This document shows, in pieces, positions 1 to 64,000 of a DNA stretch of 64,000 bases. Below the pieces are notes generated by a model, which was not told where the DNA came from, ran no database searches, and saw nothing but the letters and a program-made list of their open reading frames with translations. The stretch is from Candidatus Bathyarchaeia archaeon. Its GTDB lineage: Archaea > Thermoproteota > Bathyarchaeia > Bathyarchaeales > Bathycorpusculaceae. How positions within the stretch are numbered: the stretch's first letter is position 1; the number at the start of each line of letters is the position of its first letter. A program made the translations under genes and the position numbers. The stretch spans positions 64,001-128,000 of the forward strand of contig JAVZNC010000004.1 of NCBI GenBank assembly GCA_038882955.1, read 5' to 3'.

Positions 1-790
1 TCGGGATTAAATCTCCAAGCTTCTCGGCTTTCCTATACTTTTCGTACTCCCTTCTCTGTTTTAGGAATGCTGAATCAGAAAACCACACGTACTTCATTTT
101 GCCAGTCAGCTTGTCCTGCCACTTCGCAATGTAAAGTTTATCCGGCTCCCAAACGATGTCTTTCCAGTTTCCAGGTGGTCTAGGTGCGTCTGGCGAAAGA
201 TTTAGTATAATATCTTTTTGGCTTGGTCCCTCTTTCCATTTGCCTCTTTTTGGGTGATCTCCCCTTCCAACGAATATGCATGATGGTTCGGCTGTCCAGT
301 TTGCTATTTCTATTCGCCGCCCGTTAACGATGGCGTAACCAAACTGTTTCTTTAGCTCCTCTCTTTGAGCTTTTCTTTGTTTTGCAAGCCTCTTCTTCTC
401 ATCCTTCGTCAAATTCTGTTTTTTTAGCTTCTCTTGTTCTAGATATGCAATAATTTCTGAAAAGTCGATTTCGGCTTGAACGGTTATTTGTGGGTCAAAA
501 TCGTTTTCCTCTATGCTCTTCAAATGTTCAGCGAGGAAAGTTTCCAAAAAGTCCAGTTGCGGGTTTTCTTTTTTGAGTTGTTGCAGAAAATCTTGGATGA
601 AGTTCTTGTAGAAAACTTTGTCTGGCGGCGATGCGGACTGCACTTTTTTGATTAGGGCTATTGCCATCTGCTCGGTTTCTGGACCGAGTTTTATGGTTTT
701 TCCTCTTATTTTTATTTGGAATCCTTTGTGTTCGAATTGCGGAACGTAAACGCCATTATGCCATAAGCTTTTTAGTTCGTGTTTAGCCGT
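1..790 (-). CDS. DNA topoisomerase IB (eukaryote-like archaeal Top1B), 5' part; runs off the window start
   Basis: Manual translation gives LWHNGVYVP, EQMAIAL, ANWTAEPSCIFVGRGDHPKRGKWK and AKWQDKLTGKMKYVWFSD, typical of archaeal/eukaryotic Topo IB. Not in the ORF track. The start appears to be ACG at 790. Confidence 0.9.
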
Positions 791-844
791 GGTTCATCCC
801 ATTGGAACTTTTCTTTTTCATTCATTTTGGATGCTTAAAAACCT

Positions 845-1240
845 TCACCACAAATTCTGCTTATTCCTATTTTGTTTCAGCCTCTTGTAAAGTTGCTCCA
901 CCTTTTCGCGGCTGACATAGCCCTTATGCGGTCTAAAACCGCCAGAAAAGCCATGCGGAATATGCAATAACTCATGAATCAACGTTTTCTCTTTCTCCTC
1001 CTCTGACAGCCTATCATAACGTTCAGAAATAACCTCGATTATGTATGTTGGTGGAAGGTTAAGCGTTTCTTGCCAAATCTTGCCCAAACCATGAATTCGC
1101 GCAATTGTGCGCGTTGATTTTGAGCCTTTGCTTCTAACGCAGAACACGAACTGCGGCGTTATGTGAAATAGGTTTAGGATTGAGGCGATTTCTTCAACGC
1201 GCTTTTTCACGTCTGATGCTTCAAAATACTTTATTGGCAT
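845..1240 (-). CDS. Putative metallopeptidase (HEXXH, archaeal conserved family)
   Basis: LIHELLHIP zinc motif; ARIHGL motif. Confidence 0.75.
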   Translation of the reverse strand: MPIKYFEASDVKKRVEEIASILNLFHITPQFVFCVRSKGSKSTRTIARIHGLGKIWQETLNLPPTYIIEVISERYDRLSEEEKEKTLIHELLHIPHGFSGGFRPHKGYVSREKVEQLYKRLKQNRNKQNLW

Positions 1241-1271
1241 AGGCTTCCGCTGTTAAGATTTTACGCGCTTG

Positions 1272-2870
1272 TTAAATTAACTTTTGCCGCCTCAAAATCC
1301 TCTTTTTGGTTAGGAAATACACGATTACAGTGCTTGTCACCAGCGTTGTTATAATTGCGAGCGGCGTTAACTCTGGGATAAGGTTTGGAGATTCTCTGAT
1401 TGTCACTAAAAGAGCCACCTTTATGTGGTCTTCAAGGTCTTTAAGCTCAACCCAGTTTGGCGTAGTTGAATTGTCGTATGCTGTGTGAATCCAGCCAGCC
1501 TCACCCATAGTCCATAAATCGCTGTAGAAAAGCGGATAAGAGCAAAGCATAACACTTGACGGTACTGGCGTGGCATCAGAAATGCCCAAATTAACGCCCC
1601 AATAAGATGAAATGGCATTTTTAATACTGTTTGGTGTTCGGAATGATTCTTGGTCTGAACCGCCAGGTTCTTCTACATTAATACTTATGCCCAAGTCTTG
1701 AGACGCATTGATTATTCTCTGTGCTAAGTCGCTGTAGGGCGTATTCGTGACATATAGGTAGTCGCTTCCGATACAGTCTAGGTTGATTACGGCTGTTATG
1801 TTTGCCATTTCGCTTTTGTGTTGCGCCACGTAGTTTGCTGAGCCGACAAGGTATAATTCTTCTGCCGTGAAGGCTACGAAAAGAAGTGTGCGGTTTGGCT
1901 GGTAAAGACCGCTGTTAATGGCGTCGGTGATTACTTTTGCTATTTCGATTATCCCAGCCGTTCCAGCCCCGTTGTCGCAGAAACCAGCACACATAACAGT
2001 GTCGTAATGACTCGAAATTATCACAATATCTTCTGGATTTGCATATCCGCCTATTTTTCCAACAACATTGTAATGTGTTCCATCGCCTATAACAGCCCTA
2101 ATGGTAACGTTAGCAGAAAGCGCCGCATTGGTTCCTTCTTTCTCTCTGATTAGCAAGCCGTCCCAATAGTTCACAAAGCCGGCTGGAACATGGTAATCCC
2201 AGAAATATGAACCGTAGCTGCTTAACGGACGTCCACCCGCAGAATAATGCAGTGGCGGAGTGAAGTTTTTTCGATCCTCCCACCATGTGAAAACAACGGC
2301 TGCCGGCGTTTGATAACGCACTTTAGCCACCAACTTGTTTTCTTGCACTTCTCTGCCGATTAAAACAATCTTCCCAGTAGTGTCAATCGAGCTCCAGTCA
2401 TCATCCAGTGGCAAAACCACAAGGTCTGTGAAAACCCCGTCATCTGGTGTTGGCCAACTGTAATGTTCGCATTGGAAAGAGTCTATCACAGTCTGATCGC
2501 TGGTTGTACTTTGGTTTCCGTCCTCGTCGATAATTAGAGAAGGTTTTTCGCTTAGTGTCCAATTTTTGAAAGTGAAAGGCTCAAGCCAAGCATCCAAACT
2601 AAAACTCTCAAACTGCGCCTTAATCCAGTTCGCAGCTTCAAGTGCGCCTATAGAACCGGCAGAACGAAAATCTGGATGGGCGAGAGCGATGTTTTCCAAC
2701 TGCAAGTCGTAGCCATAAGCCCTAGTTCCATTAGCAAGCCCAACAATCTGCTCTTCAAGCGAACTCAAACCCGTACTCGTAGAACCATAAACAATGCTCA
2801 TGCGAAATGGAAGCAAAGGCGAAGCCAAAACCGAAAACCCCAACAGCAACACAAAAAATTGTTTCTTCAT
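1272..2870 (-). CDS. Secreted M28 family zinc aminopeptidase with PA-like domain and PEF-CTERM-like anchor
   Basis: Signal peptide; SSHYDT, DNGAG, AEE, NLDCIG, GSDQ and IHT motifs; C-terminal IPEL-TM-KKR. ATG at 2870 follows a GGTGAGG SD. Confidence 0.85.
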   Translation of the reverse strand: MKKQFFVLLLGFSVLASPLLPFRMSIVYGSTSTGLSSLEEQIVGLANGTRAYGYDLQLENIALAHPDFRSAGSIGALEAANWIKAQFESFSLDAWLEPFTFKNWTLSEKPSLIIDEDGNQSTTSDQTVIDSFQCEHYSWPTPDDGVFTDLVVLPLDDDWSSIDTTGKIVLIGREVQENKLVAKVRYQTPAAVVFTWWEDRKNFTPPLHYSAGGRPLSSYGSYFWDYHVPAGFVNYWDGLLIREKEGTNAALSANVTIRAVIGDGTHYNVVGKIGGYANPEDIVIISSHYDTVMCAGFCDNGAGTAGIIEIAKVITDAINSGLYQPNRTLLFVAFTAEELYLVGSANYVAQHKSEMANITAVINLDCIGSDYLYVTNTPYSDLAQRIINASQDLGISINVEEPGGSDQESFRTPNSIKNAISSYWGVNLGISDATPVPSSVMLCSYPLFYSDLWTMGEAGWIHTAYDNSTTPNWVELKDLEDHIKVALLVTIRESPNLIPELTPLAIITTLVTSTVIVYFLTKKRILRRQKLI

Positions 2871-2924
2871 TGAAACTGCCTCACCCAATAATCCACAAAG
2901 TGAACTAATAAGCCTAACGAAAAG

Positions 2925-2999
2925 TGGACCGGGGGGGATTTGAACCCCCGACCTCCTGAGTGCAAGTCAGGCGTTCATACCAAACTGAACTACCGGCCC
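2925..2999 (-). tRNA. tRNA-Ala(TGC)
   Basis: Cloverleaf GGGCCGG...CCGGTCCA with G3:U70; anticodon arm CCTGA-CT-TGC-AC-TCAGG; GTTCAAATC T-loop. Confidence 0.97.
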
Positions 3000-3104
3000 A
3001 GGACCATTCCAATATGAAAGAAAACAAGCCTTATCACATTTAGACGTTTCGGAACTCGATGAAAACTTAAGGATCTTTATGAATGGGGATTGTGGAAAAG
3101 TGTG

Positions 3105-4421
3105 TTATTGAAATGTTTCTCCGTAGTGTGTTGAGAGGATTATGGCGTCGAATATGTCTATTTCGCCTGTATTGTCAAGGTCTGCGTTTGGGTTCCAGTT
3201 TGGATCGCCTTGTTTGGCGCCGAAGGATGTGCTCAACAGTATAGCATCGTAAATATCCACTGTTCCATCACCGTTAACGTCGCCCGGAGCTCCAACATAA
3301 ACCAAGCCATAGTTTAGCGTATTATCTCCAATTTCTGTTTCGCCCGGAACTGGCTGGACGTAAGCCCATATTGTATAGTTGCCCTTGGCAAAGCCGGTTG
3401 TATCCCAGATGAAGGTTAGGGTTGCTGATACATCACTTCCTAATGTAATGGTCTGTGTTCCAATAATTGTTGCATTAGCATAAAGTTCAGCATTAATTGT
3501 TTCAGTGTAGCTACCTTGGTTTATTACTGTCACATTCAGGCTCATGTTAAGACCTTGAGCCAGCGCAGTTTTAGGTAATACTACTTCAACAATGCTTACG
3601 TCATGAGTGGTGGCGAAAGCATAGACATTGTGATTCCTTGAGCCAATGTAGAGAATGCCATCAGCAACGGCGGGAGAAACTGGACCTATTCCTCCGCCAG
3701 TTTTGTAATGCCATATCTGTTGTCCTGTTAGGGCATCCAATGCGTAAATAGTGCCATCCAGCGAGGCAACATACACCACATAATCACCAACAATAGGAGA
3801 GCATTCTACACCTGACTCTACAGAATTGCCGGTTGTAAAACTCCATACAAATTCAAGTGAAGGAGCACGCAATGCGTAAACCTTGCCGTCATCTGAGCCA
3901 AAATAGACCATGCCATAAGCAAAGGCAGGAGAAGAAAGTATCTGAAGACCTGCAGTGTAACCACACATTAATTCACCTGTTGTGGCATTCAGCGCCTCTA
4001 AATTGGCATTATACTCTCCCACATAGACTACACCATCAACAACAGCAGGAGAAGAAAGCACCAAAGAATATGTATTATAATACCATATTAGGTTACCTGT
4101 TGTGGCATTTAACGCGTAAACGGTACCATCTTGAGAACCAATATAAACTACACCATTCGAAACTGCCGGAGAGGAATCTACTGCACCACCAGTTGCGAAG
4201 ACCCATAAAGTATGGTTTGTTCTAGGTGCTGTTGAAGTGAAGTATCCCGTGTGAAATGGATCGTGATGAAACATAGGCCACCAATCAATTTCTCCAACCT
4301 GTACAGATTCACTCTGTTCAGCGGTCTCCATTTTTGCTTGTTGAATCTCAAATGAAAATGTTAACAAGCTTGTTAAAAATAGTGTTAGCATTATCCCAAA
4401 AATTATCCTTTTCACAAACAA
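3105..4421 (-). CDS. Secreted PQQ-like beta-propeller protein with CARDB/Ig domain and C-terminal dockerin-like domain
   Basis: Repeats SSPAV..GVVYIGS.DG.VYALNATTG..W; WPMFHHD; C-terminal GDVNGDGTVDIYDA / ADLDNTGEIDIFDA. Confidence 0.85.
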   Translation of the reverse strand: MFVKRIIFGIMLTLFLTSLLTFSFEIQQAKMETAEQSESVQVGEIDWWPMFHHDPFHTGYFTSTAPRTNHTLWVFATGGAVDSSPAVSNGVVYIGSQDGTVYALNATTGNLIWYYNTYSLVLSSPAVVDGVVYVGEYNANLEALNATTGELMCGYTAGLQILSSPAFAYGMVYFGSDDGKVYALRAPSLEFVWSFTTGNSVESGVECSPIVGDYVVYVASLDGTIYALDALTGQQIWHYKTGGGIGPVSPAVADGILYIGSRNHNVYAFATTHDVSIVEVVLPKTALAQGLNMSLNVTVINQGSYTETINAELYANATIIGTQTITLGSDVSATLTFIWDTTGFAKGNYTIWAYVQPVPGETEIGDNTLNYGLVYVGAPGDVNGDGTVDIYDAILLSTSFGAKQGDPNWNPNADLDNTGEIDIFDAIILSTHYGETFQ

Positions 4422-4553
4422 TGCCTCCCAACGAGTTTCTCACATGGTTTACATTTAAAGTTTTCTGGAAATATGTTCTATTCATACTTACATAATGTAC
4501 ATAACACTTGGTGTAGTATCACAACTTGATAGTTGAGTTTATTTTGAGGTTTT

Positions 4554-5903
4554 ATGTATTACTGTTTTCTCTTGGTTGGTGAACGTTTGAGGGGAAGCGT
4601 TGTGGAAGCATCCACGTCTGCCCGTTTGAGAGGCGTGTTTTTTAATTTGGGGCTTTTTCAGTTTCTAACTTTTGTTAGACGTGGCGTCTTTTACACTTTT
4701 ATGATAAATTACCTTTACATGTTGATGGGAACTGTTACGTCAACAGCGGCTCTTGGGACGCTTAACATGTTTGCTTCTGGTTTGGGGCAGAACTTGTTAT
4801 GGGGAAAGATAAGCGACCGTTATAAATTGAGGGCTAGACTTGTTATTGTCGGCGAAACCATAGCGGCGTTTGCCTACATCGCGGTCTTTCTGGCGCATAA
4901 GTCCTTTATCGACATTGGCGATAGTGTTGCTGCTGGCTTAACAATAATTTTCGGTTTATCCATCCTCGAATTCTTCTGGTCCATGTCCGACGTTGGATGG
5001 GCTGCGCTACTAACAGATGTGACAACGCCTGAAATTCGAGGAAAAGTTGTTGGAGTGTTAAACTTTATAGCTTCTTTGGGTAGGATGTTTGGTATCTTTT
5101 TTGCTGGATACCTATACTTTGAAGGTGAAGGCTTCAGGAACGGAACAATATTCTTCACGGTGACAACGTTGCTATTTGTAGGCGCGATAATAATGGCTTT
5201 GGTTTCAAGGCGAGAAAAGGCGCAAACGGCGACCAGCCCCATTGTCCAAAAGCATGAAAAAATTGAAGACGAGTTTTATGGTGAAAATGAGAGAACTTAC
5301 AAGTGGTTTCTAGCGTCCCTAATAATAATTGTTTTAGGCATGGCGTTGGTAAACCAGATATTCCTCCTTTTCCTAGAGCTTCCAGAAGGTTTAGGCGCAC
5401 AAAGCCAAGAAATGAGCATAATCCTTGCCGCTTGGACTGTTGGCGGGATGATTGCAAGCCTAACCTCTGGAAGCCTAGCAGACAAAGTTGGAAGAGAAAA
5501 AGCAATAGTTTTAGGGCTATTTTTAGCCATTTTAACGCCAATAACATACGGGTTTGCAAGAAGCGTGCCTTTAATGGCTTTTGTTTACGGCTTAAACGGT
5601 GTGGCATTCTGGACTGTTCAAACGGTTGGCTTTGCCCTCGCTGGAGACCTAATTCCAGAACATAGGAGAGGACGCCTGTTTGGGCGTTATAACACGGTTA
5701 TGGCGTTAAGCTGGGGACCAGCCGGACTTTTCGTCGGAGGGCCATTCGCAGATTTTCAAGTTAACGTTCTTGGAACGCCTAAAAACGTGGCTTACATTAA
5801 CGCTTTTTATCTATCTTCAATAATTGTTGCTTTGGGCACCGCGCTTTTTATCGCCAAAATAGTATTTAAATCCAAAACACGAAATATTAACAGCAAAAAC
5901 TAG
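4554..5903 (+). CDS. MFS transporter (true start probably TTG/GTG at ~4587-4602)
   Basis: About 12 hydrophobic segments; GKISDRYK and GSLADKVGRE MFS motifs. Confidence 0.88.
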   Translation: MYYCFLLVGERLRGSVVEASTSARLRGVFFNLGLFQFLTFVRRGVFYTFMINYLYMLMGTVTSTAALGTLNMFASGLGQNLLWGKISDRYKLRARLVIVGETIAAFAYIAVFLAHKSFIDIGDSVAAGLTIIFGLSILEFFWSMSDVGWAALLTDVTTPEIRGKVVGVLNFIASLGRMFGIFFAGYLYFEGEGFRNGTIFFTVTTLLFVGAIIMALVSRREKAQTATSPIVQKHEKIEDEFYGENERTYKWFLASLIIIVLGMALVNQIFLLFLELPEGLGAQSQEMSIILAAWTVGGMIASLTSGSLADKVGREKAIVLGLFLAILTPITYGFARSVPLMAFVYGLNGVAFWTVQTVGFALAGDLIPEHRRGRLFGRYNTVMALSWGPAGLFVGGPFADFQVNVLGTPKNVAYINAFYLSSIIVALGTALFIAKIVFKSKTRNINSKN

Positions 5904-5918
5904 AGGGGGTAGCCAATA

Positions 5919-6407
5919 TTGGAGTTCCGAACAGTCAAAATTGAGGTTCCAGAAGGATGCAATGTCATTTTGGGCATGGCACACTTCATAAAGACCGTTG
6001 AAGACTTGTACGAGGCTATGGTTAACGCTGTTCCAAACGTGAAGTTTGGGATAGGATTTTGCGAAAGCTCTGGTCCATGCCTTGTCCGGCATGAGGGAAA
6101 CGACAAGGAGCTTAGACAATTAGCCGCAAAAGAAGCCTACGAAATTGCTTGTGGACACAGTTTCATAATATTCATGAGAAACGCCTATCCAATAAACGTC
6201 CTAGACAAAATAAAAAAGGTGCCAGAAGTGTGCACAATCTACGCTGCGACGGCAAACCCTTTAGAAGTCATAATAGCGGAAACCGAACAGGGAAGAGGAA
6301 TAATAGGCGTAATAGACGGTTCGAAAAGTAAGGGGATAGAAGGCGAAAGTGACATAAGAGCGCGAAAGGAGTTTCTGCGGAAAATAGGCTACAAGCTTGG
6401 TTCATAA
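5919..6407 (+). CDS. Adenosine-specific kinase family (DUF355) protein
   Basis: [46 protein letters not shown] motifs. Confidence 0.88.
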
Positions 6408-6489
6408 AAGGCGTTGCAGGGTAAAGCTGCCCTGCGAGGTTTGGCGGTATTACGGTATTACGCGTCTCTATTCCGCTTTGAATTTACGT

Positions 6490-6708
6490 TTATCTACGCA
6501 CTATTAACTCGTGCTGAAACTCTATGGAAGGTTTTTCTCTCATTTTGACGGCTGCGTAGGCGACCAGCTTCTTAAACTGTCTTTCGCTTAGAATATTTCG
6601 TGCACGCGACAAAATTTCTAGGCAAACTTCTTTAAAAACGAGGTCTGCACAGCCCATTTTTGCATCGTCAATAAGTTCTTTGCAAGCTTGAAGGATTTGC
6701 TCGTTCAA
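6490..6708 (-). CDS. Hypothetical protein (~72 aa)
   Basis: ORF with TTG start after a GGGTGA SD; helical composition. Confidence 0.6.
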   Translation of the reverse strand: MNEQILQACKELIDDAKMGCADLVFKEVCLEILSRARNILSERQFKKLVAYAAVKMREKPSIEFQHELIVRR

Positions 6709-6830
6709 GGCAACTTCACCCTGCAGCAAATACCTTAACTTATAAACATTAAAACACTTATGAATTAAAAAACAGAATCGCAAATCAAGATTTCACATCA
6801 AACAAATTCCTTTGTCTATGATTACAAAAG

Positions 6831-6947
6831 TCATTTTGTAAGTTTCATTGGTTTTCCACAACAAACAAGTGTTCCTTTTCCCGCTTCGATGACCTTAACT
6901 TTGTTGCCGCATATTTCACAAAGGTAAATTTCTCCAACTTTAGTCAT
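6831..6947 (-). CDS. Desulforedoxin-like small iron protein (38 aa; missed by ORF track)
   Basis: [38 protein letters not shown]; CxxC...CC motif; GGAGGTGA SD. Confidence 0.92.
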
Positions 6948-7036
6948 TTTCTCACCTCCATTTTTAATCTGTGGCTGACCTAAAACTATTAGTGTGAGCT
7001 TTCGGCTTATTACTCTGCGCTTGCAATGCTGGTGTT

Positions 7037-7912
7037 TTGATGAGCACGGCGGATGAGACGCGCTTAATTGAAGAGCGTAGAAGGCAGATGATTGAGCAGA
7101 TGGAGAAGCTCAAAAGTAGGATGGAGAAGGTTAAGCATAAAATTGCCGTTATAAGTGGCAAAGGAGGCGTTGGTAAAAGCACGGTTACAGTGAATTTAGC
7201 CGTTGCCTTCGCCGTTCATGGACACGCCAACCGCGTGGGCATATTAGACGCGGACATCCATGGACCGAGCGTGCCAAAAATTCTGGGCTTGGCTGGACAA
7301 AGATTGCAGGCTGGTCCGCCTGGGGTTTTTCCAGTTTTAGGTTCTTTGGGCATAAAGGTTGTTTCTATGGATTTCCTTTTGCCAGACGAGAATGCGCCAG
7401 TAATTTGGCGCGGACCATTGAAAATGACGGCTATACGCCAGTTCTTGTCAGACATCGTGTGGGGAGAACTTGACGTTCTGCTCATTGATTTGCCGCCGGG
7501 CACTGGAGATGAACCCTTAAGCGTTGCACAGTTATTGCCCGAACTGGACGGCGTAATCATCGTTACTATTCCATCTGAAGTTTCGCAGATAGTTGTTAAG
7601 AAGGCTGTCACCTTTGCTAGGCGATTGGGAATGCCAATTATAGGCGTTATCGAAAACATGAGTGGATTTGTTTGTCCAAACTGCGGCGCGAAAGTTGACA
7701 TTTTCCAGTCTGGCGGCGGAATGAAAATAGCTGAAGAGTTGGCTATACCTTTTCTTGGGAGCATACCAATAGACCAGAAAATCAGCGAGGCTTCTGATAG
7801 GGGCACGCCCTTCATAGTTGAGTATGGAGATTCTCCAGCGTCAAAGGCTTTCATGGAAATAGTGAAAAAGGTTGAGGAATTCCTAAAAGGCAGAGAAAAG
7901 GCGCAAGGATAG
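7037..7912 (+). CDS. mrp: Mrp/NBP35 (ApbC) Fe-S cluster carrier ATPase
   Basis: [38 protein letters not shown]. Confidence 0.95.
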
Positions 7913-7920
7913 ACGTGTAA

Positions 7921-8352
7921 ATGAGCGGAAAAGGCGAACTGCATTTTATAGGAGTTGTGGAAAAAGCTGGCGAACAAGAAGCCACTATAAACATTTTTCC
8001 AGAGTTCTGCGCGGGATTAAAGGGAATAGAAGAGTTTTCACACATAATTGTTCTGTACTGGGTTCATTTACGCGATAAGGAATGCGAAAGGCGGACATTG
8101 CTTGTTTTTCCGAGAAGACATGCGGTTAACGTTGAAGTTGGTGTTTTCGCGTGCAGAAGTCCTTCACGTCCAAATCCTATAGGCTTGTGTGTTGTTGAAC
8201 TGGTTAGGGTTGAGGGTTGCAGGCTTGTTGTAAGCGGGCTCGATGCTTTTGAGGGCTCACCGATAATCGATATTAAGCCTTACATTCCAAGGGCTGACGC
8301 GGTTCCAAACGCGCGTGTTCCAGAATGGACTTGCCATGGTCCAAAAACGTAA
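7921..8352 (+). CDS. tsaA: tRNA m6t6A37 methyltransferase TsaA/TrmO family
   Basis: GVFACRSPSRPNPIGL, GLDAFEGSPIIDIKPY. Confidence 0.92.
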   Translation: MSGKGELHFIGVVEKAGEQEATINIFPEFCAGLKGIEEFSHIIVLYWVHLRDKECERRTLLVFPRRHAVNVEVGVFACRSPSRPNPIGLCVVELVRVEGCRLVVSGLDAFEGSPIIDIKPYIPRADAVPNARVPEWTCHGPKT

Positions 8353-8359
8353 TGGGCTG

Positions 8360-8710
8360 TTAACGTTTACCTTCACAGTCAAAGCACATGTCAGTCTGCC
8401 TATTCGTCCAGAACGTTTTTCCGCATCTTACACATTTCACTTTATGCAACAATCCTTTCTCTTCAGTTTTCACAAGAGTCCACGTGCCTGCTCTTCTTGG
8501 GAAACTTATGGCTTTATTGTGGCATAGTGGTTCGCATGCAGTACAACCGCTAACGCACTTATGTGGATTTGCAACTATAACTTTCCCATATTGGAAGGCG
8601 AAGACTCCGTGCGGACAGAATTCCACGCATCGTGGCTTCCCGATTTTTCCACATCCATCACACTTTTCCGGAAAAATTGTTGGATACCAAGCGCCACATG
8701 CCTTTGCCAT
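8360..8710 (-). CDS. Ferredoxin-family protein with C-terminal zinc ribbon
   Basis: CDGC..CVEFCP, CVSGCTACEPLC; C-terminal CVRC..CFDC. Confidence 0.8.
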   Translation of the reverse strand: MAKACGAWYPTIFPEKCDGCGKIGKPRCVEFCPHGVFAFQYGKVIVANPHKCVSGCTACEPLCHNKAISFPRRAGTWTLVKTEEKGLLHKVKCVRCGKTFWTNRQTDMCFDCEGKR

Positions 8711-8911
8711 TCATCTTTCGCCTTTAAGGCTTTTTCTGCAGTCAAGGCAATATTCTGTTTCAAAATTTGCCAAAAAAGTTTTGCCGCATCCCTTACACTT
8801 AACCTCTTTAAGCATGGCATCCTTAATGGGCGAAACAGTCTTTAAGATGTCCGCTGCTGCTTGAGAACACGCGCAAGGCGAACTTGTCTTGGCTTTTTTA
8901 TCCTTCGCCAT
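8711..8911 (-). CDS. Small Cys-rich zinc-ribbon protein
   Basis: CAC plus CKGC..CLDC; C-terminus resembles that of the neighbouring ferredoxin. Confidence 0.65.
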   Translation of the reverse strand: MAKDKKAKTSSPCACSQAAADILKTVSPIKDAMLKEVKCKGCGKTFLANFETEYCLDCRKSLKGER

Positions 8912-8913
8912 TT

Positions 8914-9966
8914 TTACAGCGACCCAGACAACATGCCATACAAAAGTCCAAAGATTACGCTGCCCGCCCACGCTATAAACATGTAGGTTAGCACAACTTT
9001 CCATTTGGCTATTCTTGAAACGGCTAAGGCGTTGGCTACGTCATATGGTTGCCCCATAAGCCAACTAAGCAACGCGCCTTTCGACATGCCTAAGTCCCGC
9101 ATTGCCTTGCCCAAGACAACTTCAACAAGCGTTGGCGTGTAGAGGGGCCCGCCAAGCACCGAGGCAATCAATATTCCTGTGACTCCTGTTAGGTAAGTTC
9201 CAACAATGTCTTCTGGTAGGAATGCTTCCACATAGCTTACCGCGATTAAGCCCAGTATGAAGAACGGTAGAATCTGTTTTGCCAAGTATCCTGCAAACTT
9301 TAGTGATGCCCAGAGTCTTTCATCCAATGGAGGTTTGACAATTTCCACCTTGGCTGAAGCAGCGTTGACTATTTGGTGTTCTTTTTCGATGGCTTTACCC
9401 CACGGTGTCTTCGAAATAATTACGCCCGCAGCTAGGGCTACTGTTGCTGATGCTATGATGCGGACTCCTGCGATTTCCCAAGAAATCATTTCGCCAGTAA
9501 GCAGAATTGTTAGAATGTTTGCTGCTGGCGCCATTAGAAGGAAAGTCATTGCCGGACCAATTCCTGCGCCGGCGTATAAGACTCCGCCGAAAAGCGGAAC
9601 CATTGTGCATGAACATACCGTCAGAAACGGCGCCATTGCAAGGGCAAGTCCATATCCTGCAACTTTTCCGCTACTCATGTATTTTGTTATTGCCTCTTTT
9701 GGCACAAACTCGTAAATTAAGCCCGCGGTTGTAAATGCGAATAGGAGGCAGATTGTTCCGTGGCTAAAATAGTCGATTAGGTATACTATTGGGATTTGCC
9801 ATATTGGCAGTCCGCGTAAATCAACTGGTTTCGATTGTGGCGCAAGCGAGTACGCTGTTATACGGCTGTAGATTAAGAGCGCTATGACTATGACTATGAA
9901 AGCCAAGATTATGCTTGTCCTGATTTTCTTGGCTGTGTTCTCGTCCATACGTTTTAGCCTTCTCAC
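8914..9966 (-). CDS. ArsP/DUF318 family permease
   Basis: PFLTVCSCTMVPL, GAGIGPAMTFLLMAPA; multi-TM. Confidence 0.88.
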   Translation of the reverse strand: MRRLKRMDENTAKKIRTSIILAFIVIVIALLIYSRITAYSLAPQSKPVDLRGLPIWQIPIVYLIDYFSHGTICLLFAFTTAGLIYEFVPKEAITKYMSSGKVAGYGLALAMAPFLTVCSCTMVPLFGGVLYAGAGIGPAMTFLLMAPAANILTILLTGEMISWEIAGVRIIASATVALAAGVIISKTPWGKAIEKEHQIVNAASAKVEIVKPPLDERLWASLKFAGYLAKQILPFFILGLIAVSYVEAFLPEDIVGTYLTGVTGILIASVLGGPLYTPTLVEVVLGKAMRDLGMSKGALLSWLMGQPYDVANALAVSRIAKWKVVLTYMFIAWAGSVIFGLLYGMLSGSL

Positions 9967-10235
9967 TTTGCAGCTTCTCTCAAAAGCTTTTCCAGCTCAT
10001 CCACGCTTGGGGCTCTGCCCATAATCTTGACAACGCCGTTGATGGCTATTGCGGGAGAAACCAAAACGCCGTACTTTTGCACCGTTTCCTTCGAGATTAT
10101 GTTTACCTTTTCAACTGTGACTGGTATTCCAGCCGCCTTTAGCTTTTCCGCTGTTTTATCCACAGCCTTCTTTGCAGCTTGGCAACGCATACACGGCGGC
10201 TCAGGACCGATAACTTCGACTTTTACTTCTTTCAT
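9963..10235 (-). CDS. MTH895-like thioredoxin family protein
   Basis: PPCMRC, YGVLVSPAIAING. Confidence 0.88.
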   Translation of the reverse strand: MKEVKVEVIGPEPPCMRCQAAKKAVDKTAEKLKAAGIPVTVEKVNIISKETVQKYGVLVSPAIAINGVVKIMGRAPSVDELEKLLREAAK

Positions 10236-10270
10236 TTCTGATCACCATGTGGACGTGATAAAGTTTATAG

Positions 10271-10286
10271 CAATATTTAAATATTG
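10271..10286. promoter_or_regulatory. Putative ArsR operator, copy 1
   Basis: Perfect palindrome CAATATTTAAATATTG between divergent operons; identical copy at 11039. Confidence 0.8.
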
Positions 10287-10331
10287 TTATGAGCTTTACC
10301 TTGAACAACCATAAAACTGGTTGAGAACGCA

Positions 10332-10682
10332 ATGGCAAGTGCAAAAAGTGTTAAACCTTCTTGGCATGGAATTCCACGCGAAGAAATTAAGTGGCATCCG
10401 ACGGTTGAACGCGAACTCTGTATTGGATGTGGCTTGTGCGTTTTGGGATGCGCCGCCAATGTTTATGCGTTCGATTATAACCAAAACAAGCCGGTTGTGG
10501 TTGCGCCATTAAACTGTAAGGTCGGCTGCGTAACATGCGCAAACACATGCCCAACTCACGCCATAAGTTTTCCGCCACTCTCCTATCTTCATAAAGTCAT
10601 CAAACAAAAGAAAGTTTTGGCAAAAAGCAGCGAAGAACTGAAAGAAAATATGGAACGACTTGCCTATAAAAGTGAAAAGTAA
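10332..10682 (+). CDS. 2x[4Fe-4S] ferredoxin family protein
   Basis: WHGIPREEIKW, CIGCGLCVLGC, CKVGCVTCANTCP. Confidence 0.88.
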   Translation: MASAKSVKPSWHGIPREEIKWHPTVERELCIGCGLCVLGCAANVYAFDYNQNKPVVVAPLNCKVGCVTCANTCPTHAISFPPLSYLHKVIKQKKVLAKSSEELKENMERLAYKSEK

Positions 10683-10692
10683 AGTGTGGCGA

Positions 10693-11031
10693 ATGGGCAA
10701 CACTAAAAATGGTGTTATACGAATTAGAACATGGAAGGAATTCAGAGAAATAGCAGACAAGACAGGCGCTTCCGTCGTTGTCTATAACATTGAGCAAAAC
10801 GCCTTTTCAGAAAACAAAGAACTCACGTGCTTGAGGTTGATACTCCCATGTGAAGGCGTACAGTACGTTTTCCTTGATTTTCCAAAAGGAGATAAGCTAA
10901 GGGAAACTGGCATCACAATCCGCAAGGATAGACATGGTAATCGCTACCTACACGATGAAGATATAATTGGTTTCTTGAAAAGGGAAATTGGAAAAGAAAA
11001 CCTTCAAATATGTTCTTACTGGACAATTTAG
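10693..11031 (+). CDS. Hypothetical protein
   Basis: ORF in operon position between the ferredoxin and arsR. Confidence 0.65.
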   Translation: MGNTKNGVIRIRTWKEFREIADKTGASVVVYNIEQNAFSENKELTCLRLILPCEGVQYVFLDFPKGDKLRETGITIRKDRHGNRYLHDEDIIGFLKREIGKENLQICSYWTI

Positions 11032-11038
11032 TCAATAA

Positions 11039-11054
11039 CAATATTTAAATATTG
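11039..11054. promoter_or_regulatory. Putative ArsR operator, copy 2
   Basis: CAATATTTAAATATTG, 20 bp upstream of the arsR ATG. Confidence 0.8.
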
Positions 11055-11074
11055 ATATTAACCTTTTTTCACAC

Positions 11075-11404
11075 ATGCAACAAACAAAAACAAAGTCAAA
11101 ACTGAATACGTTTAAAGCGAAAATTTTCAAGGCACTAGCAGACCCGGTAAGACTAGACATAATTAATCTGCTACGTGACGGCGAAAAATGCGTCTGCGAA
11201 ATCGTCCCAAAAGTCAGGGCAATTCAACCAGTAGTTTCGCGCCACTTAAAAATCTTGAAAAGCTGCGGCATTCTTAAAGAAAGAAAAGCTGGGAATAGAA
11301 GGCTATATTCCGTCACTGACCCGAGAATTTTTAGAGTTATTGACGCCTTAACAGATGAGCTTGTTGAATCCCTATCAGAAAGCATGTTAGAACAAATAAT
11401 TTGA
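11075..11404 (+). CDS. arsR: ArsR/SmtB family metalloregulator
   Basis: FKALADPVRL, EKCVCEI, VSRHLKIL. Confidence 0.92.
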   Translation: MQQTKTKSKLNTFKAKIFKALADPVRLDIINLLRDGEKCVCEIVPKVRAIQPVVSRHLKILKSCGILKERKAGNRRLYSVTDPRIFRVIDALTDELVESLSESMLEQII

Positions 11405-11417
11405 TTGGTGATCAAGA

Positions 11418-11678
11418 ATGGTTGTAAAAGTTGAGGTTTTCACCGCCGAACCTCCATGTGCGGGCTGCCTAAAACTCCTGGAATATGCGGATTTGATCAA
11501 AGCCAAATACGGTGAGAAAGTTGATGTGATAAAGCATATTGGTCCATGCGAGGGATTCGGCAAGTACGTCCTAACAGTGGTTCCGGCAGTGGTGTTCAAT
11601 GAGGGCAAGATAAAGATTATGGGCGTTTGTCCAAGCATGCAGACTATTGAGGCGGCGCTTAAAGAAATGGGGGTGTAA
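11418..11678 (+). CDS. Thioredoxin family protein (CxxC)
   Basis: EPPCAGC; VPAVV cis-Pro loop; GVCPS. Confidence 0.85.
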   Translation: MVVKVEVFTAEPPCAGCLKLLEYADLIKAKYGEKVDVIKHIGPCEGFGKYVLTVVPAVVFNEGKIKIMGVCPSMQTIEAALKEMGV

Positions 11679-11680
11679 AC

Positions 11681-11938
11681 ATGCCAGTAAAAGTTGAAGT
11701 TTTCACTTCTGAGCCGCCATGCTCTGGCGGAAGACTACTGTTAAAGCTTATCGAGAAGGTTAGGCAGGAATATGCTGATAAAATTGAAGTGGAAATCTAT
11801 CGCGGAGTATGCCAAAAACTTGATGAGTATGGAATACGCGCAAGTCCAGCAATCGTAATTGACAAGGATATTAGGATAATCGGTGTCTGCCCAAGCGAAG
11901 AAACGCTTAAAGAAGCCCTAAGAGAAGCTGGCGTATGA
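11681..11938 (+). CDS. Thioredoxin-fold paralog (monothiol CxxG)
   Basis: EPPCSGG; SPAIV; GVCPS. Confidence 0.82.
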   Translation: MPVKVEVFTSEPPCSGGRLLLKLIEKVRQEYADKIEVEIYRGVCQKLDEYGIRASPAIVIDKDIRIIGVCPSEETLKEALREAGV

Positions 11939-12024
11939 GCAGCTACGACATATTTGAGATGCTTCGACAAACAAAGAAAACGGAAACGCTCTTTAGCAAT
12001 TTCGGACTGAACAGAATAATTAGT

Positions 12025-12100
12025 TGGTAGCCCGGGAGAGATTCGAACTCTCGTCGGCGGGTCCAAAGCCCGCTATGCTTGTCCGCTACACCACCGGGCT
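12025..12100 (-). tRNA. tRNA-Gln(TTG), CCA encoded
   Basis: AGCCCGG...CCGGGCT-A-CCA; anticodon arm GCGGG-CT-TTG-GA-CCCGC. Confidence 0.97.
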
Positions 12101-12106
12101 TTTCTG

Positions 12107-13231
12107 TTATTCAGCTTTTAAGTAGTTCTTGATTAGTGTTTTCCTTTCTCCCCGTATTTCCACTATTATGTTTCTCGCTTTTTCGGTTGTTTCAACCGCC
12201 TTGTTCCTATCAATTTCGTCTAATTCCAAAAATTCTGCAATATTCTTGTAGCTTTTTGGGTTTTTCTCTTCTAGGCGTTCTAGTGTGCGTATCAAAGTTG
12301 TGTGGTCCACCTTTGTCTTTTCGATGGTTGACTTGAACCAGGCATAGTTTTCAATCATGTCTAGGAAGGTGTTTCTGAGATAGTTGTAGGCTTCGCCTGT
12401 TTTCTCCTGTTCGATTAGTGCTGTTGTTCGAAGTATTGTACCTTGCAAGAATGCGGGATTAAGGTAGTAGCCCAGCTTCTTCCGAACCTTAAAGTGCATA
12501 GCCTCTAATACTTGCCGGTTGTTTGTTATGTTGGCTTTTGCCTCCTCCCAAACCATTTTAAAAAGCTTCAGTTTGCCATTAACGTCGGTGCTTTCCAAGC
12601 CCCTTAAACCAGCAATTTCCAAGTATTCCCTAAACGTCTTTTGCATCCCAAGTTTTGTTGCCGCCCTTTCCAGTTTTTCCAAGAATCTGCTGTTTGAAAA
12701 TGATTCTAAGGCTATCTCAAGCAGAACCTTCAATATGCTTTGTAGGGCTACCGTTACGAAAATGTACGCACTTTGAAAGTCTCCTCGCGAAATGGCGGAT
12801 GTTGCGCGGCTTAGGTAAATGTCTGAATCTATTATGTGAGATTCCGCTCTGATGTCAACTCTTTCTGGCGAGCAGTAAACCTTAGCCATCAAAATCTTCG
12901 TGTTTGTTAAACTCCAATCTCTATCGTAAAGGATTTGCATCTCATACAATTTCTGGTCTAGTTCTGGCGAGATGGGACCATTTAACCAGCTTTTTGGTAC
13001 ATGGTCGAAATCTAGGAATAGACCTCCCAATTCTGCCCTCTCAACATACTCGTAATTAGAGCTACCTTTTTCTAGGATAAACAGGTCTACATCGCTTGAG
13101 GGTGCCGCCTCGTTTCTGCTCCAGCTTCCGAAAAGTCCAATGCCGTAAATGTTTTCCGCCGTTCGCAGTTCGCCAACAGTCTTTTCTAGGGTTCTTCTGA
13201 TTTTTTCCGGAAGTCTTATCATGGTTGACAT
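12107..13231 (-). CDS. Pol-beta-superfamily nucleotidyltransferase domain protein with helical C-terminus
   Basis: LFGSWSR..SDVDL motif. Confidence 0.8.
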   Translation of the reverse strand: MSTMIRLPEKIRRTLEKTVGELRTAENIYGIGLFGSWSRNEAAPSSDVDLFILEKGSSNYEYVERAELGGLFLDFDHVPKSWLNGPISPELDQKLYEMQILYDRDWSLTNTKILMAKVYCSPERVDIRAESHIIDSDIYLSRATSAISRGDFQSAYIFVTVALQSILKVLLEIALESFSNSRFLEKLERAATKLGMQKTFREYLEIAGLRGLESTDVNGKLKLFKMVWEEAKANITNNRQVLEAMHFKVRKKLGYYLNPAFLQGTILRTTALIEQEKTGEAYNYLRNTFLDMIENYAWFKSTIEKTKVDHTTLIRTLERLEEKNPKSYKNIAEFLELDEIDRNKAVETTEKARNIIVEIRGERKTLIKNYLKAE

Positions 13232-13417
13232 TTTATTTCGCTCACAAATTATTATTACCTTTTATTATTCAAAATTTGTGGAGTCGATACTTCAAATAAA
13301 ACCGTAAAGCTTATATATTAAAACATTTCATCTAACTAGGCTCACCGGGGCCGGATGCACTCTTTCTCCGATAAAAGATGAGGAATATGGAAGGTAACGG
13401 TTCTCGAAAACTATAAT

Positions 13418-14368
13418 GTGGGTGAAAAGTTGAGCAACAAAGAAAGCGGAACTCGCCAAAGATTAATCGACAAATGTCCAGAATGCGGTAGTGTAAACCT
13501 TGTTCACGATTACGACACTGGAGAAACCGTCTGCGGCGACTGTGGACTTGTCCTCTACGAGCAGATGATGGATAAAGGACCAGAATGGCGCGCCTTCACG
13601 CAAGAGGAGAAAGCCTCAAGAAGCCGCGTTGGAGTGCCAACATCCTACTCCGTTCATGACAAGGGCTTGTCAACAGCCATAAGCCAAGTTGACAGAGACG
13701 CCTTTGGAAGAAAACTTCCACTCTCAACGCGCTTGCAAATGTGGCGGTTGAGAAAGTGGCAGATACGCTCAAGAGTGCACTCCTCAGTAGACAGGAACCT
13801 AGCCCAAGCCATGGCTGAACTTGACCGCTTATCAGATAAAGTGTATATTCCGCCGCCGATTAAGGAGAAGGCTGCAGTCATTTACCGCAAAGCCTTGGAT
13901 AAGGGACTCGTCCGCGGAAGATCGATTGCCGCCATTGCTGCTGCGGCGCTTTATGCTGCTTGCCGCGGAAGCGGAACCCCGAGGACACTGCGTGAAATCG
14001 CCGAGGCAAGCCTTGTTGACAAGAAGGATGTTGCGCGTTGTTATAGGCTTTTGCTTAGGGAATTATCAGTTCAAATGCCCATAGCAGACCCACTAACGTA
14101 TGTTTCAAAGATTGCAGAGAGAACTGGAATTTCTGGTAAGACGCAGGGAATCGCCATCCAAATCCTTAGAGAAGCCAGAGAGAAACGTGCTGCTGCGGGC
14201 AAAGACCCGATGGGTTTGGCTGCAGCTGCGCTTTACATTGCATGTTTGCAGAATAACGAGAAGAAGACGCAAAAGGACATTGCTGAAGCTGCTGGCGTTA
14301 CAGAAGTTACGGTGCGAAACCGCTACAAAACATTGAAGAAACAGCTAAACCTGGAGCTCCCAGATTAA
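13418..14368 (+). CDS. tfb: Transcription initiation factor IIB
   Basis: CPECG..CGDCG zinc ribbon, GPEWRAF, two cyclin repeats, VTEVTVRNRYK. Confidence 0.98.
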   Translation: MGEKLSNKESGTRQRLIDKCPECGSVNLVHDYDTGETVCGDCGLVLYEQMMDKGPEWRAFTQEEKASRSRVGVPTSYSVHDKGLSTAISQVDRDAFGRKLPLSTRLQMWRLRKWQIRSRVHSSVDRNLAQAMAELDRLSDKVYIPPPIKEKAAVIYRKALDKGLVRGRSIAAIAAAALYAACRGSGTPRTLREIAEASLVDKKDVARCYRLLLRELSVQMPIADPLTYVSKIAERTGISGKTQGIAIQILREAREKRAAAGKDPMGLAAAALYIACLQNNEKKTQKDIAEAAGVTEVTVRNRYKTLKKQLNLELPD

Positions 14369-14380
14369 AAGTTTAAGCTT

Positions 14381-14584
14381 TTAACGTTCCTCTTTTTCAA
14401 GCTCCATTACTATTGGTCCATTGTATCCGCAGTTTTCGCAAACATACTTTTTTGGCGTTAACCAATAGTCTAAACTGCTTGATAAGCGTATGTTTGGGCT
14501 TCCGCATCTTGGGCAATATATTTTTGTTGGGCCTCTGCGTTTCAGCGACCCAAATACTTCTTTTAGGTTTTGTAATAGTTTCAT
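14381..14584 (-). CDS. Small zinc-ribbon protein
   Basis: CPRCGS..YVCENCGY.GP. Confidence 0.8.
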   Translation of the reverse strand: MKLLQNLKEVFGSLKRRGPTKIYCPRCGSPNIRLSSSLDYWLTPKKYVCENCGYNGPIVMELEKEER

Positions 14585-14611
14585 TTTGGGCTTCGCCTTT
14601 TGCTGTTAGCT

Positions 14612-14923
14612 TTATTGGACTTCTATGTTTTCTTCTGGGTATCCGAGCTTTATAAGGTATTGGCGGACTTTTTCACGGTGGTCTCCTTGAAGCATTATTT
14701 GACCATTTTTCGCTGTCCCGCCGCATGCGCAGAAGCTCTTCAGTTTTTGGGCTATATCTGCTAGCCTAGTGTTTTTGTCGTCGTTTATGCCGTCAACTAT
14801 TGTTGTTGGTTTGCCAAACTTTCTTGTTTCAAGTCTTATGCGGATTCGCTGTTGCTCCTTCTCTATTTCGCCGCAAACACACAAGTCCTTTGGAAGCCCG
14901 CATGTTGGACAGATTTCAGCCAT
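14612..14923 (-). CDS. sui1: Translation initiation factor aIF-1 (SUI1)
   Basis: CPTCGLPKDLCVC, LKSFCACGGT, LQGDHR. Confidence 0.95.
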   Translation of the reverse strand: MAEICPTCGLPKDLCVCGEIEKEQQRIRIRLETRKFGKPTTIVDGINDDKNTRLADIAQKLKSFCACGGTAKNGQIMLQGDHREKVRQYLIKLGYPEENIEVQ

Positions 14924-15047
14924 GACGCTCAAACTTACAATTAACATGGCAGTATATAAGATTTTCAAATTCACGATCTATAGTCATGTTTAAAACGCCT
15001 TACTGTTCGATAAAGCTTTAATGAAAACCAACGCTTAATTAACGCCC

Positions 15048-16196
15048 ATGAAAGTGTTAATCGTTGGCTGCGGAAACATGGGCGCCGTCGCAGCGGAAGA
15101 CCTTGCCAAAAGCATGCCGTCTGCCAAGATTGTTTTAGCCGACAAAGATGAAGAAAGAGCTAAAGAGGTTGCCCGAAAAATACGCGGAGAAAATGTTTCT
15201 TACTTACAGTTAGACGTGTCAAACAAGAGTAAGCTTGTCCATTCGCTTGAAGGCTTCGACTTGGCTCTAGGCTTTTTACCTGGAAATCTAGGTTATAGCT
15301 TGGTTGAGGCGTGCATCAAAGCGGGAAAAAACCTCGTCGACGTTTCTTACATGCCCCAAAATCCTTTGATGCTGAACGACACGGCAGTTAAAGCCAATGT
15401 GACCATTGTTCCAGAGTGTGGACTTGCTCCAGGCATAAGCAATGTTCTTGTTGGGCATGCGGCAAAAAGTCTTGACAAGGTTGAGAAAATTCACATATTA
15501 GTTGGTGGTATCCCCGAAAAACCAGTGCCGCCTTTAGATTATGTTGTAACGTGGTCTCCCGAAAACTTGATTGACGAGTACACGCGAAAAGCCAGAATAA
15601 TTGCTAATGGAAAAATTGTTGATGTTGAAGCTTTAAGCGGAATCGAGAATGTGGATTTTCCAGGACTTGGCAAGCTTGAAGCGTTTTACACCGATGGTCT
15701 TCGGACTTTGCTTAGCACTTTCAGCGATGTTGGTGAGATGTGGGAGAAAACCCTTAGGTACAAGGGGCATGCCGAGAAGGCGCGTTTGCTTAGAGCGTTG
15801 GGATTTTTTGAAGATGAGGCGTTGGATGTTGACGGCGTTAAGGTGTCACCGAAACGCTTCACGGCGAAACTTCTCCAAAAGAAGCTTTACATGCCAGAAG
15901 TTAAGGATGTTGTGGCATTGAAAGTGGAAGTTCTAGGGTTGAGCGCTGGACGAGAGGTTGGGTACGCTTATCGCTTACTAGATGTTTATGACGCGAAAAG
16001 CGGCAAGACAGCCATGGCTAGAACCACTGCCTATCCCGCATCAATTGTTGCACAGATGCTTCTTAAAGGCGTTATAAAAGCGAAGGGTGTTGCTCCACCT
16101 GAAAAACTTGGCATGGACGGTGAATTTTTCCGCAATTTTCTAGATGAGTTAGAGAGGCGTGGAGTAAAAATAGTTGAGGAAGAGGTAACAGTTTAA
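15048..16196 (+). CDS. Saccharopine dehydrogenase family oxidoreductase
   Basis: GCGNMG, CGLAPG, TDGLRTL, KTLRY, MARTT. Confidence 0.88.
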   Translation: MKVLIVGCGNMGAVAAEDLAKSMPSAKIVLADKDEERAKEVARKIRGENVSYLQLDVSNKSKLVHSLEGFDLALGFLPGNLGYSLVEACIKAGKNLVDVSYMPQNPLMLNDTAVKANVTIVPECGLAPGISNVLVGHAAKSLDKVEKIHILVGGIPEKPVPPLDYVVTWSPENLIDEYTRKARIIANGKIVDVEALSGIENVDFPGLGKLEAFYTDGLRTLLSTFSDVGEMWEKTLRYKGHAEKARLLRALGFFEDEALDVDGVKVSPKRFTAKLLQKKLYMPEVKDVVALKVEVLGLSAGREVGYAYRLLDVYDAKSGKTAMARTTAYPASIVAQMLLKGVIKAKGVAPPEKLGMDGEFFRNFLDELERRGVKIVEEEVTV

Positions 16197-16230
16197 AGCA
16201 TTCGCTGCAAATTGCTTTATAAATGGCAGA

Positions 16231-17649
16231 ATGCGTGCGGAGGAGAAAGACACGGTTAAGCGTGAATTGGACTTTGTAAGCGCTTCTGATATGAGTATGC
16301 TCACAGACCTTTACGAGTTGACAATGTGTGCAAGTTACTTTGACAACAAAAGGAACGAGCTAGCAACCTTTGACTTGTTTATAAGGCGGTTGCCGCCAAA
16401 CAGATCCTACTTTGTCTTCGCTGGTTTGGAGCAAGCGCTAATTTATCTTGAAAGGATGCGTTTCACCGATGAACATTTGGAATATCTGCGTAAGCACGGC
16501 TTTAAGGATGACTTTCTTGACTATCTGAAAAAGTTCAAGTTCAGCGGCGAGGTTTGGGCGATTCCAGAAGGCACAATAGTTTTTCCAAACGAACCGCTGA
16601 TTAGGGTTACCGCCCCAATAATTGAAGCTCAAATCGTTGAATCATTCCTTTTGAACACTGTTAACTTGCAAACCACAATTGCAACAAAAGCCTCTAGAGT
16701 TGTGTGCGCTGCAAAGGGAAAACCCGTAATCGAGTTTGGTTTGAGGCGCACGCATGGCACGGATGCTGGAATGAAGGCGGCTAGGTGCAGCTACATAGCC
16801 GGATGCAGCGGAACATCAAATGTGCTGGCTGGCTTGCGTTATGGCATACCAATTTTTGGAACTATGGCGCATTCGTTCATACTCTTTTTTGATCGTGAAA
16901 TTGAAGCTTTTCGTGCATTCGCAAAAACCTTCCCGAAAAACTCCACTTTCCTAATAGACACGTTTGATGACGTTAAGGGCGCGGAAAAAGCGGCAATTGT
17001 CGCTAAAGAAATGGAGAAGCAAGGTTTTAGGCTGAACAGCGTAAGAATTGACAGCGGAGACCTCGTGGAGATAAGCAAAAAGGTCCGCGCAATCCTAGAC
17101 AAGAAGGATTTAGACTATGTCAAAATCTTTGCCAGCGGAGACTTGGACGAGTATAAAGTTGAGGAACTGCTGCAAAAAGGCGCAAAAATCGACGCTTTCG
17201 GCGTTGGAACAAGAATGAGCACGTCGGAAGACAGACCATACGTGGACGTCATCTACAAGCTTTGCGAGCGCATGGACAAAAGTGGCAGGATGGTTCCAGC
17301 TATGAAGCTAAGCAAGGGCAAACTCACTCTTCCAGGAAGGAAACAAGTTTTCAGGGTTAAAGATGCGGATGGCATGTTCAAGAAAGATGTTATTGCTTTG
17401 CATGACGAGAAGGTTGAAGGCGAACCATTACTTGTGAAGGTTATGGAGAAGGGCAAAATAGTTTATGATTTGCCGTCGCTTGACGCCATTAGGAAGAAAG
17501 CTCTAGAAAACCTTTCTAGGCTTCCAGAGAAGTACAAGAAACTTAAGGGTGCACCGCAATATCCAGTTGAGTTAAGCCCAAAACTGAAAAGGCTAATAGA
17601 GGAATTGACTGTTAAGCTGAAGAGGGCAGAGGTTGAGGGCGCAATCTAA
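16231..17649 (+). CDS. pncB: Nicotinate phosphoribosyltransferase
   Basis: LTDLYELTM, EFGLRR, GTMAHS, RIDSGD, FGVGT. Confidence 0.95.
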   Translation: MRAEEKDTVKRELDFVSASDMSMLTDLYELTMCASYFDNKRNELATFDLFIRRLPPNRSYFVFAGLEQALIYLERMRFTDEHLEYLRKHGFKDDFLDYLKKFKFSGEVWAIPEGTIVFPNEPLIRVTAPIIEAQIVESFLLNTVNLQTTIATKASRVVCAAKGKPVIEFGLRRTHGTDAGMKAARCSYIAGCSGTSNVLAGLRYGIPIFGTMAHSFILFFDREIEAFRAFAKTFPKNSTFLIDTFDDVKGAEKAAIVAKEMEKQGFRLNSVRIDSGDLVEISKKVRAILDKKDLDYVKIFASGDLDEYKVEELLQKGAKIDAFGVGTRMSTSEDRPYVDVIYKLCERMDKSGRMVPAMKLSKGKLTLPGRKQVFRVKDADGMFKKDVIALHDEKVEGEPLLVKVMEKGKIVYDLPSLDAIRKKALENLSRLPEKYKKLKGAPQYPVELSPKLKRLIEELTVKLKRAEVEGAI

Positions 17650-18188
17650 AATCCCGCTGCTGACGCGAGAAGATTGATGAATCCAACTTCTATTACGGCT
17701 GCAACCAAAAATATTGAATAAATAAAGACCAAATCTCTTGTTGACATCGTTCTGCCCAATGTTTTACTTATTGTTAGGTAAATGCCATAACCTTCCAAAA
17801 TTCCAATCGGCGCGCTTATCAATAGAATCTGCGGCAAATATGCAATGTCTACTCCACCGTAGGTTAGTCCGCTCACGCGCAGAATGCTTAGAAAAAGCAC
17901 GACAAATGTGAATACTGCGGCGAAAATCCGCGGATGCTGAAGCAGAATGTCCGCATACTTTTCCCTTTTAAAAAAGTTTAGTAGCACCAAATTGACGTAG
18001 AATGTCATGCCAAGCAGAATAAGCGAAATCGCAAGTATGTTATGCACAAAAAGCATGAGCATGGCGAGGAGCTGATTGCTGAAGAAGTCGCCCACAACTC
18101 TAAAGAACATTATGTTCTCAAAATAGGCTATGGCAAGAAAAGCCACAAACACCAGGCCCAGCAGTATCGTCTTCCTCTTTAAATCCAG
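17646..18188 (-). CDS. Membrane protein (SpoIIM/DUF95-like); possible CTG start
   Basis: Multi-TM with HN, GILE and AAVIEV motifs; GGAGG SD 7 nt before in-frame CTG at 18188. Confidence 0.65.
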   Translation of the reverse strand: MDLKRKTILLGLVFVAFLAIAYFENIMFFRVVGDFFSNQLLAMLMLFVHNILAISLILLGMTFYVNLVLLNFFKREKYADILLQHPRIFAAVFTFVVLFLSILRVSGLTYGGVDIAYLPQILLISAPIGILEGYGIYLTISKTLGRTMSTRDLVFIYSIFLVAAVIEVGFINLLASAAGF

Positions 18189-18239
18189 ATTTATGCCTCC
18201 CGTGTGAAAGAACTCGTAATGACGTTCTGATAATTGAAA

Positions 18240-18584
18240 TTATCGGTTATGCACTTTTTCACGTCTTATCTCGAATATTACTGTTCCGCCTTCCGTGTAT
18301 GGTTCTCCAGGGTCCAGGCATTGCACGTAGCCCTTATCCCCTTCTTCTTTTGCTAGTCCCAAATCCTTGAAGCCTATTCCTTTGCTCAGTGGGATAATCA
18401 TTGAGAGCATTGAGCCCAAAGCATGAACGCACAAGTTGTCAGTTTTCTTCAAGAGTATTTTTGGCTGTTCTATGACTATTCTGTCTCCAACCTTGAAGAC
18501 TGGACATTTTCCACGTATCTCCTTTACAGTTATTACTAAACGGTAATTTTCTGCGCTTCGCATGTTCCTTGCCTCTGACCGCAT
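18240..18584 (-). CDS. TIGR04076 family protein
   Basis: GKCPVFKVGD, CVHA, QCLDPG, GTVIFEI. Confidence 0.8.
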   Translation of the reverse strand: MRSEARNMRSAENYRLVITVKEIRGKCPVFKVGDRIVIEQPKILLKKTDNLCVHALGSMLSMIIPLSKGIGFKDLGLAKEEGDKGYVQCLDPGEPYTEGGTVIFEIRREKVHNR

Positions 18585-18689
18585 TTGTCTATTATGGGAT
18601 TATGAATTTTTCGTGTCTGCAAAATGGCAAACACTTAAAAGTTTCAATGGAAAGGGATAATTGCATAACTGTGAAAGGTGCAGGTGTAA

Positions 18690-19886
18690 ATGCCGAACTG
18701 TCCAGCCATAGTTGCTGTTGGAAGAACAAAATTCGGAGAACATTACGAGAAGGAGCCAGAAAAACTCATCGAGGAGGCTTGGTTGAGGGCTTCTGAAGAT
18801 GCTGGTATCGAACGCAGAGACCTTGAAGCATGCTACTTGTCCGACTACTTTTTGCCAATAACAAACAAGCTTGGACTTGAGGAGGGCTTCCTTTCCGAAC
18901 TCACCGAACTTCATGTTCCAATGGAAGTCACACGTTCATTCAGCTCCGCACTATCAAACGCTTGTAACGCAATTCAAGCTGGAAGATACAGCGTGGTTTT
19001 GGTTGGCGGCATAGAGAAGATGACTGACCGTTGGGACAAGATTCGAGATGACCTTATGCTTTTGGAAGACCCTTGGAGTTATTATGCTGGATGCACGCCC
19101 GAAGCAAACCACGAGCTTATGCTTAGAGCCTACATTAAAAAGTACGGGGTTAAGGGCGAAGATTTGGAGAAGCTAAACACGGCGTTGGCACAGATTTCCG
19201 TTAAGAACCATCTGCACGCCACGAAGAATGAGTATGCCCAGTACCAGAGAAAAATAACCGTTGAACAGGTTTTAAATGCACGTAAAGAGGCGCGGAAACA
19301 TTTGGGACTTTATGATTTTGCACCTATTTCCGACGGCGCCTCAGCACTGATTCTCACAAGCGAGGATGTTGCCAAAAAGTTTACGGAAAAACCAGTTTAT
19401 GTTCTAGGCTTTGCTTCAGCAACCGACTATCTAACCTTTCCAGCAAGGCAAGACCTGACACGTTTTGTTGTTAGTGAAATTGCCATGAAAGAAGCGCTGG
19501 AAAGAGCCGGAATAAGCCTTTGGGACATACAAATTCTAGAGGTTTATGACCAGTCAACGGTTATGGAGATGATTTCCCTTGAGGATTTGGGTTTCTGCAA
19601 GCGTGGAGGCGCTTGGAAAAGCATATACCAAAGCTGCCAAGACTATAAAGGGTATTACGAAATCGACGGTAAAAGGCTTTTCGTGAACATGAATGGCGGT
19701 TTGAAGGCTGACGGAAACCCACTTGGCGCAACTGGAGGCGCCCAAATCTTCGAGGTTGTTAAGCAGTTGAGGGGCGAGGCTGGCGAACGCCAAGTTATGG
19801 TTGGTGAAGCGCCGAAATACGGTTGCATATTGGAGTTGGAGGGTTTTGGAACCAAAGGTTACGTTTACATTTTGGGGAGGGATTAG
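18690..19886 (+). CDS. Thiolase-like protein (SCP-x type; catalytic residues appear lost)
   Basis: GRTKFG, GIEKM, VKNH, PISDGASA, N.NGGLKA.G.PLGATG. Confidence 0.88.
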   Translation: MPNCPAIVAVGRTKFGEHYEKEPEKLIEEAWLRASEDAGIERRDLEACYLSDYFLPITNKLGLEEGFLSELTELHVPMEVTRSFSSALSNACNAIQAGRYSVVLVGGIEKMTDRWDKIRDDLMLLEDPWSYYAGCTPEANHELMLRAYIKKYGVKGEDLEKLNTALAQISVKNHLHATKNEYAQYQRKITVEQVLNARKEARKHLGLYDFAPISDGASALILTSEDVAKKFTEKPVYVLGFASATDYLTFPARQDLTRFVVSEIAMKEALERAGISLWDIQILEVYDQSTVMEMISLEDLGFCKRGGAWKSIYQSCQDYKGYYEIDGKRLFVNMNGGLKADGNPLGATGGAQIFEVVKQLRGEAGERQVMVGEAPKYGCILELEGFGTKGYVYILGRD

Positions 19887-19889
19887 TCC

Positions 19890-21398
19890 ATGAGTAGCGA
19901 ACCAGTAGAGAGAAGAGTTTCATATCTTGGCGATAGGTTAAAGGGATGCCGCTGCCTAATATGCGGTAAAGAATATTTTGAAATAAGGGATTATTGTGGT
20001 TCATGCGGAAGAAAAAGCTTCGGAAAAATAGCCAACATAGACCTTTTCTACGACAAAGGCGTCCTTGAAGTTTGCACCCTCATAAACGAGCCAACAAACA
20101 AGTTCACAAAGCTCGGCAGCTACGTTTACGGCATAGTCTCCTTCCACAATGGAAAAATTCGCGTTCCAGGAAGACTCACAGACCACATGATAAAGCAAGG
20201 CGAGGAAATGGACTTTTCAACCTTTGAGGGGCGCGAGGTTGTTCCAAGGTTTAGAAGACGCTACTCGGTTGATAGAAGCGACATCATTCCAACAATTTCC
20301 TTGGCTTTCACGTTCGCGGACGAGTATTACCCACACCAAGAATACACAATTGTGAAGCCTAGCAAGGAGTACGAAGCGCCTGGAATAGTTGGCTATGGCG
20401 TTTACACATCGAAATTCAGAATAAAAGAGGGCAACATAACCCGTTCAATCCCGTTCATCGACGAAGATGCCATAACAGCTGCTGTTGAAGCTGGAAAACT
20501 TGCGCTGATACATTCTGGCGTCGACAGCACGCTTGTGGGCAAAGTTTACGTGGGTTCAGAATCAAACCCATACGCCGTCAAGCCGATAGCCTCAAAAGTC
20601 GCCCAAGTCCTAAAGCTCGGTGAGGAAGATGAAGGCATTCAAGGTGTTGACGCGGTTGATACAGAATTCGCATGTAAAGCTGCCACAAGCATGTTTAAGG
20701 ACGCCGCGTCGCTTGTCAACTATCCAAAAGCAAATATTCAATACGCAATGGTTATAGGCGCGGACAACTCCCAAGCAGCGCCGAGGGACTGTCCAGGCGG
20801 CGAACTAGACCTTTTTGTAGGCTTTGGCGGATGCGCCTATGTCTTTGGAAAAACCGACCTAATAGCCGAAATTGAAGGGTGGTATTCATGCACCTCAGAC
20901 ACGCCTGACTTCTGGCGTAGAGACGGCGAACCATTTCCAATGCATGGCGGAAGGTTCACTGGAGACCCAGCCTACTTTAAACACATCCGCAAAGCCGCAA
21001 AGAAACTCATGGAAAGGCTAGGCTTAAAGCCAAGCGACATAAACTATTTTGTTGCACATCAGCCTAACGTCCAATTTCCAGTTCGCATAGCAAAAGAACT
21101 TGGCTTCAAAGAAGAACAGTATACGCCTTCACTTCAAATTGCGAACTTCGGCAACACCTATTCGGGGTCTTCACCAGTCGGCTTGGCAGCAGTCTTGGAC
21201 ATAGCCAAACCAGAAGAGCGCATACTAATCGTCAGCTATGGCTCTGGAGCTGGAAGCGACGCCTACTCACTTGTTACGACAAGCCAAATAGTTGAAAAGC
21301 GAAAACGCCAAAAAATGACTGTTGCCTACCAAGCTAAAAACTCGTTCCTAGAGTATGTGGATTACACAACTTATAGGCGGCTGAAACTTGGAATGTAG
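19890..21398 (+). CDS. DUF35 (zinc ribbon/OB)-HMG-CoA synthase fusion
   Basis: N-terminal CLIC..CGSC DUF35 domain; GSESNPYAVKP, FACKAA, HQPN, GNTYSGS, SYGSGAGSD. Confidence 0.92.
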   Translation: MSSEPVERRVSYLGDRLKGCRCLICGKEYFEIRDYCGSCGRKSFGKIANIDLFYDKGVLEVCTLINEPTNKFTKLGSYVYGIVSFHNGKIRVPGRLTDHMIKQGEEMDFSTFEGREVVPRFRRRYSVDRSDIIPTISLAFTFADEYYPHQEYTIVKPSKEYEAPGIVGYGVYTSKFRIKEGNITRSIPFIDEDAITAAVEAGKLALIHSGVDSTLVGKVYVGSESNPYAVKPIASKVAQVLKLGEEDEGIQGVDAVDTEFACKAATSMFKDAASLVNYPKANIQYAMVIGADNSQAAPRDCPGGELDLFVGFGGCAYVFGKTDLIAEIEGWYSCTSDTPDFWRRDGEPFPMHGGRFTGDPAYFKHIRKAAKKLMERLGLKPSDINYFVAHQPNVQFPVRIAKELGFKEEQYTPSLQIANFGNTYSGSSPVGLAAVLDIAKPEERILIVSYGSGAGSDAYSLVTTSQIVEKRKRQKMTVAYQAKNSFLEYVDYTTYRRLKLGM

Positions 21399-21431
21399 CA
21401 AACCATTAATAAAAGGGAGAAAACAACAATA

Positions 21432-22643
21432 ATGGCTGCGGAGAATAAAAAGGTGTTTGCATACGACATATTCAAGGTAATATATGCTCCACAAAAGGCT
21501 TTTAGGGAAATCGCCCAAAACCCAAGATACATTGGACCAATACTCATAATGATACTTTTCATAGCTGGAAACATGGCTTTCATTTACACGCTAATGTCAA
21601 AAACATACGTTGAGCAAACATTACCATCTGGGAGCTTTGAAAAGAAAGACGAATGGACGGAAAACGCAACACTGTGGATGACAACACTCATGCCGGGAGT
21701 AAATGTCACAGAAAATTATGCAGATTACGTAAACAGCACACCAGGGATAGTCCCAATGTACTTCACAATTTACTATGGCAACAAAAGCATCCAATTCTCA
21801 ATAAACGAAAGCGCAACAATATGGATGCAGCTGGACAACATAGGACCGATAGACTGCTCAGAATCGGGTTACAATAGCACGTCAATGCGAATTAAAAGCT
21901 TAAATCCAAACGAGAACCCGGAAAACGCGACAATACATTTGTACTCAACAACAACGGACTATTTCAGCTACAATTTTACCAGCCAACTCAATTTCACAAG
22001 TGCAGATTGGAACAATTTGACGATTCCCCTTAGAACGCAAAAGTGGCAGGACAGCGGCAACGCAAACTGGAGCAGCATAAACAGCCTTAAACTGGAATTT
22101 ACTTGGAGCGCGCCGAAAAACATAACGTTGCTTGTTGATGGATTGTTTTTCCACGGCGCCTTCAGTTCACCGTCAGCATACATTTCAGAATACTTGTTCA
22201 CGTACTCAACAACATCATTTATGCAGTTCACCATCAACTGGGTTGTCCTAGGCGGATTAATATACATAATGTCAAAGGCGTTCCGCGGCAAAACGGTGTG
22301 GAAAACCTCACTGGTCATGGCTGGGTTTGCGCTAATAACGCTATTCGTTCAATCTTTAATTTACTTTGTCATTTTCTCAAGTTCACCAGTCATGTATTAT
22401 AATTTTGAGCTGCTTGGAAAAGTTGCAGGCGAAAGCGAAAAAGCCTATGAAAACCTTGTTGCTGGCACATGGGTTTTTTCAACAATTTATCAGTATACCT
22501 CAATCGCCATATCAATATGGACAATTGTTCTATGCGCTGTTGCCGCTCGCGTTGCAAACGAGTTTTCATGGAGCAAAAGCGCCCTAATAGCTGTAGTAGC
22601 CTACTACGCAACTACCATAATCATGAGTTTTCTCCTTGCGTGA
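21432..22643 (+). CDS. Yip1-like membrane protein with large extracellular insert
   Basis: VIYAPQKAFREI Yip1-type N-terminus; many NxS/T sequons; C-terminal TMs. Confidence 0.7.
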   Translation: MAAENKKVFAYDIFKVIYAPQKAFREIAQNPRYIGPILIMILFIAGNMAFIYTLMSKTYVEQTLPSGSFEKKDEWTENATLWMTTLMPGVNVTENYADYVNSTPGIVPMYFTIYYGNKSIQFSINESATIWMQLDNIGPIDCSESGYNSTSMRIKSLNPNENPENATIHLYSTTTDYFSYNFTSQLNFTSADWNNLTIPLRTQKWQDSGNANWSSINSLKLEFTWSAPKNITLLVDGLFFHGAFSSPSAYISEYLFTYSTTSFMQFTINWVVLGGLIYIMSKAFRGKTVWKTSLVMAGFALITLFVQSLIYFVIFSSSPVMYYNFELLGKVAGESEKAYENLVAGTWVFSTIYQYTSIAISIWTIVLCAVAARVANEFSWSKSALIAVVAYYATTIIMSFLLA

Positions 22644-22698
22644 TAAACTTATAAGAAAGGGCGAGTATGCAAAGGTTTGTTTTGGCAGCGTGTTAACA

Positions 22699-23403
22699 AT
22701 GACCGCAATCCTAAATGTAAGTGATGTCAAAAAGAGTTATCGCATTGGCAAAGTGTTGGTGCCCGCCTTACGCGGGGTAAGCTTCGATGTTGAAGAAGGC
22801 GAATTTCTGACAATTTTTGGTCCTTCTGGTAGTGGAAAGTCGACGCTGCTGCATTTGATAGGTTGCCTAGACCGTCCAGACGAAGGCGAAATTCACATAG
22901 ACGGAGCCAACATCCTAAAGTTAAGCGACGATAAATTGGCTGAGCTTCGCCTTCACAAAATCGGTTTCGTCTTTCAATTCTTCAATTTGCTGCCAAGGCT
23001 TTCAGCTCTGAGGAATGTGGAATTGCCATTAACGATTGCTGGCGTGCCAGAAAAAGAGGCTTTGAGCAGGGCTGAGGAGATGCTTAGATTTGTTGGTTTA
23101 GAAGCGCGTATGAACCATAAGCCGTCTGAATTGAGTGGTGGCGAACAACAACGTGTAGCCATTGCAAGAGCCCTAATTAACAATCCGAAAATTGTTTTGG
23201 CAGACGAGCCGACTGGAAATCTTGACACAAAAACTGGATGGGAAATAGTTCAACTTATGCGAAAGCTGAATGAAGAGCGAAAACAAACATTTATAATCGT
23301 CACTCACGACCCGCAAATAGCAGAAACGGCAGACCGCATAATCCACCTTAGAGACGGCTTAATCGAAGGAATAAAAAAGGCGCCAAGAAGGAATAAGCCA
23401 TGA
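22699..23403 (+). CDS. ABC transporter ATP-binding protein (LolD/MacB family)
   Basis: [33 protein letters not shown]. Confidence 0.95.
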
Positions 23404-24668
23404 AAGCGACAAAGATACTCGTCACAGCATGGGATAACCTAAAACAACGAAAACTGAGGACTTCACTAACAACGCTTGGCGTTGTAATTGGGATAACCAC
23501 AATTATAGCCATTGCCTCGCTTGGCGAAGGGTTCAGACTGGAAGTAAGGCAAAGATTGGAACAAGGGTTCGAACTCGACGTCCTAATAGTTTTTCCAGGA
23601 AGCTTTGCAGCCGGTTTAACAGGCGGATTTAATGATACAGACGTTGAAAACATTAAGGCCATAGACAATGTAACCCTTGTAACACCATTAATAACCATGC
23701 CTCTGGTGCAGGACATGGAGCTAAAAAACAGCGAAACGGGGAAAAAACTCGGCGCGTTTACAGTGGGCGCCGTAAACTTCACTGAAATGAGCGCGATTCT
23801 TCCATTGAGATTTAACGTTTCAAGCGGTAGGTTTCCACAGCAAGATGAGAATCAATCAATTGTTCTTGGCTACAAAGCCAGCGTTGTCAATGATACGGTC
23901 ATAGCAGACGTAAACGACACCGTTTCTCTAATTATGCCTGGCTACACCGTGAACTTTACAGTTTCTGGAATTTTAGTAAAGGGAGGAACATCTGGAATAA
24001 CAAACTTTGATTACTGGGCTTTCATTCCAATTCAAACTGCACTTAAAATGCCCCAGATCATGGCTAACCCAAAACCATACCAAATTATCCTTGTGAAGGT
24101 TTCCAACCCGCAATACGCGGAATCCGTTGCAAAAGAAGTGGAACAGCTTTTTCCACCATACTCCGTCACAGTTTTTGTGCCATCCGCCTTAATGCGTCAA
24201 GTTGATTACATTCTAAACATTGTTCAGTTGTTTTTGGTTGCAATAGGCTCTATTTCGCTTTTGGTTGCGGGTGTCAGCATTATGAATATCATGACTGTGG
24301 CTGTTATGGAGCGAACCCGCGAGATTGGAATAATGAAGGCTATTGGAGCCAAAAATCGAACAGTTCTGGGAATGTTTCTCGCCGAGGCTGTTTTGGTTGG
24401 AGTGATGGGCGGCTTTATCGGCGCTTTCGCTGGCTACGGACTTTCTTACGGGTTAGCGCAAATCCTCTCAAACTTTATGCAGCCCCAACGTCAAGACGCG
24501 GTTTTTCAAACGCCAGAAGCTCAAAGATTGACTGTGAACCCAGTTTTCTCTCCAGAGTGGACGATAATCGCCATAGTCTTCGCAGTGATAGTCTGCATAA
24601 TATTTGGCTTATACCCAGCCAGAAAGGCAGCAAAGCTTAACCCAGTTGAAGCATTACGTTATGAATAA
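23400..24668 (+). CDS. ABC transporter permease (MacB/FtsX family)
   Basis: RTSLTTLGVVIGI, ERTREIGIMKAIGA, YPARKAAKLNPVEALRYE. Confidence 0.95.
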   Translation: MKATKILVTAWDNLKQRKLRTSLTTLGVVIGITTIIAIASLGEGFRLEVRQRLEQGFELDVLIVFPGSFAAGLTGGFNDTDVENIKAIDNVTLVTPLITMPLVQDMELKNSETGKKLGAFTVGAVNFTEMSAILPLRFNVSSGRFPQQDENQSIVLGYKASVVNDTVIADVNDTVSLIMPGYTVNFTVSGILVKGGTSGITNFDYWAFIPIQTALKMPQIMANPKPYQIILVKVSNPQYAESVAKEVEQLFPPYSVTVFVPSALMRQVDYILNIVQLFLVAIGSISLLVAGVSIMNIMTVAVMERTREIGIMKAIGAKNRTVLGMFLAEAVLVGVMGGFIGAFAGYGLSYGLAQILSNFMQPQRQDAVFQTPEAQRLTVNPVFSPEWTIIAIVFAVIVCIIFGLYPARKAAKLNPVEALRYE

Positions 24669-24717
24669 GCTCAGCTTATGAGAAATGTTTATATCGTTTA
24701 AGGACTTCTGTGCTCAT

Positions 24718-24794
24718 AACTAGCCGCACACTAAAAAGCCCAAGCGTGTCTAAAGTTTTTAGGCACGAAGGGTTTTGATGGTTGTAGGCTGGTT
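24718..24794 (+). promoter_or_regulatory. Structured 5' leader (long hairpin) of TRAM-SSB-TRAM operon
   Basis: Nested pairings AACTAGCC/GGCTGGTT, AAAGCCC/GGGTTTT, CGTGTCTAAA/TTTAGGCACG, starting ~25 nt after a TTTATA box at 24688. Confidence 0.6.
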
Positions 24795-24818
24795 CCGCGG
24801 TAAGGACGAAAATTTAGT

Positions 24819-25103
24819 ATGCCAAGAAGGCTGCCTGAAAAAACGAGGAATGCCAAGAGAAGACCTAGAAGGTTTGGAAGCCAAAGTAGGTTCCGACCGA
24901 GCAGACCATTTTTCCAGTCAGCGCCTGTAAAGGAAAATCAGGAGTTAGAGGTTGTCATAGATGACATTGGAAGCAGGGGAGACGGAATAGCGAGGATACA
25001 GGGCTTCCTAATTTTTGTGCCGAATAGCAAGATAGGCGAGCGCGTAAAAGTTAGAATTCTTTCTGTCGGTCAGAAGTTTGCTGTCGCGGAGAGAATAGCC
25101 TAA
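24819..25103 (+). CDS. Single TRAM domain protein with Arg-rich N-terminus
   Basis: PVKENQELEV.I.DIGSRGDGIARIQGFLIFVP. Confidence 0.9.
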   Translation: MPRRLPEKTRNAKRRPRRFGSQSRFRPSRPFFQSAPVKENQELEVVIDDIGSRGDGIARIQGFLIFVPNSKIGERVKVRILSVGQKFAVAERIA

Positions 25104-25117
25104 AGAAGGTTTGATGG

Positions 25118-25408
25118 TTGAAGATTGGGGATTTGCGGAATGGAATGAAAAACGTCACGTTAGAAGCGAAGGTCATAGAGAAGACAGAGGCACATGAGGT
25201 TCTGTCAAGGTTTAAAGATGAAACCTACAAGGTTGCAACAGCCATAATCGAAGATGAAACTGGAAAAATAAAGCTCACGCTTTGGAACGAGCAGATAAAC
25301 ATGATAAAGGTTAACGACAAAATCAAACTGGAAAGAGGTTATGTCTCCTCATTTAGGGGCGAGTTGCAACTGAACGTTGGAAGAAACGGTGTATTAACAG
25401 TTATTTAA
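25118..25408 (+). CDS. OB-fold single-stranded nucleic acid binding protein
   Basis: KIGDL, DETGKIKLTLWN, GELQLNVG. Confidence 0.88.
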   Translation: MKIGDLRNGMKNVTLEAKVIEKTEAHEVLSRFKDETYKVATAIIEDETGKIKLTLWNEQINMIKVNDKIKLERGYVSSFRGELQLNVGRNGVLTVI

Positions 25409-25442
25409 CCGCGGAATTGAAAACTGGACGAGGTGAATTTGT

Positions 25443-25697
25443 ATGGAAGAAAGAAGGAGCTTCGGTGCAAGAAGAGGTTTCAGAGGAAGAGAAAGGGGAA
25501 GCAGGTTTACGCCAAAACCAGTTGAGGTTGGAAAGGAATACGAAGTTGACATACAAGAAACAAGCAGACGCGGAGAAGGCATAGCAAGAATACAGGGGCT
25601 AGTCATTTTCGTGCCAAAAACGAAGCCTGGGGACCACGCGAAGATAAGGATAACCCGCATAAGCAGAAGATTTGCAGAAGCCGAAGTTATAACATAA
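25443..25697 (+). CDS. Single TRAM domain protein
   Basis: KPVEVGKEYEV.I.ETSRRGEGIARIQGLVIFVP. Confidence 0.9.
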   Translation: MEERRSFGARRGFRGRERGSRFTPKPVEVGKEYEVDIQETSRRGEGIARIQGLVIFVPKTKPGDHAKIRITRISRRFAEAEVIT

Positions 25698-25745
25698 ACC
25701 GCTTATGCCGTTGTTATTAAACTGCCGCGACAATTCTCTTTGTGT

Positions 25746-26123
25746 TTACTTCTTTTTAAAGAAAAGCCAGTTTTTCTCATTCTTAAATCTTAAGAGCACG
25801 TATGTTCCACGCAATTTTTCGCCATAAATCTCTATGAGGAGCTTGTTTGGCTTTCTGTCCAAAAGCCTATAGGTGCCTCTATCCCAAATCTTCACGGTTC
25901 CAGCGCCATACTTGCCTTCTGGAATTACACCTTCAAACTTTTCATATCCAAGTGGATGGTCTTCAACTTGAACGGCAAGTCTTCTAACGCCAACGGCTGC
26001 TGGTGGCTCCTTTGGAATCGCCCAGCTTTTTAGGACGCCGTCCATTTCAAGACGCAGATCATAATGCAAATGTGTTGCCGCATGCTTTTGGATGACATAA
26101 ATTTTTTCTTCACTTGATGCCAT
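25746..26123 (-). CDS. Stand-alone LigD 3'-phosphoesterase (PE) domain
   Basis: [38 protein letters not shown]. Confidence 0.92.
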
Positions 26124-26230
26124 TGGTATTTTCGCTTCCTCTTTTGGTTATTCGCACATGCTCTTTTATGGCTTTAAAGGGGTTAAACGCGTTGAAAAGA
26201 ATTTAGAAAAATGGGGACGCCTTACGTTGT

Positions 26231-26662
26231 TTACTTTAAGCTTTCTGCCAACGTTGTGAAAGTATCGTGGTGCTCTTCTTCATCTTCAAGTATCTGCTTG
26301 AAAATATAGGCTGTTGTTACGTCGCCTTCCTTCTGTGCCAAATCAATTATTGTCTTGTAAAGTTCTATTGCGCCCTCCTCGTCCTTAATGTCTCGTTGAA
26401 TCATCTCCTTTAGGGTTTTTCCCACGAAAATAGGCGTGGGCTTTGTTGTTGGTGTTCCACCGAGGTAAAAGAGTCTTTCAGCAATCTTTTCAGCATGTTT
26501 CATTTCCGTTATGGCTATTTTCTTCAATTCCTCTTGTACGGCGAATCCGCTTACTCCGCTCCATTGGACGTGCTGCCACATGTATTGTATTGAAACCTGC
26601 AGTTCCCTCGCAACTGCATCATTCAACATATCCAGCAACTTCTTTGAAGCCAAATTTTTCAC
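26231..26662 (-). CDS. Ferritin-like/bacterioferritin family protein
   Basis: E..VSIQYM, EMKHAE, LGG.P, DEEEHHD ferroxidase ligands. Confidence 0.9.
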   Translation of the reverse strand: MKNLASKKLLDMLNDAVARELQVSIQYMWQHVQWSGVSGFAVQEELKKIAITEMKHAEKIAERLFYLGGTPTTKPTPIFVGKTLKEMIQRDIKDEEGAIELYKTIIDLAQKEGDVTTAYIFKQILEDEEEHHDTFTTLAESLK

Positions 26663-26744
26663 CCACAGTTACATCATTAAGTCAGCATTTATAACATTCT
26701 TATTATATTAAATTTTCCTAAAATCACAAAACACTAGGCAAAAC

Positions 26745-27191
26745 GTGAAAAAATTGAAATTCACATACCCGGAAGATCTCCACTTCAAATGTAAGAGATG
26801 TGCCATCTGCTGCGGCGACACAGAAAACAGAGTAAGAACAATCCTAATGCTAAAAACCGAAGCTGAAAAAATAGCTGGCAAAACCAGAATGCGCCTAGAA
26901 TCCTTCGCAGAAAAGGTTCAAAGTTTTGAACCATACGCTTATAAGATGCGAAAAACTGCCGATGGAAAATGCGTATTCCTAAACAAGAACTTATGTACAA
27001 TATACCCTTATAGACCTTTAATCTGCCGATTTTATCCCTTCGAACTTAATGAAACAAGCAGTGGCACATATGCTTTCGCCTACACAAAAGAATGCCCTGG
27101 AATAGGAAAGGGAAGCGCACTTAAAAGGGAATTTTTTGAAAAACTCTTCAAAAGATTTAGGAAATCGATTGCTGAAAATGTGCTTGGATAA
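26745..27191 (+). CDS. YkgJ family cysteine cluster protein
   Basis: CKRCAICC, CVFL, CTIY..RPLICRFYPF, CPGIG. Confidence 0.9.
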   Translation: MKKLKFTYPEDLHFKCKRCAICCGDTENRVRTILMLKTEAEKIAGKTRMRLESFAEKVQSFEPYAYKMRKTADGKCVFLNKNLCTIYPYRPLICRFYPFELNETSSGTYAFAYTKECPGIGKGSALKREFFEKLFKRFRKSIAENVLG

Positions 27192-27202
27192 ACTTAAGCC
27201 TT

Positions 27203-27817
27203 TCACTGGGGTTGCTGTGGACTTGGCGGAGTGACTCCAACAGTCCTTCTACTGGCAATTGTTACAAGTAGCATTAGAGCGAATAGCACGGTTGTGGCTA
27301 CGAAAAGGTACATCATAAGCGTGGTGCTGTTGTTGGCAGCTTCAAGGTTTTGCAGCTGCTGCTTATAAGGCGACTCTATGTATACGAGCAACTCGTATGT
27401 GGGATTGTCCGATTGAATCCACCTCTGCGTTAAACTGTTCCATATCTCCGTTTTCGCCCTAACATTAACTTTTCCATATCCAGGAGCGATGTTTGCCGGA
27501 AGCGTGAATTGAACACAAAGCGATGTTGACTGTCCAACAGCAATTGTGACTGGAAGCGTGGCGTTTGCATAGAAAGTTTGCGTATACTGTGTGCCATCAG
27601 CGTAGAAATAATTTACTGTTGCAGAAACCTCGGTCACCCTAATATTATCGCCCTTATCATTGTACACCGTAACATTAACGTATCCGGAACCACCTGGGTA
27701 ATACGCGCTCTTATCAAGCGTGCATGTGGCAATCTCGGCGGCATGTACAAAAGGAAAGTTTAAAGCTGCTAAAGCGCAAAGCAACGGCAGCAAGACAGCA
27801 ACAATTTTAACATGCAT
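27203..27817 (-). CDS. Secreted, C-terminally anchored Ig-like protein
   Basis: Signal peptide, beta-rich body, C-terminal TM. Confidence 0.7.
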   Translation of the reverse strand: MHVKIVAVLLPLLCALAALNFPFVHAAEIATCTLDKSAYYPGGSGYVNVTVYNDKGDNIRVTEVSATVNYFYADGTQYTQTFYANATLPVTIAVGQSTSLCVQFTLPANIAPGYGKVNVRAKTEIWNSLTQRWIQSDNPTYELLVYIESPYKQQLQNLEAANNSTTLMMYLFVATTVLFALMLLVTIASRRTVGVTPPSPQQPQ

Positions 27818-27951
27818 TTTCAGATTTTCCTCCTTTAAATTGTTGGGCTTTTCTAATTTGAGAATAAGAGTAAAAATGTTATGAAGTCAAAATCCAAATC
27901 AGAACTAAACACGCGCCGTAATCGCCTCAGACAAAAGTAAAAATGGGATGT

Positions 27952-28323
27952 TTAGACGAACATTCCCAGGAGTCCGAGTATTCCAAGTATTATGGCGATT
28001 ATACCGATTATTGTTTGGAAGCTACCGAGCCATTTAACAACTTTGGCCAAGTCTTTGCCTATTGCGGGTATGCTTGGTAAAAGACCCAAGATCAATATTA
28101 GTCCAGCTATAATTGCCACTATTCCCTGCAACCCAAAATACCAAATCCCAAGGATTATGGCTATGATGCCAATAATCGTTTGAAATCTTCCAAGCCATTT
28201 GGCAACCTTTTCCAAGCTTTTGCCAACAGCAGGTATATTTGGCAGAATACCCATCGCCAATATAAGCCCAGCAACAATGTTTGTTATCTCTATAATCAAA
28301 TACTTCACCAATACTTTATACAA
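27952..28323 (-). CDS. Small membrane protein with internal duplication (start probably ~28308)
   Basis: Two copies of LP.IPA.GK.L.KV.KWLG.FQTIIGIIAIILGI. Confidence 0.75.
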   Translation of the reverse strand: MYKVLVKYLIIEITNIVAGLILAMGILPNIPAVGKSLEKVAKWLGRFQTIIGIIAIILGIWYFGLQGIVAIIAGLILILGLLPSIPAIGKDLAKVVKWLGSFQTIIGIIAIILGILGLLGMFV

Positions 28324-28409
28324 TCTGAGAATTTATAAGACTTGGGGTTTTGATATAGAATCTGATGATTTATTTCAAATTGTTTATGTTAGCTTTTGAA
28401 TTCGCTGGA

Positions 28410-28600
28410 CATGTTAGGCAATCGCTTCCTTCAGCATAAGCCTAAGCACGATGACTTACACGCAACTCGTCAATTTCGGAAAAGACGAGTTCACATGCAA
28501 AGTTGAAAAAACATCGACGAAATCAAAGAACTGGTCGAGGCAGAGTTTGAATATGTATACCGACCACGACGGCCTCAAAGTGTTCAGAAAACGCAAATAG
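28410..28600 (+). pseudogene. Frameshifted C-terminal remnant of a tyrosine integrase
   Basis: STMTYTQLVNFGKDEFTCKV / IDEIKELVEAEFEYV / TDHDGLKVFRKRK* across frames; matches the C-terminus of the intact integrase at 54134. Confidence 0.8.
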
Positions 28601-28631
28601 GCTGATACAAGAATGAGGATGCTGGGTTTCG

Positions 28632-28759
28632 TGGTGGGGTAGCTGGGATTTGAACCCAGGACCGCCAGCGCCCCAGGCTGGTATCCTTGACCACTCCAGC
28701 CGCCCTAGGTGCTGGAATACCCGCCACCGAACCTAAGGCGGAAGCTAGACGACTACCCC
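28632..28759 (-). tRNA. tRNA-Pro(GGG) with 49-nt D-loop intron (28694-28742), CCA encoded
   Basis: GGGGTAG/CTACCCC acceptor; CCAGC-CT-GGG-GC-GCTGG; removing the insert restores TAGCTTGGTCAAGG; relaxed BHB motif at the junctions. Confidence 0.93.
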
Positions 28760-28973
28760 CATATGTTGGCTTGTTACTCTGCTATTTCCGTTTTCTAAAG
28801 GTTTGATGTTGTTTATTTCCGTTACGTATTTGAAGCTGTTCTCCAACTTGCCGTTAAAGTAGATTACTTATAGAACATGAAGCTTCTATCTTCAAAGCTT
28901 ATTCTAAATTCATAAGTACTATTTCGCTTTTCATGCTTTGATATTATATGGTTGAATAGAAGGCTTGAGATAA

Positions 28974-29177
28974 TTGCATAGAGTTGAATTTCCTTCGAAG
29001 TTGCTGTTTGCCGCATTTGTCCTTGTAGTTGTCGGTGTGTTGCTAATGCTTCATAGTTCAAATATGCTTTTTGCAATAAATTCTCTCGCCGTTATTTTCG
29101 TGGTTTTGGCTGTGCTTTTCATTTTTTCTGGAATAATTCTGCTGCTTATGGGCTTGGCGGCTATGGCTTCTGTTTAA
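28974..29177 (+). CDS. Small two-TM membrane protein
   Basis: Hydrophobic ORF; start uncertain. Confidence 0.45.
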   Translation: MHRVEFPSKLLFAAFVLVVVGVLLMLHSSNMLFAINSLAVIFVVLAVLFIFSGIILLLMGLAAMASV

Positions 29178-29223
29178 ATGGGGAGAAATCTCCATATAGT
29201 TTAGCCTACAATCTTAAAGGCGT

Positions 29224-30261
29224 GTGATTAAGATGAAGGCAGCCATGCTATACGGCATAAAAGACTTAAGAGTTGAAGAAGTGTCCACGCCAGAAGTAAA
29301 AGCTGGCGAAATCCTCGTAGAGGTTAAGGCTGCAACAACATGTGGAACAGACCTAAAAATTTTCCAGCGGGGCTACATTGAAGGGGTAATAAAGCCTCCA
29401 ACGGTTTTTGGACACGAGTGGGCTGGCGAAGTAGTGGAAGTTGGCGAAGGCTTGGAGTGGCCCAGAAAGGGTATGCGTGTGCGTGCTGGAAACAGCGCTC
29501 CATGTTTGCATTGCACAATGTGTCAGAAGGGAAAGTATAACCTTTGCGAGAACATGATCTGGCTTTGGGGCGCATATGCAGAATACATTAAAGTTCCAGC
29601 GCGGATGGTTCTTGTCAACATGCAAGAGGTTCCACAGCATGTCTCTTTTGAGGAGGCAGCCATAACAGAGCCTTTGGCATGCGTTTTGCACGGGGTGGAA
29701 GAAGCTGGAGTCAAGCTCGGCGACAGCGTGGCGATAGTTGGCGCTGGACCTATAGGCTTATTGCATTTACTAACTGTTAAGCGGGTTGGCGCTGAAAAGG
29801 TCATAATTATAGACCTTGTTGAGGAGCGGCTGGATTTCGCCAAGAAGCTTGGCGCAGACGAAGTTGTTAACGCTGGAAAAGGCGACGCTGTGGATGAAGT
29901 TAGACGGCTAACAAACGGATATGGCGTTGATGTTGCAATAGAAGCCATAGGCTCGCCGCAAACATGGGAGAAATCACTAAAACTTGTTAGAAAAGGCGGA
30001 AAAGTTCTAGAATTTGGCGGATGCCCGCCTGGAACAGAGATTAAAGTCAGCACAGAGATGCTCCACTATGGAGAAGTGACGGTTTTAGGCACTTTCCACA
30101 CAACACCACTGCATTTTAGGAGAGCCCTAAATCTAATAGCCTCAAGAACAATTGACGTTAGACCATTAATAACAAGAAGGATGGGATTAGACGAAATTAA
30201 TGAGGCTTTCCAAATACTCGCCACATCAAAATGCGAAATTAAAATTGCAATAATCCCCTAA
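29224..30261 (+). CDS. Zinc-dependent (MDR) dehydrogenase, threonine/sorbitol dehydrogenase-like
   Basis: CGTD, GHE, CLHCTMC..C, EPLAC, GAGPIG. Confidence 0.92.
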   Translation: MIKMKAAMLYGIKDLRVEEVSTPEVKAGEILVEVKAATTCGTDLKIFQRGYIEGVIKPPTVFGHEWAGEVVEVGEGLEWPRKGMRVRAGNSAPCLHCTMCQKGKYNLCENMIWLWGAYAEYIKVPARMVLVNMQEVPQHVSFEEAAITEPLACVLHGVEEAGVKLGDSVAIVGAGPIGLLHLLTVKRVGAEKVIIIDLVEERLDFAKKLGADEVVNAGKGDAVDEVRRLTNGYGVDVAIEAIGSPQTWEKSLKLVRKGGKVLEFGGCPPGTEIKVSTEMLHYGEVTVLGTFHTTPLHFRRALNLIASRTIDVRPLITRRMGLDEINEAFQILATSKCEIKIAIIP

Positions 30262-30310
30262 CAACCTTTGTTAAAGTGTTATTAGAGAGTAAACAGTAAT
30301 TTACAGTGCG

Positions 30311-30709
30311 GTGTTATACATGAAGTTTACATATACGGGCATTCGCGTTAGAAATTTAGAACGCTCAATAGAGTTTTACACAAAAACAATGGGCATGAAA
30401 ATAGTGCGTAAGGGCAAAATGAAAGCAGGCGGCATTTACGTACAACTCAAAAGCGAAAGATCACCGCAAATTTTGGAGCTAAACTATTACCCGCTAGGAA
30501 CAAAATTTTACGAAGAATATGTTGCCGGTTCCGAACTTGACCACCTAGCTTTCTGGTGCAAAGAAGTCCGAAAAGAGTATGCGCGGGTTCTCGCTGGCGG
30601 TGCAACATCAGCCATCGAGCCGTGGGATGAGGATGGCTATACGTTGGCTTTTGTTAGAGACCCTGATGGAATCTGGATTGAACTTATAGGGCGAGCCGCT
30701 AAAAAGTGA
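30311..30709 (+). CDS. VOC/glyoxalase family protein
   Basis: LERSIEFY, LELNY, HLAF, FVRDPDGIWIEL. Confidence 0.9.
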   Translation: MLYMKFTYTGIRVRNLERSIEFYTKTMGMKIVRKGKMKAGGIYVQLKSERSPQILELNYYPLGTKFYEEYVAGSELDHLAFWCKEVRKEYARVLAGGATSAIEPWDEDGYTLAFVRDPDGIWIELIGRAAKK

Positions 30710-30730
30710 GCGTAAAACTGCGCCTTAAGC

Positions 30731-31159
30731 ATGGTTGACGGAATGGTTGAGCCTAAAGGCTTAATCTTGAGAATAGCCACAAAAGAGTGGGTAAACCAAG
30801 TTTTCGATTATGCAATGTATTATACTGGTGCTCGTAGAAAAATGTCTGCTGGACAAACCGTAATATTCGTCCATAAAACAGAGTTTGGAGACTCCTTCAT
30901 AGGCTACGGCAAAATTGGAAACGTATATGCTGTTGAGGAGCTTTCTGAAATTGAAAGGAGCCTATGCGAAAAGTGGGGTTGGAAAGGAGCCATAGAATTC
31001 AAATACGTCGTCAAGTTTGATGAGCCATTGCCGATAAGGGAAACTTTCCTCAAAAATTTAAAAGTTAGGGGCAAAACTTTGCATTGCTTTCCGCTTAACA
31101 GAGAAAATTTAAACCAAATAATAGACAAGGCTGAGAAAAAGCAAACAAGAACGGCGTAA
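30731..31159 (+). CDS. EVE/PUA-like domain protein
   Basis: GQTVIFVH, FIGYGKI, IEF..VVKFDEPL pattern. Confidence 0.6.
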   Translation: MVDGMVEPKGLILRIATKEWVNQVFDYAMYYTGARRKMSAGQTVIFVHKTEFGDSFIGYGKIGNVYAVEELSEIERSLCEKWGWKGAIEFKYVVKFDEPLPIRETFLKNLKVRGKTLHCFPLNRENLNQIIDKAEKKQTRTA

Positions 31160-31166
31160 GATTGTT

Positions 31167-31796
31167 CTACCACGAGCATGGAATGTATTCACGTAATCTG
31201 AACTTCACGTTTAGGCTTTCCGCGATTTCCCTAACCTTTTCAACATCAACTTCTGGAATAGTAACCGCGGTGATTTCCAAATCAAAAGCTGTTCTAGCCC
31301 TTCTTACAAATTCAAGAACGCTTTCAAATGCTCCTTCAAATTTTGGTCTACAAACCTGCTTGTAGGTTTCACTGTCCTGCGCATTTAAGCTAACGCTAAT
31401 TCTGTTTACGCCAGCATCCAGCAATTCTTTTATAATATCCCGTCCAGCATTGATTATGTAGCCGTGACCGTTAGTGTCTACTCTGATTTTTACTGGTTTA
31501 CCATAAAACCTTCTAATCCACTTGCAAATTTGGATTATGGCATCCAATCTCTCAAGCGGTTCGCCGAAACCGCAGAAGACTACTTCGTCCCAGTTTCGCA
31601 TGTTTATGACGTTTTGCAGCTCGCATATAATCTCGTTAAGTGTTGGCTCCTTGTCCAGTTTAAGCTTGAATCCACCCACGCCACTTCTGAAATTTCTTAT
31701 GCAGAAGTAGCAGTTATTTGAGCACTTGTTTGTTGTATTTAGGTATAGGTTGTTTCCAAGCCAGTAAACTGTGCTTGCGCCTTTGCCTTTCTGCAT
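31167..31796 (-). CDS. TatD-associated radical SAM protein
   Basis: LYLN.TNKCSNNCYFCIR, EVVFCGFGEP, TNGHG, VSLNA. Confidence 0.88.
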   Translation of the reverse strand: MQKGKGASTVYWLGNNLYLNTTNKCSNNCYFCIRNFRSGVGGFKLKLDKEPTLNEIICELQNVINMRNWDEVVFCGFGEPLERLDAIIQICKWIRRFYGKPVKIRVDTNGHGYIINAGRDIIKELLDAGVNRISVSLNAQDSETYKQVCRPKFEGAFESVLEFVRRARTAFDLEITAVTIPEVDVEKVREIAESLNVKFRLREYIPCSW

Positions 31797-31891
31797 GCTT
31801 TAGCCTCTTTAATTCATGTATGAGAGGGAGGATGAAAGAATTTAAATGCTGATGCTGGTTTATGCTTCTGTTATTGCGAGGGCGCATAATC

Positions 31892-33520
31892 ATGGTTAAA
31901 TACGTTTTTGTTACGGGCGGAGTGTTAAGCTCCGTTGGTAAGGGTATTGTAACTTCTTCCATTGGAAAGATGCTCCAAGCAAGGGGCTTGAAGGTTACCG
32001 CCGTAAAAATTGACCCGTACGTGAATGTTGACGCTGGAACAATGAACCCCTACATGCACGGAGAAGTTTACGTCACTGATGATGGCGGCGAAACAGACCT
32101 TGACCTTGGCTGGTACGAGCGCTTTTTGGATTTGAGTCTTCGAAAGGACAATAACATTACGACGGGCTTGGTTTACAAGGCTGTCATCGAAAAAGAGCGT
32201 AAAGGCGACTTTCTAGGAAGATGCGTCCAAATCGTGCCGCATGTGACAAACGAAATTAAAAGTCGTATCCGCGCTGTTGCAAAGCACACCGACGTGGATG
32301 TTGTCTTAACAGAGGTTGGCGGAACAGTAGGTGACATTGAAGGCTTGCCGTTCCTAGAGGCTATACGCCAAATGCGCTTGGAAGAAGGATATGAGAACAC
32401 GCTTTACGTTCACGTTGCCCTAGTTCCAATATTGGACGTTACAAAGGAAATGAAAACCAAGCCTCTCCAGCACAGCGTAAACGAGTTAAGGCGCATAGGC
32501 ATTCAGCCCGACGTAATAGTTGCGAGATGCTCCGAAATGATAGATTCTGAAGCGCTGCACAAAATAGCATTGTTCGGCACAATACCAGAAAACGCCGTTT
32601 TCTGCTCACACAACGTCGAAACAATCTATCAAGTACCACTAATTTTGGACGAGCAAGGCATGGGCGAATTCATATGCAAAAGGCTTGGATTCCCACAGCG
32701 CAAACCAGACTATGGCGAATGGAAAAGCTTTGTTGACGCAATACTTCAGCCAAAATACGAAGTAAAAATAGCCCTCGTCGGGAAATACGCTGGATTAGCA
32801 GACAGTTACGTGAGCATGAATGAGGCGTTGCGTCATGCTGGTGCCGCCTGCAAAGCGAAGGTTTGCATAAGCTACATTGAAGCTGAAAACTTTGAAAAGA
32901 ATCCCAAGGACGTGGAAAAACTCAGGGAGTATGATGGGATATTTGTGCCCTACGGTTTTGGTCCAAGGGGCACGGAGGGAAAAATAATGGCGATAAGGTT
33001 TGCAAGGGAGAACAACATTCCGTTTCTCGGCATATGCTACGGTTTCCAACTTGCTGTTGTCGAATTCGCGAGATACGTGTGCGGCTTAAAGGATGCGAGC
33101 AGTACTGAAATTAACCCTTCAACGCCCCATCCAGTAATCGACCTTATGCCAGAACAGCGGGGAATCGAAATTAAGGGGGCGACAATGCGGCTAGGCGCAC
33201 ACAAAATAATTGTTAAGCCATGCACGACCGCGTATGCCCTTTACAAAAGCGAGGAAATTTATGAACGACACCGCCACAGATTCGAGGTAAACCTTGACTA
33301 TATGGAAACCTTTGAAAAGAATGGCTTAATATTTTCTGGAAAAAGCGCTGATGGAAGGCGCATGGAAATCCTTGAGTTGCCAACGCACTTCTTCTTTTTC
33401 GCTTCGCAATTCCACGGGGAATTCAAAAGCCGCCCTGGAAGACCAGACCCAGAGTATTACGGCTTTGTTAAAGCGTGCTTAGATAAAAAGTTGGGCAAGT
33501 CTAAGCCCGATTTTCAGTAA
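31892..33520 (+). CDS. pyrG: CTP synthase
   Basis: [45 protein letters not shown]. Confidence 0.98.
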
Positions 33521-33945
33521 ACTCTATGATATGGTCTTAAAAGTTCTTCAAGAATTGAAAGCATTGTTGGAACCTTCGCCACAATGTCGCTGAAGGTTAT
33601 TATGCCAACAAGCTTGCCATCATTCATCACTGGGAGACGTTTGACGCGCTTTTTCGCCATGAGTTTGGCTGCTTCCTCGATGCTTGCGTTTTCGTTTATT
33701 GTTTGCACTGGGCTAGTCATAACTTGTCTTGCTGTTAGGGTTTCAGGCGCCAAGCATGGTTCAACAAGTCGTCTTAGGATGTCGCGTTCGGTTATTATTC
33801 CAACTGGTCTGTCTCCTTGAACAACTATTATTGAGCCTATGTCAAACTTGTTCATGGTTGCGACAACCTCTCTAACTGTTGTGTCTGGGCGCACAACCCT
33901 AACATCCTTCGACATGACGTCTCTAACCAAAACTATTCCAGCCAT
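33514..33945 (-). CDS. CBS domain protein
   Basis: Tandem CBS: [20 protein letters not shown]. Confidence 0.92.
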
Positions 33946-34037
33946 GCGCAATTTCGCCTCCAACAACCTCTACATTTCTATTGTGCCAATCCTCTTATTT
34001 ATTTTAATGTGCTTAAAATTAGGTACACAGCATAAGC

Positions 34038-34553
34038 TTGGAGAAAACACACATGAGCGCTGGGAAGAATGAAGCTTTTAAGAAACGCTTAGAAGAAGCT
34101 GAAAAGTACAGTGAAATCTGGGAAGTTGTTAAAGACACGGTTGAGTTTTCGCTTCACAAGCGCAGAGGCGGAATGATGCTTTTCCTCGATGATTTGCCCA
34201 TCCAGTTAGGCGCTTACCACCCAATCGGAACAAACAACATTGTCCTAAATAGGCGCCTAGTTCAAATTGTCGAGGGCGCGATTAAATCAAAGCGTGTAAT
34301 TAACGCCCTCATTTATAATCTTCTTTTGCACGAGTACCTCCACGCTCTTGGCAAGTATTCAGAATTTGAAGTTAGACAGCTTGTCTACGAAATTGCAAGA
34401 CAATGCTTCGGAGAAGAACATGTGGCAACCGCTATTGCCAAGAAGAGCCCATGGGCTTTGCTTAGCGGCATACCACTAGAAACAGTTAACATTCCAAAAA
34501 GGGTTATGGAAATCGTGAAGGATTTCGAGAAGGCAGATAGATACATAATTTGA
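34038..34553 (+). CDS. Conserved archaeal HEXXH protein
   Basis: GAYHP, LLHEYLHALG. Confidence 0.75.
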   Translation: MEKTHMSAGKNEAFKKRLEEAEKYSEIWEVVKDTVEFSLHKRRGGMMLFLDDLPIQLGAYHPIGTNNIVLNRRLVQIVEGAIKSKRVINALIYNLLLHEYLHALGKYSEFEVRQLVYEIARQCFGEEHVATAIAKKSPWALLSGIPLETVNIPKRVMEIVKDFEKADRYII

Positions 34554-34603
34554 ATGCTAAAAAGAGATAAATTGGATGCCAACCCTAATTTTTATGACAG
34601 CCT

Positions 34604-35479
34604 ATGAATCTTAAGAGTGAAATTGGCGGAAACATGCCAAACAAGCTCGTTGAAGACGGAAAAGCGCTAATCAGCAAAGTTACAGTTAAACGCGATCTGA
34701 AAGAGGGCGTGTTGCATGCTGTAGATTTGATTGGCGGTTTCAGTAGGGTTATTGAAAGTGGTGATGAGGTTCTTTTAAAACCAAATTATAACAGCGCAGA
34801 TCCACCGCCAGCCTCAACGGACCCAGAATTTTTGAGAGCGTTGGTGGAGCTTCTTTACGAGCATGGCGCTGGAAGGGTTGTTGTCGGCGAATCTTCCATG
34901 CAGACGCTTTCAACGAGAAAGGTTATGGAGAAAACTGGTGCTTTGGAGAGATTAAGCGACAGCGGGGCGGAAATAGCCTTTTTCGATGAGGGTAGATGGG
35001 TTAAGGTTGAAGTTGGCGGAAAATACTTGAAAAGGGCGAGTTTGCCGGAAAGAGCCTTACGTGCTGATAAGCTTGTTTATTGTTGTTGTATGAAAACCCA
35101 TTTTAAGGCGGATTTTTCGTTTAGCCTAAAACTTGCAGTAGGCTTCTTGAAGGGAAGCGAAAGAATAGCGCTTCACCTAACGCATTTGAGGGAGAAAATC
35201 GTCGACCTAAACCTTGTGGTACGCCCAAACCTAATAATCATGGACGGAAGAAAATGCTTCATCACAGGCGGACCATTCAACGGAGAAACACGCGAGCCAA
35301 ACGTTATTCTCGCTTCTGGAGACCGCATAGCCATGGACGTCGAATCAATAAAAATAATCGAGAGTTTTAACGGCGCAGTTTTGAAGGATGACCCATGGAG
35401 CTACACACAAATAAAGCGTGCTGCTGAGCTTGGTTTGGGCGCAAAAAGTGAACAAGATTACCGAATTATCTCCGCGTGA
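34604..35479 (+). CDS. DUF362 domain protein
   Basis: VLLKPN, T.PE, KTH, IMDG. Confidence 0.85.
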   Translation: MNLKSEIGGNMPNKLVEDGKALISKVTVKRDLKEGVLHAVDLIGGFSRVIESGDEVLLKPNYNSADPPPASTDPEFLRALVELLYEHGAGRVVVGESSMQTLSTRKVMEKTGALERLSDSGAEIAFFDEGRWVKVEVGGKYLKRASLPERALRADKLVYCCCMKTHFKADFSFSLKLAVGFLKGSERIALHLTHLREKIVDLNLVVRPNLIIMDGRKCFITGGPFNGETREPNVILASGDRIAMDVESIKIIESFNGAVLKDDPWSYTQIKRAAELGLGAKSEQDYRIISA

Positions 35480-35491
35480 ATAGGGATAGCG

Positions 35492-36511
35492 CTACTTTAG
35501 TTTTTCAAAGCGTATAATGTAAACAAGCTGGTTTTCGTCCCATTCCCCATAACGTTCAATCCATTTTCGCTTAAACTCGTTTAACGTGTATCCGCCTTCC
35601 CTTTTCGCGTCCTCCTCATCAAAATACTTCAACTTCTTCCTTTCCACAGCAGTAATGCGCAAATCCGCAATATGTGGCTCCCAGATGATGGCGCGGGCTA
35701 TGGCTCCAACCTTAACCTTTGGGTCTGGTGTTTCGATGCATGTGCTCTGCGTTTTAACTCCTTCGAGCAGAGGCTTCTTATCTTCAGACACGAATAGCAT
35801 CTCGAATGGTGCGCTTCTAACGTCCTCAACAATTTTTTCTATTGGCTTTTCTGGTTCAAGCGCAACCTTCTTGATTATTTCCTTTCGTTCTTTAACTGGA
35901 AGTCGCTCTTCAGCCAGCTTCCTAATAACCTCAACCTTTTTTTCCGGCTCCTTTACGGAACGACCAACAGCCACCGCCGTTTGATAATCAACCTTTCCTT
36001 CCGGCACCTGCCCAGAAATTGTTGAGGGAGCAACATACCTTTGTGCTTCTTCTGGGATAACATCAGCGGCTTGAAGCCAAAGCGAAACCGCGTTTACGCT
36101 TACGCCTATTTTTTCAGCTAGAGCTGCCTTTGATGGATATTTCTCACGGCAATTCTCTAGCAGATACTTGCAAACTTTTCCTTTCTCAACCGCGTTCAAA
36201 TCTTCGCGCTGAATATTCTCAATAAGGTTTAGCTGAACAACCTCGTCGTCGCTATACGCTCTAACAATTGCTGGAACCTTCCGTAATCCAGCCTGCTGCG
36301 AAGCCCTATAACGCCTTTCGCCAACAACAACCTCGTACTCATCTGTACCAACTGGTCTAACAATTATTGGCTCGAGAAGTCCCACTTCACGTATGCTTGA
36401 AGCCAATTCGTTGAGGCGTTCAATGTTCAATTCTAATCGCGGATTAAGCCTGCTTGGACGAATATTATTGAGCTCTATTTCCTTAACTGTTTCAGCCATG
36501 ATTTGCACCAT
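35492..36511 (-). CDS. ParB/Spo0J-like protein with C-terminal ASCH domain
   Basis: GLLEPIIVR, GERRYRA, LIENIQREDL, HTH; C-terminal G.KTQ...EDAKREG...W...Y...V.IIRF. Confidence 0.85.
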   Translation of the reverse strand: MVQIMAETVKEIELNNIRPSRLNPRLELNIERLNELASSIREVGLLEPIIVRPVGTDEYEVVVGERRYRASQQAGLRKVPAIVRAYSDDEVVQLNLIENIQREDLNAVEKGKVCKYLLENCREKYPSKAALAEKIGVSVNAVSLWLQAADVIPEEAQRYVAPSTISGQVPEGKVDYQTAVAVGRSVKEPEKKVEVIRKLAEERLPVKERKEIIKKVALEPEKPIEKIVEDVRSAPFEMLFVSEDKKPLLEGVKTQSTCIETPDPKVKVGAIARAIIWEPHIADLRITAVERKKLKYFDEEDAKREGGYTLNEFKRKWIERYGEWDENQLVYIIRFEKLK

Positions 36512-36515
36512 GCGT

Positions 36516-37070
36516 TTACAAGCCTATCTCTGAAGCTACGCTTTTCAAGCCGTTTAGGGCTATTTCAAAAAACTTTTCTCTGGGAATTCCAATCTCCTCG
36601 CAAACGAGAATCCTTTCCCTGTCAGCGCCGCGTGCAAAGTCCTTGTCCTTAAACTTTTTTGCGACGCTCTCGACTTTAACGTCAGCCAACTTTTTAGAAG
36701 GCATAACCAAAGCACAAGCCACAAGCAAACCCGAAATAGCGTCAGAAGCAATTAACGCCTTTTCCATGCGCGTTTCTGGTATAACACTTGTATGCCCAAA
36801 GTTGTGAGCTTTAACCGCCCTAATCACTTCTTCTGGCACGAGTCCCTTCAAAATTTCTTCAGCCAAAAGACCGTGCCTCTCGGGGTTAGCCTCGGTCTTC
36901 TCGTAATCCACGTCATGAAGTAAACCAACAAGTCCCCACAATTCTTCGTTTTCTCCAAAATGTTTTGCTAAGCTGCGCATTATTGCTTCAACAGCAAGCA
37001 TGTGGTAAACAACGTTACGCTTGGTAATATGTTTCTTGACAAGGTTTAATGCTTCATCACGCGTTAGCAA
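36516..37070 (-). CDS. HD-domain (HDIG) phosphohydrolase
   Basis: H..AVEA.MR, GLLHDVD, K.KDKDFARG. Confidence 0.88.
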   Translation of the reverse strand: MLTRDEALNLVKKHITKRNVVYHMLAVEAIMRSLAKHFGENEELWGLVGLLHDVDYEKTEANPERHGLLAEEILKGLVPEEVIRAVKAHNFGHTSVIPETRMEKALIASDAISGLLVACALVMPSKKLADVKVESVAKKFKDKDFARGADRERILVCEEIGIPREKFFEIALNGLKSVASEIGL

Positions 37071-37201
37071 GAGCTCACCCTAATCACATCATTTTTGGAG
37101 TTTATCCTTATAAACTCTCAGACACTTTTTGTGGCGGAATTGGGTAAAGTATATAATGCTGCTCAAAGTCCATTTTGCTTCATTGCTGGTGTAAAGCGTC
37201 G

Positions 37202-38275
37202 ATGAATTCGCTGAAGTTTAGGCTTACTTGGAAAACTTTAATTCTGCCAATGCTTGGAGTGATTGCCTTCATCGTGTACATTTATCTCTTTAACGTGGAT
37301 ATACCAGCAATAATTAGCATAATGCAGCAAACGAACCTTTACATTTATTTTTGGGCTGCAGCCTTCCTTTTCTTGCAGACTTTCCTTTTCGCGCTTTCAT
37401 GGCGTTTTCTAGTAAATTTTCTTTCAGTTAAGCTTTCAGCTGTACGAGCATTTCTCTACGTTTGGTATGGCATTTTCGTAGACATAATCATACCAGCAGA
37501 ATCGCTAAGCGGAGAGCTTTCAAAAGTCTATTTGATTGCCAGAGAGCAAAATGGCACAAGCGGGAAGGTTGTAGCGTCGCTTGTTGCTCAGAGGTTCATT
37601 GGAATGGCGGTCAACGTAATAACATTACTTGTCGGTGTCAGCCTATTAATAGCCAAGATGCAACTGGGCGGGATAATCCTAAACTTGGCTATATTCCTAA
37701 CAATAATGATAACCGCCTTCTTGGTGATGCTGCTCCTCTTATGCGTCAAAGAGGAGTGGACCAGGAAAATCCTCGACTCAATTTTGAGGTTTGCTGAATG
37801 GATTGGGCGCGGACGCTTAAAACTGACAAAGATTAAGGAGGAAGTGGCTCAAGCTTTACGGATTTTCCATGATTCAATGAAAAGTTTTGGACGCGCATAC
37901 AAAACGCTTTTTGCATCATCAACGTTTTTTGTTGTCGCATGGATTCTAAGCCTAGCAGTGGATTACCTCATTTTTCTATCCTTAGGGTATCCTGTGCCAT
38001 GGGAAGTCATAATAGTATCCGCCTCAATCTTTGTCGCTGTGAAATCCATCCCTATAGGTGTTCCCTTCGAAATTGGATTACCAGAGATAACCATGACAAC
38101 ATTATACATTGCTTTTGGCGTAGACCCAAAAATAAGCGCAACAGTGACAATTCTAAACAGGATTTTGACTTTGTGGCTTAGGTTTTTCGTTGGGTTTGCA
38201 ATTCAAGAGTGGATTGAAATAAAGGCGATAAGGATGTTTAACCAAAGCGCAAGCGGAATGGCAGACAAAACCTAA
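37202..38275 (+). CDS. Lysylphosphatidylglycerol synthase TM / flippase-like protein (UPF0104)
   Basis: Multi-TM; IP...SGE, P..IG.PE, R..T.W. Confidence 0.85.
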   Translation: MNSLKFRLTWKTLILPMLGVIAFIVYIYLFNVDIPAIISIMQQTNLYIYFWAAAFLFLQTFLFALSWRFLVNFLSVKLSAVRAFLYVWYGIFVDIIIPAESLSGELSKVYLIAREQNGTSGKVVASLVAQRFIGMAVNVITLLVGVSLLIAKMQLGGIILNLAIFLTIMITAFLVMLLLLCVKEEWTRKILDSILRFAEWIGRGRLKLTKIKEEVAQALRIFHDSMKSFGRAYKTLFASSTFFVVAWILSLAVDYLIFLSLGYPVPWEVIIVSASIFVAVKSIPIGVPFEIGLPEITMTTLYIAFGVDPKISATVTILNRILTLWLRFFVGFAIQEWIEIKAIRMFNQSASGMADKT

Positions 38276-38311
38276 ATTACACTTTAACCCTTTTTTGATT
38301 GATGTTGGCAA

Positions 38312-38764
38312 ATGCAGATAACAGTTGAAGATGCCTCTCTTAGGCATTTGGATAGACTTTACGAAATTGAAATCAAATGCTTCGAAAAGGAGGCATTCAC
38401 GAAACAGCAAATTGCCAGCCTCCTCGCAAATTATAACGCGGTAGGCTTAATTGCAAAATTGAACGGAGAGATAGTTGGTTTTGTTATTGGCATGCTATAT
38501 GCAGATGATGGCAGAATTGTTGGGCACATTTTAACCGTGGATGTCTTACCAGAACATCGCCGAAGAGGTATAGGGTTGAGGCTCTTGGAGGAAATTGAAA
38601 AGATTTTTAGGGGTAAAGGCGCAAACGTTAGCGTCTTGGAAGTTCGAGAAGACAATATTGCGGCTTTGAGGCTCTATCAGAAACTTGGATACAAGAGGGT
38701 TGCAAAGCTAAAATATTATTATGGAGACGTGCACGGCATTTTCTTGCGCAAACCTTTAACTTAG
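38312..38764 (+). CDS. rimI: RimI/Ard1 family N-acetyltransferase
   Basis: V.PEHRRRGIG, LEVREDN.AA..LY.KLGY, YY. Confidence 0.88.
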   Translation: MQITVEDASLRHLDRLYEIEIKCFEKEAFTKQQIASLLANYNAVGLIAKLNGEIVGFVIGMLYADDGRIVGHILTVDVLPEHRRRGIGLRLLEEIEKIFRGKGANVSVLEVREDNIAALRLYQKLGYKRVAKLKYYYGDVHGIFLRKPLT

Positions 38765-39181
38765 CTTCAAAAGTTTCAGTTTAGTCTTTTCGTCGAATGC
38801 TCTTTGGAGAATCATATCTTTAAACTCGATTATTACTAGTTCAGCGGTTGCGCCTACAATTGAGTTTTTCATTAAGTGCCCGCCGAAGGCTTCGCATTTC
38901 TCGTTTGAAACAACAATGTGCACGTGAATTACTGTTTCACCATTTTCATCAACAGCGATGTTTCCCATGCAGGAAGCTATTTCAAGAGGTCCATTAATCC
39001 TTGTTGGGTAGTATTGTCCATCCTTGTAGAATCCGAGCACGGCTTCCTTTAAACTTCCAATTAGGGTGAACATTCCCGCTTTTACCATGCTTTCTTCGGC
39101 TCTTTTCTTGATTGCATCAGTTAAGTCCTCCCCTTCTGAAAGGCGGAAAACGCGAACTTTTCCAACACTTCCTTTTGGCAT
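38756..39181 (-). CDS. PPC/DUF296 domain protein
   Basis: RL..GEDL, EIASCMGNI, HVH, GGHL. Confidence 0.88.
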   Translation of the reverse strand: MPKGSVGKVRVFRLSEGEDLTDAIKKRAEESMVKAGMFTLIGSLKEAVLGFYKDGQYYPTRINGPLEIASCMGNIAVDENGETVIHVHIVVSNEKCEAFGGHLMKNSIVGATAELVIIEFKDMILQRAFDEKTKLKLLKLS

Positions 39182-39224
39182 AATTTGCCCTTCGACATGG
39201 TTTGAAACGTAAACTCTAAAAGGC

Positions 39225-39524
39225 TTGTATGTCAAATATATTTTGTGGTGGAAATTGCGAAGTAAAAAGAAACGTGGAGAATCGCAGAGGCTTGTTAAGG
39301 CTATAGTTGTTCTCATTCGAAATACTACGTGGCGATGCGGTAAGCTTGAGAAGTCCATAGTTAGACATCTTTATGCGCGTAAAGCTGGTTTTGGAAAACC
39401 AGAGGCTCCAGTCACGGACATGATAAAAAGTTTTAACTTGTCTGGGAAAAAGCGGAACGAATTTTTAGACGCGATTAGGCGATTGGAGAGAAGGAATATA
39501 ATAAGAATCTTCGTTATGAACTAA
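39225..39524 (+). CDS. Hypothetical basic winged-helix-like protein
   Basis: AIRRLERRNII-type C-terminus; start uncertain. Confidence 0.55.
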   Translation: MYVKYILWWKLRSKKKRGESQRLVKAIVVLIRNTTWRCGKLEKSIVRHLYARKAGFGKPEAPVTDMIKSFNLSGKKRNEFLDAIRRLERRNIIRIFVMN

Positions 39525-39542
39525 CCCTTTTAAGGCGATTCC

Positions 39543-40007
39543 TTAAGCTTGTTCGGTGAGTTTCTTTGCCTCGCTAATCCATCTACTAGTTATTTTCGGC
39601 GAAATTTGGAGCTTTGAGGCTAGATCCTTTGCTGAAGCCTTGGCTAGATCTTCAAGTGTGTTTATTCCAAGAGCCTTTAACTGTTCTGAACGTTTTGCCC
39701 CTATACCCTTAACCTTTGTAAGTTCAGACGTAAGCGGCATTGCTACTGGAGCAACTTCAACAGACATCTCCTTTTTCTCCTCTTGTACTGTTTCGATGGC
39801 TGGTGTTGGCGTAGGCGTTGGCGTCGGTGGTGGCGGCGCTGCTTGAGGTTTTGGTCTTTGAGTGTAGCCTAACCCTATGAATAGGAATCCAAGAACCGTC
39901 GTGGTTATTATCCACAGTTCTTTGAGTTCAAGCTGGACGAATACGACCATTAGGGTTATAATGAAAAATATTATTGCTACTGCATAAAGGGCATAGTCTG
40001 AACGCAT
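39543..40007 (-). CDS. Membrane protein with C-terminal helix-hairpin-helix domain
   Basis: Two TMs, Pro/Thr linker, LTKVKGIG...L..LGI.T.EDLA. Confidence 0.82.
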   Translation of the reverse strand: MRSDYALYAVAIIFFIITLMVVFVQLELKELWIITTTVLGFLFIGLGYTQRPKPQAAPPPPTPTPTPTPAIETVQEEKKEMSVEVAPVAMPLTSELTKVKGIGAKRSEQLKALGINTLEDLAKASAKDLASKLQISPKITSRWISEAKKLTEQA

Positions 40008-40127
40008 GCCTTTCTTCTCCTTACCCCATCTATGTTTTGTGGAAGAGTTTAAATAATTTTCTGAATATCTGACATAAAAAGGCGGAAAATCGTCGTTTTT
40101 TACGCTTCTTTCACCTTAATTTTGGCG

Positions 40128-41510
40128 TTACTTGAGCAGCTTTTCTTCTGGCGGTGGCTTCTTTATCAACCCATGCTTCATCAGCAGCTGCACAGATTCT
40201 CTAGCATTCTGTATTATCGCAGCAGCCCTCTCGTAAAGTTCTTGCCTGCTCAGCTTAACTCTTGCCACACCTTCTTCTATGGACTTCAGCGCGCATGCAA
40301 CAGCTTCTCTTGGAAAAACTTCCCACTCCTCCATCCTTGGTAGAATGTCCTCCTCGTGCATTCCGCGTTCTTCTGCAAATTTTGCGAGCTCTTGAGCCGC
40401 GGCAATGCACATGTCATCTGTAACGGTTTTTGCCTTCACGTCTAAAACTCCACGGAAAATAGCTGGAAAGCCAAGGCTGTTGTTAACCTGATTTGGAAAG
40501 TCGCTTCTCCCAGTGGCTACTATGCGGGCTCCAGCCTCTTTTGCCTCCCAAGGCCATATTTCTGGAATCGGGTTTGCGCATGCAAAAATTATTGAGTCGT
40601 CAGCCATTGTTGAAACCCACTCCTTTTTGATTGTTCCTGGTCCCGGCTTTGACGCTGCCACTACGGCGTCTGCACCTTTGAAGGCTTCTGCTATGTCGCC
40701 TCTTCTGTTTTCGCCGTTAGTTATCTGCGAAAGTTCGTATTTCCATGGGTCATCCTCTTTTCTGATGTCCTCTCTTCCCGGGTAGATTATGCCTTTTGTG
40801 TCCACCATGATGATGTTGGCGGGTTTCATTCCCCATCTTATTAGGACGTAGGCTGTCCTTATGTTGGCTGCACCCGCTCCGATTAGGGTTATGAGGCTTT
40901 CTTTTGGTTTTTTGCCAACTATTTTAAAGGCGTTTATCAAGCCTGCAAGTATCACTGTTGCTGTGCCTTGCTGGTCGTCATGCCAAACTGGAATTTGTAG
41001 GCGTTTTCGTGCCTCTTCAAGCACGTAGAAGCATTTTGGTTTTTCAATGTCTTCTAGATTTATTCCGCCGAACGATGGTTCAATGAGCTCGCATGCACGG
41101 ATGATTTCTTCTGGATCTTTTGTTTTTAGGCATATTGGAAAGCCGTCCACACCGCCCAGGTACTTGAAGAGTAGGGCTTTTCCTTCCATTACTGGCATGG
41201 CTGCTTCTGGTCCGATGTCGCCTAAACCTAGAACGCGTGTGCCGTCTGAAACCACTGCCACATAATTCCACCTGTTTGTCAGTTCGAAGGACTTGTCTGG
41301 GTTCGCTTGGATTTCCTTGCATGGTGCGGCGACGCCTGGCGTGTACCATATTGCGAAGTCAGCGGGGCTTGTTATGGCGCATTTCGGCATAACTTGAACT
41401 TTTCCTTCGTAAAACTTGTGCATTGGTGGAGCCAGTTGCGAAGGTTTTTTTGCCTTTGCCAACAACTCCTCTACTGTGGGTTTTCTTTCCTCTTTCTTAA
41501 CTGGACACAT
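40128..41510 (-). CDS. maeB: NAD(P)-dependent malic enzyme
   Basis: YTPGVA, DGTRVLGLGDIG, PVMEGK, NLEDI, HDDQQGT, TGRSDFPNQVNN. Confidence 0.95.
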   Translation of the reverse strand: MCPVKKEERKPTVEELLAKAKKPSQLAPPMHKFYEGKVQVMPKCAITSPADFAIWYTPGVAAPCKEIQANPDKSFELTNRWNYVAVVSDGTRVLGLGDIGPEAAMPVMEGKALLFKYLGGVDGFPICLKTKDPEEIIRACELIEPSFGGINLEDIEKPKCFYVLEEARKRLQIPVWHDDQQGTATVILAGLINAFKIVGKKPKESLITLIGAGAANIRTAYVLIRWGMKPANIIMVDTKGIIYPGREDIRKEDDPWKYELSQITNGENRRGDIAEAFKGADAVVAASKPGPGTIKKEWVSTMADDSIIFACANPIPEIWPWEAKEAGARIVATGRSDFPNQVNNSLGFPAIFRGVLDVKAKTVTDDMCIAAAQELAKFAEERGMHEEDILPRMEEWEVFPREAVACALKSIEEGVARVKLSRQELYERAAAIIQNARESVQLLMKHGLIKKPPPEEKLLK

Positions 41511-41711
41511 TATGATCTTCTCCTTTGTGAGACGTTGTGTCCTTTCTATATATTAGAGCTTTAAGGATTGCGGTTAGCTTTTCTTCGCCTCTTCCATAAT
41601 TTATGTGAAAAGAAAATTCTGATTTTGGAATATTAAAACGTAAAAAGGCGCAGCTGAAAGAAAGAAGATAAAATAATAAAATGACGGAAAATGTGGCAAC
41701 GTGTGTGTTGC

Positions 41712-42197
41712 CTAGTACCTTCTGCGGAACCCGCCTCTTCTCTCGTTTCTGCCGAAGTCTCTTCTTCCGCGTCCTCTGAATGGGCGTCTCTGCTGTTCGT
41801 AAACCTTGTTTGACATGTTGTTTTCAGTGTTGACTTCAACGGCTAATGCTTCTTTTGCAACTTCCAATGTGCCGAACCTTCCAACGTTTAGGCGCATGTT
41901 ACCCTTAAAAAGCGTCACGTAGCCATTGCCTATATTTACCGTGTCGCCTTCATGCACTTTTTCAATGTTGTCGTCCCAAAGCGTCAAGTAAACGCATCCT
42001 GTTTCGTCGCCTATCAGTGCGTCGCAGACACGGTGTGGTGCTCCATCCCTTCCAGCGGCTATGTTGCGTATGTCACTTTTTGAAACAACTTTTGCTTTTA
42101 CGTTAACTGCCCTTGAGGCGGGACTTAACTCGGCTATTTTCACGTCTACTGGTTGTCTACTTCCTGAAAAACTTTCAATAGCCAAACCTTTCAACAC
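41712..42197 (-). CDS. ssb: Single OB-fold SSB with Arg/Gly-rich tail
   Basis: GDETG.V.LTLWD, NGYV..F.G..RLN.G; RG-rich C-terminus. Confidence 0.88.
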   Translation of the reverse strand: MLKGLAIESFSGSRQPVDVKIAELSPASRAVNVKAKVVSKSDIRNIAAGRDGAPHRVCDALIGDETGCVYLTLWDDNIEKVHEGDTVNIGNGYVTLFKGNMRLNVGRFGTLEVAKEALAVEVNTENNMSNKVYEQQRRPFRGRGRRDFGRNERRGGFRRRY

Positions 42198-42270
42198 CTA
42201 CATAGTATAACAGACAAAAAATAACGGGCTTAAACACTTAAGGCTTTTGGTCAAGGTTTTGAAATATCGT

Positions 42271-43395
42271 CTATATTAGGAATTTGCCGTTTTTGTAGAA
42301 GAGTTTGCCATCCGCGTAGATTTCGCCATTCCTCTTCATATCCTTGAGAATATCCCAATGAATAGCCGAGACATTTACGCCGCCTGACTCTGGGATTGAC
42401 ATTCCAAGAGCCAAATGCATTGTTCCGCCCATTTTCTCGTCGAAGAGCATGTTCTTCGTAAACCGTGTTATGGCGTAGTTTGTTCCAATTGCGATTTCGC
42501 CTATACTGTCTGCGCCTTCAACCTTTAGAATCTCCTTTAAGAATTCTTCGCCTTTAGAAGCTGAAGCCTTGACTACTCTGCCATTCTCAAATGTGAGTCT
42601 CACATCTTCGATTTCTCTGCCTCCGTATATTCCTGGAAAAGTAAACCTTATTGTGCCGTTCGCGGAATTTTCAACAGGTCCCGTGAAGACTTCTCCGTCT
42701 GGCATGTTCTTTTCTCCGCTGCAGTTTATCCATTTCCTGCCCCTAACGCTCATTTTTAGGTCTGTGTCTTCTCCGACGAAGCGAATTTCCTTTGCCTTGT
42801 TCAAGAAATTGCAGATTCTTTCTTGTTCTTCGTGTATGCGTTTCCATTCTGCAACTGGGTCTTCCTTGTCTACTAGGCAGCTGTTATAGACAAAGTCTTC
42901 ATATTCCGGCAAAGCCATTGCTGCCTCTTGCGCTTGAGCTGGGATTGGGTATGGTAGGAGTGTCCAGCGGAGTTTTCCTTCAGCCTCCCTTCTTATTCGT
43001 ATTTCCGCTAGTTCTTTTCTTGAGGCTGCGCGTATTCGCATTCTTGCAGGGTCTATGCTTGTAAGCCTCTTTGGGTTTGGTTCGCAGAAAATGCCTATTT
43101 GCACATCAATGTTTTCGATTAGGAATTTTTCAAAAGGCGAGATGTATGTTAGCTGGTGCTCTTTCGCGTATTTGTAGAATGTATAGTCTGTTTCCAACTG
43201 TGGCATAACCATGGGGTAGGCGTCGCTTAACAAGCACTCCTTGTACAACTCGTTTATCAGAGGCGCGGCTTCCACGCTTCCCATTATTAGCACTTTTTCT
43301 TTTGGATTAACCGCAACGCTGTATTGGACACAAAGCTTTGCAAGTTTCGCTATTCTGTGGTCAACCATAAACTTCACCAGTCGAGGAAACATCAC
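42271..43395 (-). CDS. M29 family aminopeptidase
   Basis: NMPDGEVFTGP, GEIAIG, LFDEKMGGTMHLALG, SAIHWD. Confidence 0.93.
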   Translation of the reverse strand: MMFPRLVKFMVDHRIAKLAKLCVQYSVAVNPKEKVLIMGSVEAAPLINELYKECLLSDAYPMVMPQLETDYTFYKYAKEHQLTYISPFEKFLIENIDVQIGIFCEPNPKRLTSIDPARMRIRAASRKELAEIRIRREAEGKLRWTLLPYPIPAQAQEAAMALPEYEDFVYNSCLVDKEDPVAEWKRIHEEQERICNFLNKAKEIRFVGEDTDLKMSVRGRKWINCSGEKNMPDGEVFTGPVENSANGTIRFTFPGIYGGREIEDVRLTFENGRVVKASASKGEEFLKEILKVEGADSIGEIAIGTNYAITRFTKNMLFDEKMGGTMHLALGMSIPESGGVNVSAIHWDILKDMKRNGEIYADGKLFYKNGKFLI

Positions 43396-43419
43396 AGAGA
43401 TAAAGTTAAACTTAAAAAT

Positions 43420-44304
43420 CTATTGGTTATCATCTGAAAGCTTGGGTCTCGGTCCTTTTCCCTCAACGTTGTAGGGCAACTTGCTTGCCTTGAAGACGAC
43501 GAGTTTTTCTCCAAATTCTGATAGATATACCAGAACTAGTCTTTTTCCCTTGTCTGTTAGGGCGTAGACTGGTATGGTTACGCCGAGTTGCATAAGCGCT
43601 TTTGGGGCAATTTTTTCTCGAAGTATCCTCGAAGCGCTTGCACATGCAATGTCCGCCTTGGCTATGTGTGGCACGGCTGAATCATTCACACAAGTGTTGC
43701 ATACGGAAAACACGAGAACATTCGCCTTTGCCTTTTCCTCGAAACGCCTTATCTTGCTTATCGCTTCAGCTTGAAAGCCAGCAATGGTTACTGCAATTCG
43801 CCTAAAACCCATATTAAATGCTTGCTTCACCCCTTCAACTTGGTCTATTCGTGCACTCTTTTTGTCTAAAACTTTGCCGCCCTCTGCCTCAATGTGCGCA
43901 ATCGTTGATTTTATCGGCGAAGTGCACACTATTCCCGTTAACCTCGCGCCAATTGCCTGTACAAGCCTTCCGTTTGACGTTATAACTGTCCCAGCTCCTT
44001 CGCAGACAACAACTGCACAGTCCATGAGCTCCTTTTCAAGCCATACCTGCATCATTTCAGAAGCTCCATAAGCCACGACTGGCTCAGCGTTTAATAGCCT
44101 ATTTTCACAGCAGAAACCATAGCCATTAATCTTCTTTTCTATGGTTTTGCGCACTGCTTCTGCGTCAATTTTCTTTGTTCCATAAAGCGCTTCGTGCAAA
44201 GGGCAGTATTCAACTGTTGGCTGCGTCAGCAGTTTTACGCCTTTCTCGGAAATTTGCACTCTTGCCCCGCAACAATAAATTTCGTGTTCACCCTTGACCT
44301 TCAT
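43420..44304 (-). CDS. DUF2099 / methanogenesis marker 8 family protein
   Basis: YCPL, GASE, AVVVCEGAGTV, LVQ.IG.R.TG, ARIDQ..G, CAS. Confidence 0.85.
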   Translation of the reverse strand: MKVKGEHEIYCCGARVQISEKGVKLLTQPTVEYCPLHEALYGTKKIDAEAVRKTIEKKINGYGFCCENRLLNAEPVVAYGASEMMQVWLEKELMDCAVVVCEGAGTVITSNGRLVQAIGARLTGIVCTSPIKSTIAHIEAEGGKVLDKKSARIDQVEGVKQAFNMGFRRIAVTIAGFQAEAISKIRRFEEKAKANVLVFSVCNTCVNDSAVPHIAKADIACASASRILREKIAPKALMQLGVTIPVYALTDKGKRLVLVYLSEFGEKLVVFKASKLPYNVEGKGPRPKLSDDNQ

Positions 44305-44348
44305 AGCAGACTCTCAAGCAAATTTTGGCTCTAAATACACGTGTCGCA

Positions 44349-44639
44349 TTACGGTTCTTTGTTAACCATTTCGTTTATCTGCTGCTCCATCATGTGCCCG
44401 CGGCAATAAACCAACGCCTTTTTTACGCCTGCAACGCTCTTCGCGGCGTTTTTCACGTCTGCGGCAAGTTTGAAGGCGATTGGGCAGAATGGACTTGAAG
44501 GTATAAAATCAACTTTAACTACGCCAGGCTCTTCTTCCTTGACGTTTGTTATCATGTGCATCTCCGCGAAGCTCAACCCCGTTTCTGGGTCAGTTAGTTT
44601 GCCGACAGCCTCTCGCACCTTGTCCTCTAATTCAGTCAA
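44349..44639 (-). CDS. DUF59/SufT-like Fe-S assembly protein
   Basis: DPETG, SPFCP. Confidence 0.85.
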   Translation of the reverse strand: MTELEDKVREAVGKLTDPETGLSFAEMHMITNVKEEEPGVVKVDFIPSSPFCPIAFKLAADVKNAAKSVAGVKKALVYCRGHMMEQQINEMVNKEP

Positions 44640-44704
44640 ACCCTTTCACATCCACTTTTGAGTGTATAAGGCGTTGAGTGGCAATATAAAATGTTTCTGC
44701 GTAA

Positions 44705-46243
44705 TCAGCCTTTTTGTTCCATTCTTTTTTGGTACATGCGCCAGCTCAGAGCCATTGTTCTTGGATGTGAAGCTTTCACCTCGTCTAGGCGTGGAACCGC
44801 AGTGTTTTGCGGCGCTTTTAACACGGTTTCTGGGTTGGTATATGCCTCTTCGCTTATTTTACGCATGGCTTCGGCGAAGCGGTCAAGCTCCTCTTTCTCG
44901 AAGGTTTCCGTTGGCTCAATCATTAGGGCTTCTTCAACTATTAGTGGAAAATAGATTGTTGGCGCGTGAACTCCATAATCCAAGAGGCGCTTTGCAATGT
45001 TTAGGGCTGAAACTCCAGTTTCGCTTTTCATCTGCTTGGCGCTGAAAACACATTCGTGCTTTCTTGGCTTTTCGTTATTGTAGGGAAGCGTTAAGCTCCT
45101 AATCTCCTTGAGTTTCTTCATTAAGTAGTTTGCATTCAAAACAGAGACTTCGGCGACTTCTCTTAATCCCTCAAAGCCCAAACTTAAAATGTAAGCGTAA
45201 GCCTTCAACAAAACCGCCACATTCCCATAAAAGCTCCTAATTTTCCCAACACTATTGGGTCTATCATAGTCTAGGCGATACCACGCGCCATCAAAAACTA
45301 TCCTTGGAACTGGCAGAAACTCCGCAAGCTCCTTTGAGACGCCTACTGGTCCAGCGCCTGGTCCCCCGCCACCGTGCGGCGTACCGAATGTTTTGTGTAT
45401 GTTTATGTGCACTATGTCAAAGCCCATGTCGCCTGGTCTAACCTTGCAGAGCATTGGATTTAGGTTTGCCCCATCATAGTATAGGAGTCCGCCAGCATCG
45501 TGAATTATCCGGGCTATTTCATCAATGTTCTTTTCAAATATTCCCAAAGTGTTTGGGTTTGTAAGCATTAAGCCCGCTGTGTGTTCTGAAACTGCAGCTT
45601 TTAAGGCGCCTAGGCTCACGCAACCATCATCATCTGAAGGCACTACGACGACGTTGAATCCAGCCATGGCTGCGCTTGCGGGATTTGTGCCATGAGCCGA
45701 ATCTGGTACAATTATTTCTCTTCTTTTTTCGTGTTCGCCCTTCATTTTGTGGTAAGCTCTAATCAGCAAAGTGCCCAAAAACTCGCCGTGTGCGCCAGCA
45801 GCTGGGTGCAAGCAAACCTCGTATGTGCCTGTTATTTCTGCGAGCCAACGTTCAAGCTTGTAGAGTATTTCCAATATTCCCTGTATTGTGCGTTCTTCTT
45901 GGTATGGATGTAGCATGTTAAGTTTTGGCAAGTTTGCAAGTTGTTCGGCTATTTTTGGGTTGTACTTCATTGTGCAGCTTCCAAGCGGGTAAAGTCCACA
46001 GTCAACCCCATAATTCATTTGCGACAAGCGTATGAAGTGGCGGGCAACTTCAACCTCTGAAAGTTCTGGAAGTTTTGGCGCATTTGTGCGTCTCATTTTC
46101 TGTGGTATAAGTTCATTCAAATCACCGACCGCGTTTTTGGCGTGTTTTTCCACTGTTGGTAAGACGTGCCCCCTTCTTCCGCTTCTTCCAAGACTGAATA
46201 TTACTGGCTCGTTCCAAGATGCTTGCTTGAACATGGCTTTCAC
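44705..46243 (-). CDS. gcvPB: Glycine dehydrogenase subunit 2
   Basis: PLGSCTMKYNP, SAHGTNPASA, HKTFGTPHGGGGPG, IEPTET. Confidence 0.97.
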   Translation of the reverse strand: MKAMFKQASWNEPVIFSLGRSGRRGHVLPTVEKHAKNAVGDLNELIPQKMRRTNAPKLPELSEVEVARHFIRLSQMNYGVDCGLYPLGSCTMKYNPKIAEQLANLPKLNMLHPYQEERTIQGILEILYKLERWLAEITGTYEVCLHPAAGAHGEFLGTLLIRAYHKMKGEHEKRREIIVPDSAHGTNPASAAMAGFNVVVVPSDDDGCVSLGALKAAVSEHTAGLMLTNPNTLGIFEKNIDEIARIIHDAGGLLYYDGANLNPMLCKVRPGDMGFDIVHINIHKTFGTPHGGGGPGAGPVGVSKELAEFLPVPRIVFDGAWYRLDYDRPNSVGKIRSFYGNVAVLLKAYAYILSLGFEGLREVAEVSVLNANYLMKKLKEIRSLTLPYNNEKPRKHECVFSAKQMKSETGVSALNIAKRLLDYGVHAPTIYFPLIVEEALMIEPTETFEKEELDRFAEAMRKISEEAYTNPETVLKAPQNTAVPRLDEVKASHPRTMALSWRMYQKRMEQKG

Positions 46244-47637
46244 CTATTCCTTAAAATCTGGTTTATGTTGTCTGCCAAACGCTCGATTTCCTCGGCGGAG
46301 TGAACCTCTGTTACGCAGTAAAGTGCAGTTTCGCCAAGCTCTGGAAACTCCTTTGAAATGTCCTTTCCGCCGTGAATTCCACGTTGCAAAAGCTTCTTAT
46401 GCACCTCTTTAACGGTTAATCCAGCCCCGTCAAAGTTAACCGTGAACTCTTTAAAATGAGTTGACTTGAAGATTGGCGCTTTTACACCATCTATGCTTGA
46501 AAGTAAGCTTATGGCATAATTAGCCTTATACATCACTGTTTCGCCGAGTTCCCTAAAGCCTTGTGGTCCAAGCAGAGCCATGTAAACTGCAGAGGCAACT
46601 GCGCACAGAGCCTCGTTTGAACATATGTTGGATGTCGCTTTTTCGCGTCTAATATGTTGTTCGCGTGTCTGCAGTGCCATGCAAAAGCCTTGCCTAGCAC
46701 CGTCAACGGTTGTTGTTAAGCCAATTATGCGCCCTGGCATCTGCCTAATGAGACTGTTGTCATCACGGCAAGCAAATATCCCCAACAATGGACCGCCAAA
46801 GTTCATCGGGTTTCCGAGAGGTTGCGCTTCGCCAATAACGATGTCTGCGCCGTATTCGCCTGGAGGTCGTATTATTCCAAGTGATGTTGGGTCCACGCCG
46901 ACTATGAATAGGGCGCCGTGCTTGTGCGCTTCTTCCTCTATTTCTTCAACTTGTGTTTCGATAAAACCTAAATATGACGGGTTTTCTATGTAAACGGCTG
47001 CTGTCTGCTCAGAAATCTTGCCTTCTAAATCTTCCAAGTCTAGTTCGCCAGTTTCCCTTTCATAAGGAACTTTTTCAACTTTTATTCCAGCTGGTTCAGC
47101 GTAGGCTTGCAGTGTTGCCAACCTTTCTGGATGAATAATTCTTGGGACAAGAATTTCTCTGCGACCAGTTACTCGTGCCGCCATTCTCGCGGCTTCGCCT
47201 AAGGCTGAAGCCCAATCGTACATTGAGCAGTTGGCAACGTCCATGGCGGTTAACTCGCAAATCATGCTTTGATACTCAAAAAGGGCTTGAAGCATTCCTT
47301 GCGAGATTTCAGGCTGGTATGGCGTGTACGCAGTTAGGAACTCGCTGCGTTGTACAATCTCTTTCACAAGGGCTGGTACATAGTGTGGCCAGCATCCAGC
47401 ACCAAGAAACATGGGCATTTCATTGTATGTTTTGTTTTTTGCGAGTAGGGCTTCAATGTGCCTTTTAACTTCAAGTTCTGACATTGCCTTGGGGAGGTTT
47501 AGCGGCTTTTTTAGGCGATATTTTTCTTGCATGTCCGCGTAAAGCTCGTCTATACTTTCGATGCCAATTTCGCGCATCATTTCTTCTTTTATTTTCTGCT
47601 GAGAATTTGGAATGTAGGGATGACCTTGCCTACTCAA
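46240..47637 (-). CDS. gcvPA: Glycine dehydrogenase subunit 1
   Basis: YTPYQPEISQG, TREQHIRREKATSNICSN. Confidence 0.97.
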   Translation of the reverse strand: MSRQGHPYIPNSQQKIKEEMMREIGIESIDELYADMQEKYRLKKPLNLPKAMSELEVKRHIEALLAKNKTYNEMPMFLGAGCWPHYVPALVKEIVQRSEFLTAYTPYQPEISQGMLQALFEYQSMICELTAMDVANCSMYDWASALGEAARMAARVTGRREILVPRIIHPERLATLQAYAEPAGIKVEKVPYERETGELDLEDLEGKISEQTAAVYIENPSYLGFIETQVEEIEEEAHKHGALFIVGVDPTSLGIIRPPGEYGADIVIGEAQPLGNPMNFGGPLLGIFACRDDNSLIRQMPGRIIGLTTTVDGARQGFCMALQTREQHIRREKATSNICSNEALCAVASAVYMALLGPQGFRELGETVMYKANYAISLLSSIDGVKAPIFKSTHFKEFTVNFDGAGLTVKEVHKKLLQRGIHGGKDISKEFPELGETALYCVTEVHSAEEIERLADNINQILRNR

Positions 47638-47723
47638 GGGTTTTTCACCGCTTAGATTTAAACACTCTAACTGCTTTGCTCTTTAAACTTTTCAGCTCTT
47701 TGAGAGAATTTCAAATGGCAGTT

Positions 47724-48236
47724 TTAGTATTGTATTCCTTTTGTTGTTACCATTTCTTTTGGCATTTTTATGTCAACTATCTCGTTTACAAACTCCGCTC
47801 TATCAATCAACTCTTTCGGCGCGTACCTTCCAGTCAAAACAACATCCGTCTTTTTTGGAATTTTGTCCAGAAAATCCAAAACTTCTTTTACGTCCAAGAG
47901 TTTGCAGTGCAGCGCCAAATTTATCTCGTCTAAAACCAGTAGGTGCGGCTTTTTCTCCTTAACGATTTTTTCGGCGAATTTTAGGGCTTTTCGAGCCAAC
48001 TTTTTGTCTCTTTCGTCAAGATTGCCTAGTCCATGCCATCCTTTGCGTCCAAACTGGTAAATTTCATAGTACGGCGTAAGCCTATTCCTTATCTTGTATT
48101 CTCCAGTGTTTTTCCACCATTTTAGAAACTGTATTATTACGACTTTACGCTTGTGCCCTACGGAGCGGAGAGCTAATCCAAGCGCGTTTGTTGTTTTTCC
48201 CGCGCCGGTTCCAGTATAAAGGTATGTGTAACCCAT
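47724..48236 (-). CDS. cobO: Cob(I)yrinic acid a,c-diamide adenosyltransferase (CobA/CobO/BtuR)
   Basis: YTG.GAGKTT.ALG.ALR, QFLK, LDEI, LTGR, GIQY. Confidence 0.92.
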   Translation of the reverse strand: MGYTYLYTGTGAGKTTNALGLALRSVGHKRKVVIIQFLKWWKNTGEYKIRNRLTPYYEIYQFGRKGWHGLGNLDERDKKLARKALKFAEKIVKEKKPHLLVLDEINLALHCKLLDVKEVLDFLDKIPKKTDVVLTGRYAPKELIDRAEFVNEIVDIKMPKEMVTTKGIQY

Positions 48237-48326
48237 TAAATCATCTTCTGCAATATTCCATTGTGATTACTTGTATTATAAGTTTTAAATAGTATGTTGT
48301 GCCATGTTCTTTTTGGAGAAAACACG

Positions 48327-48737
48327 ATGAAATATGACTATGAAGAGTTGCTAAAGAGGGCGCGTTCACAGATTCCAGAAGTAGCACTAAAGCGTGAACG
48401 TTTAGAGCTTCCTCCGCTTCGCCACTCAGTAGTTGGAATGCGGACAACAATTCACAATTTCAAGGAGGTTGCTGACGCTTTAAACCGTGACCCGCAGCAT
48501 CTTTTGAAGTTTTTGACGCGGGAGATGGCTACTGCGGGCATGTTTCAGGAGTCAAGAGCGATTTTTAAGGGGAACTTTTCACGCGAAACCTTTGAAAGGT
48601 TGATACAGCGTTACATGGAAATCTTCGTTATCTGTCCAGTTTGTAAGCGTCCAGATACGAAGATTGTGAAGGAAAAACGCCTATCCTTCCTCGTATGCGA
48701 GGCTTGTGGGGCAAAGTCCTCTGTGCAACAACTTTAG
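48327..48737 (+). CDS. eif2b: Translation initiation factor aIF-2 beta
   Basis: YEELLKRA, NF..VA..LNR, CPVCKRPDT, CEACGA. Confidence 0.95.
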   Translation: MKYDYEELLKRARSQIPEVALKRERLELPPLRHSVVGMRTTIHNFKEVADALNRDPQHLLKFLTREMATAGMFQESRAIFKGNFSRETFERLIQRYMEIFVICPVCKRPDTKIVKEKRLSFLVCEACGAKSSVQQL

Positions 48738-48742
48738 CATGG

Positions 48743-49048
48743 TTGTCTAAATTGGAAGTTTACATAAACCTTAGGAAAATCGGGAACAATATGCTTCTGG
48801 CTATATGCGACGCTGAAATCCTCGGAAAAACGTTGCGCGAGGGAAAAATTGTCTTTAATGTTAAGGAGGAGTTCTACAAGGGCACAAAGGTTAGCGCTGA
48901 TGAGGCTGTTGAGATGATAGCCAACTGCACAATAGTGAACATGGTTGGCAAAAACATAGTCCAGAAAGCCATAGAAAAGGGCTACGTGCACCCAGAAGCA
49001 GTGTTAAACATCGAAGGCGTTCCACACGCGCAAATCGTGAAAATCTGA
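48743..49048 (+). CDS. DUF424 family protein
   Basis: A.CD.E.LGK, EFY.G, N.VG, GVPHAQ. Confidence 0.88.
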   Translation: MSKLEVYINLRKIGNNMLLAICDAEILGKTLREGKIVFNVKEEFYKGTKVSADEAVEMIANCTIVNMVGKNIVQKAIEKGYVHPEAVLNIEGVPHAQIVKI

Positions 49049-49058
49049 GGTTTGCATA

Positions 49059-50516
49059 TCAAAATAAAGAAAAGTGAGTATTGGTGTTTTTAATGCACTT
49101 TTTTGCAATGACTATCAATGTTGTGAAGATCATTAATAGTAGTATTAAGGCGGTTTGGAATTCTGGGACTATTATTACTTCTTTTGTCGAGTGTAAGTAT
49201 TGGAAGTAGATGTATGTCGTAGTGCCTGATGTCCAGTTTCTCATGTAGAGGGGCGCTTGATCGTTTACCAGAACAGTATACCCGCTTGGCCATAAGCCGC
49301 CGACTATAACGTTTGGGATGTCCACTCTACAGAATCCTATTCCCGCGTCTCCGCTCACGTTGAAACTTATCGTCCTTTGTGTAGTGTTCATTTGGAATGT
49401 AGATATTGAAGAATTACTTATGACTAGGATTTCGTGCTTAGTGGGGGGATATGGGCCAAATAGCACTTCGAAGCGGTTGCAAGGCCCCATAAGTGGATAT
49501 TTGTCTACGTCATCGCCTTCCACAATGTATGGCGTATCACATATTCCATCGCTTCCAGGCTGATTTTGATATTCCCCGTTAAATATGTCAGTGAGGGAAT
49601 GACTGCTCCAAAAATTGCCGCCCATCGGCCAGTCTAGATTCCATTTATTGTTGGTAGCAGACATGTGAACATATGCTTGATTAGTGTTATTGATAAAGTT
49701 ATTATGGTGAATGGTGTTATTCGAGAACTCTATATGAATGCCCCAGTCGCAGTTGCTTACCCAATTATTGCAAATAGTGTTGTTTGGAGAGATAATCCGT
49801 ATACCTTCCGTCGTTGAGATGCCAGTTATATTGTTGTTGGATATCAGATTATTGATTCCGTAGTAGCTGTCTCCAAGAAGGCTAATCTGAACGCCGACCC
49901 ACCACGCGTGTATATTATTAGTCAATATGTTATTGTTTGAAGAATTGGTTATTGAGACGCCATAATAGACATTAGTTATGTTGTTGCCAGTTATGTAAAT
50001 GTTTGATGAACCTTTCTCTGTACCATCAACTAAAATGCCATAATGTACATTTTCTATCCGATTATTTTCCAAGTAACAAAAAGTCCTGCCATCTAAAAAG
50101 ATCCCATAACCCTCTGGAGCGTTTCGTATTATGAAATTTCTAATAGAAACCCCGTTTACTGTAATATTAACAATTCCCTGCTGGACAATCCCTTCTCCGT
50201 CAATAATAGCCTCGCCCTCCCCGACAAGAGACACGGTTTTGTTCACCACAATGCGTGCGTAAGGACCACCGACAACATGAATAACGTCGCCAGAGTTTGC
50301 CGCGTTAATAGCCGCTTGTATTGTCGGATAATTATAAGGAACCCAGATGTCGGCAGGATTAGCTTTAACCACACTGATGTTAGGTGTAAAGCTGAACTTG
50401 AATGTAGATGTCAAGGCACACAATAGAAGCCCCAATAAAAGCCCAATCAATACAAGCCTTTTCAATTGTTCACAACCTAATCTTAATTTCAAAATATTTT
50501 CAGCAATTTTTAACAT
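49059..50516 (-). CDS. Secreted NosD/right-handed beta-helix protein with PEF-CTERM anchor
   Basis: VP.NYPTIQAAINAA, Asn-rich parallel beta-helix repeats, GNFWS, DGICD.PY, VPEF-TM-KK. Confidence 0.88.
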   Translation of the reverse strand: MLKIAENILKLRLGCEQLKRLVLIGLLLGLLLCALTSTFKFSFTPNISVVKANPADIWVPYNYPTIQAAINAANSGDVIHVVGGPYARIVVNKTVSLVGEGEAIIDGEGIVQQGIVNITVNGVSIRNFIIRNAPEGYGIFLDGRTFCYLENNRIENVHYGILVDGTEKGSSNIYITGNNITNVYYGVSITNSSNNNILTNNIHAWWVGVQISLLGDSYYGINNLISNNNITGISTTEGIRIISPNNTICNNWVSNCDWGIHIEFSNNTIHHNNFINNTNQAYVHMSATNNKWNLDWPMGGNFWSSHSLTDIFNGEYQNQPGSDGICDTPYIVEGDDVDKYPLMGPCNRFEVLFGPYPPTKHEILVISNSSISTFQMNTTQRTISFNVSGDAGIGFCRVDIPNVIVGGLWPSGYTVLVNDQAPLYMRNWTSGTTTYIYFQYLHSTKEVIIVPEFQTALILLLMIFTTLIVIAKKCIKNTNTHFSLF

Positions 50517-50649
50517 TTGCGGTAATTTGCACCAAGAATGTTAAAAGGCAATTTTATGTAAAAGTACCCTTTTTGTGGTGAGTATGCTTTTAAGGGAGTT
50601 AGACATACCATTAAAGAAGGTTAAGCCGATAAACGTTTGAGGTGGCTGA

Positions 50650-50958
50650 TTGGGTAAAAAGAAGGTGTTAAGTGAAGAAGAATTAAGCGAGATGGTTTAC
50701 CCGTCTCCAAACGATGTTTTAGGCATAGCCGTTAAACTCTTGGGTTTTGACCGTGTCTTGGTTAAATGTCAAGACGGTCATGAACGCTTATGCCGTATTA
50801 GGGGTAAAATGAAGAGGCGAGTTTGGATACGCGTCGGCGATGTTGTTCTCGTTTCTCCGTGGGACTTCCAGTCCGACACGCGTGGCGATTTGATTTGGCG
50901 TTACACAAAAGCCCAGGCGGATTTGCTCCGCAAAAAGGGTCTTTTGACAATTTCTTGA
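50650..50958 (+). CDS. eif1a: Translation initiation factor aIF-1A
   Basis: C.DG.ERLCRIRGKMKRRVWIR.GD.V.V.PWDFQ. Confidence 0.96.
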   Translation: MGKKKVLSEEELSEMVYPSPNDVLGIAVKLLGFDRVLVKCQDGHERLCRIRGKMKRRVWIRVGDVVLVSPWDFQSDTRGDLIWRYTKAQADLLRKKGLLTIS

Positions 50959-50971
50959 TGGAGAAGGCAAC

Positions 50972-51763
50972 TTGTCTTTTAGGAAAATTGTCAGGAAAAG
51001 GTTGGGCCAAAAAGAGAGGGAATATGAAACTGAACAGCTGATGAAGGAAAAACGCAGCGAAGAATACGAGGTTCTAGAAGAGGTTTTTGACCGTTCAACG
51101 TTAATGGTCATATATGACTTCTTGAACAAGGGCGTGATAAACGAGATTTACGGCGTTGTCAAGGCTGGAAAAGAATCTAGGGTTTACTGGGGCAAAGACG
51201 CTGAAGGGAATGAATTAGCCATAAAAATATATTTGACGGTTTCAGCGGAGTTCCGCAAGGGCATACTCAAATACATAGAAGGCGACCACCGATTCAAGGG
51301 CGTAAAAAGGGACACGCGCTCCCTAATCTTCGCATGGGCGCAGAAAGAGTTCAGAAACCTTGAACAGGCAACAGCCGCAAAAGTGCGCGTGCCAAAACCA
51401 ATAGCCGTTAAAAACAACGTATTAATAATGGAATTCATAGGCGAAGACGGCGTCCCAGCACCATCAATGAAGGAACTGACGCCGAAAAATCCAGAAAAAG
51501 TCTATGCCACGCTTCTCGAGTATCTGCGTAGGCTTTATCTCAAGGCCGAGCTTGTGCACGGAGACCTAAGCGAATATAACATCATGATTTGGCGTGGTCG
51601 CCCAGTAATATTTGACATATCGCAGGCAGTTCCAACTTCACATCCGATGGCGGATTTCCTCCTACGCAGGGACCTAACCAATATAAACAAGTATTTTAGT
51701 AGGTTAGGCGTTGAAGTGCCATCGGTTGAAGAGTGCTACATGAGGGTTACAGACGTTGGCTAA
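50972..51763 (+). CDS. rio1: Serine protein kinase RIO1
   Basis: GKES.VY, AIKIY, WA.KEF.NL, LVHGDLSEYNI, FD.SQAV. Confidence 0.96.
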   Translation: MSFRKIVRKRLGQKEREYETEQLMKEKRSEEYEVLEEVFDRSTLMVIYDFLNKGVINEIYGVVKAGKESRVYWGKDAEGNELAIKIYLTVSAEFRKGILKYIEGDHRFKGVKRDTRSLIFAWAQKEFRNLEQATAAKVRVPKPIAVKNNVLIMEFIGEDGVPAPSMKELTPKNPEKVYATLLEYLRRLYLKAELVHGDLSEYNIMIWRGRPVIFDISQAVPTSHPMADFLLRRDLTNINKYFSRLGVEVPSVEECYMRVTDVG

Positions 51764-52331
51764 ACCAAGCGCATTTGTTAGAATACCTAAAGACCGTATA
51801 GGCGTGTTAGTCGGACCAGAAGGTAAAACAAAAAAAGCCATAGAAGAGAAGCTCGCCGTAACGCTTCAAATAGAAAGCGACTCTGGAGGCGTAACAATAA
51901 TGCTAGCTGAAAACGCAAACGATCCTGCAATGCTTTTCAAGGCAAAGGACGTGGTAACAGCAATTGGACGCGGCTTCTCGCCTGAACACGCTTTTCGCCT
52001 AATCAGAGACGAAGAAGCCGTGCTTGACATAATCGATTTGCGCTTAATCTTTGGAAAATCAGAGTCTGATTTAAGACGCGTGAAGGGACGAATAATTGGG
52101 ATGGACGGCAAAACGCGGAGAATAATTGAGGAGTTGACGGAAACAAACATATGCGTTTACGGACACACCGTTGGCATAATTGGAAACATCGAACAAGTGC
52201 AAGCGGCAAGAGAAGCAATACAAATGCTAATAGAAGGAAGTTCGCATGGCACAGTTTACCGCTACTTACACAAAAAACGCCGCGAACTAAAAAGAAAAAT
52301 GATGGAACTATGGGAAAAACCAGAAGAGTAA
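51756..52331 (+). CDS. KH-domain rRNA-processing protein (Dim2/Pno1)
   Basis: RIGVLVG..G, AIGRGFSPE, KGRIIG..GKTR; follows rio1. Confidence 0.93.
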   Translation: MAKPSAFVRIPKDRIGVLVGPEGKTKKAIEEKLAVTLQIESDSGGVTIMLAENANDPAMLFKAKDVVTAIGRGFSPEHAFRLIRDEEAVLDIIDLRLIFGKSESDLRRVKGRIIGMDGKTRRIIEELTETNICVYGHTVGIIGNIEQVQAAREAIQMLIEGSSHGTVYRYLHKKRRELKRKMMELWEKPEE

Positions 52332-52338
52332 AATGCTG

Positions 52339-52410
52339 TTGGCGAGCTCTCCGCACTCAAGATCCCAATCATTTTGGTTCAGCGGGGCCAGAGTCGTCAT
52401 CGCCCGCCAA
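52339..52410 (-). ncRNA. Box C/D guide sRNA; one guide matches a tRNA-Leu(CAA) anticodon arm
   Basis: Terminal stem UUGGCGGGC/GCUCGCCAA; C box (C)GAUGA, D' CUGA, C' AAUGA, D-like CGGA; guide GGGAUCUUGAGU; upstream TTTTTA box at ~52433-52438. Confidence 0.72.
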
Positions 52411-52469
52411 AAAAACTAAGTTTGGACTTGGATAAAAAGTTATAGGAAACAGCCAAGTGTTGAAGGTTT

Positions 52470-53456
52470 ATGCTTAAAAAAATTCGTGTTGTGCCTTTGG
52501 CTGCTGAAAGTTTTGGCGTTAGGTCTATGTGCACTTACGTGGAGACGCCTGACGTGCGGATACTTTTAGACGCTGGTGTTTCGCTATGCCCACGGCGTTT
52601 TGGTTTGCCTCCGCATCCGTTGGAGTTTAGGGCTATAATTGAAGCGCGTAGGCATATCGCCGAGGCTGCGGAAAAAGCGGAAGTTGTAACATTAAGCCAT
52701 TACCATTTTGACCATCACACGCCCTCCTATGAGGATTGGCTTTGCAATTGGACGGCTGAAACTGAAACTGCACGGCAGATTTACGAGGGAAAAACTGTCT
52801 TAATGAAAAATCCAAAAGAAAACATAAACTTTAGCCAGCGGCGCCGAGGATGGATTTTCCAAAAAACTGGCGGAAAATTCGCTGCTGAACTTGAAGTTGC
52901 AGACGGGAAAGCGTTTCATTTTGGCAAATCCACGACAATAAAATTTTCCAAACCAGTCTTTCATGGACCAGAGGATTCGGCTCTAGGTTGGGTTTTGATG
53001 GTCACAATAGCGTGTGAAGATGAAAAGTTCATGTTTGCCCCAGACGTTCAAGGTCCAATGGCGAGGGACACGCTGAGCATAATTGAGGCGGAGAAGCCTC
53101 AGCTTTTGATGATTGGTGGACCGCCATTGTATTTGGCTGGATTCAAAGTTAATGATGGACAAGTTCAAGCTGGGTTAAATGGTTTAGAACGCGTTGTTGA
53201 AGTCGCAAAAGCTGTCATTTTGGAGCATCACATTTTGAGAGACGCTGGATGGCGCGAAAAAGTGGAAGGCATGTTCAATAAGGCACATGAAAATGGTTGT
53301 AAGGTTCTAACTGCTGCCGAGTTCTTGGGCGTGGAAAATGCCTTTCTAGAGGCTTTTAGGCGGAGGCTTTATGCTGAAAATCCGCCTCCAAGCGAGTTTG
53401 AAAAGTGGATGCGCTGCAGGAAAGCCGACAAAAAGCATGTTAAACCGCCAATTTAG
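52470..53456 (+). CDS. UPF0282 family MBL-fold hydrolase
   Basis: PLAAESFGVRS, SHYHFDH, HG, DVQGP, EHHILRD. Confidence 0.88.
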   Translation: MLKKIRVVPLAAESFGVRSMCTYVETPDVRILLDAGVSLCPRRFGLPPHPLEFRAIIEARRHIAEAAEKAEVVTLSHYHFDHHTPSYEDWLCNWTAETETARQIYEGKTVLMKNPKENINFSQRRRGWIFQKTGGKFAAELEVADGKAFHFGKSTTIKFSKPVFHGPEDSALGWVLMVTIACEDEKFMFAPDVQGPMARDTLSIIEAEKPQLLMIGGPPLYLAGFKVNDGQVQAGLNGLERVVEVAKAVILEHHILRDAGWREKVEGMFNKAHENGCKVLTAAEFLGVENAFLEAFRRRLYAENPPPSEFEKWMRCRKADKKHVKPPI

Positions 53457-53479
53457 GGCTATAGCCAAAATTTTGATAT

Positions 53480-53959
53480 TCACTTGATTAACCTTTTAAT
53501 TTCAGCAACACCTTTTTTTAGGTTTTTTATGTCCACATCACAGAATGGCGCTGAAATCCCAGTTTTATCCAATGCGAAATGCAGTTCTTCTATTAGTATT
53601 CCAGAGTTCTTCACACTGCAGCTTGGGCTGCCATCAACGCCCACAACAGCTTTTAGCTTTATCCCATGCTTTTCATATTCGCTAACCTGCCTTACAAGTT
53701 CTTCAGCAATCTTTCTGCACAAGCTTCTAAACTCTAAATTGTTATAGTCTTCCCTAGTTTTTGGCGCTCTCGCCAGCCCAGCGTATGCGAGTTCTGGACA
53801 TGGCATCTGAACCACACCGACGCCATTACGAACAAAAACCTCTACAACTTCGCGTATCACGCCAGCCCTTTCAGCCAGACCAAAAACACGCGAGTTCTGA
53901 TTTAAAATGCAATGCGCAACCAACACAAGTTTCCCGCCTTTATTATCCTCAAAAACCAT
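53480..53959 (-). CDS. DUF523 / TudS-related protein
   Basis: AHCILNQNS, QMPCPE, GSPSC. Confidence 0.82.
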   Translation of the reverse strand: MVFEDNKGGKLVLVAHCILNQNSRVFGLAERAGVIREVVEVFVRNGVGVVQMPCPELAYAGLARAPKTREDYNNLEFRSLCRKIAEELVRQVSEYEKHGIKLKAVVGVDGSPSCSVKNSGILIEELHFALDKTGISAPFCDVDIKNLKKGVAEIKRLIK

Positions 53960-53994
53960 GGCAACACCAGCTGCTGAGATTAAAATACGGTATA

Positions 53995-54095
53995 TGGGGC
54001 CGAGGCCGGGATTTGAACCCGGGCACTAGGCTTGCTGCCTTGGATTGTGCTCCAGTCCACAGGCCTATAGGCTTCCAGGCTACCTCACCTCGGCC
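53995..54095 (-). tRNA. tRNA-His(GTG) with encoded G-1 and CCA, 24-nt intron at 37/38 (54033-54056)
   Basis: (G)GCCGAGG/CCTCGGC-C-CCA; TAGGC-CT-GTG-G^A-GCCTA; BHB with CTGT/GCAG central helix. Confidence 0.96.
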
Positions 54096-54100
54096 ACTTT
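54081..54100. repeat. att direct repeat within the tRNA-His 5' end and leader
   Basis: TACCTCACCTCGGCCACTTT, identical to 62483-62502. Confidence 0.95.
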
Positions 54101-54133
54101 TTCGGTGATTTCGGTTACTTTTTGTAGCTCTAA

Positions 54134-55453
54134 TCATTTTCGCTTCCTCAGAAATATTAGGTTATCTTTTTGGCATACATAGTCAAATCCGACTTCCAAT
54201 AAGGCTTTAACTTCCTCAGGCGTTTCAGCCACTTTAACTGTAAACTCATCGCTTCCCTGTTCAAACATTGTTCTTTCAATGTTAATGTAGATTTCCGTAT
54301 TTCTTAACTCTTTATGTCCTAAGAACTGCTTCACGTAATAGGGATCTTTAGTTTGATGGTAAAGCATTGTAGCCTTCCAATGTCTAAAAGTGTGAAAGCT
54401 TATGCTTAACAGTCTCGGATTTTGCAGTTTAGCAGCTAAACGCTTTCGCGCTTTTAGGAATGTTGTTTTCAACGAGTTTATAGGGCCATCTCCGAAAACT
54501 CGAACACTTTCTCTAGGCAAAGCGTTAAGCATAGCTGTTAATTTTTGACTTATCTTCCACATTCTCGGGTTAGAACCTTTCTCTGGATCGTTAAGCCTTA
54601 CGATGCTCTTTTCAAAATCTATATCTATCCATTGAAGCCTTTTCGCTTCTCCACATCTCATAGCTGTTTCTTTAAGCAACTGTAGAAACGTGCTGAGTTT
54701 CTTGCCTGTTCCAGATATCAAATCATCAAGTTCTCTTTCAGTCGGTATGAAAGGTATTTTCTGAGTTCGCGCTTTGCAGAATGGTTTATCCCATGTTAGG
54801 CCGTTAAATTTAAGGAAGCGGTCATAAGCAACTATAACGTTGCGTTTTCTGTTTTCACTCCATTTTTGTTTTGCTATGATTTCTTTAACATTTTCTGGAT
54901 CACACAAGTCTGCACCTCTCTGGATTAAGGTTGTTAATGCGGTTCTGTGAAGTCGAATTGTAGCTTCCGCGTAGCCTTTCTTCTGCATATAAAAGCAATA
55001 TTCAACGATTTTGCCTTTAGCGTCTTTAAGCTGCTCTGTGCCGCCCACACTCGGCCTTTCTAGTTGGGTTTCCACTTCGGCCAAGTTTTTCGCCTCGACT
55101 TCCGAGACGCATACTCGGCGTTTACTATTAGAGTAAGGTAAACTATTTAAGCCTTTTTCTGATACAGTAAGGTTATGCGAAGCTACATCTTCACCAAAAA
55201 AGAAAGAACCGTTATCAAAAACTTCCTTAACAAAACAGCCCCTAGAGACGATCCGCTTCTCATGGTTATTCTTTCGAGAATTAAAACCTTTAAAGATTTG
55301 GCTTCCGACATTGAACTTTATCTTGCGCTCAGAAAAGCGATATCCACATAACTTACATAAATAACGTTGAACTCCAAAACCATTCTTATCATATCTAAAA
55401 CCATCTTTCCAAAACTCTTTAGAACCACATTCAGGACAACACAGCTCAGTCAT
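54134..55453 (-). CDS. Tyrosine integrase with N-terminal zinc ribbon; possible short isoform from TTG at 55084
   Basis: ETAMRCGEA (R), EKGS (K), HTFRH, LGHK, TEIY (Y); N-terminal CPECGS..CKLCG. Confidence 0.95.
   Translation of the reverse strand: MTELCCPECGSKEFWKDGFRYDKNGFGVQRYLCKLCGYRFSERKIKFNVGSQIFKGFNSRKNNHEKRIVSRGCFVKEVFDNGSFFFGEDVASHNLTVSEKGLNSLPYSNSKRRVCVSEVEAKNLAEVETQLERPSVGGTEQLKDAKGKIVEYCFYMQKKGYAEATIRLHRTALTTLIQRGADLCDPENVKEIIAKQKWSENRKRNVIVAYDRFLKFNGLTWDKPFCKARTQKIPFIPTERELDDLISGTGKKLSTFLQLLKETAMRCGEAKRLQWIDIDFEKSIVRLNDPEKGSNPRMWKISQKLTAMLNALPRESVRVFGDGPINSLKTTFLKARKRLAAKLQNPRLLSISFHTFRHWKATMLYHQTKDPYYVKQFLGHKELRNTEIYINIERTMFEQGSDEFTVKVAETPEEVKALLEVGFDYVCQKDNLIFLRKRK
55175..55351 (+). 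CDS. 58-aa protein encoded antisense inside the integrase linker
   Basis: MRSYIFTKKERTVIKNFLNKTAPRDDPLLMVILSRIKTFKDLASDIELYLALRKAIST; TATTTAA box ~25 nt upstream (leaderless). Confidence 0.65.
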   Translation: MRSYIFTKKERTVIKNFLNKTAPRDDPLLMVILSRIKTFKDLASDIELYLALRKAIST

Positions 55454-55460
55454 TAAGCTT

Positions 55461-55595
55461 CTACTCCCTTACATAATCAACAATTTCCTCAATCTTCTGC
55501 TCAAGCAACGAAACACGATCAATAAGCTCCTCTACCTTCTCCTCAAGATCCGCTACCCGATTCTCTAACTGAAGCAACAACTTCAAACAATCCAC
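55461..55595 (-). CDS. 44-aa coiled-coil protein (missed by ORF track)
   Basis: MDCLKLLLQLENRVADLEEKVEELIDRVSLLEQKIEEIVDYVRE; AGGTG SD; regular heptads. Confidence 0.75.
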   Translation of the reverse strand: MDCLKLLLQLENRVADLEEKVEELIDRVSLLEQKIEEIVDYVRE

Positions 55596-55603
55596 ATTAA
55601 CAC

Positions 55604-58600
55604 CTACCACGGCGGCCCCACTCCTAACCCACTCAAAACACCAAAAAACAACCCAAATTCACTTTGATTTAATTCGATTTCATTGAAATTTTCAGAGTTA
55701 AAGCCATGCGCACCCGACCCTTCGCGCGGGTCACGTAACATATTAGTTAGGACAGACAGCAAACTCTCAACAAATTCAAACAGTTTAGGCGCTCGGATCT
55801 TATATAATTCTAACACGTTCAGCAGAGCTGCTAAAGGATTCGCCTTCCTATTATTGCTTCTGTGCGCGAAGCATTGAATTTCTAAACGACCCACAGGCTC
55901 ATTTTGCCATGCTTCAACAAAAGGCCGAAATCTTCTTAGAAACTCATGCCTTTTCAGATTAAACCTTCTATTGCGATCATAAAGCACAATATTACCTGAA
56001 ACAAAATATCGACTATCAGAAAGCACCCTTCCATTAATACCTATGAACCCTAAACCTTTTCTATAATCATATTCGTTTTGCTCGCACACCTCTTCAAACT
56101 CTTCTATCCTTTGTTTAATTTCGCTAGGCGGAATATCATAGGCTACGTCAAAACGGCAATACCGCGCATAAGGAATAACTTTCAATTCGACCTTTTGGCT
56201 GCAAAGCCATTTAAAAAGAATATTATCGGATTCCTCAACAACAACTTTTAACGCTTTATTCAATTCCGCTTCAAGCAATGCTACATCATCAAAGAAACAT
56301 TCAATAATTTTAACCAATGTTGAAGGCAACCATAAAGGCAATTCTCGGAAAACAAATTTTCTACGTTTAACCTGCATCCAATTAACCGCATCCCAGCTTA
56401 TGTGATACCTAACCTTATACGGAAACCTTTGAATCACATAGAACCGTCTTTGAGCAAAAGGCGATCTCTTTCTAGCTTTTCGCGGTAATTTCCACAGCAT
56501 AGGCTCATGTTCAATTAATTCCTTCTTTTTCACGTCAAGCGTATTAACCGTAAGTTTTACACCATAATTATCGCTATGGCCTAATTTGCCAATAACACGC
56601 GCTAGCAACCTCATCTTTTCATTAATCTCAAGCGGAATATGCAAAAGGCCCGCTTGACTGATCTGAGCCTCTAAAAATGTTGTGTCAGGCTTACCTAACA
56701 AAGGCGCAAAAACCTTAGCTGGAATATCCTTTTCTAAGTTACTCTTTTCAAATTTGAGATTTGCCGGCGATAACGGCCATAACTTACCTGCTAAATCTTC
56801 CAATGGCTCTTTAAGCTTAGACGCGAAATATACTCTTCCGCTTTTAGTAATTTCATAAACAACATCTTCAAAGCCTTCAATTGTTTGCATCATTTCCGCG
56901 TTAGTTTGCTCTTCATACATTGATGATAAAATCTGAGCTTCAACAACTGTTAGATCATAGCCTTTCTTATTTCTTATAAGGTTGAAAATTGCTTCCTTGC
57001 TGCTATATCCATAAGCGCGTAAATGCTCAAAAAATTCTAAAAACCATTGAGAAGTTGATAATTTCTTTGAAGGCTGCTTATTGAAACCGCACCAATTAGC
57101 AAGCTGCTTTATAAAACGGTTAAGCCTTAAAGATTCACCCCATCCGCCCGATTCTAACTCATCAACCAAAGCCTTAATTTCCAAATACCATTCGCGTTCT
57201 ATTTTCTTAATACGTGCGGAAATAGAGAGAGGATAAGAAAAGTAAAAGCACCATTCGCCTGATTCCGCATCCTTCAATAATTTACGCACAGCAGGAATAT
57301 TAGGCGTATTTTTCTGTTTTGTCACTTGCCTTATATCATGGATAGGCTGTCTTTCTGAATTTAAAAGAAAAGACTGAATGCGATTTTTCTCTCTTCCAAA
57401 TCCAGACCGTTCCGCACCTTTAATTATCCACTCTTCATTAGGCAATTTAACTGCATAACGTTTAGTGCGGAAAACCACAAGCTCAACCGCATCCGCATAC
57501 TCTTTTTTAGCGCCCCAAGGCGCAAGTTTGTTAAGAAGCCTCTTTAACCGCGCCTCCTCCTTTGCAGAACACACATAAGAATCCGTATCATGGTAAATTA
57601 AAGAATCCTTCAATTGCGATTCTATAAGCCATGACATTGTTCTCGCAAAAGCTGTCACATGAGCAGCTAAGGCTAAATTTGAAAACGTTTGATCTACATC
57701 ACATAAGAGACCTGTAACCGCATTTAAAGCGATTTTCAAAGATGTTGATAATTCCTGATTGGCCCTACGCATAGCATAGAATTCAGACCATTTCTTTGAC
57801 CATTCCTCATCTTTTGCATATAGAAATCCACAAGCATCTAAAATTTGCACACGTTTTAGCTGATTCTTTGACTGCAAAAACAAAAAGTAAAGTGGAAAAT
57901 TAACAACCATTCCCGCTTTAAAATTAACTAGACCTTCTGCTCGAGCTTGCTCTTCCCTTCGATTTCTATAAACTAATGTATAATACGAAAGTTTTCTAGA
58001 TTTCTTTTGCTTTTCCTTTAACACCTCAACTTTCCATGTTGAATTTTCCAAAAATTGAATTAGAACCCAAGAGGAAAGCGCTAAAACGGACATTTCTTGA
58101 TTAACATATAACCGTGAAAATGCTTCCACAGGGCCAACTTTTTTAATCAACTCTAAAATATGATTCGCGACAGATCTAGCTTCCTCTCCATAACAAAGCC
58201 TCATTGACCTAGGCGAAAACCTGCTCATAATACTCGGATATTCACTATTCACATCATAAAACACAAAATCTCTAAAACGGCTAACTTGCCACGCTTTAAC
58301 ACGTCCACCCGCATAAAATGCTGGAAAACTCGGAAATTTCGTATATGGTGCAACCAAAATCTTAGCAATCCTCGCACCGCTTTCAAATAATTTAATAGGT
58401 GAAATATGACTTTCAATAACCTCATAACGATTCTGTTTCAAAACAAAATTAACAAAATTAGCTTTTTCAAAACCTAAAACTTCTAAAAACATTGCCGCCT
58501 TTTCTAAACATCGAGAAAGCAACTCAAAACATGACAAAAGATCATACGCGTTATATTTGCGATTCAAAAAATCTTCCGTTTCTAACTTCTTAAAAAATAT

Positions 58601-59155
58601 GTTTGTTTCAGATTGGCTTTTTAGACTCCGTTTTTTTTCATCAAGCAAATTAGATGACAAACGCATGATATCAATCGCATAACTAACAACCCTCTCTTTT
58701 CGGAAAATATAATAACTAACTTTTTGATCTCCAAACCGCGTAAACCTACGCAATAAAATATCTCTAGCATCCTTTGAAAATGCACGGATCAAATCAAATC
58801 CATAATTAAAAGCTGCAAAAACAACAATCGAAGCATCCCCCACCAACGTATCAAGCTCAACTTTGGTTAAAGCATGATCATAATGATAAATTTCCAAAGT
58901 CGGATAAGATAAAACGCCAACAAGGCGCACATCATCCCTATTACTTACATCCGTCTCCACATCAAAGAGCAGCAATTTAAAATCTTGCATACTAGAACTG
59001 AGAAACGGTTTCAATAATTCCGAATATTTTTTCACTTTCTCAGCTAAAACTTGTAAATTTGCTTTTTCTTTATCATTCAAAATGTAAATTTGACCAAAAC
59101 TTTTATCTCCAAGTCTTAACAAATCTGATAATTGGATTCCCATGCGATCCCTCAC
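55604..59155 (-). CDS. Family B DNA polymerase fused to a Rep_trans-like rolling-circle initiator domain (likely ATG start 59143)
   Basis: Exonuclease: FDVET(65), FNYGFD(121), YNAYD(205). Polymerase: YAGGR(281), YDVNSEYPS(301), KIALNAVTG(474), YHDTDS(523), KRY(565). C-terminal: CRFDVAYD(1000), SRYFV(1050), IVLYDR, RLEIQ(1092). Confidence 0.85.
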   Translation of the reverse strand: MRDRMGIQLSDLLRLGDKSFGQIYILNDKEKANLQVLAEKVKKYSELLKPFLSSSMQDFKLLLFDVETDVSNRDDVRLVGVLSYPTLEIYHYDHALTKVELDTLVGDASIVVFAAFNYGFDLIRAFSKDARDILLRRFTRFGDQKVSYYIFRKERVVSYAIDIMRLSSNLLDEKKRSLKSQSETNIFFKKLETEDFLNRKYNAYDLLSCFELLSRCLEKAAMFLEVLGFEKANFVNFVLKQNRYEVIESHISPIKLFESGARIAKILVAPYTKFPSFPAFYAGGRVKAWQVSRFRDFVFYDVNSEYPSIMSRFSPRSMRLCYGEEARSVANHILELIKKVGPVEAFSRLYVNQEMSVLALSSWVLIQFLENSTWKVEVLKEKQKKSRKLSYYTLVYRNRREEQARAEGLVNFKAGMVVNFPLYFLFLQSKNQLKRVQILDACGFLYAKDEEWSKKWSEFYAMRRANQELSTSLKIALNAVTGLLCDVDQTFSNLALAAHVTAFARTMSWLIESQLKDSLIYHDTDSYVCSAKEEARLKRLLNKLAPWGAKKEYADAVELVVFRTKRYAVKLPNEEWIIKGAERSGFGREKNRIQSFLLNSERQPIHDIRQVTKQKNTPNIPAVRKLLKDAESGEWCFYFSYPLSISARIKKIEREWYLEIKALVDELESGGWGESLRLNRFIKQLANWCGFNKQPSKKLSTSQWFLEFFEHLRAYGYSSKEAIFNLIRNKKGYDLTVVEAQILSSMYEEQTNAEMMQTIEGFEDVVYEITKSGRVYFASKLKEPLEDLAGKLWPLSPANLKFEKSNLEKDIPAKVFAPLLGKPDTTFLEAQISQAGLLHIPLEINEKMRLLARVIGKLGHSDNYGVKLTVNTLDVKKKELIEHEPMLWKLPRKARKRSPFAQRRFYVIQRFPYKVRYHISWDAVNWMQVKRRKFVFRELPLWLPSTLVKIIECFFDDVALLEAELNKALKVVVEESDNILFKWLCSQKVELKVIPYARYCRFDVAYDIPPSEIKQRIEEFEEVCEQNEYDYRKGLGFIGINGRVLSDSRYFVSGNIVLYDRNRRFNLKRHEFLRRFRPFVEAWQNEPVGRLEIQCFAHRSNNRKANPLAALLNVLELYKIRAPKLFEFVESLLSVLTNMLRDPREGSGAHGFNSENFNEIELNQSEFGLFFGVLSGLGVGPPW

Positions 59156-59191
59156 ATAAAAAAGGGGAGATGAGCCGCATCACCTCAATTT

Positions 59192-59446
59192 TTAGTAAAC
59201 GTTGATCCAAGTGATGCGCGCTTTTTTGTTAGGCGCGGGAAGTTTCAGAACAATTTTATTGCCTTCTTTGCGACCCGAAGCTAAAACCTTCTCAATCAGC
59301 TCAGGCAAAATGCCATAACGGACTTCTTCACCCGCAACATTAGCCGTTAAGATCAGACATTCTTTGTTTTCTAAGCGACCCATGCGTGCGCTAACGATTT
59401 CAGCTTCAACCCGACTGCCTAACAAATCCTCAAGAGTTATAGGCAT
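59192..59446 (-). CDS. 84-aa beta-rich protein upstream of Pol-Rep (possible SSB/accessory factor)
   Basis: GAGGGA SD, ATG; function inferred from position only. Confidence 0.7.
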   Translation of the reverse strand: MPITLEDLLGSRVEAEIVSARMGRLENKECLILTANVAGEEVRYGILPELIEKVLASGRKEGNKIVLKLPAPNKKARITWINVY

Positions 59447-59868
59447 TCATATCCCTCTTTATGGCTTTGTCTAAACCACTTCGCGCCCCCGACCCCGAGG
59501 CCATGCAGGTTTGTAGCTCACATCCGCATCCTAGCAGGCGTGCTAGGCTTTTTAAAGGAAAAATTTTAACTAGAAATTGACATAAAGAATAGCTGGGTGG
59601 AAGGCAACCCACCGCATATTCAACATCTACCAGCCTACTTGCGTTCATGGGCCATCTTCCACCCTTTAGCCCTCTTTTTGCTTAACCTTCTTTTTGGCCC
59701 TACATCGCCTCTGAGCTTCTCTCCAATATTTACGCAAGATTTCTGGATGTTTGGGTTGTCGAGCCATTCTCAACCACAACAATACTATTAATCAATGACA
59801 AGGGTTAAATATGACTTCTGCTCATAGAAAAGTAAGCTAACTGACTTTAAAAGTGACGGAAAAGTAAG

Positions 59869-60504
59869 TTGTTAGGAATATTTAAAGGGAAAGAAGCGAA
59901 ATACAACAAACTTATCCTCAAAGCCCTAGTTTACGGCGCTAAAACTACAAACCAAATTGCAGAATTCATCTATCTTAACAAAAAAGCTCAAATCAAGCCT
60001 AAAAAGACTAACTTAAACGAAGTTAAGAAAATTGTTTCCATAATTTCGAGGAAGGGAAGCCGACTAAACGAGTTGGAAGCTAAACATTACATTTATCGAG
60101 AAAAAGGCTATTGGCATTTAACTGACAAAGGTTTAGCCGTAGCCCTAACACTTTTCAACGATTTAACTGAAGTATATCCATACGTAAGAACCGACTTAAC
60201 CCTCAAAACAATTGAAAAACTGTTTAAAAAATATGGTGTAAGCGAGACTCTTAGAAAATACGGCTTCAACGATTGGACATCTAAAATCTTCAGTTGGGCC
60301 AGAAACCGAAGAAATTTTCTCGGTTTCGTTAGGAATTCTACAAATAAACTGATAAGCCAACTTATAGATTTGGATTCGCTTAGTGAAAATGAATTTCAAA
60401 ACCTGCTAATTATTCATGGCATTCAAAATTTCTTTAAAATACAGTTAAATGAAATAGAACAAACTATTTCCGAAATAATCTTAAAAGAAAATATCAAGCA
60501 TTAA
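59869..60504 (+). CDS. Winged helix-turn-helix regulator of the element
   Basis: ILKAL..GAKTTNQIA...L.ELE.KHYI....W.LT.KG. Confidence 0.72.
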   Translation: MLGIFKGKEAKYNKLILKALVYGAKTTNQIAEFIYLNKKAQIKPKKTNLNEVKKIVSIISRKGSRLNELEAKHYIYREKGYWHLTDKGLAVALTLFNDLTEVYPYVRTDLTLKTIEKLFKKYGVSETLRKYGFNDWTSKIFSWARNRRNFLGFVRNSTNKLISQLIDLDSLSENEFQNLLIIHGIQNFFKIQLNEIEQTISEIILKENIKH

Positions 60505-60515
60505 TAAAAATACAC

Positions 60516-60683
60516 TTATGTAAAAGGATTTAACGTTTCTTTCCATGCATAAAAAAGCGCCCAATACGTTTTACGCCTCTCTTCGCCCTGCAGCTTCCTC
60601 TCATCTAAATATTGCTGAACAAACTTTGAGAATTCTTCAATATTCTTACACTTTTTAACATCTTCAAACTCAAGCATTTCCAT
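60516..60683 (-). CDS. Small hypothetical protein (55 aa)
   Basis: ATG overlapping the end of the upstream ORF. Confidence 0.6.
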   Translation of the reverse strand: MEMLEFEDVKKCKNIEEFSKFVQQYLDERKLQGEERRKTYWALFYAWKETLNPFT

Positions 60684-61236
60684 TTTTCCCTTCCAAAACC
60701 TTTGAAGCTTCACGCAGCAATAAAGCCGTTGCCCGCTTAAATTTTGGATAAAGCAGTTGGGAAGCCTCAAGATATTCTTTAAATAAGCCATCATTCACGC
60801 CTTCACAGTTTACAGTTTCAGTTTTAGGCTTATCCGCTACGCCTCTCCTCTCTTTCATTTTCCTCAGCAAACTTGTAGGATTCGTTTTAATTCCCATTTC
60901 CCTAAGCTTTTCAGCTATACGCCTATAACCTAACCCTTCCTTCTGAAGCTTCTCAATAAGTTGAAACGTCTGCTCATTCCACATGATAGGCTTCAATTCT
61001 TTAGGCTGTTCTGAAGGTTCAAGCGTAAGCGTAGCCTCTGTTTGGTTATTACTGTTAGGCTTCTTTAAGAAAAAGAATAGTTTGCCATTATAAGATTGCT
61101 GGAAAACCTTAACGCCTTCCGCCTTCAACTGCTCATTCCACTCGGATTTAAAAGCTGAATGCGGAATCAAAAGGCAAGCGCCAAAATCAGTCATTTCCTC
61201 TGGATAGGATTCACTTAGGATTTCGTATAAAACCAT
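60670..61236 (-). CDS. HTH-containing protein
   Basis: LQKEGLGYRRIAEKLREMGIKTNPTSLLRK. Confidence 0.72.
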   Translation of the reverse strand: MVLYEILSESYPEEMTDFGACLLIPHSAFKSEWNEQLKAEGVKVFQQSYNGKLFFFLKKPNSNNQTEATLTLEPSEQPKELKPIMWNEQTFQLIEKLQKEGLGYRRIAEKLREMGIKTNPTSLLRKMKERRGVADKPKTETVNCEGVNDGLFKEYLEASQLLYPKFKRATALLLREASKVLEGKNGNA

Positions 61237-61523
61237 TTTACCCCTAAAAATAAATATGCAATTCCAAATTTAAATTTTAATATTTATGTTTAAATATGCT
61301 TCAGGTATGCTTCAAAGCATATGCGGTATATATTTATGTTAATTAAATAGGTGACAAAAATCGATAAAATTCTGACTTCTTCTTGTTTAATCAACAATTC
61401 ACTTCCTAAAAGAAAATAAACGGAAATAAAACGATATTTAAACTTAGAGAAGCTCAAAATGAAGAGATTTTCTCCTATAAAAATTAATTAAATTCACATG
61501 TGAAATGATGATTTAGGCAACTG

Positions 61524-62171
61524 TCACGTTTTCTTCGTTTCCCTCTCAATTATGTCTAAAGCGAAACGCCTAAGATAGTTGAAGCCCGTCTGGTAGCTTT
61601 CCAAATCTAAACGCCTCTGCACTTTAAAAGCACCTATAATGGTTGAGTCTTGTTTTATGATGTCCGCGGCTACGGTTTCCCTGAACAAGTGCATCCAGAT
61701 TTTAGGCGATAAACTTCTCACTATGTTGAACAGTTGCCTATCGGATAAATGTTCATTTGGAATTATGACTATGTTTCCAAACACGCTTCTAACCGAAGGG
61801 AAAAAATACTGTGGCTTAGGCTGTAAACCGTTCAAGTAGCTAAGATATTCCAATATTGGCTTTGCCAAAGGCTCAGTTAAGGATACGCTTTTAATTGACT
61901 GTTTCGTTAAAACCGTCTTCTTCCGTTTCTTCAAAAGCGTGAAGCGGATATGAAGCATACCCTCTTCAACTTCAAAGTCGCTTAACTCAAGCCGCGCTAA
62001 TTCGCTTCGCCTTTTACCTGTAAGCCTCAAAATGCAAAGTAACGCTTTAGCTCTCAGCTTGAAAAACACGTTTGGTATGGCTTCAGCTTTAGCTAACAAT
62101 TCGCTAAACTCTTCCTCGCTAATCACAGTTTTTCTCTGTGTTCTATCCAATAGCCCTCTAACATGCGTCAT
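61524..62171 (-). CDS. Second tyrosine recombinase, catalytic domain only (215 aa)
   Basis: LTGKRRSEL (R), LLKK (K), HLFRET, GFNY (Y). Confidence 0.88.
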   Translation of the reverse strand: MTHVRGLLDRTQRKTVISEEEFSELLAKAEAIPNVFFKLRAKALLCILRLTGKRRSELARLELSDFEVEEGMLHIRFTLLKKRKKTVLTKQSIKSVSLTEPLAKPILEYLSYLNGLQPKPQYFFPSVRSVFGNIVIIPNEHLSDRQLFNIVRSLSPKIWMHLFRETVAADIIKQDSTIIGAFKVQRRLDLESYQTGFNYLRRFALDIIERETKKT

Positions 62172-62174
62172 GTT

Positions 62175-62258
62175 TCATTCTCTCCCTGTAATGTCTAATG
62201 AATCTAACAAAAGCGAAGCGAAAAGGCTAGAGCCGTCGATCACAAAGTCATCTGACAT
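62175..62258 (-). CDS. 27-aa acidic peptide ORF
   Basis: AGGTGA SD; MSDDFVIDGSSLFASLLLDSLDITGRE; abuts the recombinase start. Confidence 0.45.
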   Translation of the reverse strand: MSDDFVIDGSSLFASLLLDSLDITGRE

Positions 62259-62397
62259 AATCACCTACCCTCTTTATTCTACGCTTATCCTTCTCTAAAC
62301 ATTCATTTATCATAACGTTCTCAAGCTGAAGCTGATACAAAACTTCACGGTTAATCTTGTATTCTAAACTACGCTTCCTTCTCCTTTTTTCACTCAT
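62248..62397 (-). CDS. 49-aa basic peptide ORF
   Basis: GGTG SD; MSEKRRRKRSLEYKINREVLYQLQLENVMINECLEKDKRRIKRVGDYVR. Confidence 0.5.
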   Translation of the reverse strand: MSEKRRRKRSLEYKINREVLYQLQLENVMINECLEKDKRRIKRVGDYVR

Positions 62398-62482
62398 TCA
62401 AAACACCACTTTCCATAAATTGAAAAACAAAAAAGGAGTTAGTGTGGGTTTTAAGTGGAGAAATCTCCACTCTCAGCCGATT

Positions 62483-62502
62483 TACCTCACCTCGGCCACT
62501 TT
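62483..62502. repeat. att direct repeat (duplicated tRNA-His 5' fragment)
   Basis: TACCTCACCTCGGCCACTTT, identical to 54081-54100. Confidence 0.95.
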
Positions 62503-62539
62503 CGTTTTGGTTTGTCATTGCTATTTTGTTTTGTAGGCG

Positions 62540-62554
62540 CTTATTTAGGTTTTT
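62540..62554 (-). promoter_or_regulatory. Putative native tRNA-His promoter (BRE/TATA), displaced by the element
   Basis: Minus strand AAAAACC-TAAATAAG ~45 nt upstream of the duplicated tRNA 5' end. Confidence 0.55.
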
Positions 62555-62874
62555 GAGTTCGTCAATTTTACGTTTTATTATGTTGTTAAATTGATAGCCC
62601 CCTCTAGTTTTTCTTTGCGGGGCTTGACGTATCTAATTTTGGAATATGGATTATATGAACTTGTGGACATAATGCTAATTGGTGGCCCATCCTTGAATGA
62701 GAAGAAGCTTCGCAAGATGCTTGAGAAGATGGTTATTCTAGCAGTGCTGTTGAGGAAATTCTTAAGTGGTACACTTCTAATCCTTCGAAATAATGGGCTT
62801 GCGGCTAGTTGCGTTTTTGATTAAAGTTTATATGTGCAGTTTTACGTTTAGATTAAATCAGCGGAAGTGTTTGT

Positions 62875-63540
62875 ATGAGAAAGTTTGGGTCTCTTGCTTT
62901 GCTGCTTGTTGTTTTGCTTTCAACGTTTGCTTTGGCATCCTCCACAGTTGTTGCTGAATCGCTTGTACACGAGGAGATTATTGTCGTTTATGCTATCCCA
63001 CCGCAGGACGACTCCATGAGTAATTCGCATTATGCACTGCTTCCATACCATTGGTATACGACAATTAATTATTGGATAAACCCGAAAAACAAGTATGGCT
63101 TTTCCACTTCGGCTGTTGTTGCAGCAATAACAATGTCGGCTGAGACTTGGGATGCTGAAACAAGTTTTGAAGTTTTCGTCTACAAAGGAACAACCACCAG
63201 AACGGCTGGGAAACGCGACGGCTACAATGTAGTTTCCTGGGGCGCTTATCAAGCTGGCGTTATCGCGGTAACCTACATATGGGCAAGTGGAAGCCAAATC
63301 GTTGAAACTGACTGCCGCATGAACACCTATTACGTGTGGAGTTTGACTGGCGAGGCTGGGAAGATGGATGTGCAGAACATTATGACGCATGAGTTTGGAC
63401 ATTGGTGTGGCTTAAAAGACCTATACAACGACGCTGATTACTGGCTGACAATGTATGGCTACGCAAACTTTGGAGAAACATATAAGCGGACACTTGGACT
63501 GGGCGACATCCTAGGACTACAAGCAGTCTACGGTCCATAA
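62875..63540 (+). CDS. Secreted matrixin-like (metzincin) metalloprotease
   Basis: Signal peptide; HEFGHWCGLKD; Met-turn LTMYG. Confidence 0.85.
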   Translation: MRKFGSLALLLVVLLSTFALASSTVVAESLVHEEIIVVYAIPPQDDSMSNSHYALLPYHWYTTINYWINPKNKYGFSTSAVVAAITMSAETWDAETSFEVFVYKGTTTRTAGKRDGYNVVSWGAYQAGVIAVTYIWASGSQIVETDCRMNTYYVWSLTGEAGKMDVQNIMTHEFGHWCGLKDLYNDADYWLTMYGYANFGETYKRTLGLGDILGLQAVYGP

Positions 63541-63633
63541 AACTAAGCATCCACATTTTCTTTGATTGTGAGCTGCGCTGCTGTTTAAATGTTATATAGG
63601 GCTTGTTTGCAAAGTTGTGTTTCGGTGCTTTGT

Positions 63634-64000
63634 TTGATTGAAAGCGTTTGCATAAACGTTTTGGTTGACGATGTTGCCGGTGCTGAGGGTGGAGCTAGGC
63701 TTATTGCCAGACATGGCTTATCAATGTTTGTGCAAGCTAAAGCAGAGGACGCGGATGTTTGTATTCTTTTGGATGTTGGCGCTTCTGCGGAGGCTTTGTT
63801 GAATAATGTTGACGTTGTTGGCGTTAATCTTCGAAAGACTGACGCGATAGTGCTTAGCCACGGCCATTACGACCATGTGGACGGTTTGATTCCACTGCTT
63901 AGAGCAGTTGGCAAGAGCGTCCCAGTTTTTGCCCATCCAAGCGCGTTTTACCCAAAATTTTCTTACACGAAAAAGCTCAGGTTTATAGGCGCTTCTTTTG
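63634..64000 (+). CDS. MBL-fold metallo-hydrolase, 5' part; runs off the window end
   Basis: RHGLS, ILLDVG, VLSHGHYDHVDGL, AHP. Confidence 0.88.
   Translation, partial: MIESVCINVLVDDVAGAEGGARLIARHGLSMFVQAKAEDADVCILLDVGASAEALLNNVDVVGVNLRKTDAIVLSHGHYDHVDGLIPLLRAVGKSVPVFAHPSAFYPKFSYTKKLRFIGASF

Follow-up and report, generated by a model that had tools for sequence, protein, structure and literature searches.

Integration of a mobile element at the 5′ end of tRNA-His probably exchanges promoter and terminator in a Bathyarchaeia archaeon

How an essential tRNA gene is transcribed once a mobile element has come to lie between it and its promoter is the question raised by the tRNA-His locus of an uncultured hot-spring Bathyarchaeia archaeon. 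The stretch of DNA analyzed here (64,000 nucleotides of contig JAVZNC010000004.1, the whole of which is called the window) contains an 8.4-kb mobile element bracketed by the two copies of an exact 20-nt direct repeat, 54081–54100 and 62483–62502, which were identified by a repeat search of the window. Read on the minus strand, the repeat consists of 5 leader nucleotides, G-1 (54095) and tRNA positions 1–14. The copy at 54081–54100 is the att core adjoining the intact tRNA-His gene, and the copy at 62483–62502, which adjoins host DNA, is a displaced 5′ fragment of tRNA-His. No further copies were detected by blastn in the whole 1.54-Mb assembly. An earlier note on this DNA had placed the duplicated core at 5 leader nucleotides and G-1 to about position 14, and the exact repeat with only two genomic copies agrees with that description.

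The intact tRNA-His(GUG) gene occupies 53995–54095 on the minus strand, with G-1 at 54095, position 1 at 54094, the discriminator C at 53998 and an encoded CCA at 53997–53995. The Rfam tRNA model matched 53998–54094 (minus strand) with 44.9 bits. ARAGORN missed the gene under default settings and reported it as “Asp gtc i(37,24)” when introns were allowed; after removal of a 24-nt canonical (37/38) intron at 54033–54056 (minus strand), the program called tRNA-His(gtg), and the exons aligned with the intron-less tRNA-His genes of relatives. A bulge-helix-bulge motif with a 4-bp helix and the bulges GGA and CAA could be drawn by hand for this intron, following what we take to be the cut rule for the bulges. 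ARAGORN with introns allowed, the Rfam model and blastn all failed to detect a second tRNA-His in the assembly, which is 95.6% complete with 6% contamination; the single-copy status presumed in the earlier note thus withstood a genome-wide scan by three methods, within that completeness.

An empty site was found at locus L002 of the same-genus genome G003, where the two flanks are joined without the element: L002 16–1520 corresponds to window 63999–62483, and L002 1485–1653 to window 54116–53947. It had been predicted that the empty allele would continue upstream of the tRNA as the window does from 62503 onward, and not as it does from 54101 onward. This was borne out over 1.5 kb, but not for the 16 nt directly upstream of the repeat, which align better to the element side (54101–54116) than to 62503–62519, so that the original identity between attB and attP probably extended over about 36 nt. 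Relative to the G003 leader, the attR copy in this genome has a 6-nt gap, and the element may therefore have lost the ability to excise. Folding revealed an 8-bp hairpin at 62453–62472 (minus strand), to the element side of the core, and the att flanks of relatives show a related imperfect palindrome in the corresponding position. As features of a tRNA-gene island with a displaced 5′ tDNA fragment, we found a tyrosine recombinase gene inside the island, an intact tRNA with an upstream 5′ fragment in the same orientation, and an empty site in a relative.

The tyrosine integrase gene of the element is intact (54134–55453, minus strand) and encodes a 439-aa protein that matched Pfam PF00589 (Phage_integrase) with 60.9 bits against a cut-off of 27.1. 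The protein has an N-terminal zinc-ribbon (residues 6–42 matched the IS1/IS1595 Zn domain of NCBIfam with 33 bits) and ends in RKRK-stop. Its score against the archaeal XerA model NF040815 (NCBIfam) was 88.2 bits, below the cut-off of 220; judged by sequence, it is a relative of XerA-like recombinases and not XerA itself. In a tblastn search of plasmid and phage records, the integrase matched only bacterial integrases and one uncultured-archaeon integrase, at 28% identity or less. The wider integrase family occupies at least 10 loci in the host genome alone. A second ORF resembling tyrosine recombinases (215 aa, 61524–62171, minus strand; PF00589, 41.9 bits) shares no similarity with the 439-aa integrase and is preceded by interrupted reading frames, and it is probably the tail of a broken gene. 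Between these ORFs lies a gene for a family-B DNA polymerase-like protein of 1183 aa (55604–59155, minus strand), which matched PHROG DNA-polymerase families with E values of 7e-10, 1.2e-7 and 6.3e-7. Motifs that we presume to be the exonuclease and polymerase motifs are visible in its translation, and a C-terminal extension of about 560 aa has no assigned function. The best Atlas match of the protein was a DNA_pol_B_2 cluster (0.87), which serves as a lead only; searches of Pfam and NCBIfam gave no match, and the PDB yielded nothing better than E 0.76. Between the polymerase and integrase genes, a candidate small, heptad-rich ORF of 41 aa (55461–55586, minus strand), read from the sequence, fills the gap.

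The integrase stop codon (TGA, 54134–54136) is separated from G-1 by 38 nt (54133–54096) and from the core by 33 nt, the element-derived spacer at 54101–54133 (minus strand), in which no T-run exceeds 2 nt. Archaeal promoter-like sequences were scored with a BRE/TATA weight matrix trained on the 41 native tRNA upstream regions of this genome. The highest score of the region, 12.0, belonged to the minus-strand 12-mer starting at 62554, compared with a 95th percentile of 8.5 in 5000 random 60-nt windows. This BRE/TATA-like sequence (62540–62554, minus strand) is probably the original tRNA-His promoter, as the same 19 nt precede the tRNA-His at the empty site of G003, and it now faces the element. 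Ahead of it, 48 nt beyond the core, is an oligo-T tract (T6 at 62434–62429, G, and T5 at 62427–62423; 62423–62434, minus strand), a candidate terminator. These data reproduce the arrangement reported in the earlier note: tRNA-His 38 bp behind the integrase stop and co-oriented with it on the minus strand, a BRE/TATA-like host promoter pointing into the element, and a minus-strand T-tract in the path of that promoter. A T-run of at least 4 nt was present at an offset of 37–51 nt beyond the core in 10/10 element-side att flanks, and a T-run of at least 5 nt was absent from the spacer between integrase stop and tRNA in 29/29 co-oriented cases. On the minus strand of the window, no T5 run occurs from 55196 down to tRNA-His; many T5–T6 runs lie within the polymerase ORF and the early integrase ORF and could halt a long operon transcript.

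No support emerged here for a promoter devoted to the intact tRNA-His in the 70 nt before it: the 60 nt upstream of the gene scored 4.0, at about the 70th percentile of random windows. Matrix matches inside the integrase ORF at 55157 (11.1) and 54856 (10.7) are about as frequent elsewhere in the element. A scan for sigma-70 promoters and hairpin terminators returned nothing above shuffled sequences, and such bacterial-type models are inapplicable to an archaeon. The fold of the putative 109-nt chimeric RNA from the host promoter was unremarkable (z-score −1.5). The notion that the host promoter is itself a fossil integrase end was rejected for now: tblastn with the integrase against the 600 nt upstream of tRNA-His in this genome and G003 returned no credible match (best E 0.036, in the wrong place), and an nhmmer profile of 66 integrase 3′ ends did not match the promoter (E 74). 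About 20 nt ahead of the tRNA, the spacer also carries an acceptor-stem-like motif. To see whether such motifs are target-specific copies of the tRNA start, the best ungapped 12-mer match between the two was scored; its mean was 6.90 with the cognate tRNA, 6.64 with non-cognate ones and 6.02 with shuffled sequences, and the likeness was clear at the Pro-GGG loci only (9–11/12 positions). The motif may represent an acceptor-like site of a generic kind.

As a whole, the locus is best explained by 5′-end integration that swaps both promoter and terminator, with tRNA-His being made from the element side, and we assign this reading a probability of roughly three in four. On this reading, the element recombined via a short core at the very 5′ terminus of tRNA-His. 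Its own copy of the core sits immediately downstream of the integrase gene, which explains why the intact tRNA lies 38 nt behind the integrase stop after integration, and the original promoter, the leader and a 14-nt stub of the tRNA have been left at the opposite end, 8.4 kb away. Since there is no recognizable terminator between integrase and core, and the oligo-T tract is located just past the core, the integrase transcript of the free element would end at that tract. After integration, the oligo-T tract lies downstream of the host promoter. The integrase gene now runs into the tRNA and the T-tract of the tRNA itself; the relocation of the oligo-T tract, together with the terminator-free spacer, suggests that integration swaps the terminator as well as the promoter. 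The tRNA-His would then most likely be produced as the tail of an integrase (or polymerase–integrase) transcript and freed by tRNA processing, and a BRE/TATA-like sequence formed by the last codons of the integrase may contribute to its transcription. From the host promoter, probably nothing more than an RNA of about 100 nt would arise, terminated by the oligo-T tract. We infer all of this from the layout of the DNA: that the integrase mRNA or an element promoter supplies tRNA-His, that a short chimeric RNA is formed and that host fitness is tied to the element.

The layout recurs well beyond this genome. From 331 homologues of the integrase, 80 related loci were kept, with a co-oriented tRNA at 28, a convergent tRNA at 22, the start of a 23S rRNA gene at 2 and nothing detected at the remaining 28. 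The co-oriented tRNAs start 24–72 nt past the integrase stop, except for one at 149 nt, and were labeled by ARAGORN as His (11), Ser-GCT (6), Phe (3), Pro-GGG (3), Met (2), Ser-TGA (1), Leu-AAG (1) and “Tyr” (1). A maximum-likelihood tree of 69 integrases placed that of the window in a 25-row Bathyarchaeia branch (support 100/98), in which 19 rows were co-oriented, 6 were “none” and 0 were convergent; by eye, 4 of the “none” rows were attP forms, and in the other 2 the tRNA was truncated where the contig ends. All 22 classical 3′-end (convergent) cases were sister rows of this branch. The unintegrated attP forms, which are known from related elements and not from the element of the window itself, consist of the integrase stop, the spacer, the tRNA 5′ core and then non-tRNA DNA, with a His core at L025 and L027, a Ser core at L034 and a Met/Leu-type core at L038. 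A far-end copy of the core was located on the same contig and strand in 2/5 other genomes, 20.6 kb and 7.4 kb upstream; the far copy of L108 is preceded by a host-type upstream region, and that of L109 by another decayed integrase end, forming a tandem array. A profile search detected an integrase 3′ end within 200 nt upstream of tRNA-His in 9/16 relatives, and the same profile matched 2/44 other tRNAs of this genome and 0/300 random windows. These data indicate that the 5′-end layout is an inherited habit of the whole Bathyarchaeia integrase branch and that the tRNA-His site is used repeatedly by integrases. In two of these relatives, at L003 and L020, only the last 52–59 integrase codons are left upstream of tRNA-His. 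Bearing on the fossil integrase end considered above, the 19 nt of the host promoter in the window closely resemble the stop region of the L020 remnant, and both have the same 38-nt spacing to the tRNA.

Two alternatives dispute either the integration itself or the dependence on the element. In a metagenome-assembled genome with 6% contamination, one might suspect that the repeat arose by chance or by chimeric assembly and that no integration took place. This is extremely improbable, because the repeat is exact over 20 nt and has no other copies in the genome, synteny with G003 holds in the flanks, a contig from a public run (possibly that of the source sample of the genome) spans 62119–63166 over the far junction with 0 differences, and the same architecture recurs in many genomes. 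A contig starting at 54071 covers only 30 nt on the tRNA side and was not counted as bridging the near junction. Alternatively, the host may be independent of the element, either through an unassembled second tRNA-His or because in most cells the site is empty and the native promoter in place. The completeness of 95.6% leaves room for the former, as do the two tRNA-His matches found in several relatives, often at contig ends; the latter could draw on two joints, found among the contigs of four public DNA runs, that connect the tRNA to the far side and skip about 8.35–8.49 kb (54101>62451 in one run and 54102>62593 in another). These joints, however, have only 27 and 20 nt, respectively, on the shorter side, lie off the repeat and fit related strains better, and they were rejected as evidence of an empty allele or of excision. 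Moreover, three methods found no second tRNA-His, and in 5/5 other genomes with an integrase or remnant beside tRNA-His, a search with a 17-nt pattern of the tRNA-His start found that the sole match continuing into a tRNA lies behind the integrase. Independence of the host is thus improbable, though less so than a chimera.

The strongest competitor accepts the integration and differs in the source of the transcript: tRNA-His would be driven mainly by an element-borne promoter formed by the last codons and stop of the integrase, rather than by read-through. In this case, AGG AAA CGN AAA TAA/TGA is read as a BRE plus a TATA box. The family ends throughout in (L/I)(F/Y)RKRK-stop, and the 3′ ends of its integrase genes are promoter-like, with median matrix scores of 6.2 (29 co-oriented) and 7.8 (22 convergent) versus 1.6 in random windows. 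Also, the 12-mer overlapping the stop of the L003 and L020 remnants scores 9.4 at −56/−57, close to the position of the native promoter (−58). Against this, the equivalent site in the window has a TGA stop and scores only 4.0, the co-oriented ends score no higher than the convergent ones and so give no sign of selection for a promoter, and the motif is coding-constrained, so that its conservation proves nothing. A promoter in the integrase stop region as the main source is accordingly possible but rather unlikely, and we prefer transcription of tRNA-His as the tail of an element transcript, after a swap of promoter and terminator.

A more ambitious synthesis, which we regard as speculative and slightly less probable still, would combine these elements: a large Bathyarchaeia integrase branch would have mirrored the 3′-end attack on tRNAs onto the 5′ end, enabled by the reading of RKRK-stop as an archaeal BRE/TATA box; each integration would replace the tRNA promoter and swap the terminators of the integrase and host promoter, and the integrase 3′ ends of decayed elements would be kept as working promoters of an essential single-copy tRNA. 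If this were true, mobile-element-derived sequence would largely run tRNA-His expression across the lineage, and the differing 3′ ends of the integrase transcript could serve to sense whether the element is integrated or free. Cases that break the usual rule of tRNA integration reveal what an element must supply instead, and here the exception is the norm throughout an abundant integrase branch of an archaeal class that is common worldwide but uncultured. The placement of a single-copy essential tRNA under mobile-DNA transcription would be relevant to how such elements become fixed. Because matched attP/attB/attL/attR sets are available for several tRNA targets, along with a 3′-end sister group, both the switch of target side and the swap of promoter and terminator are testable in vitro.

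Integration at the 5′ end with promoter displacement is rare and has already been published in principle; what is new is that it is the habit of a whole integrase branch, of which no description was found in the literature searched. Islander, according to PMC4383910, lists 159/3919 islands with a displaced 5′ tDNA fragment, and the element of Zhao and Williams 2002, as cited in PMC6563490, is an island of this type. Like the present element, such islands are described as tyrosine-integrase islands upstream of a regenerated tRNA with the 5′ fragment at the far end. In that description, however, the hosts are mostly bacterial and the core lies at the anticodon loop or T loop, whereas the host here is a Bathyarchaeia archaeon and the core lies at the acceptor/D-arm end, an arrangement seen across the integrase branch. 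CalSub-E1 of Ca. Caldiarchaeum subterraneum, in the account of Krupovic et al. 2019, is one isolated case out of 39 thaumarchaeal elements integrated in tRNA genes. The closest parallel is with the pTN3-like integrases of Thermococcales, whose 5′-side integration is described as detaching the tRNA from its promoter, with expression from the integrase side (PMC8371274, PMC5495485); the former review calls them “unique in archaea” in their use of the 5′ half. In these accounts, pTN3 and TKV4 (SSV-type “suicidal”, tRNA-Leu) are likewise elements of archaea with a tyrosine recombinase, and the 5′ part of a tRNA gene serves as their attB. As described there, the pTN3 attP lies inside the integrase ORF, the gene is split on integration, the core is 41 bp and reaches the anticodon, and the tRNA lies behind the N-terminal integrase fragment. 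Here, by contrast, the integrase gene is intact and stops 33 nt short of a 20-nt core that extends only to position 14, the tRNA follows the 3′ end of a complete integrase gene, and the attP forms of relatives have the same order of integrase and then core. The integrase gene is therefore unsplit, unlike in the sole archaeal group so far described as using the 5′ half, and plasmid records gave no match to this integrase above 28% identity. The Bathyarchaeia branch represents a second archaeal case of 5′-half use, unrelated-looking to the pTN3-like integrases.

A 20-nt exact direct repeat (54081–54100 and 62483–62502), present in only these two copies in the whole host assembly, brackets the 8.4-kb element. 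The window is 64001–128000 of contig 4 in an assembly of 1.54 Mb and 31 contigs (95.6% complete, 6.1% contamination); the public runs in which it occurs come from hot-spring metagenomes. On the minus strand the repeat consists of 5 leader nt, G-1 and tRNA positions 1–14, the composition given in the earlier note. The left copy forms the beginning of a complete tRNA gene (53998–54094, minus strand; Rfam, 44.9 bits), and the right copy is a tRNA stub whose last tRNA position is 14. As had also been described, the tRNA-His gene is co-oriented with the 439-aa tyrosine integrase, with 38 nt separating the integrase stop codon (54134–54136) from G-1. This tRNA gene was not called by ARAGORN with default settings; with introns allowed, the program labelled it “Asp gtc” and placed the intron within the anticodon. 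That identity was wrong; removal of a canonical 24-nt 37/38 intron (54033–54056) yields tRNA-His(gtg). The spliced exons align with the intron-less tRNA-His genes of relatives, and the discriminator C faces G-1. ARAGORN mislabels intron-bearing tRNA-His, here over 53995–54094 and probably also at a relative's locus, L023 (“Tyr gta”), where the first 20 nt of the gene are tRNA-His sequence, so default-tool counts of tRNA-His in Bathyarchaeia genomes will be too low. The gene had been proposed to be single-copy, and a second copy was indeed detected neither by ARAGORN with introns (46 tRNAs), nor by Rfam (41 hits), nor by blastn with the pre-tRNA, in an assembly that may lack about 4% of the genome.

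Comparison with a genome of the same genus, G003, which carries the tRNA-His locus without the 8.4 kb, confirmed the integration. The G003 locus aligns upstream with 63999–62483 and downstream with 54116–53947 and 53955–53013 of the window. The expectation that the upstream sequence of the empty allele would match 62503 onward was borne out by this alignment and by the BRE/TATA-like 19-mer of 62540–62558, which is also found in the G003 upstream region, but not by the nearest 16 nt. These are closer to 54101–54116, on the element side, than to 62503–62519, which has a 6-nt gap; this resemblance indicates that the attB/attP identity was probably about 36 nt originally. The far junction may have decayed in the host genome.

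Within the element (54101–62482), the integrase is encoded at 54134–55453 on the minus strand (Pfam PF00589, 60.9 bits); its N-terminus is a zinc-ribbon, and its catalytic part is XerA-like but under the XerA cut-off. A candidate ORF of 41 aa occupies the gap upstream of it. The product of the largest gene (55604–59155, minus strand), 1183 aa long, shows motifs of family-B DNA polymerases and weakly matches PHROG polymerase families. The exonuclease and polymerase motifs lie within the first ~620 aa, and the ~560-aa extension that follows them is matchless; in another relative, G011 (locus L004), a 27-aa stretch upstream of the integrase is 85% identical to the C-terminus of this protein. A polymerase-like gene together with an integrase suggests, from gene content, a small self-replicating integrative element. 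Several small ORFs of the element matched no family. Near the far junction lies a second tyrosine-recombinase-like gene (61524–62400, minus strand), unrelated to the main integrase and probably broken: a 49-aa ORF is followed by a frame change, an in-frame stop and a 215-aa ORF, and related contigs of the public runs show small indels at this gene.

Expression of the displaced tRNA-His gene was considered with a 12-nt BRE/TATA matrix learned from 41 native tRNA upstream regions of the host genome. The host promoter, now stranded, scored 12.0 (for the 12-mer that starts at 62554), and the 60 nt upstream of the intact tRNA, on the element side, scored 4.0; random 60-nt windows had a median of 1.6 and a 95th percentile of 8.5. 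All C-termini of the integrase family read (L/I)(F/Y)RKRK-stop, with codons that are BRE/TATA-box-like, and this motif could possibly add to tRNA-His expression. In two decayed remnants (L003 and L020), the 12-mer overlapping the stop scores 9.4 at −56/−57, the native promoter distance. The median score at co-oriented loci (6.2, n = 29) was not above that at convergent loci (7.8, n = 22), giving no sign of promoter selection there. In L020, from another family of the order, the stop region of the remnant (about −57 to −39) matches the “native” tRNA-His promoter (62540–62558) at 18 of 19 nt, with the same 38-nt spacing; common descent of the two was not supported by profile and protein searches.

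Between the integrase stop and the tRNA, no T-run of ≥5 occurs in any of the 29 co-oriented cases, and in the window the minus strand has none between 55196 and the tRNA. Beyond the core, element-side flanks carry a T-run of ≥4 at an offset of 37–51 (10 of 10; ≥5 long in six), mostly preceded by an imperfect palindrome; a T5 run occurs anywhere in 21% of random 90-nt windows. As long as the element is free, this oligo-T would terminate transcription of the integrase; in the integrated state it lies behind the host promoter, and the integrase gene leads into the tRNA. This arrangement favours, on sequence grounds, co-transcription of tRNA-His with the integrase and its subsequent release by tRNA processing; the host promoter would be expected to yield a short dead-end RNA.

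A search of species-representative genomes with the integrase gave 331 relatives, and 80 loci were kept for a context survey; nearly all are labelled Bathyarchaeia or Bathyarchaeota and a few only “uncultured archaeon”. A co-oriented tRNA followed the stop at 28 loci (24–72 nt away, one at 149 nt), a convergent tRNA in the classical 3′-end arrangement was found at 22, and no downstream target was detected at another 28. According to the ARAGORN labels, the co-oriented tRNAs were His (11), Ser-GCT (6), Phe (3), Pro-GGG (3), Met (2), Ser-TGA (1), Leu-AAG (1) and “Tyr” (1). At the two remaining loci (L094 and L098), same-family integrases lie co-oriented about 220 nt before the 5′ end of a 23S rRNA gene, which suggests that rRNA gene starts are targets of some family members. 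In a maximum-likelihood tree of 69 integrases (12 of 81 rows were left out because they had no stop codon or fell below 300 aa), a 100/98 split separated 25 rows, including the window integrase, of which 19 were co-oriented, six had no detected target and none was convergent; all 22 convergent cases fell on the opposite side, together with the three Pro-GGG and the two rRNA cases. By eye, four of the six (L025, L027, L034 and L038) are unintegrated attP forms, in the order integrase stop, spacer, tRNA 5′ core and non-tRNA DNA, and in the other two (L028 and L041) the contig end cuts the tRNA gene. The co-oriented layout is the habit of an entire branch of Bathyarchaeia integrases, which use several different tRNA genes as targets.

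The tRNA-His site has been used repeatedly. An integrase or remnant lies immediately upstream of tRNA-His at 8 of 20 loci of relatives (tblastn), and an nhmmer profile built from the 3′ ends of 66 integrases matched the tRNA-His upstream regions of 9 of 16 relatives, some of which share records with the training loci; the same profile matched 2 of 44 other tRNAs of the host genome and none of 300 random windows. Five other genomes were searched for a far-end core copy, and two have one that shares contig and strand with the near copy, at distances of 20.6 kb and 7.4 kb upstream; the copy at 7.4 kb lies behind another decayed integrase end, indicating a tandem array. Degenerate copies of the tRNA 5′ end were also seen 20–45 nt upstream of seemingly unoccupied tRNA-His genes (positions 1485–1505 of L002, the G003 locus, and at L008, L015, L003 and L011), with codons reading LYRKRK-stop upstream of the gene at L008 and L015; earlier insertions have probably left these scars. 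The host genome itself holds the integrase family at at least 10 loci (contigs C1, C3, C5, C7, C12, C13, C20 and C23), among them copies convergent with tRNA-Cys, tRNA-Phe, tRNA-Arg and tRNA-Asn as well as, right where contig 5 begins, a co-oriented remnant ahead of tRNA-Glu(CTC), and many of its small contigs may be elements of this type. Upstream of the tRNA-Pro(GGG) called by ARAGORN (28632–28706, minus strand; partial Rfam match, 35.4 bits) there is a tRNA-Pro-like 5′-end copy, and a weak match to the integrase 3′-end profile (15 bits, E = 4e-4) suggests that this site may be an old insertion of the Pro-GGG-targeting kind.

The earlier note was correct in structure, but the consequences that it drew for transcription and host fitness are putative, and it overstated the novelty of its interpretation. 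A 2021 review of archaeal tyrosine recombinases (PMC8371274) presents pTN3-like integrases as the only archaeal ones to use the 5′ half of a tRNA gene and states that the integrase promoter drives the recombinant tRNA; Cossu et al. 2017 describe the regenerated tRNA-Leu as “separated from its original promoter” (PMC5495485). Krupovic et al. 2019, where they treat 5′-distal recombination, call it “considerably less frequent”, with one case, CalSub-E1 (PMC6563490), and the Islander figures list a 5′ fragment in 159 of 3919 islands (PMC4383910). Given these precedents, promoter displacement by 5′-side integration is already known in principle; a published description of this Bathyarchaeia integrase branch was not found in the main texts of the literature searched. 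The window element differs from the known 5′-side cases in that its integrase is unsplit and its core is short, lies at the acceptor/D-arm end and includes the leader and G-1. Moreover, the habit is branch-wide in Bathyarchaeia, with several tRNA targets and a sister group at 3′ ends, and the promoter swap comes with a terminator swap.

What the first reader, a model, noticed from the sequence alone, without database searches (positions are those of the whole stretch)
55604..59155. PolB fused to a Rep_trans rolling-circle initiator: candidate self-priming nick-and-synthesise replicase
Seen: residues ~60-600 carry PolB exonuclease I-III and polymerase A/B/C/KxY motifs. Residues ~1000-1095 carry, in order, CRFDVAYD, GINGRVLSDSRYFV, IVLYDR and GRLEIQ. 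Established (recalled sequence): pT181-family Rep_trans initiators have TRLDLAFD, GRNGKPETKYFG (catalytic Tyr), IRIYNK and WRVEIE with similar spacing, so Y1050 is the predicted nicking Tyr and D1003/D1007/E1092 the metal ligands. Inference: one polypeptide nicks a double-strand origin and extends the freed 3'-OH, needing no primase or terminal protein for the leading strand. This differs from casposons (Cas1, TIRs), Polintons and pipolins. I know of no described PolB-Rep_trans fusion replicon but could not search for one.
Basis: partly seen in the sequence, partly recalled or inferred. Interest (0 to 1): 0.97.

Follow-up and report, generated by a model that had tools for sequence, protein, structure and literature searches.

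The report
Polymerase fused to a probable nickase
A small mobile element inserted in an archaeal tRNA gene encodes one large protein that joins a DNA-copying enzyme to what looks like a DNA-nicking replication starter, a combination not found described in the papers searched.

Summary
The ORF 55604-59155 (minus strand, 1183 aa) is real. Its fused architecture recurs in all 14 relatives found (1065-1213 aa), so it is not an assembly artefact.

Residues ~55-640 are a very divergent but motif-complete family-B DNA polymerase.

The four C-terminal motifs exist and line up with the conserved Rep_trans residues of pT181 RepC, which I fetched. RepC Tyr191 lies in IRIYNK, so the equivalent is Y1059 (17 of 17 relatives). 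Y1050 matches Tyr178 and is kept in only 11 of 17. D922, R1001, D1003, D1007, R1061, R1090 and E1092 are also 17 of 17.

Homology to Rep_trans is supported only moderately:
- hhalign gives P = 0.0014 with a collinear alignment, and 0 of 273 column shuffles reach that score.
- Pfam, HMMER, PDB sequence search and Foldseek give nothing significant.
- The AlphaFold models are partial.

The gene sits in an 8.4-kb element bounded by 20-bp direct repeats at a tRNA 5' end. The element carries two tyrosine recombinases and has no terminal inverted repeats.

Best reading (about 0.55): an integrative circular replicon whose single protein nicks an origin and extends the nick by rolling-circle synthesis. 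The searches I ran found no such fusion in print.

The parts
53998..54094 (-). Host tRNA gene whose 5' end is the integration site
   Evidence: Rfam RF00005, 44.9 bits, E = 4.3e-7. ARAGORN did not call it.
54081..54100 (.). Left 20-bp direct repeat (att), overlapping the first bases of the tRNA
   Evidence: Exact 20-nt repeat with 62483-62502, spacing 8402 bp.
54134..55453 (-). Tyrosine recombinase (int1, 439 aa) with an N-terminal zinc-ribbon-like stretch
   Evidence: Pfam Phage_integrase E = 1.7e-16. PHROGs integrase E = 5.2e-21.
55604..59155 (-). PolB-Rep fusion gene (1183 aa from the GTG; the likely start is the ATG at 59141-59143)
   Evidence: All 14 relatives found are fused.
57236..58993 (-). 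Family-B DNA polymerase part (aa ~55-640) with exonuclease I-III, motifs A, B, C and KxY
   Evidence: Invariant motif residues. PHROGs DNA polymerase E = 7e-10. PDB PolB profile hits E = 2.5e-6.
56861..57223 (-). Variable helical insert (aa ~645-765), missing in 3 of 13 relatives
   Evidence: Alignment A1, rows P0010-P0012.
55751..56458 (-). Rep_trans-like core (aa ~900-1135). Proposed active site: D922 (56390-56392), D1003 (56147-56149), Y1059 (55979-55981), E1092 (55880-55882)
   Evidence: All four residues are 17 of 17 in the relatives. hhalign to a 9-sequence Rep_trans alignment gives P = 0.0014 with a collinear alignment, and 0 of 273 shuffles reach its score. The AF2 core for aa 999-1134 has block-mean pLDDT mostly 64-94, with dips near aa 995-999 and 1100-1104.
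59192..59446 (-). Conserved 84-aa protein directly upstream of the fusion gene; function unknown
   Evidence: Present upstream in 9 of 9 loci that hold upstream sequence. No Pfam, PHROGs or PDB match.
59447..59552 (-). Conserved structured nucleic-acid element (4 helices); candidate origin or leader RNA
   Evidence: 12 of 24 pairs show compensatory change in 6 loci. 93.7% of cells are paired against 81% in shuffles, and 0 of 500 shuffles reach this.
59869..60504 (+). ORF of 211 aa on the opposite strand; no family match
60670..61236 (-). ORF of 188 aa with a weak HTH-like match
   Evidence: Pfam DUF6471 E = 1.2e-4, below its cut-off.
61524..62171 (-). Second, short tyrosine-recombinase-like protein (int2, 215 aa)
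   Evidence: Pfam Phage_integrase E = 1.2e-10.
62483..62502 (.). Right 20-bp direct repeat (att)

Best explanation
The window holds an 8.4-kb integrative, plasmid-like element of a Bathyarchaeia archaeon. It is inserted by a tyrosine recombinase into the 5' end of a tRNA gene.

Its replication module is a two-gene operon: a conserved 84-aa protein and a 1183-aa replicase. The replicase joins a proofreading family-B DNA polymerase (aa ~55-640) to a C-terminal domain (aa ~900-1135). That domain is a very distant relative of the Rep_trans (TBP-fold) rolling-circle initiators.

Proposed mechanism, after excision to a circle:
1. The C-terminal domain cuts one strand at an origin, using Y1059 and a metal held by D1003, E1092 and probably D922.
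2. It stays linked to the 5' end.
3. The polymerase part of the same or a partner molecule extends the freed 3'-OH with strand displacement.
4. The Rep domain closes the displaced strand.

Shown here: the ORF, the fusion and its conservation, the PolB identity, the element borders, and the conservation of the Rep_trans-like residues.

Inferred: homology to Rep_trans, nicking, the covalent adduct, strand displacement, the circular episome, and the position of the origin.
For: The fusion is real and stable.
- 12 of 12 hits to the C-terminal region and 14 of 14 hits to the PolB region are proteins of 1065-1213 aa.
- They come from NCBI, JGI, ENA and Logan sources.

PolB identity: all exonuclease and polymerase motif residues are invariant in 13 of 13. 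The profile hits PDB PolBs at E = 2.5e-6.

Rep_trans likeness.
- The residues that Carr 2016 calls strictly conserved or catalytic (R140, D142, A144, D146, Y191, K193, R212, E214; passages read) correspond to R1001, D1003, A/S1005, D1007, Y1059, R1061, R1090 and E1092.
- Seven of these are 17 of 17; position 1005 is A in 13 and S in 4.
- hhalign of the 17-sequence family alignment against 9 diverse Rep_trans proteins gives score 31.8 and P = 0.0014.
- The extended alignment places all five motifs in order.
- 0 of 273 column shuffles reach that score (maximum 23.4); the reversed alignment scores 17.7.
- An ordered motif pattern hits 1 of 2792 six-frame ORFs of the genome (this ORF), 0 of 55,840 shuffled ORFs, 8 of 9 Rep_trans proteins and 13 of 15 family members. 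I wrote the pattern after seeing both families.

Structure.
- The AF2 core model runs strand-helix-strand-strand-strand-helix-helix-strand. RFD, LYD and RLEIQ each lie on a strand. This matches the order of strands 6, 8, 10 and 11 described by Carr 2016.
- The top, non-significant Foldseek hits include a protein titled TBP-like (4jhy) and several families (Bet v 1/PYL, PGM-type mutases, DUF302) that I recall being classed in the TBP-like fold.

Element context.
- 20-bp exact direct repeats at a tRNA 5' end and two tyrosine recombinases.
- A relative (L004) has an attP-like tRNA fragment contiguous inside the element.
- The family is sporadic: 3 of 401 genomes of the class, and absent from a same-genus genome.

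Weak hints.
- The G>C and T>A bias at third codon positions follows the DNA strand rather than gene orientation. The values are +0.50, +0.49 and +0.21 for three sense genes and -0.34 for the opposite-strand ORF.
- A structured element with compensatory changes lies upstream of the operon.
Against: Sequence searches.
- No Pfam family, PF02486 and PF25227 included, matches the protein or any of 8 C-terminal fragments at E <= 10. The only hit is one spurious Stonustoxin match.
- A six-frame search of the own genome with PF02486 finds nothing at E <= 0.01, although the B. subtilis control rings.
- A profile of the C-terminal region read against 1.84 billion representatives finds only 19 proteins. 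Those I inspected belong to its own family or are fragments of it; none is a Rep_trans protein.
- Profile-to-sequence HMMER is not significant. The fusion ORF ranks 41st of 2792 ORFs against my Rep_trans HMM (E = 15). In the reverse direction the Rep_trans proteins rank 9th to 514th of 2801.
- The hhalign probability is only 17.7%.

Structure searches.
- Foldseek finds nothing at E <= 0.001 in PDB or BFVD, and no RepD/RepSTK1 chain appears in the rows shown, ranks to about 50.
- The models are poor outside aa 999-1134: mean pLDDT 46.7 and 62.6. The stretch holding D922 is unfolded.

Residue and module differences.
- R189 of Rep_trans is V1057 here.
- Tyr178 and G180 are not kept.
- The RIEFNPN motif has no clear counterpart.
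- The first five-strand module is not identified.

Other points.
- The strand skew is absent in 3 of 9 family loci (L007, L009, L010).
- No circular junction was seen, and no RNA run was listed.
Confidence: 0.55

Rival explanations
1. The C-terminal region is not a nuclease. It is a family-specific DNA-binding or origin-recognition module, or a protein-interaction domain, attached to a divergent PolB. The motif likeness to Rep_trans is chance or convergence. Priming would come from a host primase or from another element protein.
For: All standard homology tests are negative: Pfam, the PDB sequence profile, the 1.84-billion-protein profile search, HMMER ranks and Foldseek. The hhalign probability is 17.7%. 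R189 is not kept, and the first Rep_trans module is not identified.
Against: Eight Rep_trans signature positions are kept in the right order and spacing; seven are 17 of 17 and one is A or S. These include the Tyr and two acidic ligands, each lying on a predicted strand. 0 of 273 shuffles reach the HMM-HMM score. The ordered pattern hits only this ORF among 2792 ORFs. A pure binding domain would not be expected to keep an invariant Tyr, Asp and Glu at those exact places.
Confidence: 0.25
2. The replicase is protein-primed. An invariant Tyr or Ser of the C-terminal region serves in cis as a terminal-protein-like primer, as in linear plasmids where a terminal protein is fused to the polymerase.
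For: The only Pfam hit is the organellar/viral (protein-primed type) model DNA_pol_B_2, and it is weak (E = 0.026, 13.8 bits against a cut-off of 25.8). The C-terminal region holds several invariant tyrosines: Y996, Y999, Y1031 and Y1059.
Against: The element is bounded by direct repeats at a tRNA and carries tyrosine recombinases, which implies a circular form. There are no inverted repeats at its ends. The best PDB matches are cellular archaeal PolBs, and phi29-type polymerases are not among the 32 hits at E <= 10. In known fusions the terminal protein is N-terminal (recalled, not checked here).
Confidence: 0.05
3. The polymerase primes by itself, as pipolin piPolB does, or serves repair or damage tolerance rather than replication of the element. 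The C-terminal domain would then have an unrelated role.
For: The lifestyle matches pipolins: a tyrosine integrase, a tRNA target and a PolB gene (passages of PMC5695915).
Against: piPolBs lack KxY and carry KTRG instead. Here K565-R566-Y567 is invariant in 13 of 13. No piPolB appeared among the relatives of the PolB part.
Confidence: 0.1

Closest known systems
Rep_trans rolling-circle initiators (Pfam PF02486; pT181 RepC, pC221 RepD, RepSTK1; MOB_T relaxases)
   Same: The order and spacing of the signature residues match: RxDxAxD, a [ST]xYF stretch, the Tyr nucleophile followed by a basic residue two places on, and RxE[IV][EQ]. The predicted strand-helix-strand order of the second module also matches, as does the metal-plus-tyrosine chemistry (inferred).
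   Different: The Pfam model does not match. R189, G180 and the RIEFNPN motif are not kept. The first module is unidentified. The domain is C-terminal in a 1183-aa protein and fused to a polymerase. The host is archaeal. Known Rep_trans proteins recruit a host PcrA-type helicase and a host polymerase.
Rep-Arvir (DUF7845, PF25227) initiators of archaeal viruses and plasmids (Wang et al. 2026, PMC13107129; abstract and sections 26 and 28 read)
   Same: It is an archaeal, TBP-fold relative of Rep_trans that sequence searches do not recognise. It sits on integrative elements with tyrosine integrases, and a conserved hairpin lies near the rep gene.
   Different: PF25227 gives no hit on this protein and none in 301 genomes of the phylum. 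Rep-Arvir proteins are stand-alone, with the catalytic domain at the N terminus followed by a wHTH domain. The paper's text holds no occurrence of 'PolB' or 'fused'. Its supplementary tables could not be read.
Pipolins (piPolB-encoding integrative elements; PMC5695915, passages read)
   Same: They are small self-replicating elements with a PolB gene and a tyrosine integrase, inserted in tRNA genes, and circular when free.
   Different: piPolB has KTRG in place of KxY and primes de novo. Here KxY is canonical and a Rep-like domain is fused. Pipolins are bacterial or mitochondrial, whereas this element is archaeal.
Casposons and other protein-primed PolB elements
   Same: They are self-synthesising elements that carry their own family-B polymerase, some of them in archaea.
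   Different: This element has no Cas1 and no terminal inverted repeats. It has direct repeats and tyrosine recombinases instead.

Membership tests
Family-B DNA polymerase | Exonuclease motifs I (DxE), II (Nx2-3[FY]D) and III (Yx3D) | tested here: met
   D65/E67, N117/F120/D121 and Y201/D205 are invariant in 13 of 13.
Family-B DNA polymerase | Polymerase motifs A (DxxSxYPS), B (Kx3Nx3G), C (YxDTD) and KxY | tested here: met
   D301/S304/Y306/P307, K474/N478/G482, Y521/D523/T524/D525 and K565/Y567 are invariant.
Family-B DNA polymerase | Significant profile match to known PolBs | tested here: met
   PHROGs DNA polymerase E = 7e-10. The family profile against PDB PolBs reaches E = 2.5e-6 for 5mdn_A. 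Pfam DNA_pol_B_2 is below its cut-off (13.8 against 25.8 bits).
Protein-primed PolB (pPolB) | Linear element with terminal inverted repeats and a terminal protein | tested here: not met
   Direct repeats at a tRNA, with no inverted repeats at the ends. No terminal-protein family match.
Protein-primed PolB (pPolB) | TPR1 and TPR2 insertions | not tested
piPolB (pipolins) | KTRG motif in place of KxY (PMC5695915) | tested here: not met
   TKRYA, with K565, R566 and Y567 invariant. The motif definition was read.
Rep_trans (PF02486) | Match to the Pfam model over its gathering score (29.6 bits) | tested here: not met
   No hit at E <= 10 on the protein or on 8 C-terminal fragments. No six-frame hit in the genome, although the B. 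subtilis control rings.
Rep_trans (PF02486) | Strictly conserved R140-x-D142-x-A144-x-D146 (Carr 2016) | tested here: met
   R1001, D1003 and D1007 are 17 of 17. Position 1005 is A in 13 and S in 4.
Rep_trans (PF02486) | Catalytic Tyr191 with K193 two places on, and R189 two places before | tested here: inconclusive
   Y1059 is 17 of 17. R1061 (basic, in place of K) is 17 of 17. V1057 stands in place of R189 in 17 of 17.
Rep_trans (PF02486) | R212-x-E214 on the last catalytic strand | tested here: met
   R1090 and E1092 are 17 of 17, and they lie on a predicted strand.
Rep_trans (PF02486) | T176, Y178 and G180 on strand 9 | tested here: not met
   S1048 is 17 of 17 (a conservative change). Y1050 is 11 of 17. 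Position 1052 is V, M, I or L.
Rep_trans (PF02486) | Third metal ligand D46 on strand 1 | tested here: inconclusive
   D922 is 17 of 17 and pairs with D46 in the extended hhalign alignment, but at near-zero column confidence. That stretch is unfolded in the model.
Rep_trans (PF02486) | Crescent-shaped sheet of two five-strand modules (TBP-like topology) | tested here: inconclusive
Rep_trans (PF02486) | Profile-profile similarity | tested here: inconclusive
   hhalign gives P = 0.0014 but a probability of only 17.7%. 0 of 273 shuffles reach the score.
Rep_trans (PF02486) | Metal-dependent nicking with a covalent 5'-phosphotyrosine link | not testable with these tools
   This needs biochemistry.
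Rep-Arvir (DUF7845, PF25227) | Match to PF25227; N-terminal catalytic domain followed by a wHTH domain | tested here: not met
   No Pfam hit. 0 of 301 genomes of the phylum match, G000 included, although the Haloferax control rings. The domain order differs.
Casposon | Cas1-type integrase and terminal inverted repeats | tested here: not met
   The neighbours are tyrosine recombinases, with no Cas1. No terminal inverted repeats.

The most novel reading that the evidence does not exclude
This would be a further way to start synthesis by a family-B DNA polymerase, beside RNA/DNA primers, terminal proteins and de novo priming. The polymerase carries its own Rep_trans-type nickase, so a single polypeptide forms a self-contained rolling-circle replisome that needs no helicase. 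The element would then define a new class of archaeal self-synthesising integrative elements, found in Bathyarchaeia with decayed remnants in Methanotrichaceae.
Probability: 0.45. Interest if true: 0.9.

Novelty: new variant of a known kind. Interest (0 to 1): 0.8.

Why it matters
Known rolling-circle replicons borrow the host polymerase and a host helicase. Known elements that encode a PolB prime with a terminal protein or de novo.

A conserved fusion of a proofreading PolB to a Rep-like nickase would join the two strategies in one protein. It would also explain how a small archaeal element could replicate in hosts that may lack a PcrA-type partner.

It would extend the recently recognised reach of TBP-fold initiators in archaea (Rep-Arvir, 2026) to a third, even more divergent branch. 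It could also offer a compact nick-primed, strand-displacing enzyme from a hot-spring lineage for isothermal amplification.

The proposal is directly testable with one recombinant protein.

Tried and rejected
Searches and tests that gave nothing:
- Both calls to the ESM Atlas returned no usable hit.
- A scan of viral contigs for the fusion family found 0 relatives. A scan for more Rep_trans diversity also found 0.
- The search for homologous proteins with RepC listed only proteins at least 86% identical, so it added no diversity. I took 7 plasmid Rep genes instead. One further hit (L016) is a broken gene and was dropped.
BFVD rank 2 (A0A345MSC1, 326 aa, probability 0.77) has no name in the tables, so I draw nothing from it.
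- Profile-to-sequence HMMER in both directions was not significant.
- The 84-aa partner protein has no Pfam, PHROGs or PDB match.

Sequencing runs:
- No RNA holder was listed.
- All four runs laid are Logan contigs, so depth is not copy number. No circular junction could be looked for in raw reads.
- Two contigs skip 8349 and 8490 bases between about 54101 and 62451/62593. They have only 27 and 20 letters on the shorter side, below the tool's own bar, so they count only as a weak hint of empty sites.

Other points:
- The same-genus genome G616 did not give a clean empty site. Its tRNA match lies at a contig start.
- I did not use complex prediction, because the report claims no binding pair.
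- I did not search for PolB-only relatives shorter than 650 aa, so a stand-alone form of the polymerase is not excluded.
- Of the 19 hits, I inspected P0003, P0011 and P0014-P0018. The 12 short ones (45-156 aa, P0019-P0030) were not looked at one by one.

Considered and rejected: an HUH-type Rep (no Pfam Rep_1, Rep_2 or Viral_Rep hit); a casposon; a Polinton; a pipolin (see the membership test).

Literature. I ran five full-text searches. They found no paper describing a PolB fused to a Rep_trans or other rolling-circle initiator. The library lacks most subscription journals.

Full report
1. What is there

The ORF 55604-59155 on the minus strand is open for 1183 codons from a GTG. Relatives begin at the ATG that is residue 5 (codon 59141-59143).

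G+C falls from about 44% to 36-41% between 54 and 62 kb. The flanking genes are ordinary archaeal ones; I recognise them by eye as aIF2-beta-like, aIF1A-like, a Rio-type kinase and a KH-domain protein.

2. The fusion is real

- A search with aa 800-1183 found 12 proteins, all 1065-1213 aa and 43-92% identical. One is named as a Bathyarchaeia MAG protein.
- A search with aa 1-640 found 14 proteins, all 1065-1213 aa. They are the same set plus P0151 and P0016.
- So 14 of 14 relatives in the 650-2071 aa range are fused. They come from several sources (NCBI, JGI, ENA, Logan).
- A profile of the C-terminal region read against 1.84 billion representatives, with no length limit, found 19 proteins. 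Three are full-length fusions. The shorter ones I inspected (P0014, P0015, P0017, P0018) are pieces of the same family. The 12 shortest were not inspected.
- Contigs of other sequencing runs cover the junction region, for example X4 at 56377-56911 and 56900-57361.
- I did not search for PolB-only relatives below 650 aa.

3. The polymerase part

All exonuclease (I-III) and polymerase (A, B, C, KxY) motif residues are invariant in 13 of 13.

- Pfam gives only a sub-threshold DNA_pol_B_2 hit.
- PHROGs DNA-polymerase families reach E = 7e-10.
- The family profile hits 32 PDB sequences at E <= 10. All are named DNA polymerases or engineered TNA polymerases, with 5mdn_A best at E = 2.5e-6.
- The canonical KxY motif excludes piPolB, which has KTRG instead.

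4. The C-terminal part

RepC numbering, together with Carr 2016 (passages) and Wang 2026 (section 26), shows two things. The nucleophile Tyr191 lies in IRIYNK. The metal ligands are D46, D142 and E214.

The correct mapping is therefore:
- D142 to D1003
- Y191 to Y1059
- K193 to R1061
- R212/E214 to R1090/E1092
- R140/A144/D146 to R1001/A1005/D1007
- tentatively, D46 to D922

In 17 family sequences these positions are all invariant, except 1005, which is A in 13 and S in 4. R189 is replaced by V1057.

5. Is it homologous to Rep_trans?

Evidence against:
- Pfam gives no hit at E <= 10 on the protein or on 8 fragments.
- A six-frame PF02486 search of the genome finds nothing, with a positive control.
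- PF25227 is absent from 301 genomes of the phylum.
- The PDB sequence profile search is empty.
- HMMER in both directions is not significant.

Evidence for:
- hhalign of the family (17 sequences, aa 880-1150) against 9 diverse Rep_trans proteins gives score 31.8, P = 0.0014 and probability 17.7%.
- With a loose alignment threshold the five motifs align in order.
- 0 of 273 column shuffles reach the score (maximum 23.4), and the reversed alignment scores 17.7.
- An ordered residue pattern, written after seeing both families, hits 1 of 2792 genome ORFs, 0 of 55,840 shuffled ORFs, 8 of 9 Rep_trans proteins and 13 of 15 family members.

6. Fold

Two AlphaFold2 models were made: aa 764-1183 (pLDDT 46.7) and aa 880-1150 (pLDDT 62.6).

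Only aa 999-1134 is reasonably confident (block-mean pLDDT mostly 64-94, with short dips below 50 near aa 995-999 and 1100-1104). It runs strand (RFDVAYDI), helix, two short strands, strand (NIVLYDR), two helices, strand (GRLEIQCF), then helices. This is the order Carr 2016 describes for strands 6 to 11.

7. The element

- An exact 20-nt direct repeat lies at 54081-54100 and 62483-62502.
- The left copy overlaps the 5' end of a tRNA gene that Rfam finds at 53998-54094.
- Between the repeats lie int1, the fusion gene, a conserved 84-aa gene, three small ORFs and a second short recombinase.
- There are no terminal inverted repeats.
- The 84-aa gene precedes the fusion gene in 9 of 9 loci that have upstream sequence. 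An int1 relative is present in 5 of 11 metagenome loci.
- In L004 a near-identical copy of the tRNA 5' fragment follows int1 inside the element, as expected of an attP arrangement.
- The family is rare: 3 of 401 genomes of the class, and not in a same-genus genome.
- Two Methanotrichaceae MAG loci hold decayed remnants, one beside the same kind of neighbouring gene.

8. Hints on mechanism

A roughly 95-nt stretch just upstream of the 84-aa gene is conserved in six loci. It folds into four helices. 12 of 24 pairs carry compensatory changes. 93.7% of cells are paired against 81% in shuffles, 0 of 500 shuffles reach this, and the slid controls give 40-53%. Invariant G-U pairs make the fold specific to the sense strand. 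It may be an origin or a leader RNA; I cannot tell which.

Third-position G>C and T>A bias follows the DNA strand rather than gene orientation. The GC3 skews on the coding strand are:
- fusion gene +0.50
- o188 +0.49
- int2 +0.21
- int1 +0.04
- o84 0.00
- the opposite-strand ORF -0.34
- host genes between -0.27 and +0.32

Five relatives show the same bias (+0.36 to +0.57), and three do not (L007 +0.11, L009 -0.11, L010 -0.01). This fits asymmetric replication but does not prove it.

9. Verdict

I put 0.55 on a PolB plus Rep_trans-like nickase that drives nick-primed rolling-circle replication of an integrative circular element.

My five literature searches found no description of such a fusion.

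Noticed in passing
window 59447-59552 (minus strand): A conserved structured element of four helices lies directly upstream of the 84-aa gene. In six loci, 12 of 24 pairs carry compensatory changes. Rfam has no family for it.
   Followed up: partly
window 54134-62171; loci L003-L010: Third-codon G>C and T>A bias follows the DNA strand, not gene orientation. It is strong in the window and in five relatives and absent in L007, L009 and L010.
   Followed up: partly
L001 3126-3950; L002 10001-10240: Frameshifted remnants of the C-terminal domain occur in Methanothrix and Methanotrichaceae MAGs. In L002 the remnant lies next to a gene like the window's 53480-53959, which suggests old insertions at the same kind of site in another phylum.
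   Followed up: partly
L004 4298-4373 and 13816-13891; L004 1635-4136: An exact 76-bp repeat brackets the L004 element, with its gene order circularly permuted relative to the window. An 833-aa primase-like ORF (PHROGs E = 1.5e-17) lies just outside it and may belong to a second mobile element.
   Followed up: partly
window 53998-54094: Rfam finds a 97-nt tRNA gene that ARAGORN missed. It may hold an intron.
   Followed up: no
window 61524-62171: The same 8.4-kb element holds a second, short (215 aa) tyrosine-recombinase-like gene. It is also present in L004 and L006.
   Followed up: no
window 56861-57223 (aa ~645-765): A helical insert between the polymerase and the C-terminal region is missing in 3 of 13 relatives (P0010-P0012).
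   Followed up: no
window 54101-62593: Contigs of two hot-spring runs join about 54101 to 62451 or 62593, skipping the element. They have only 27 and 20 letters on the shorter side.
   Followed up: partly
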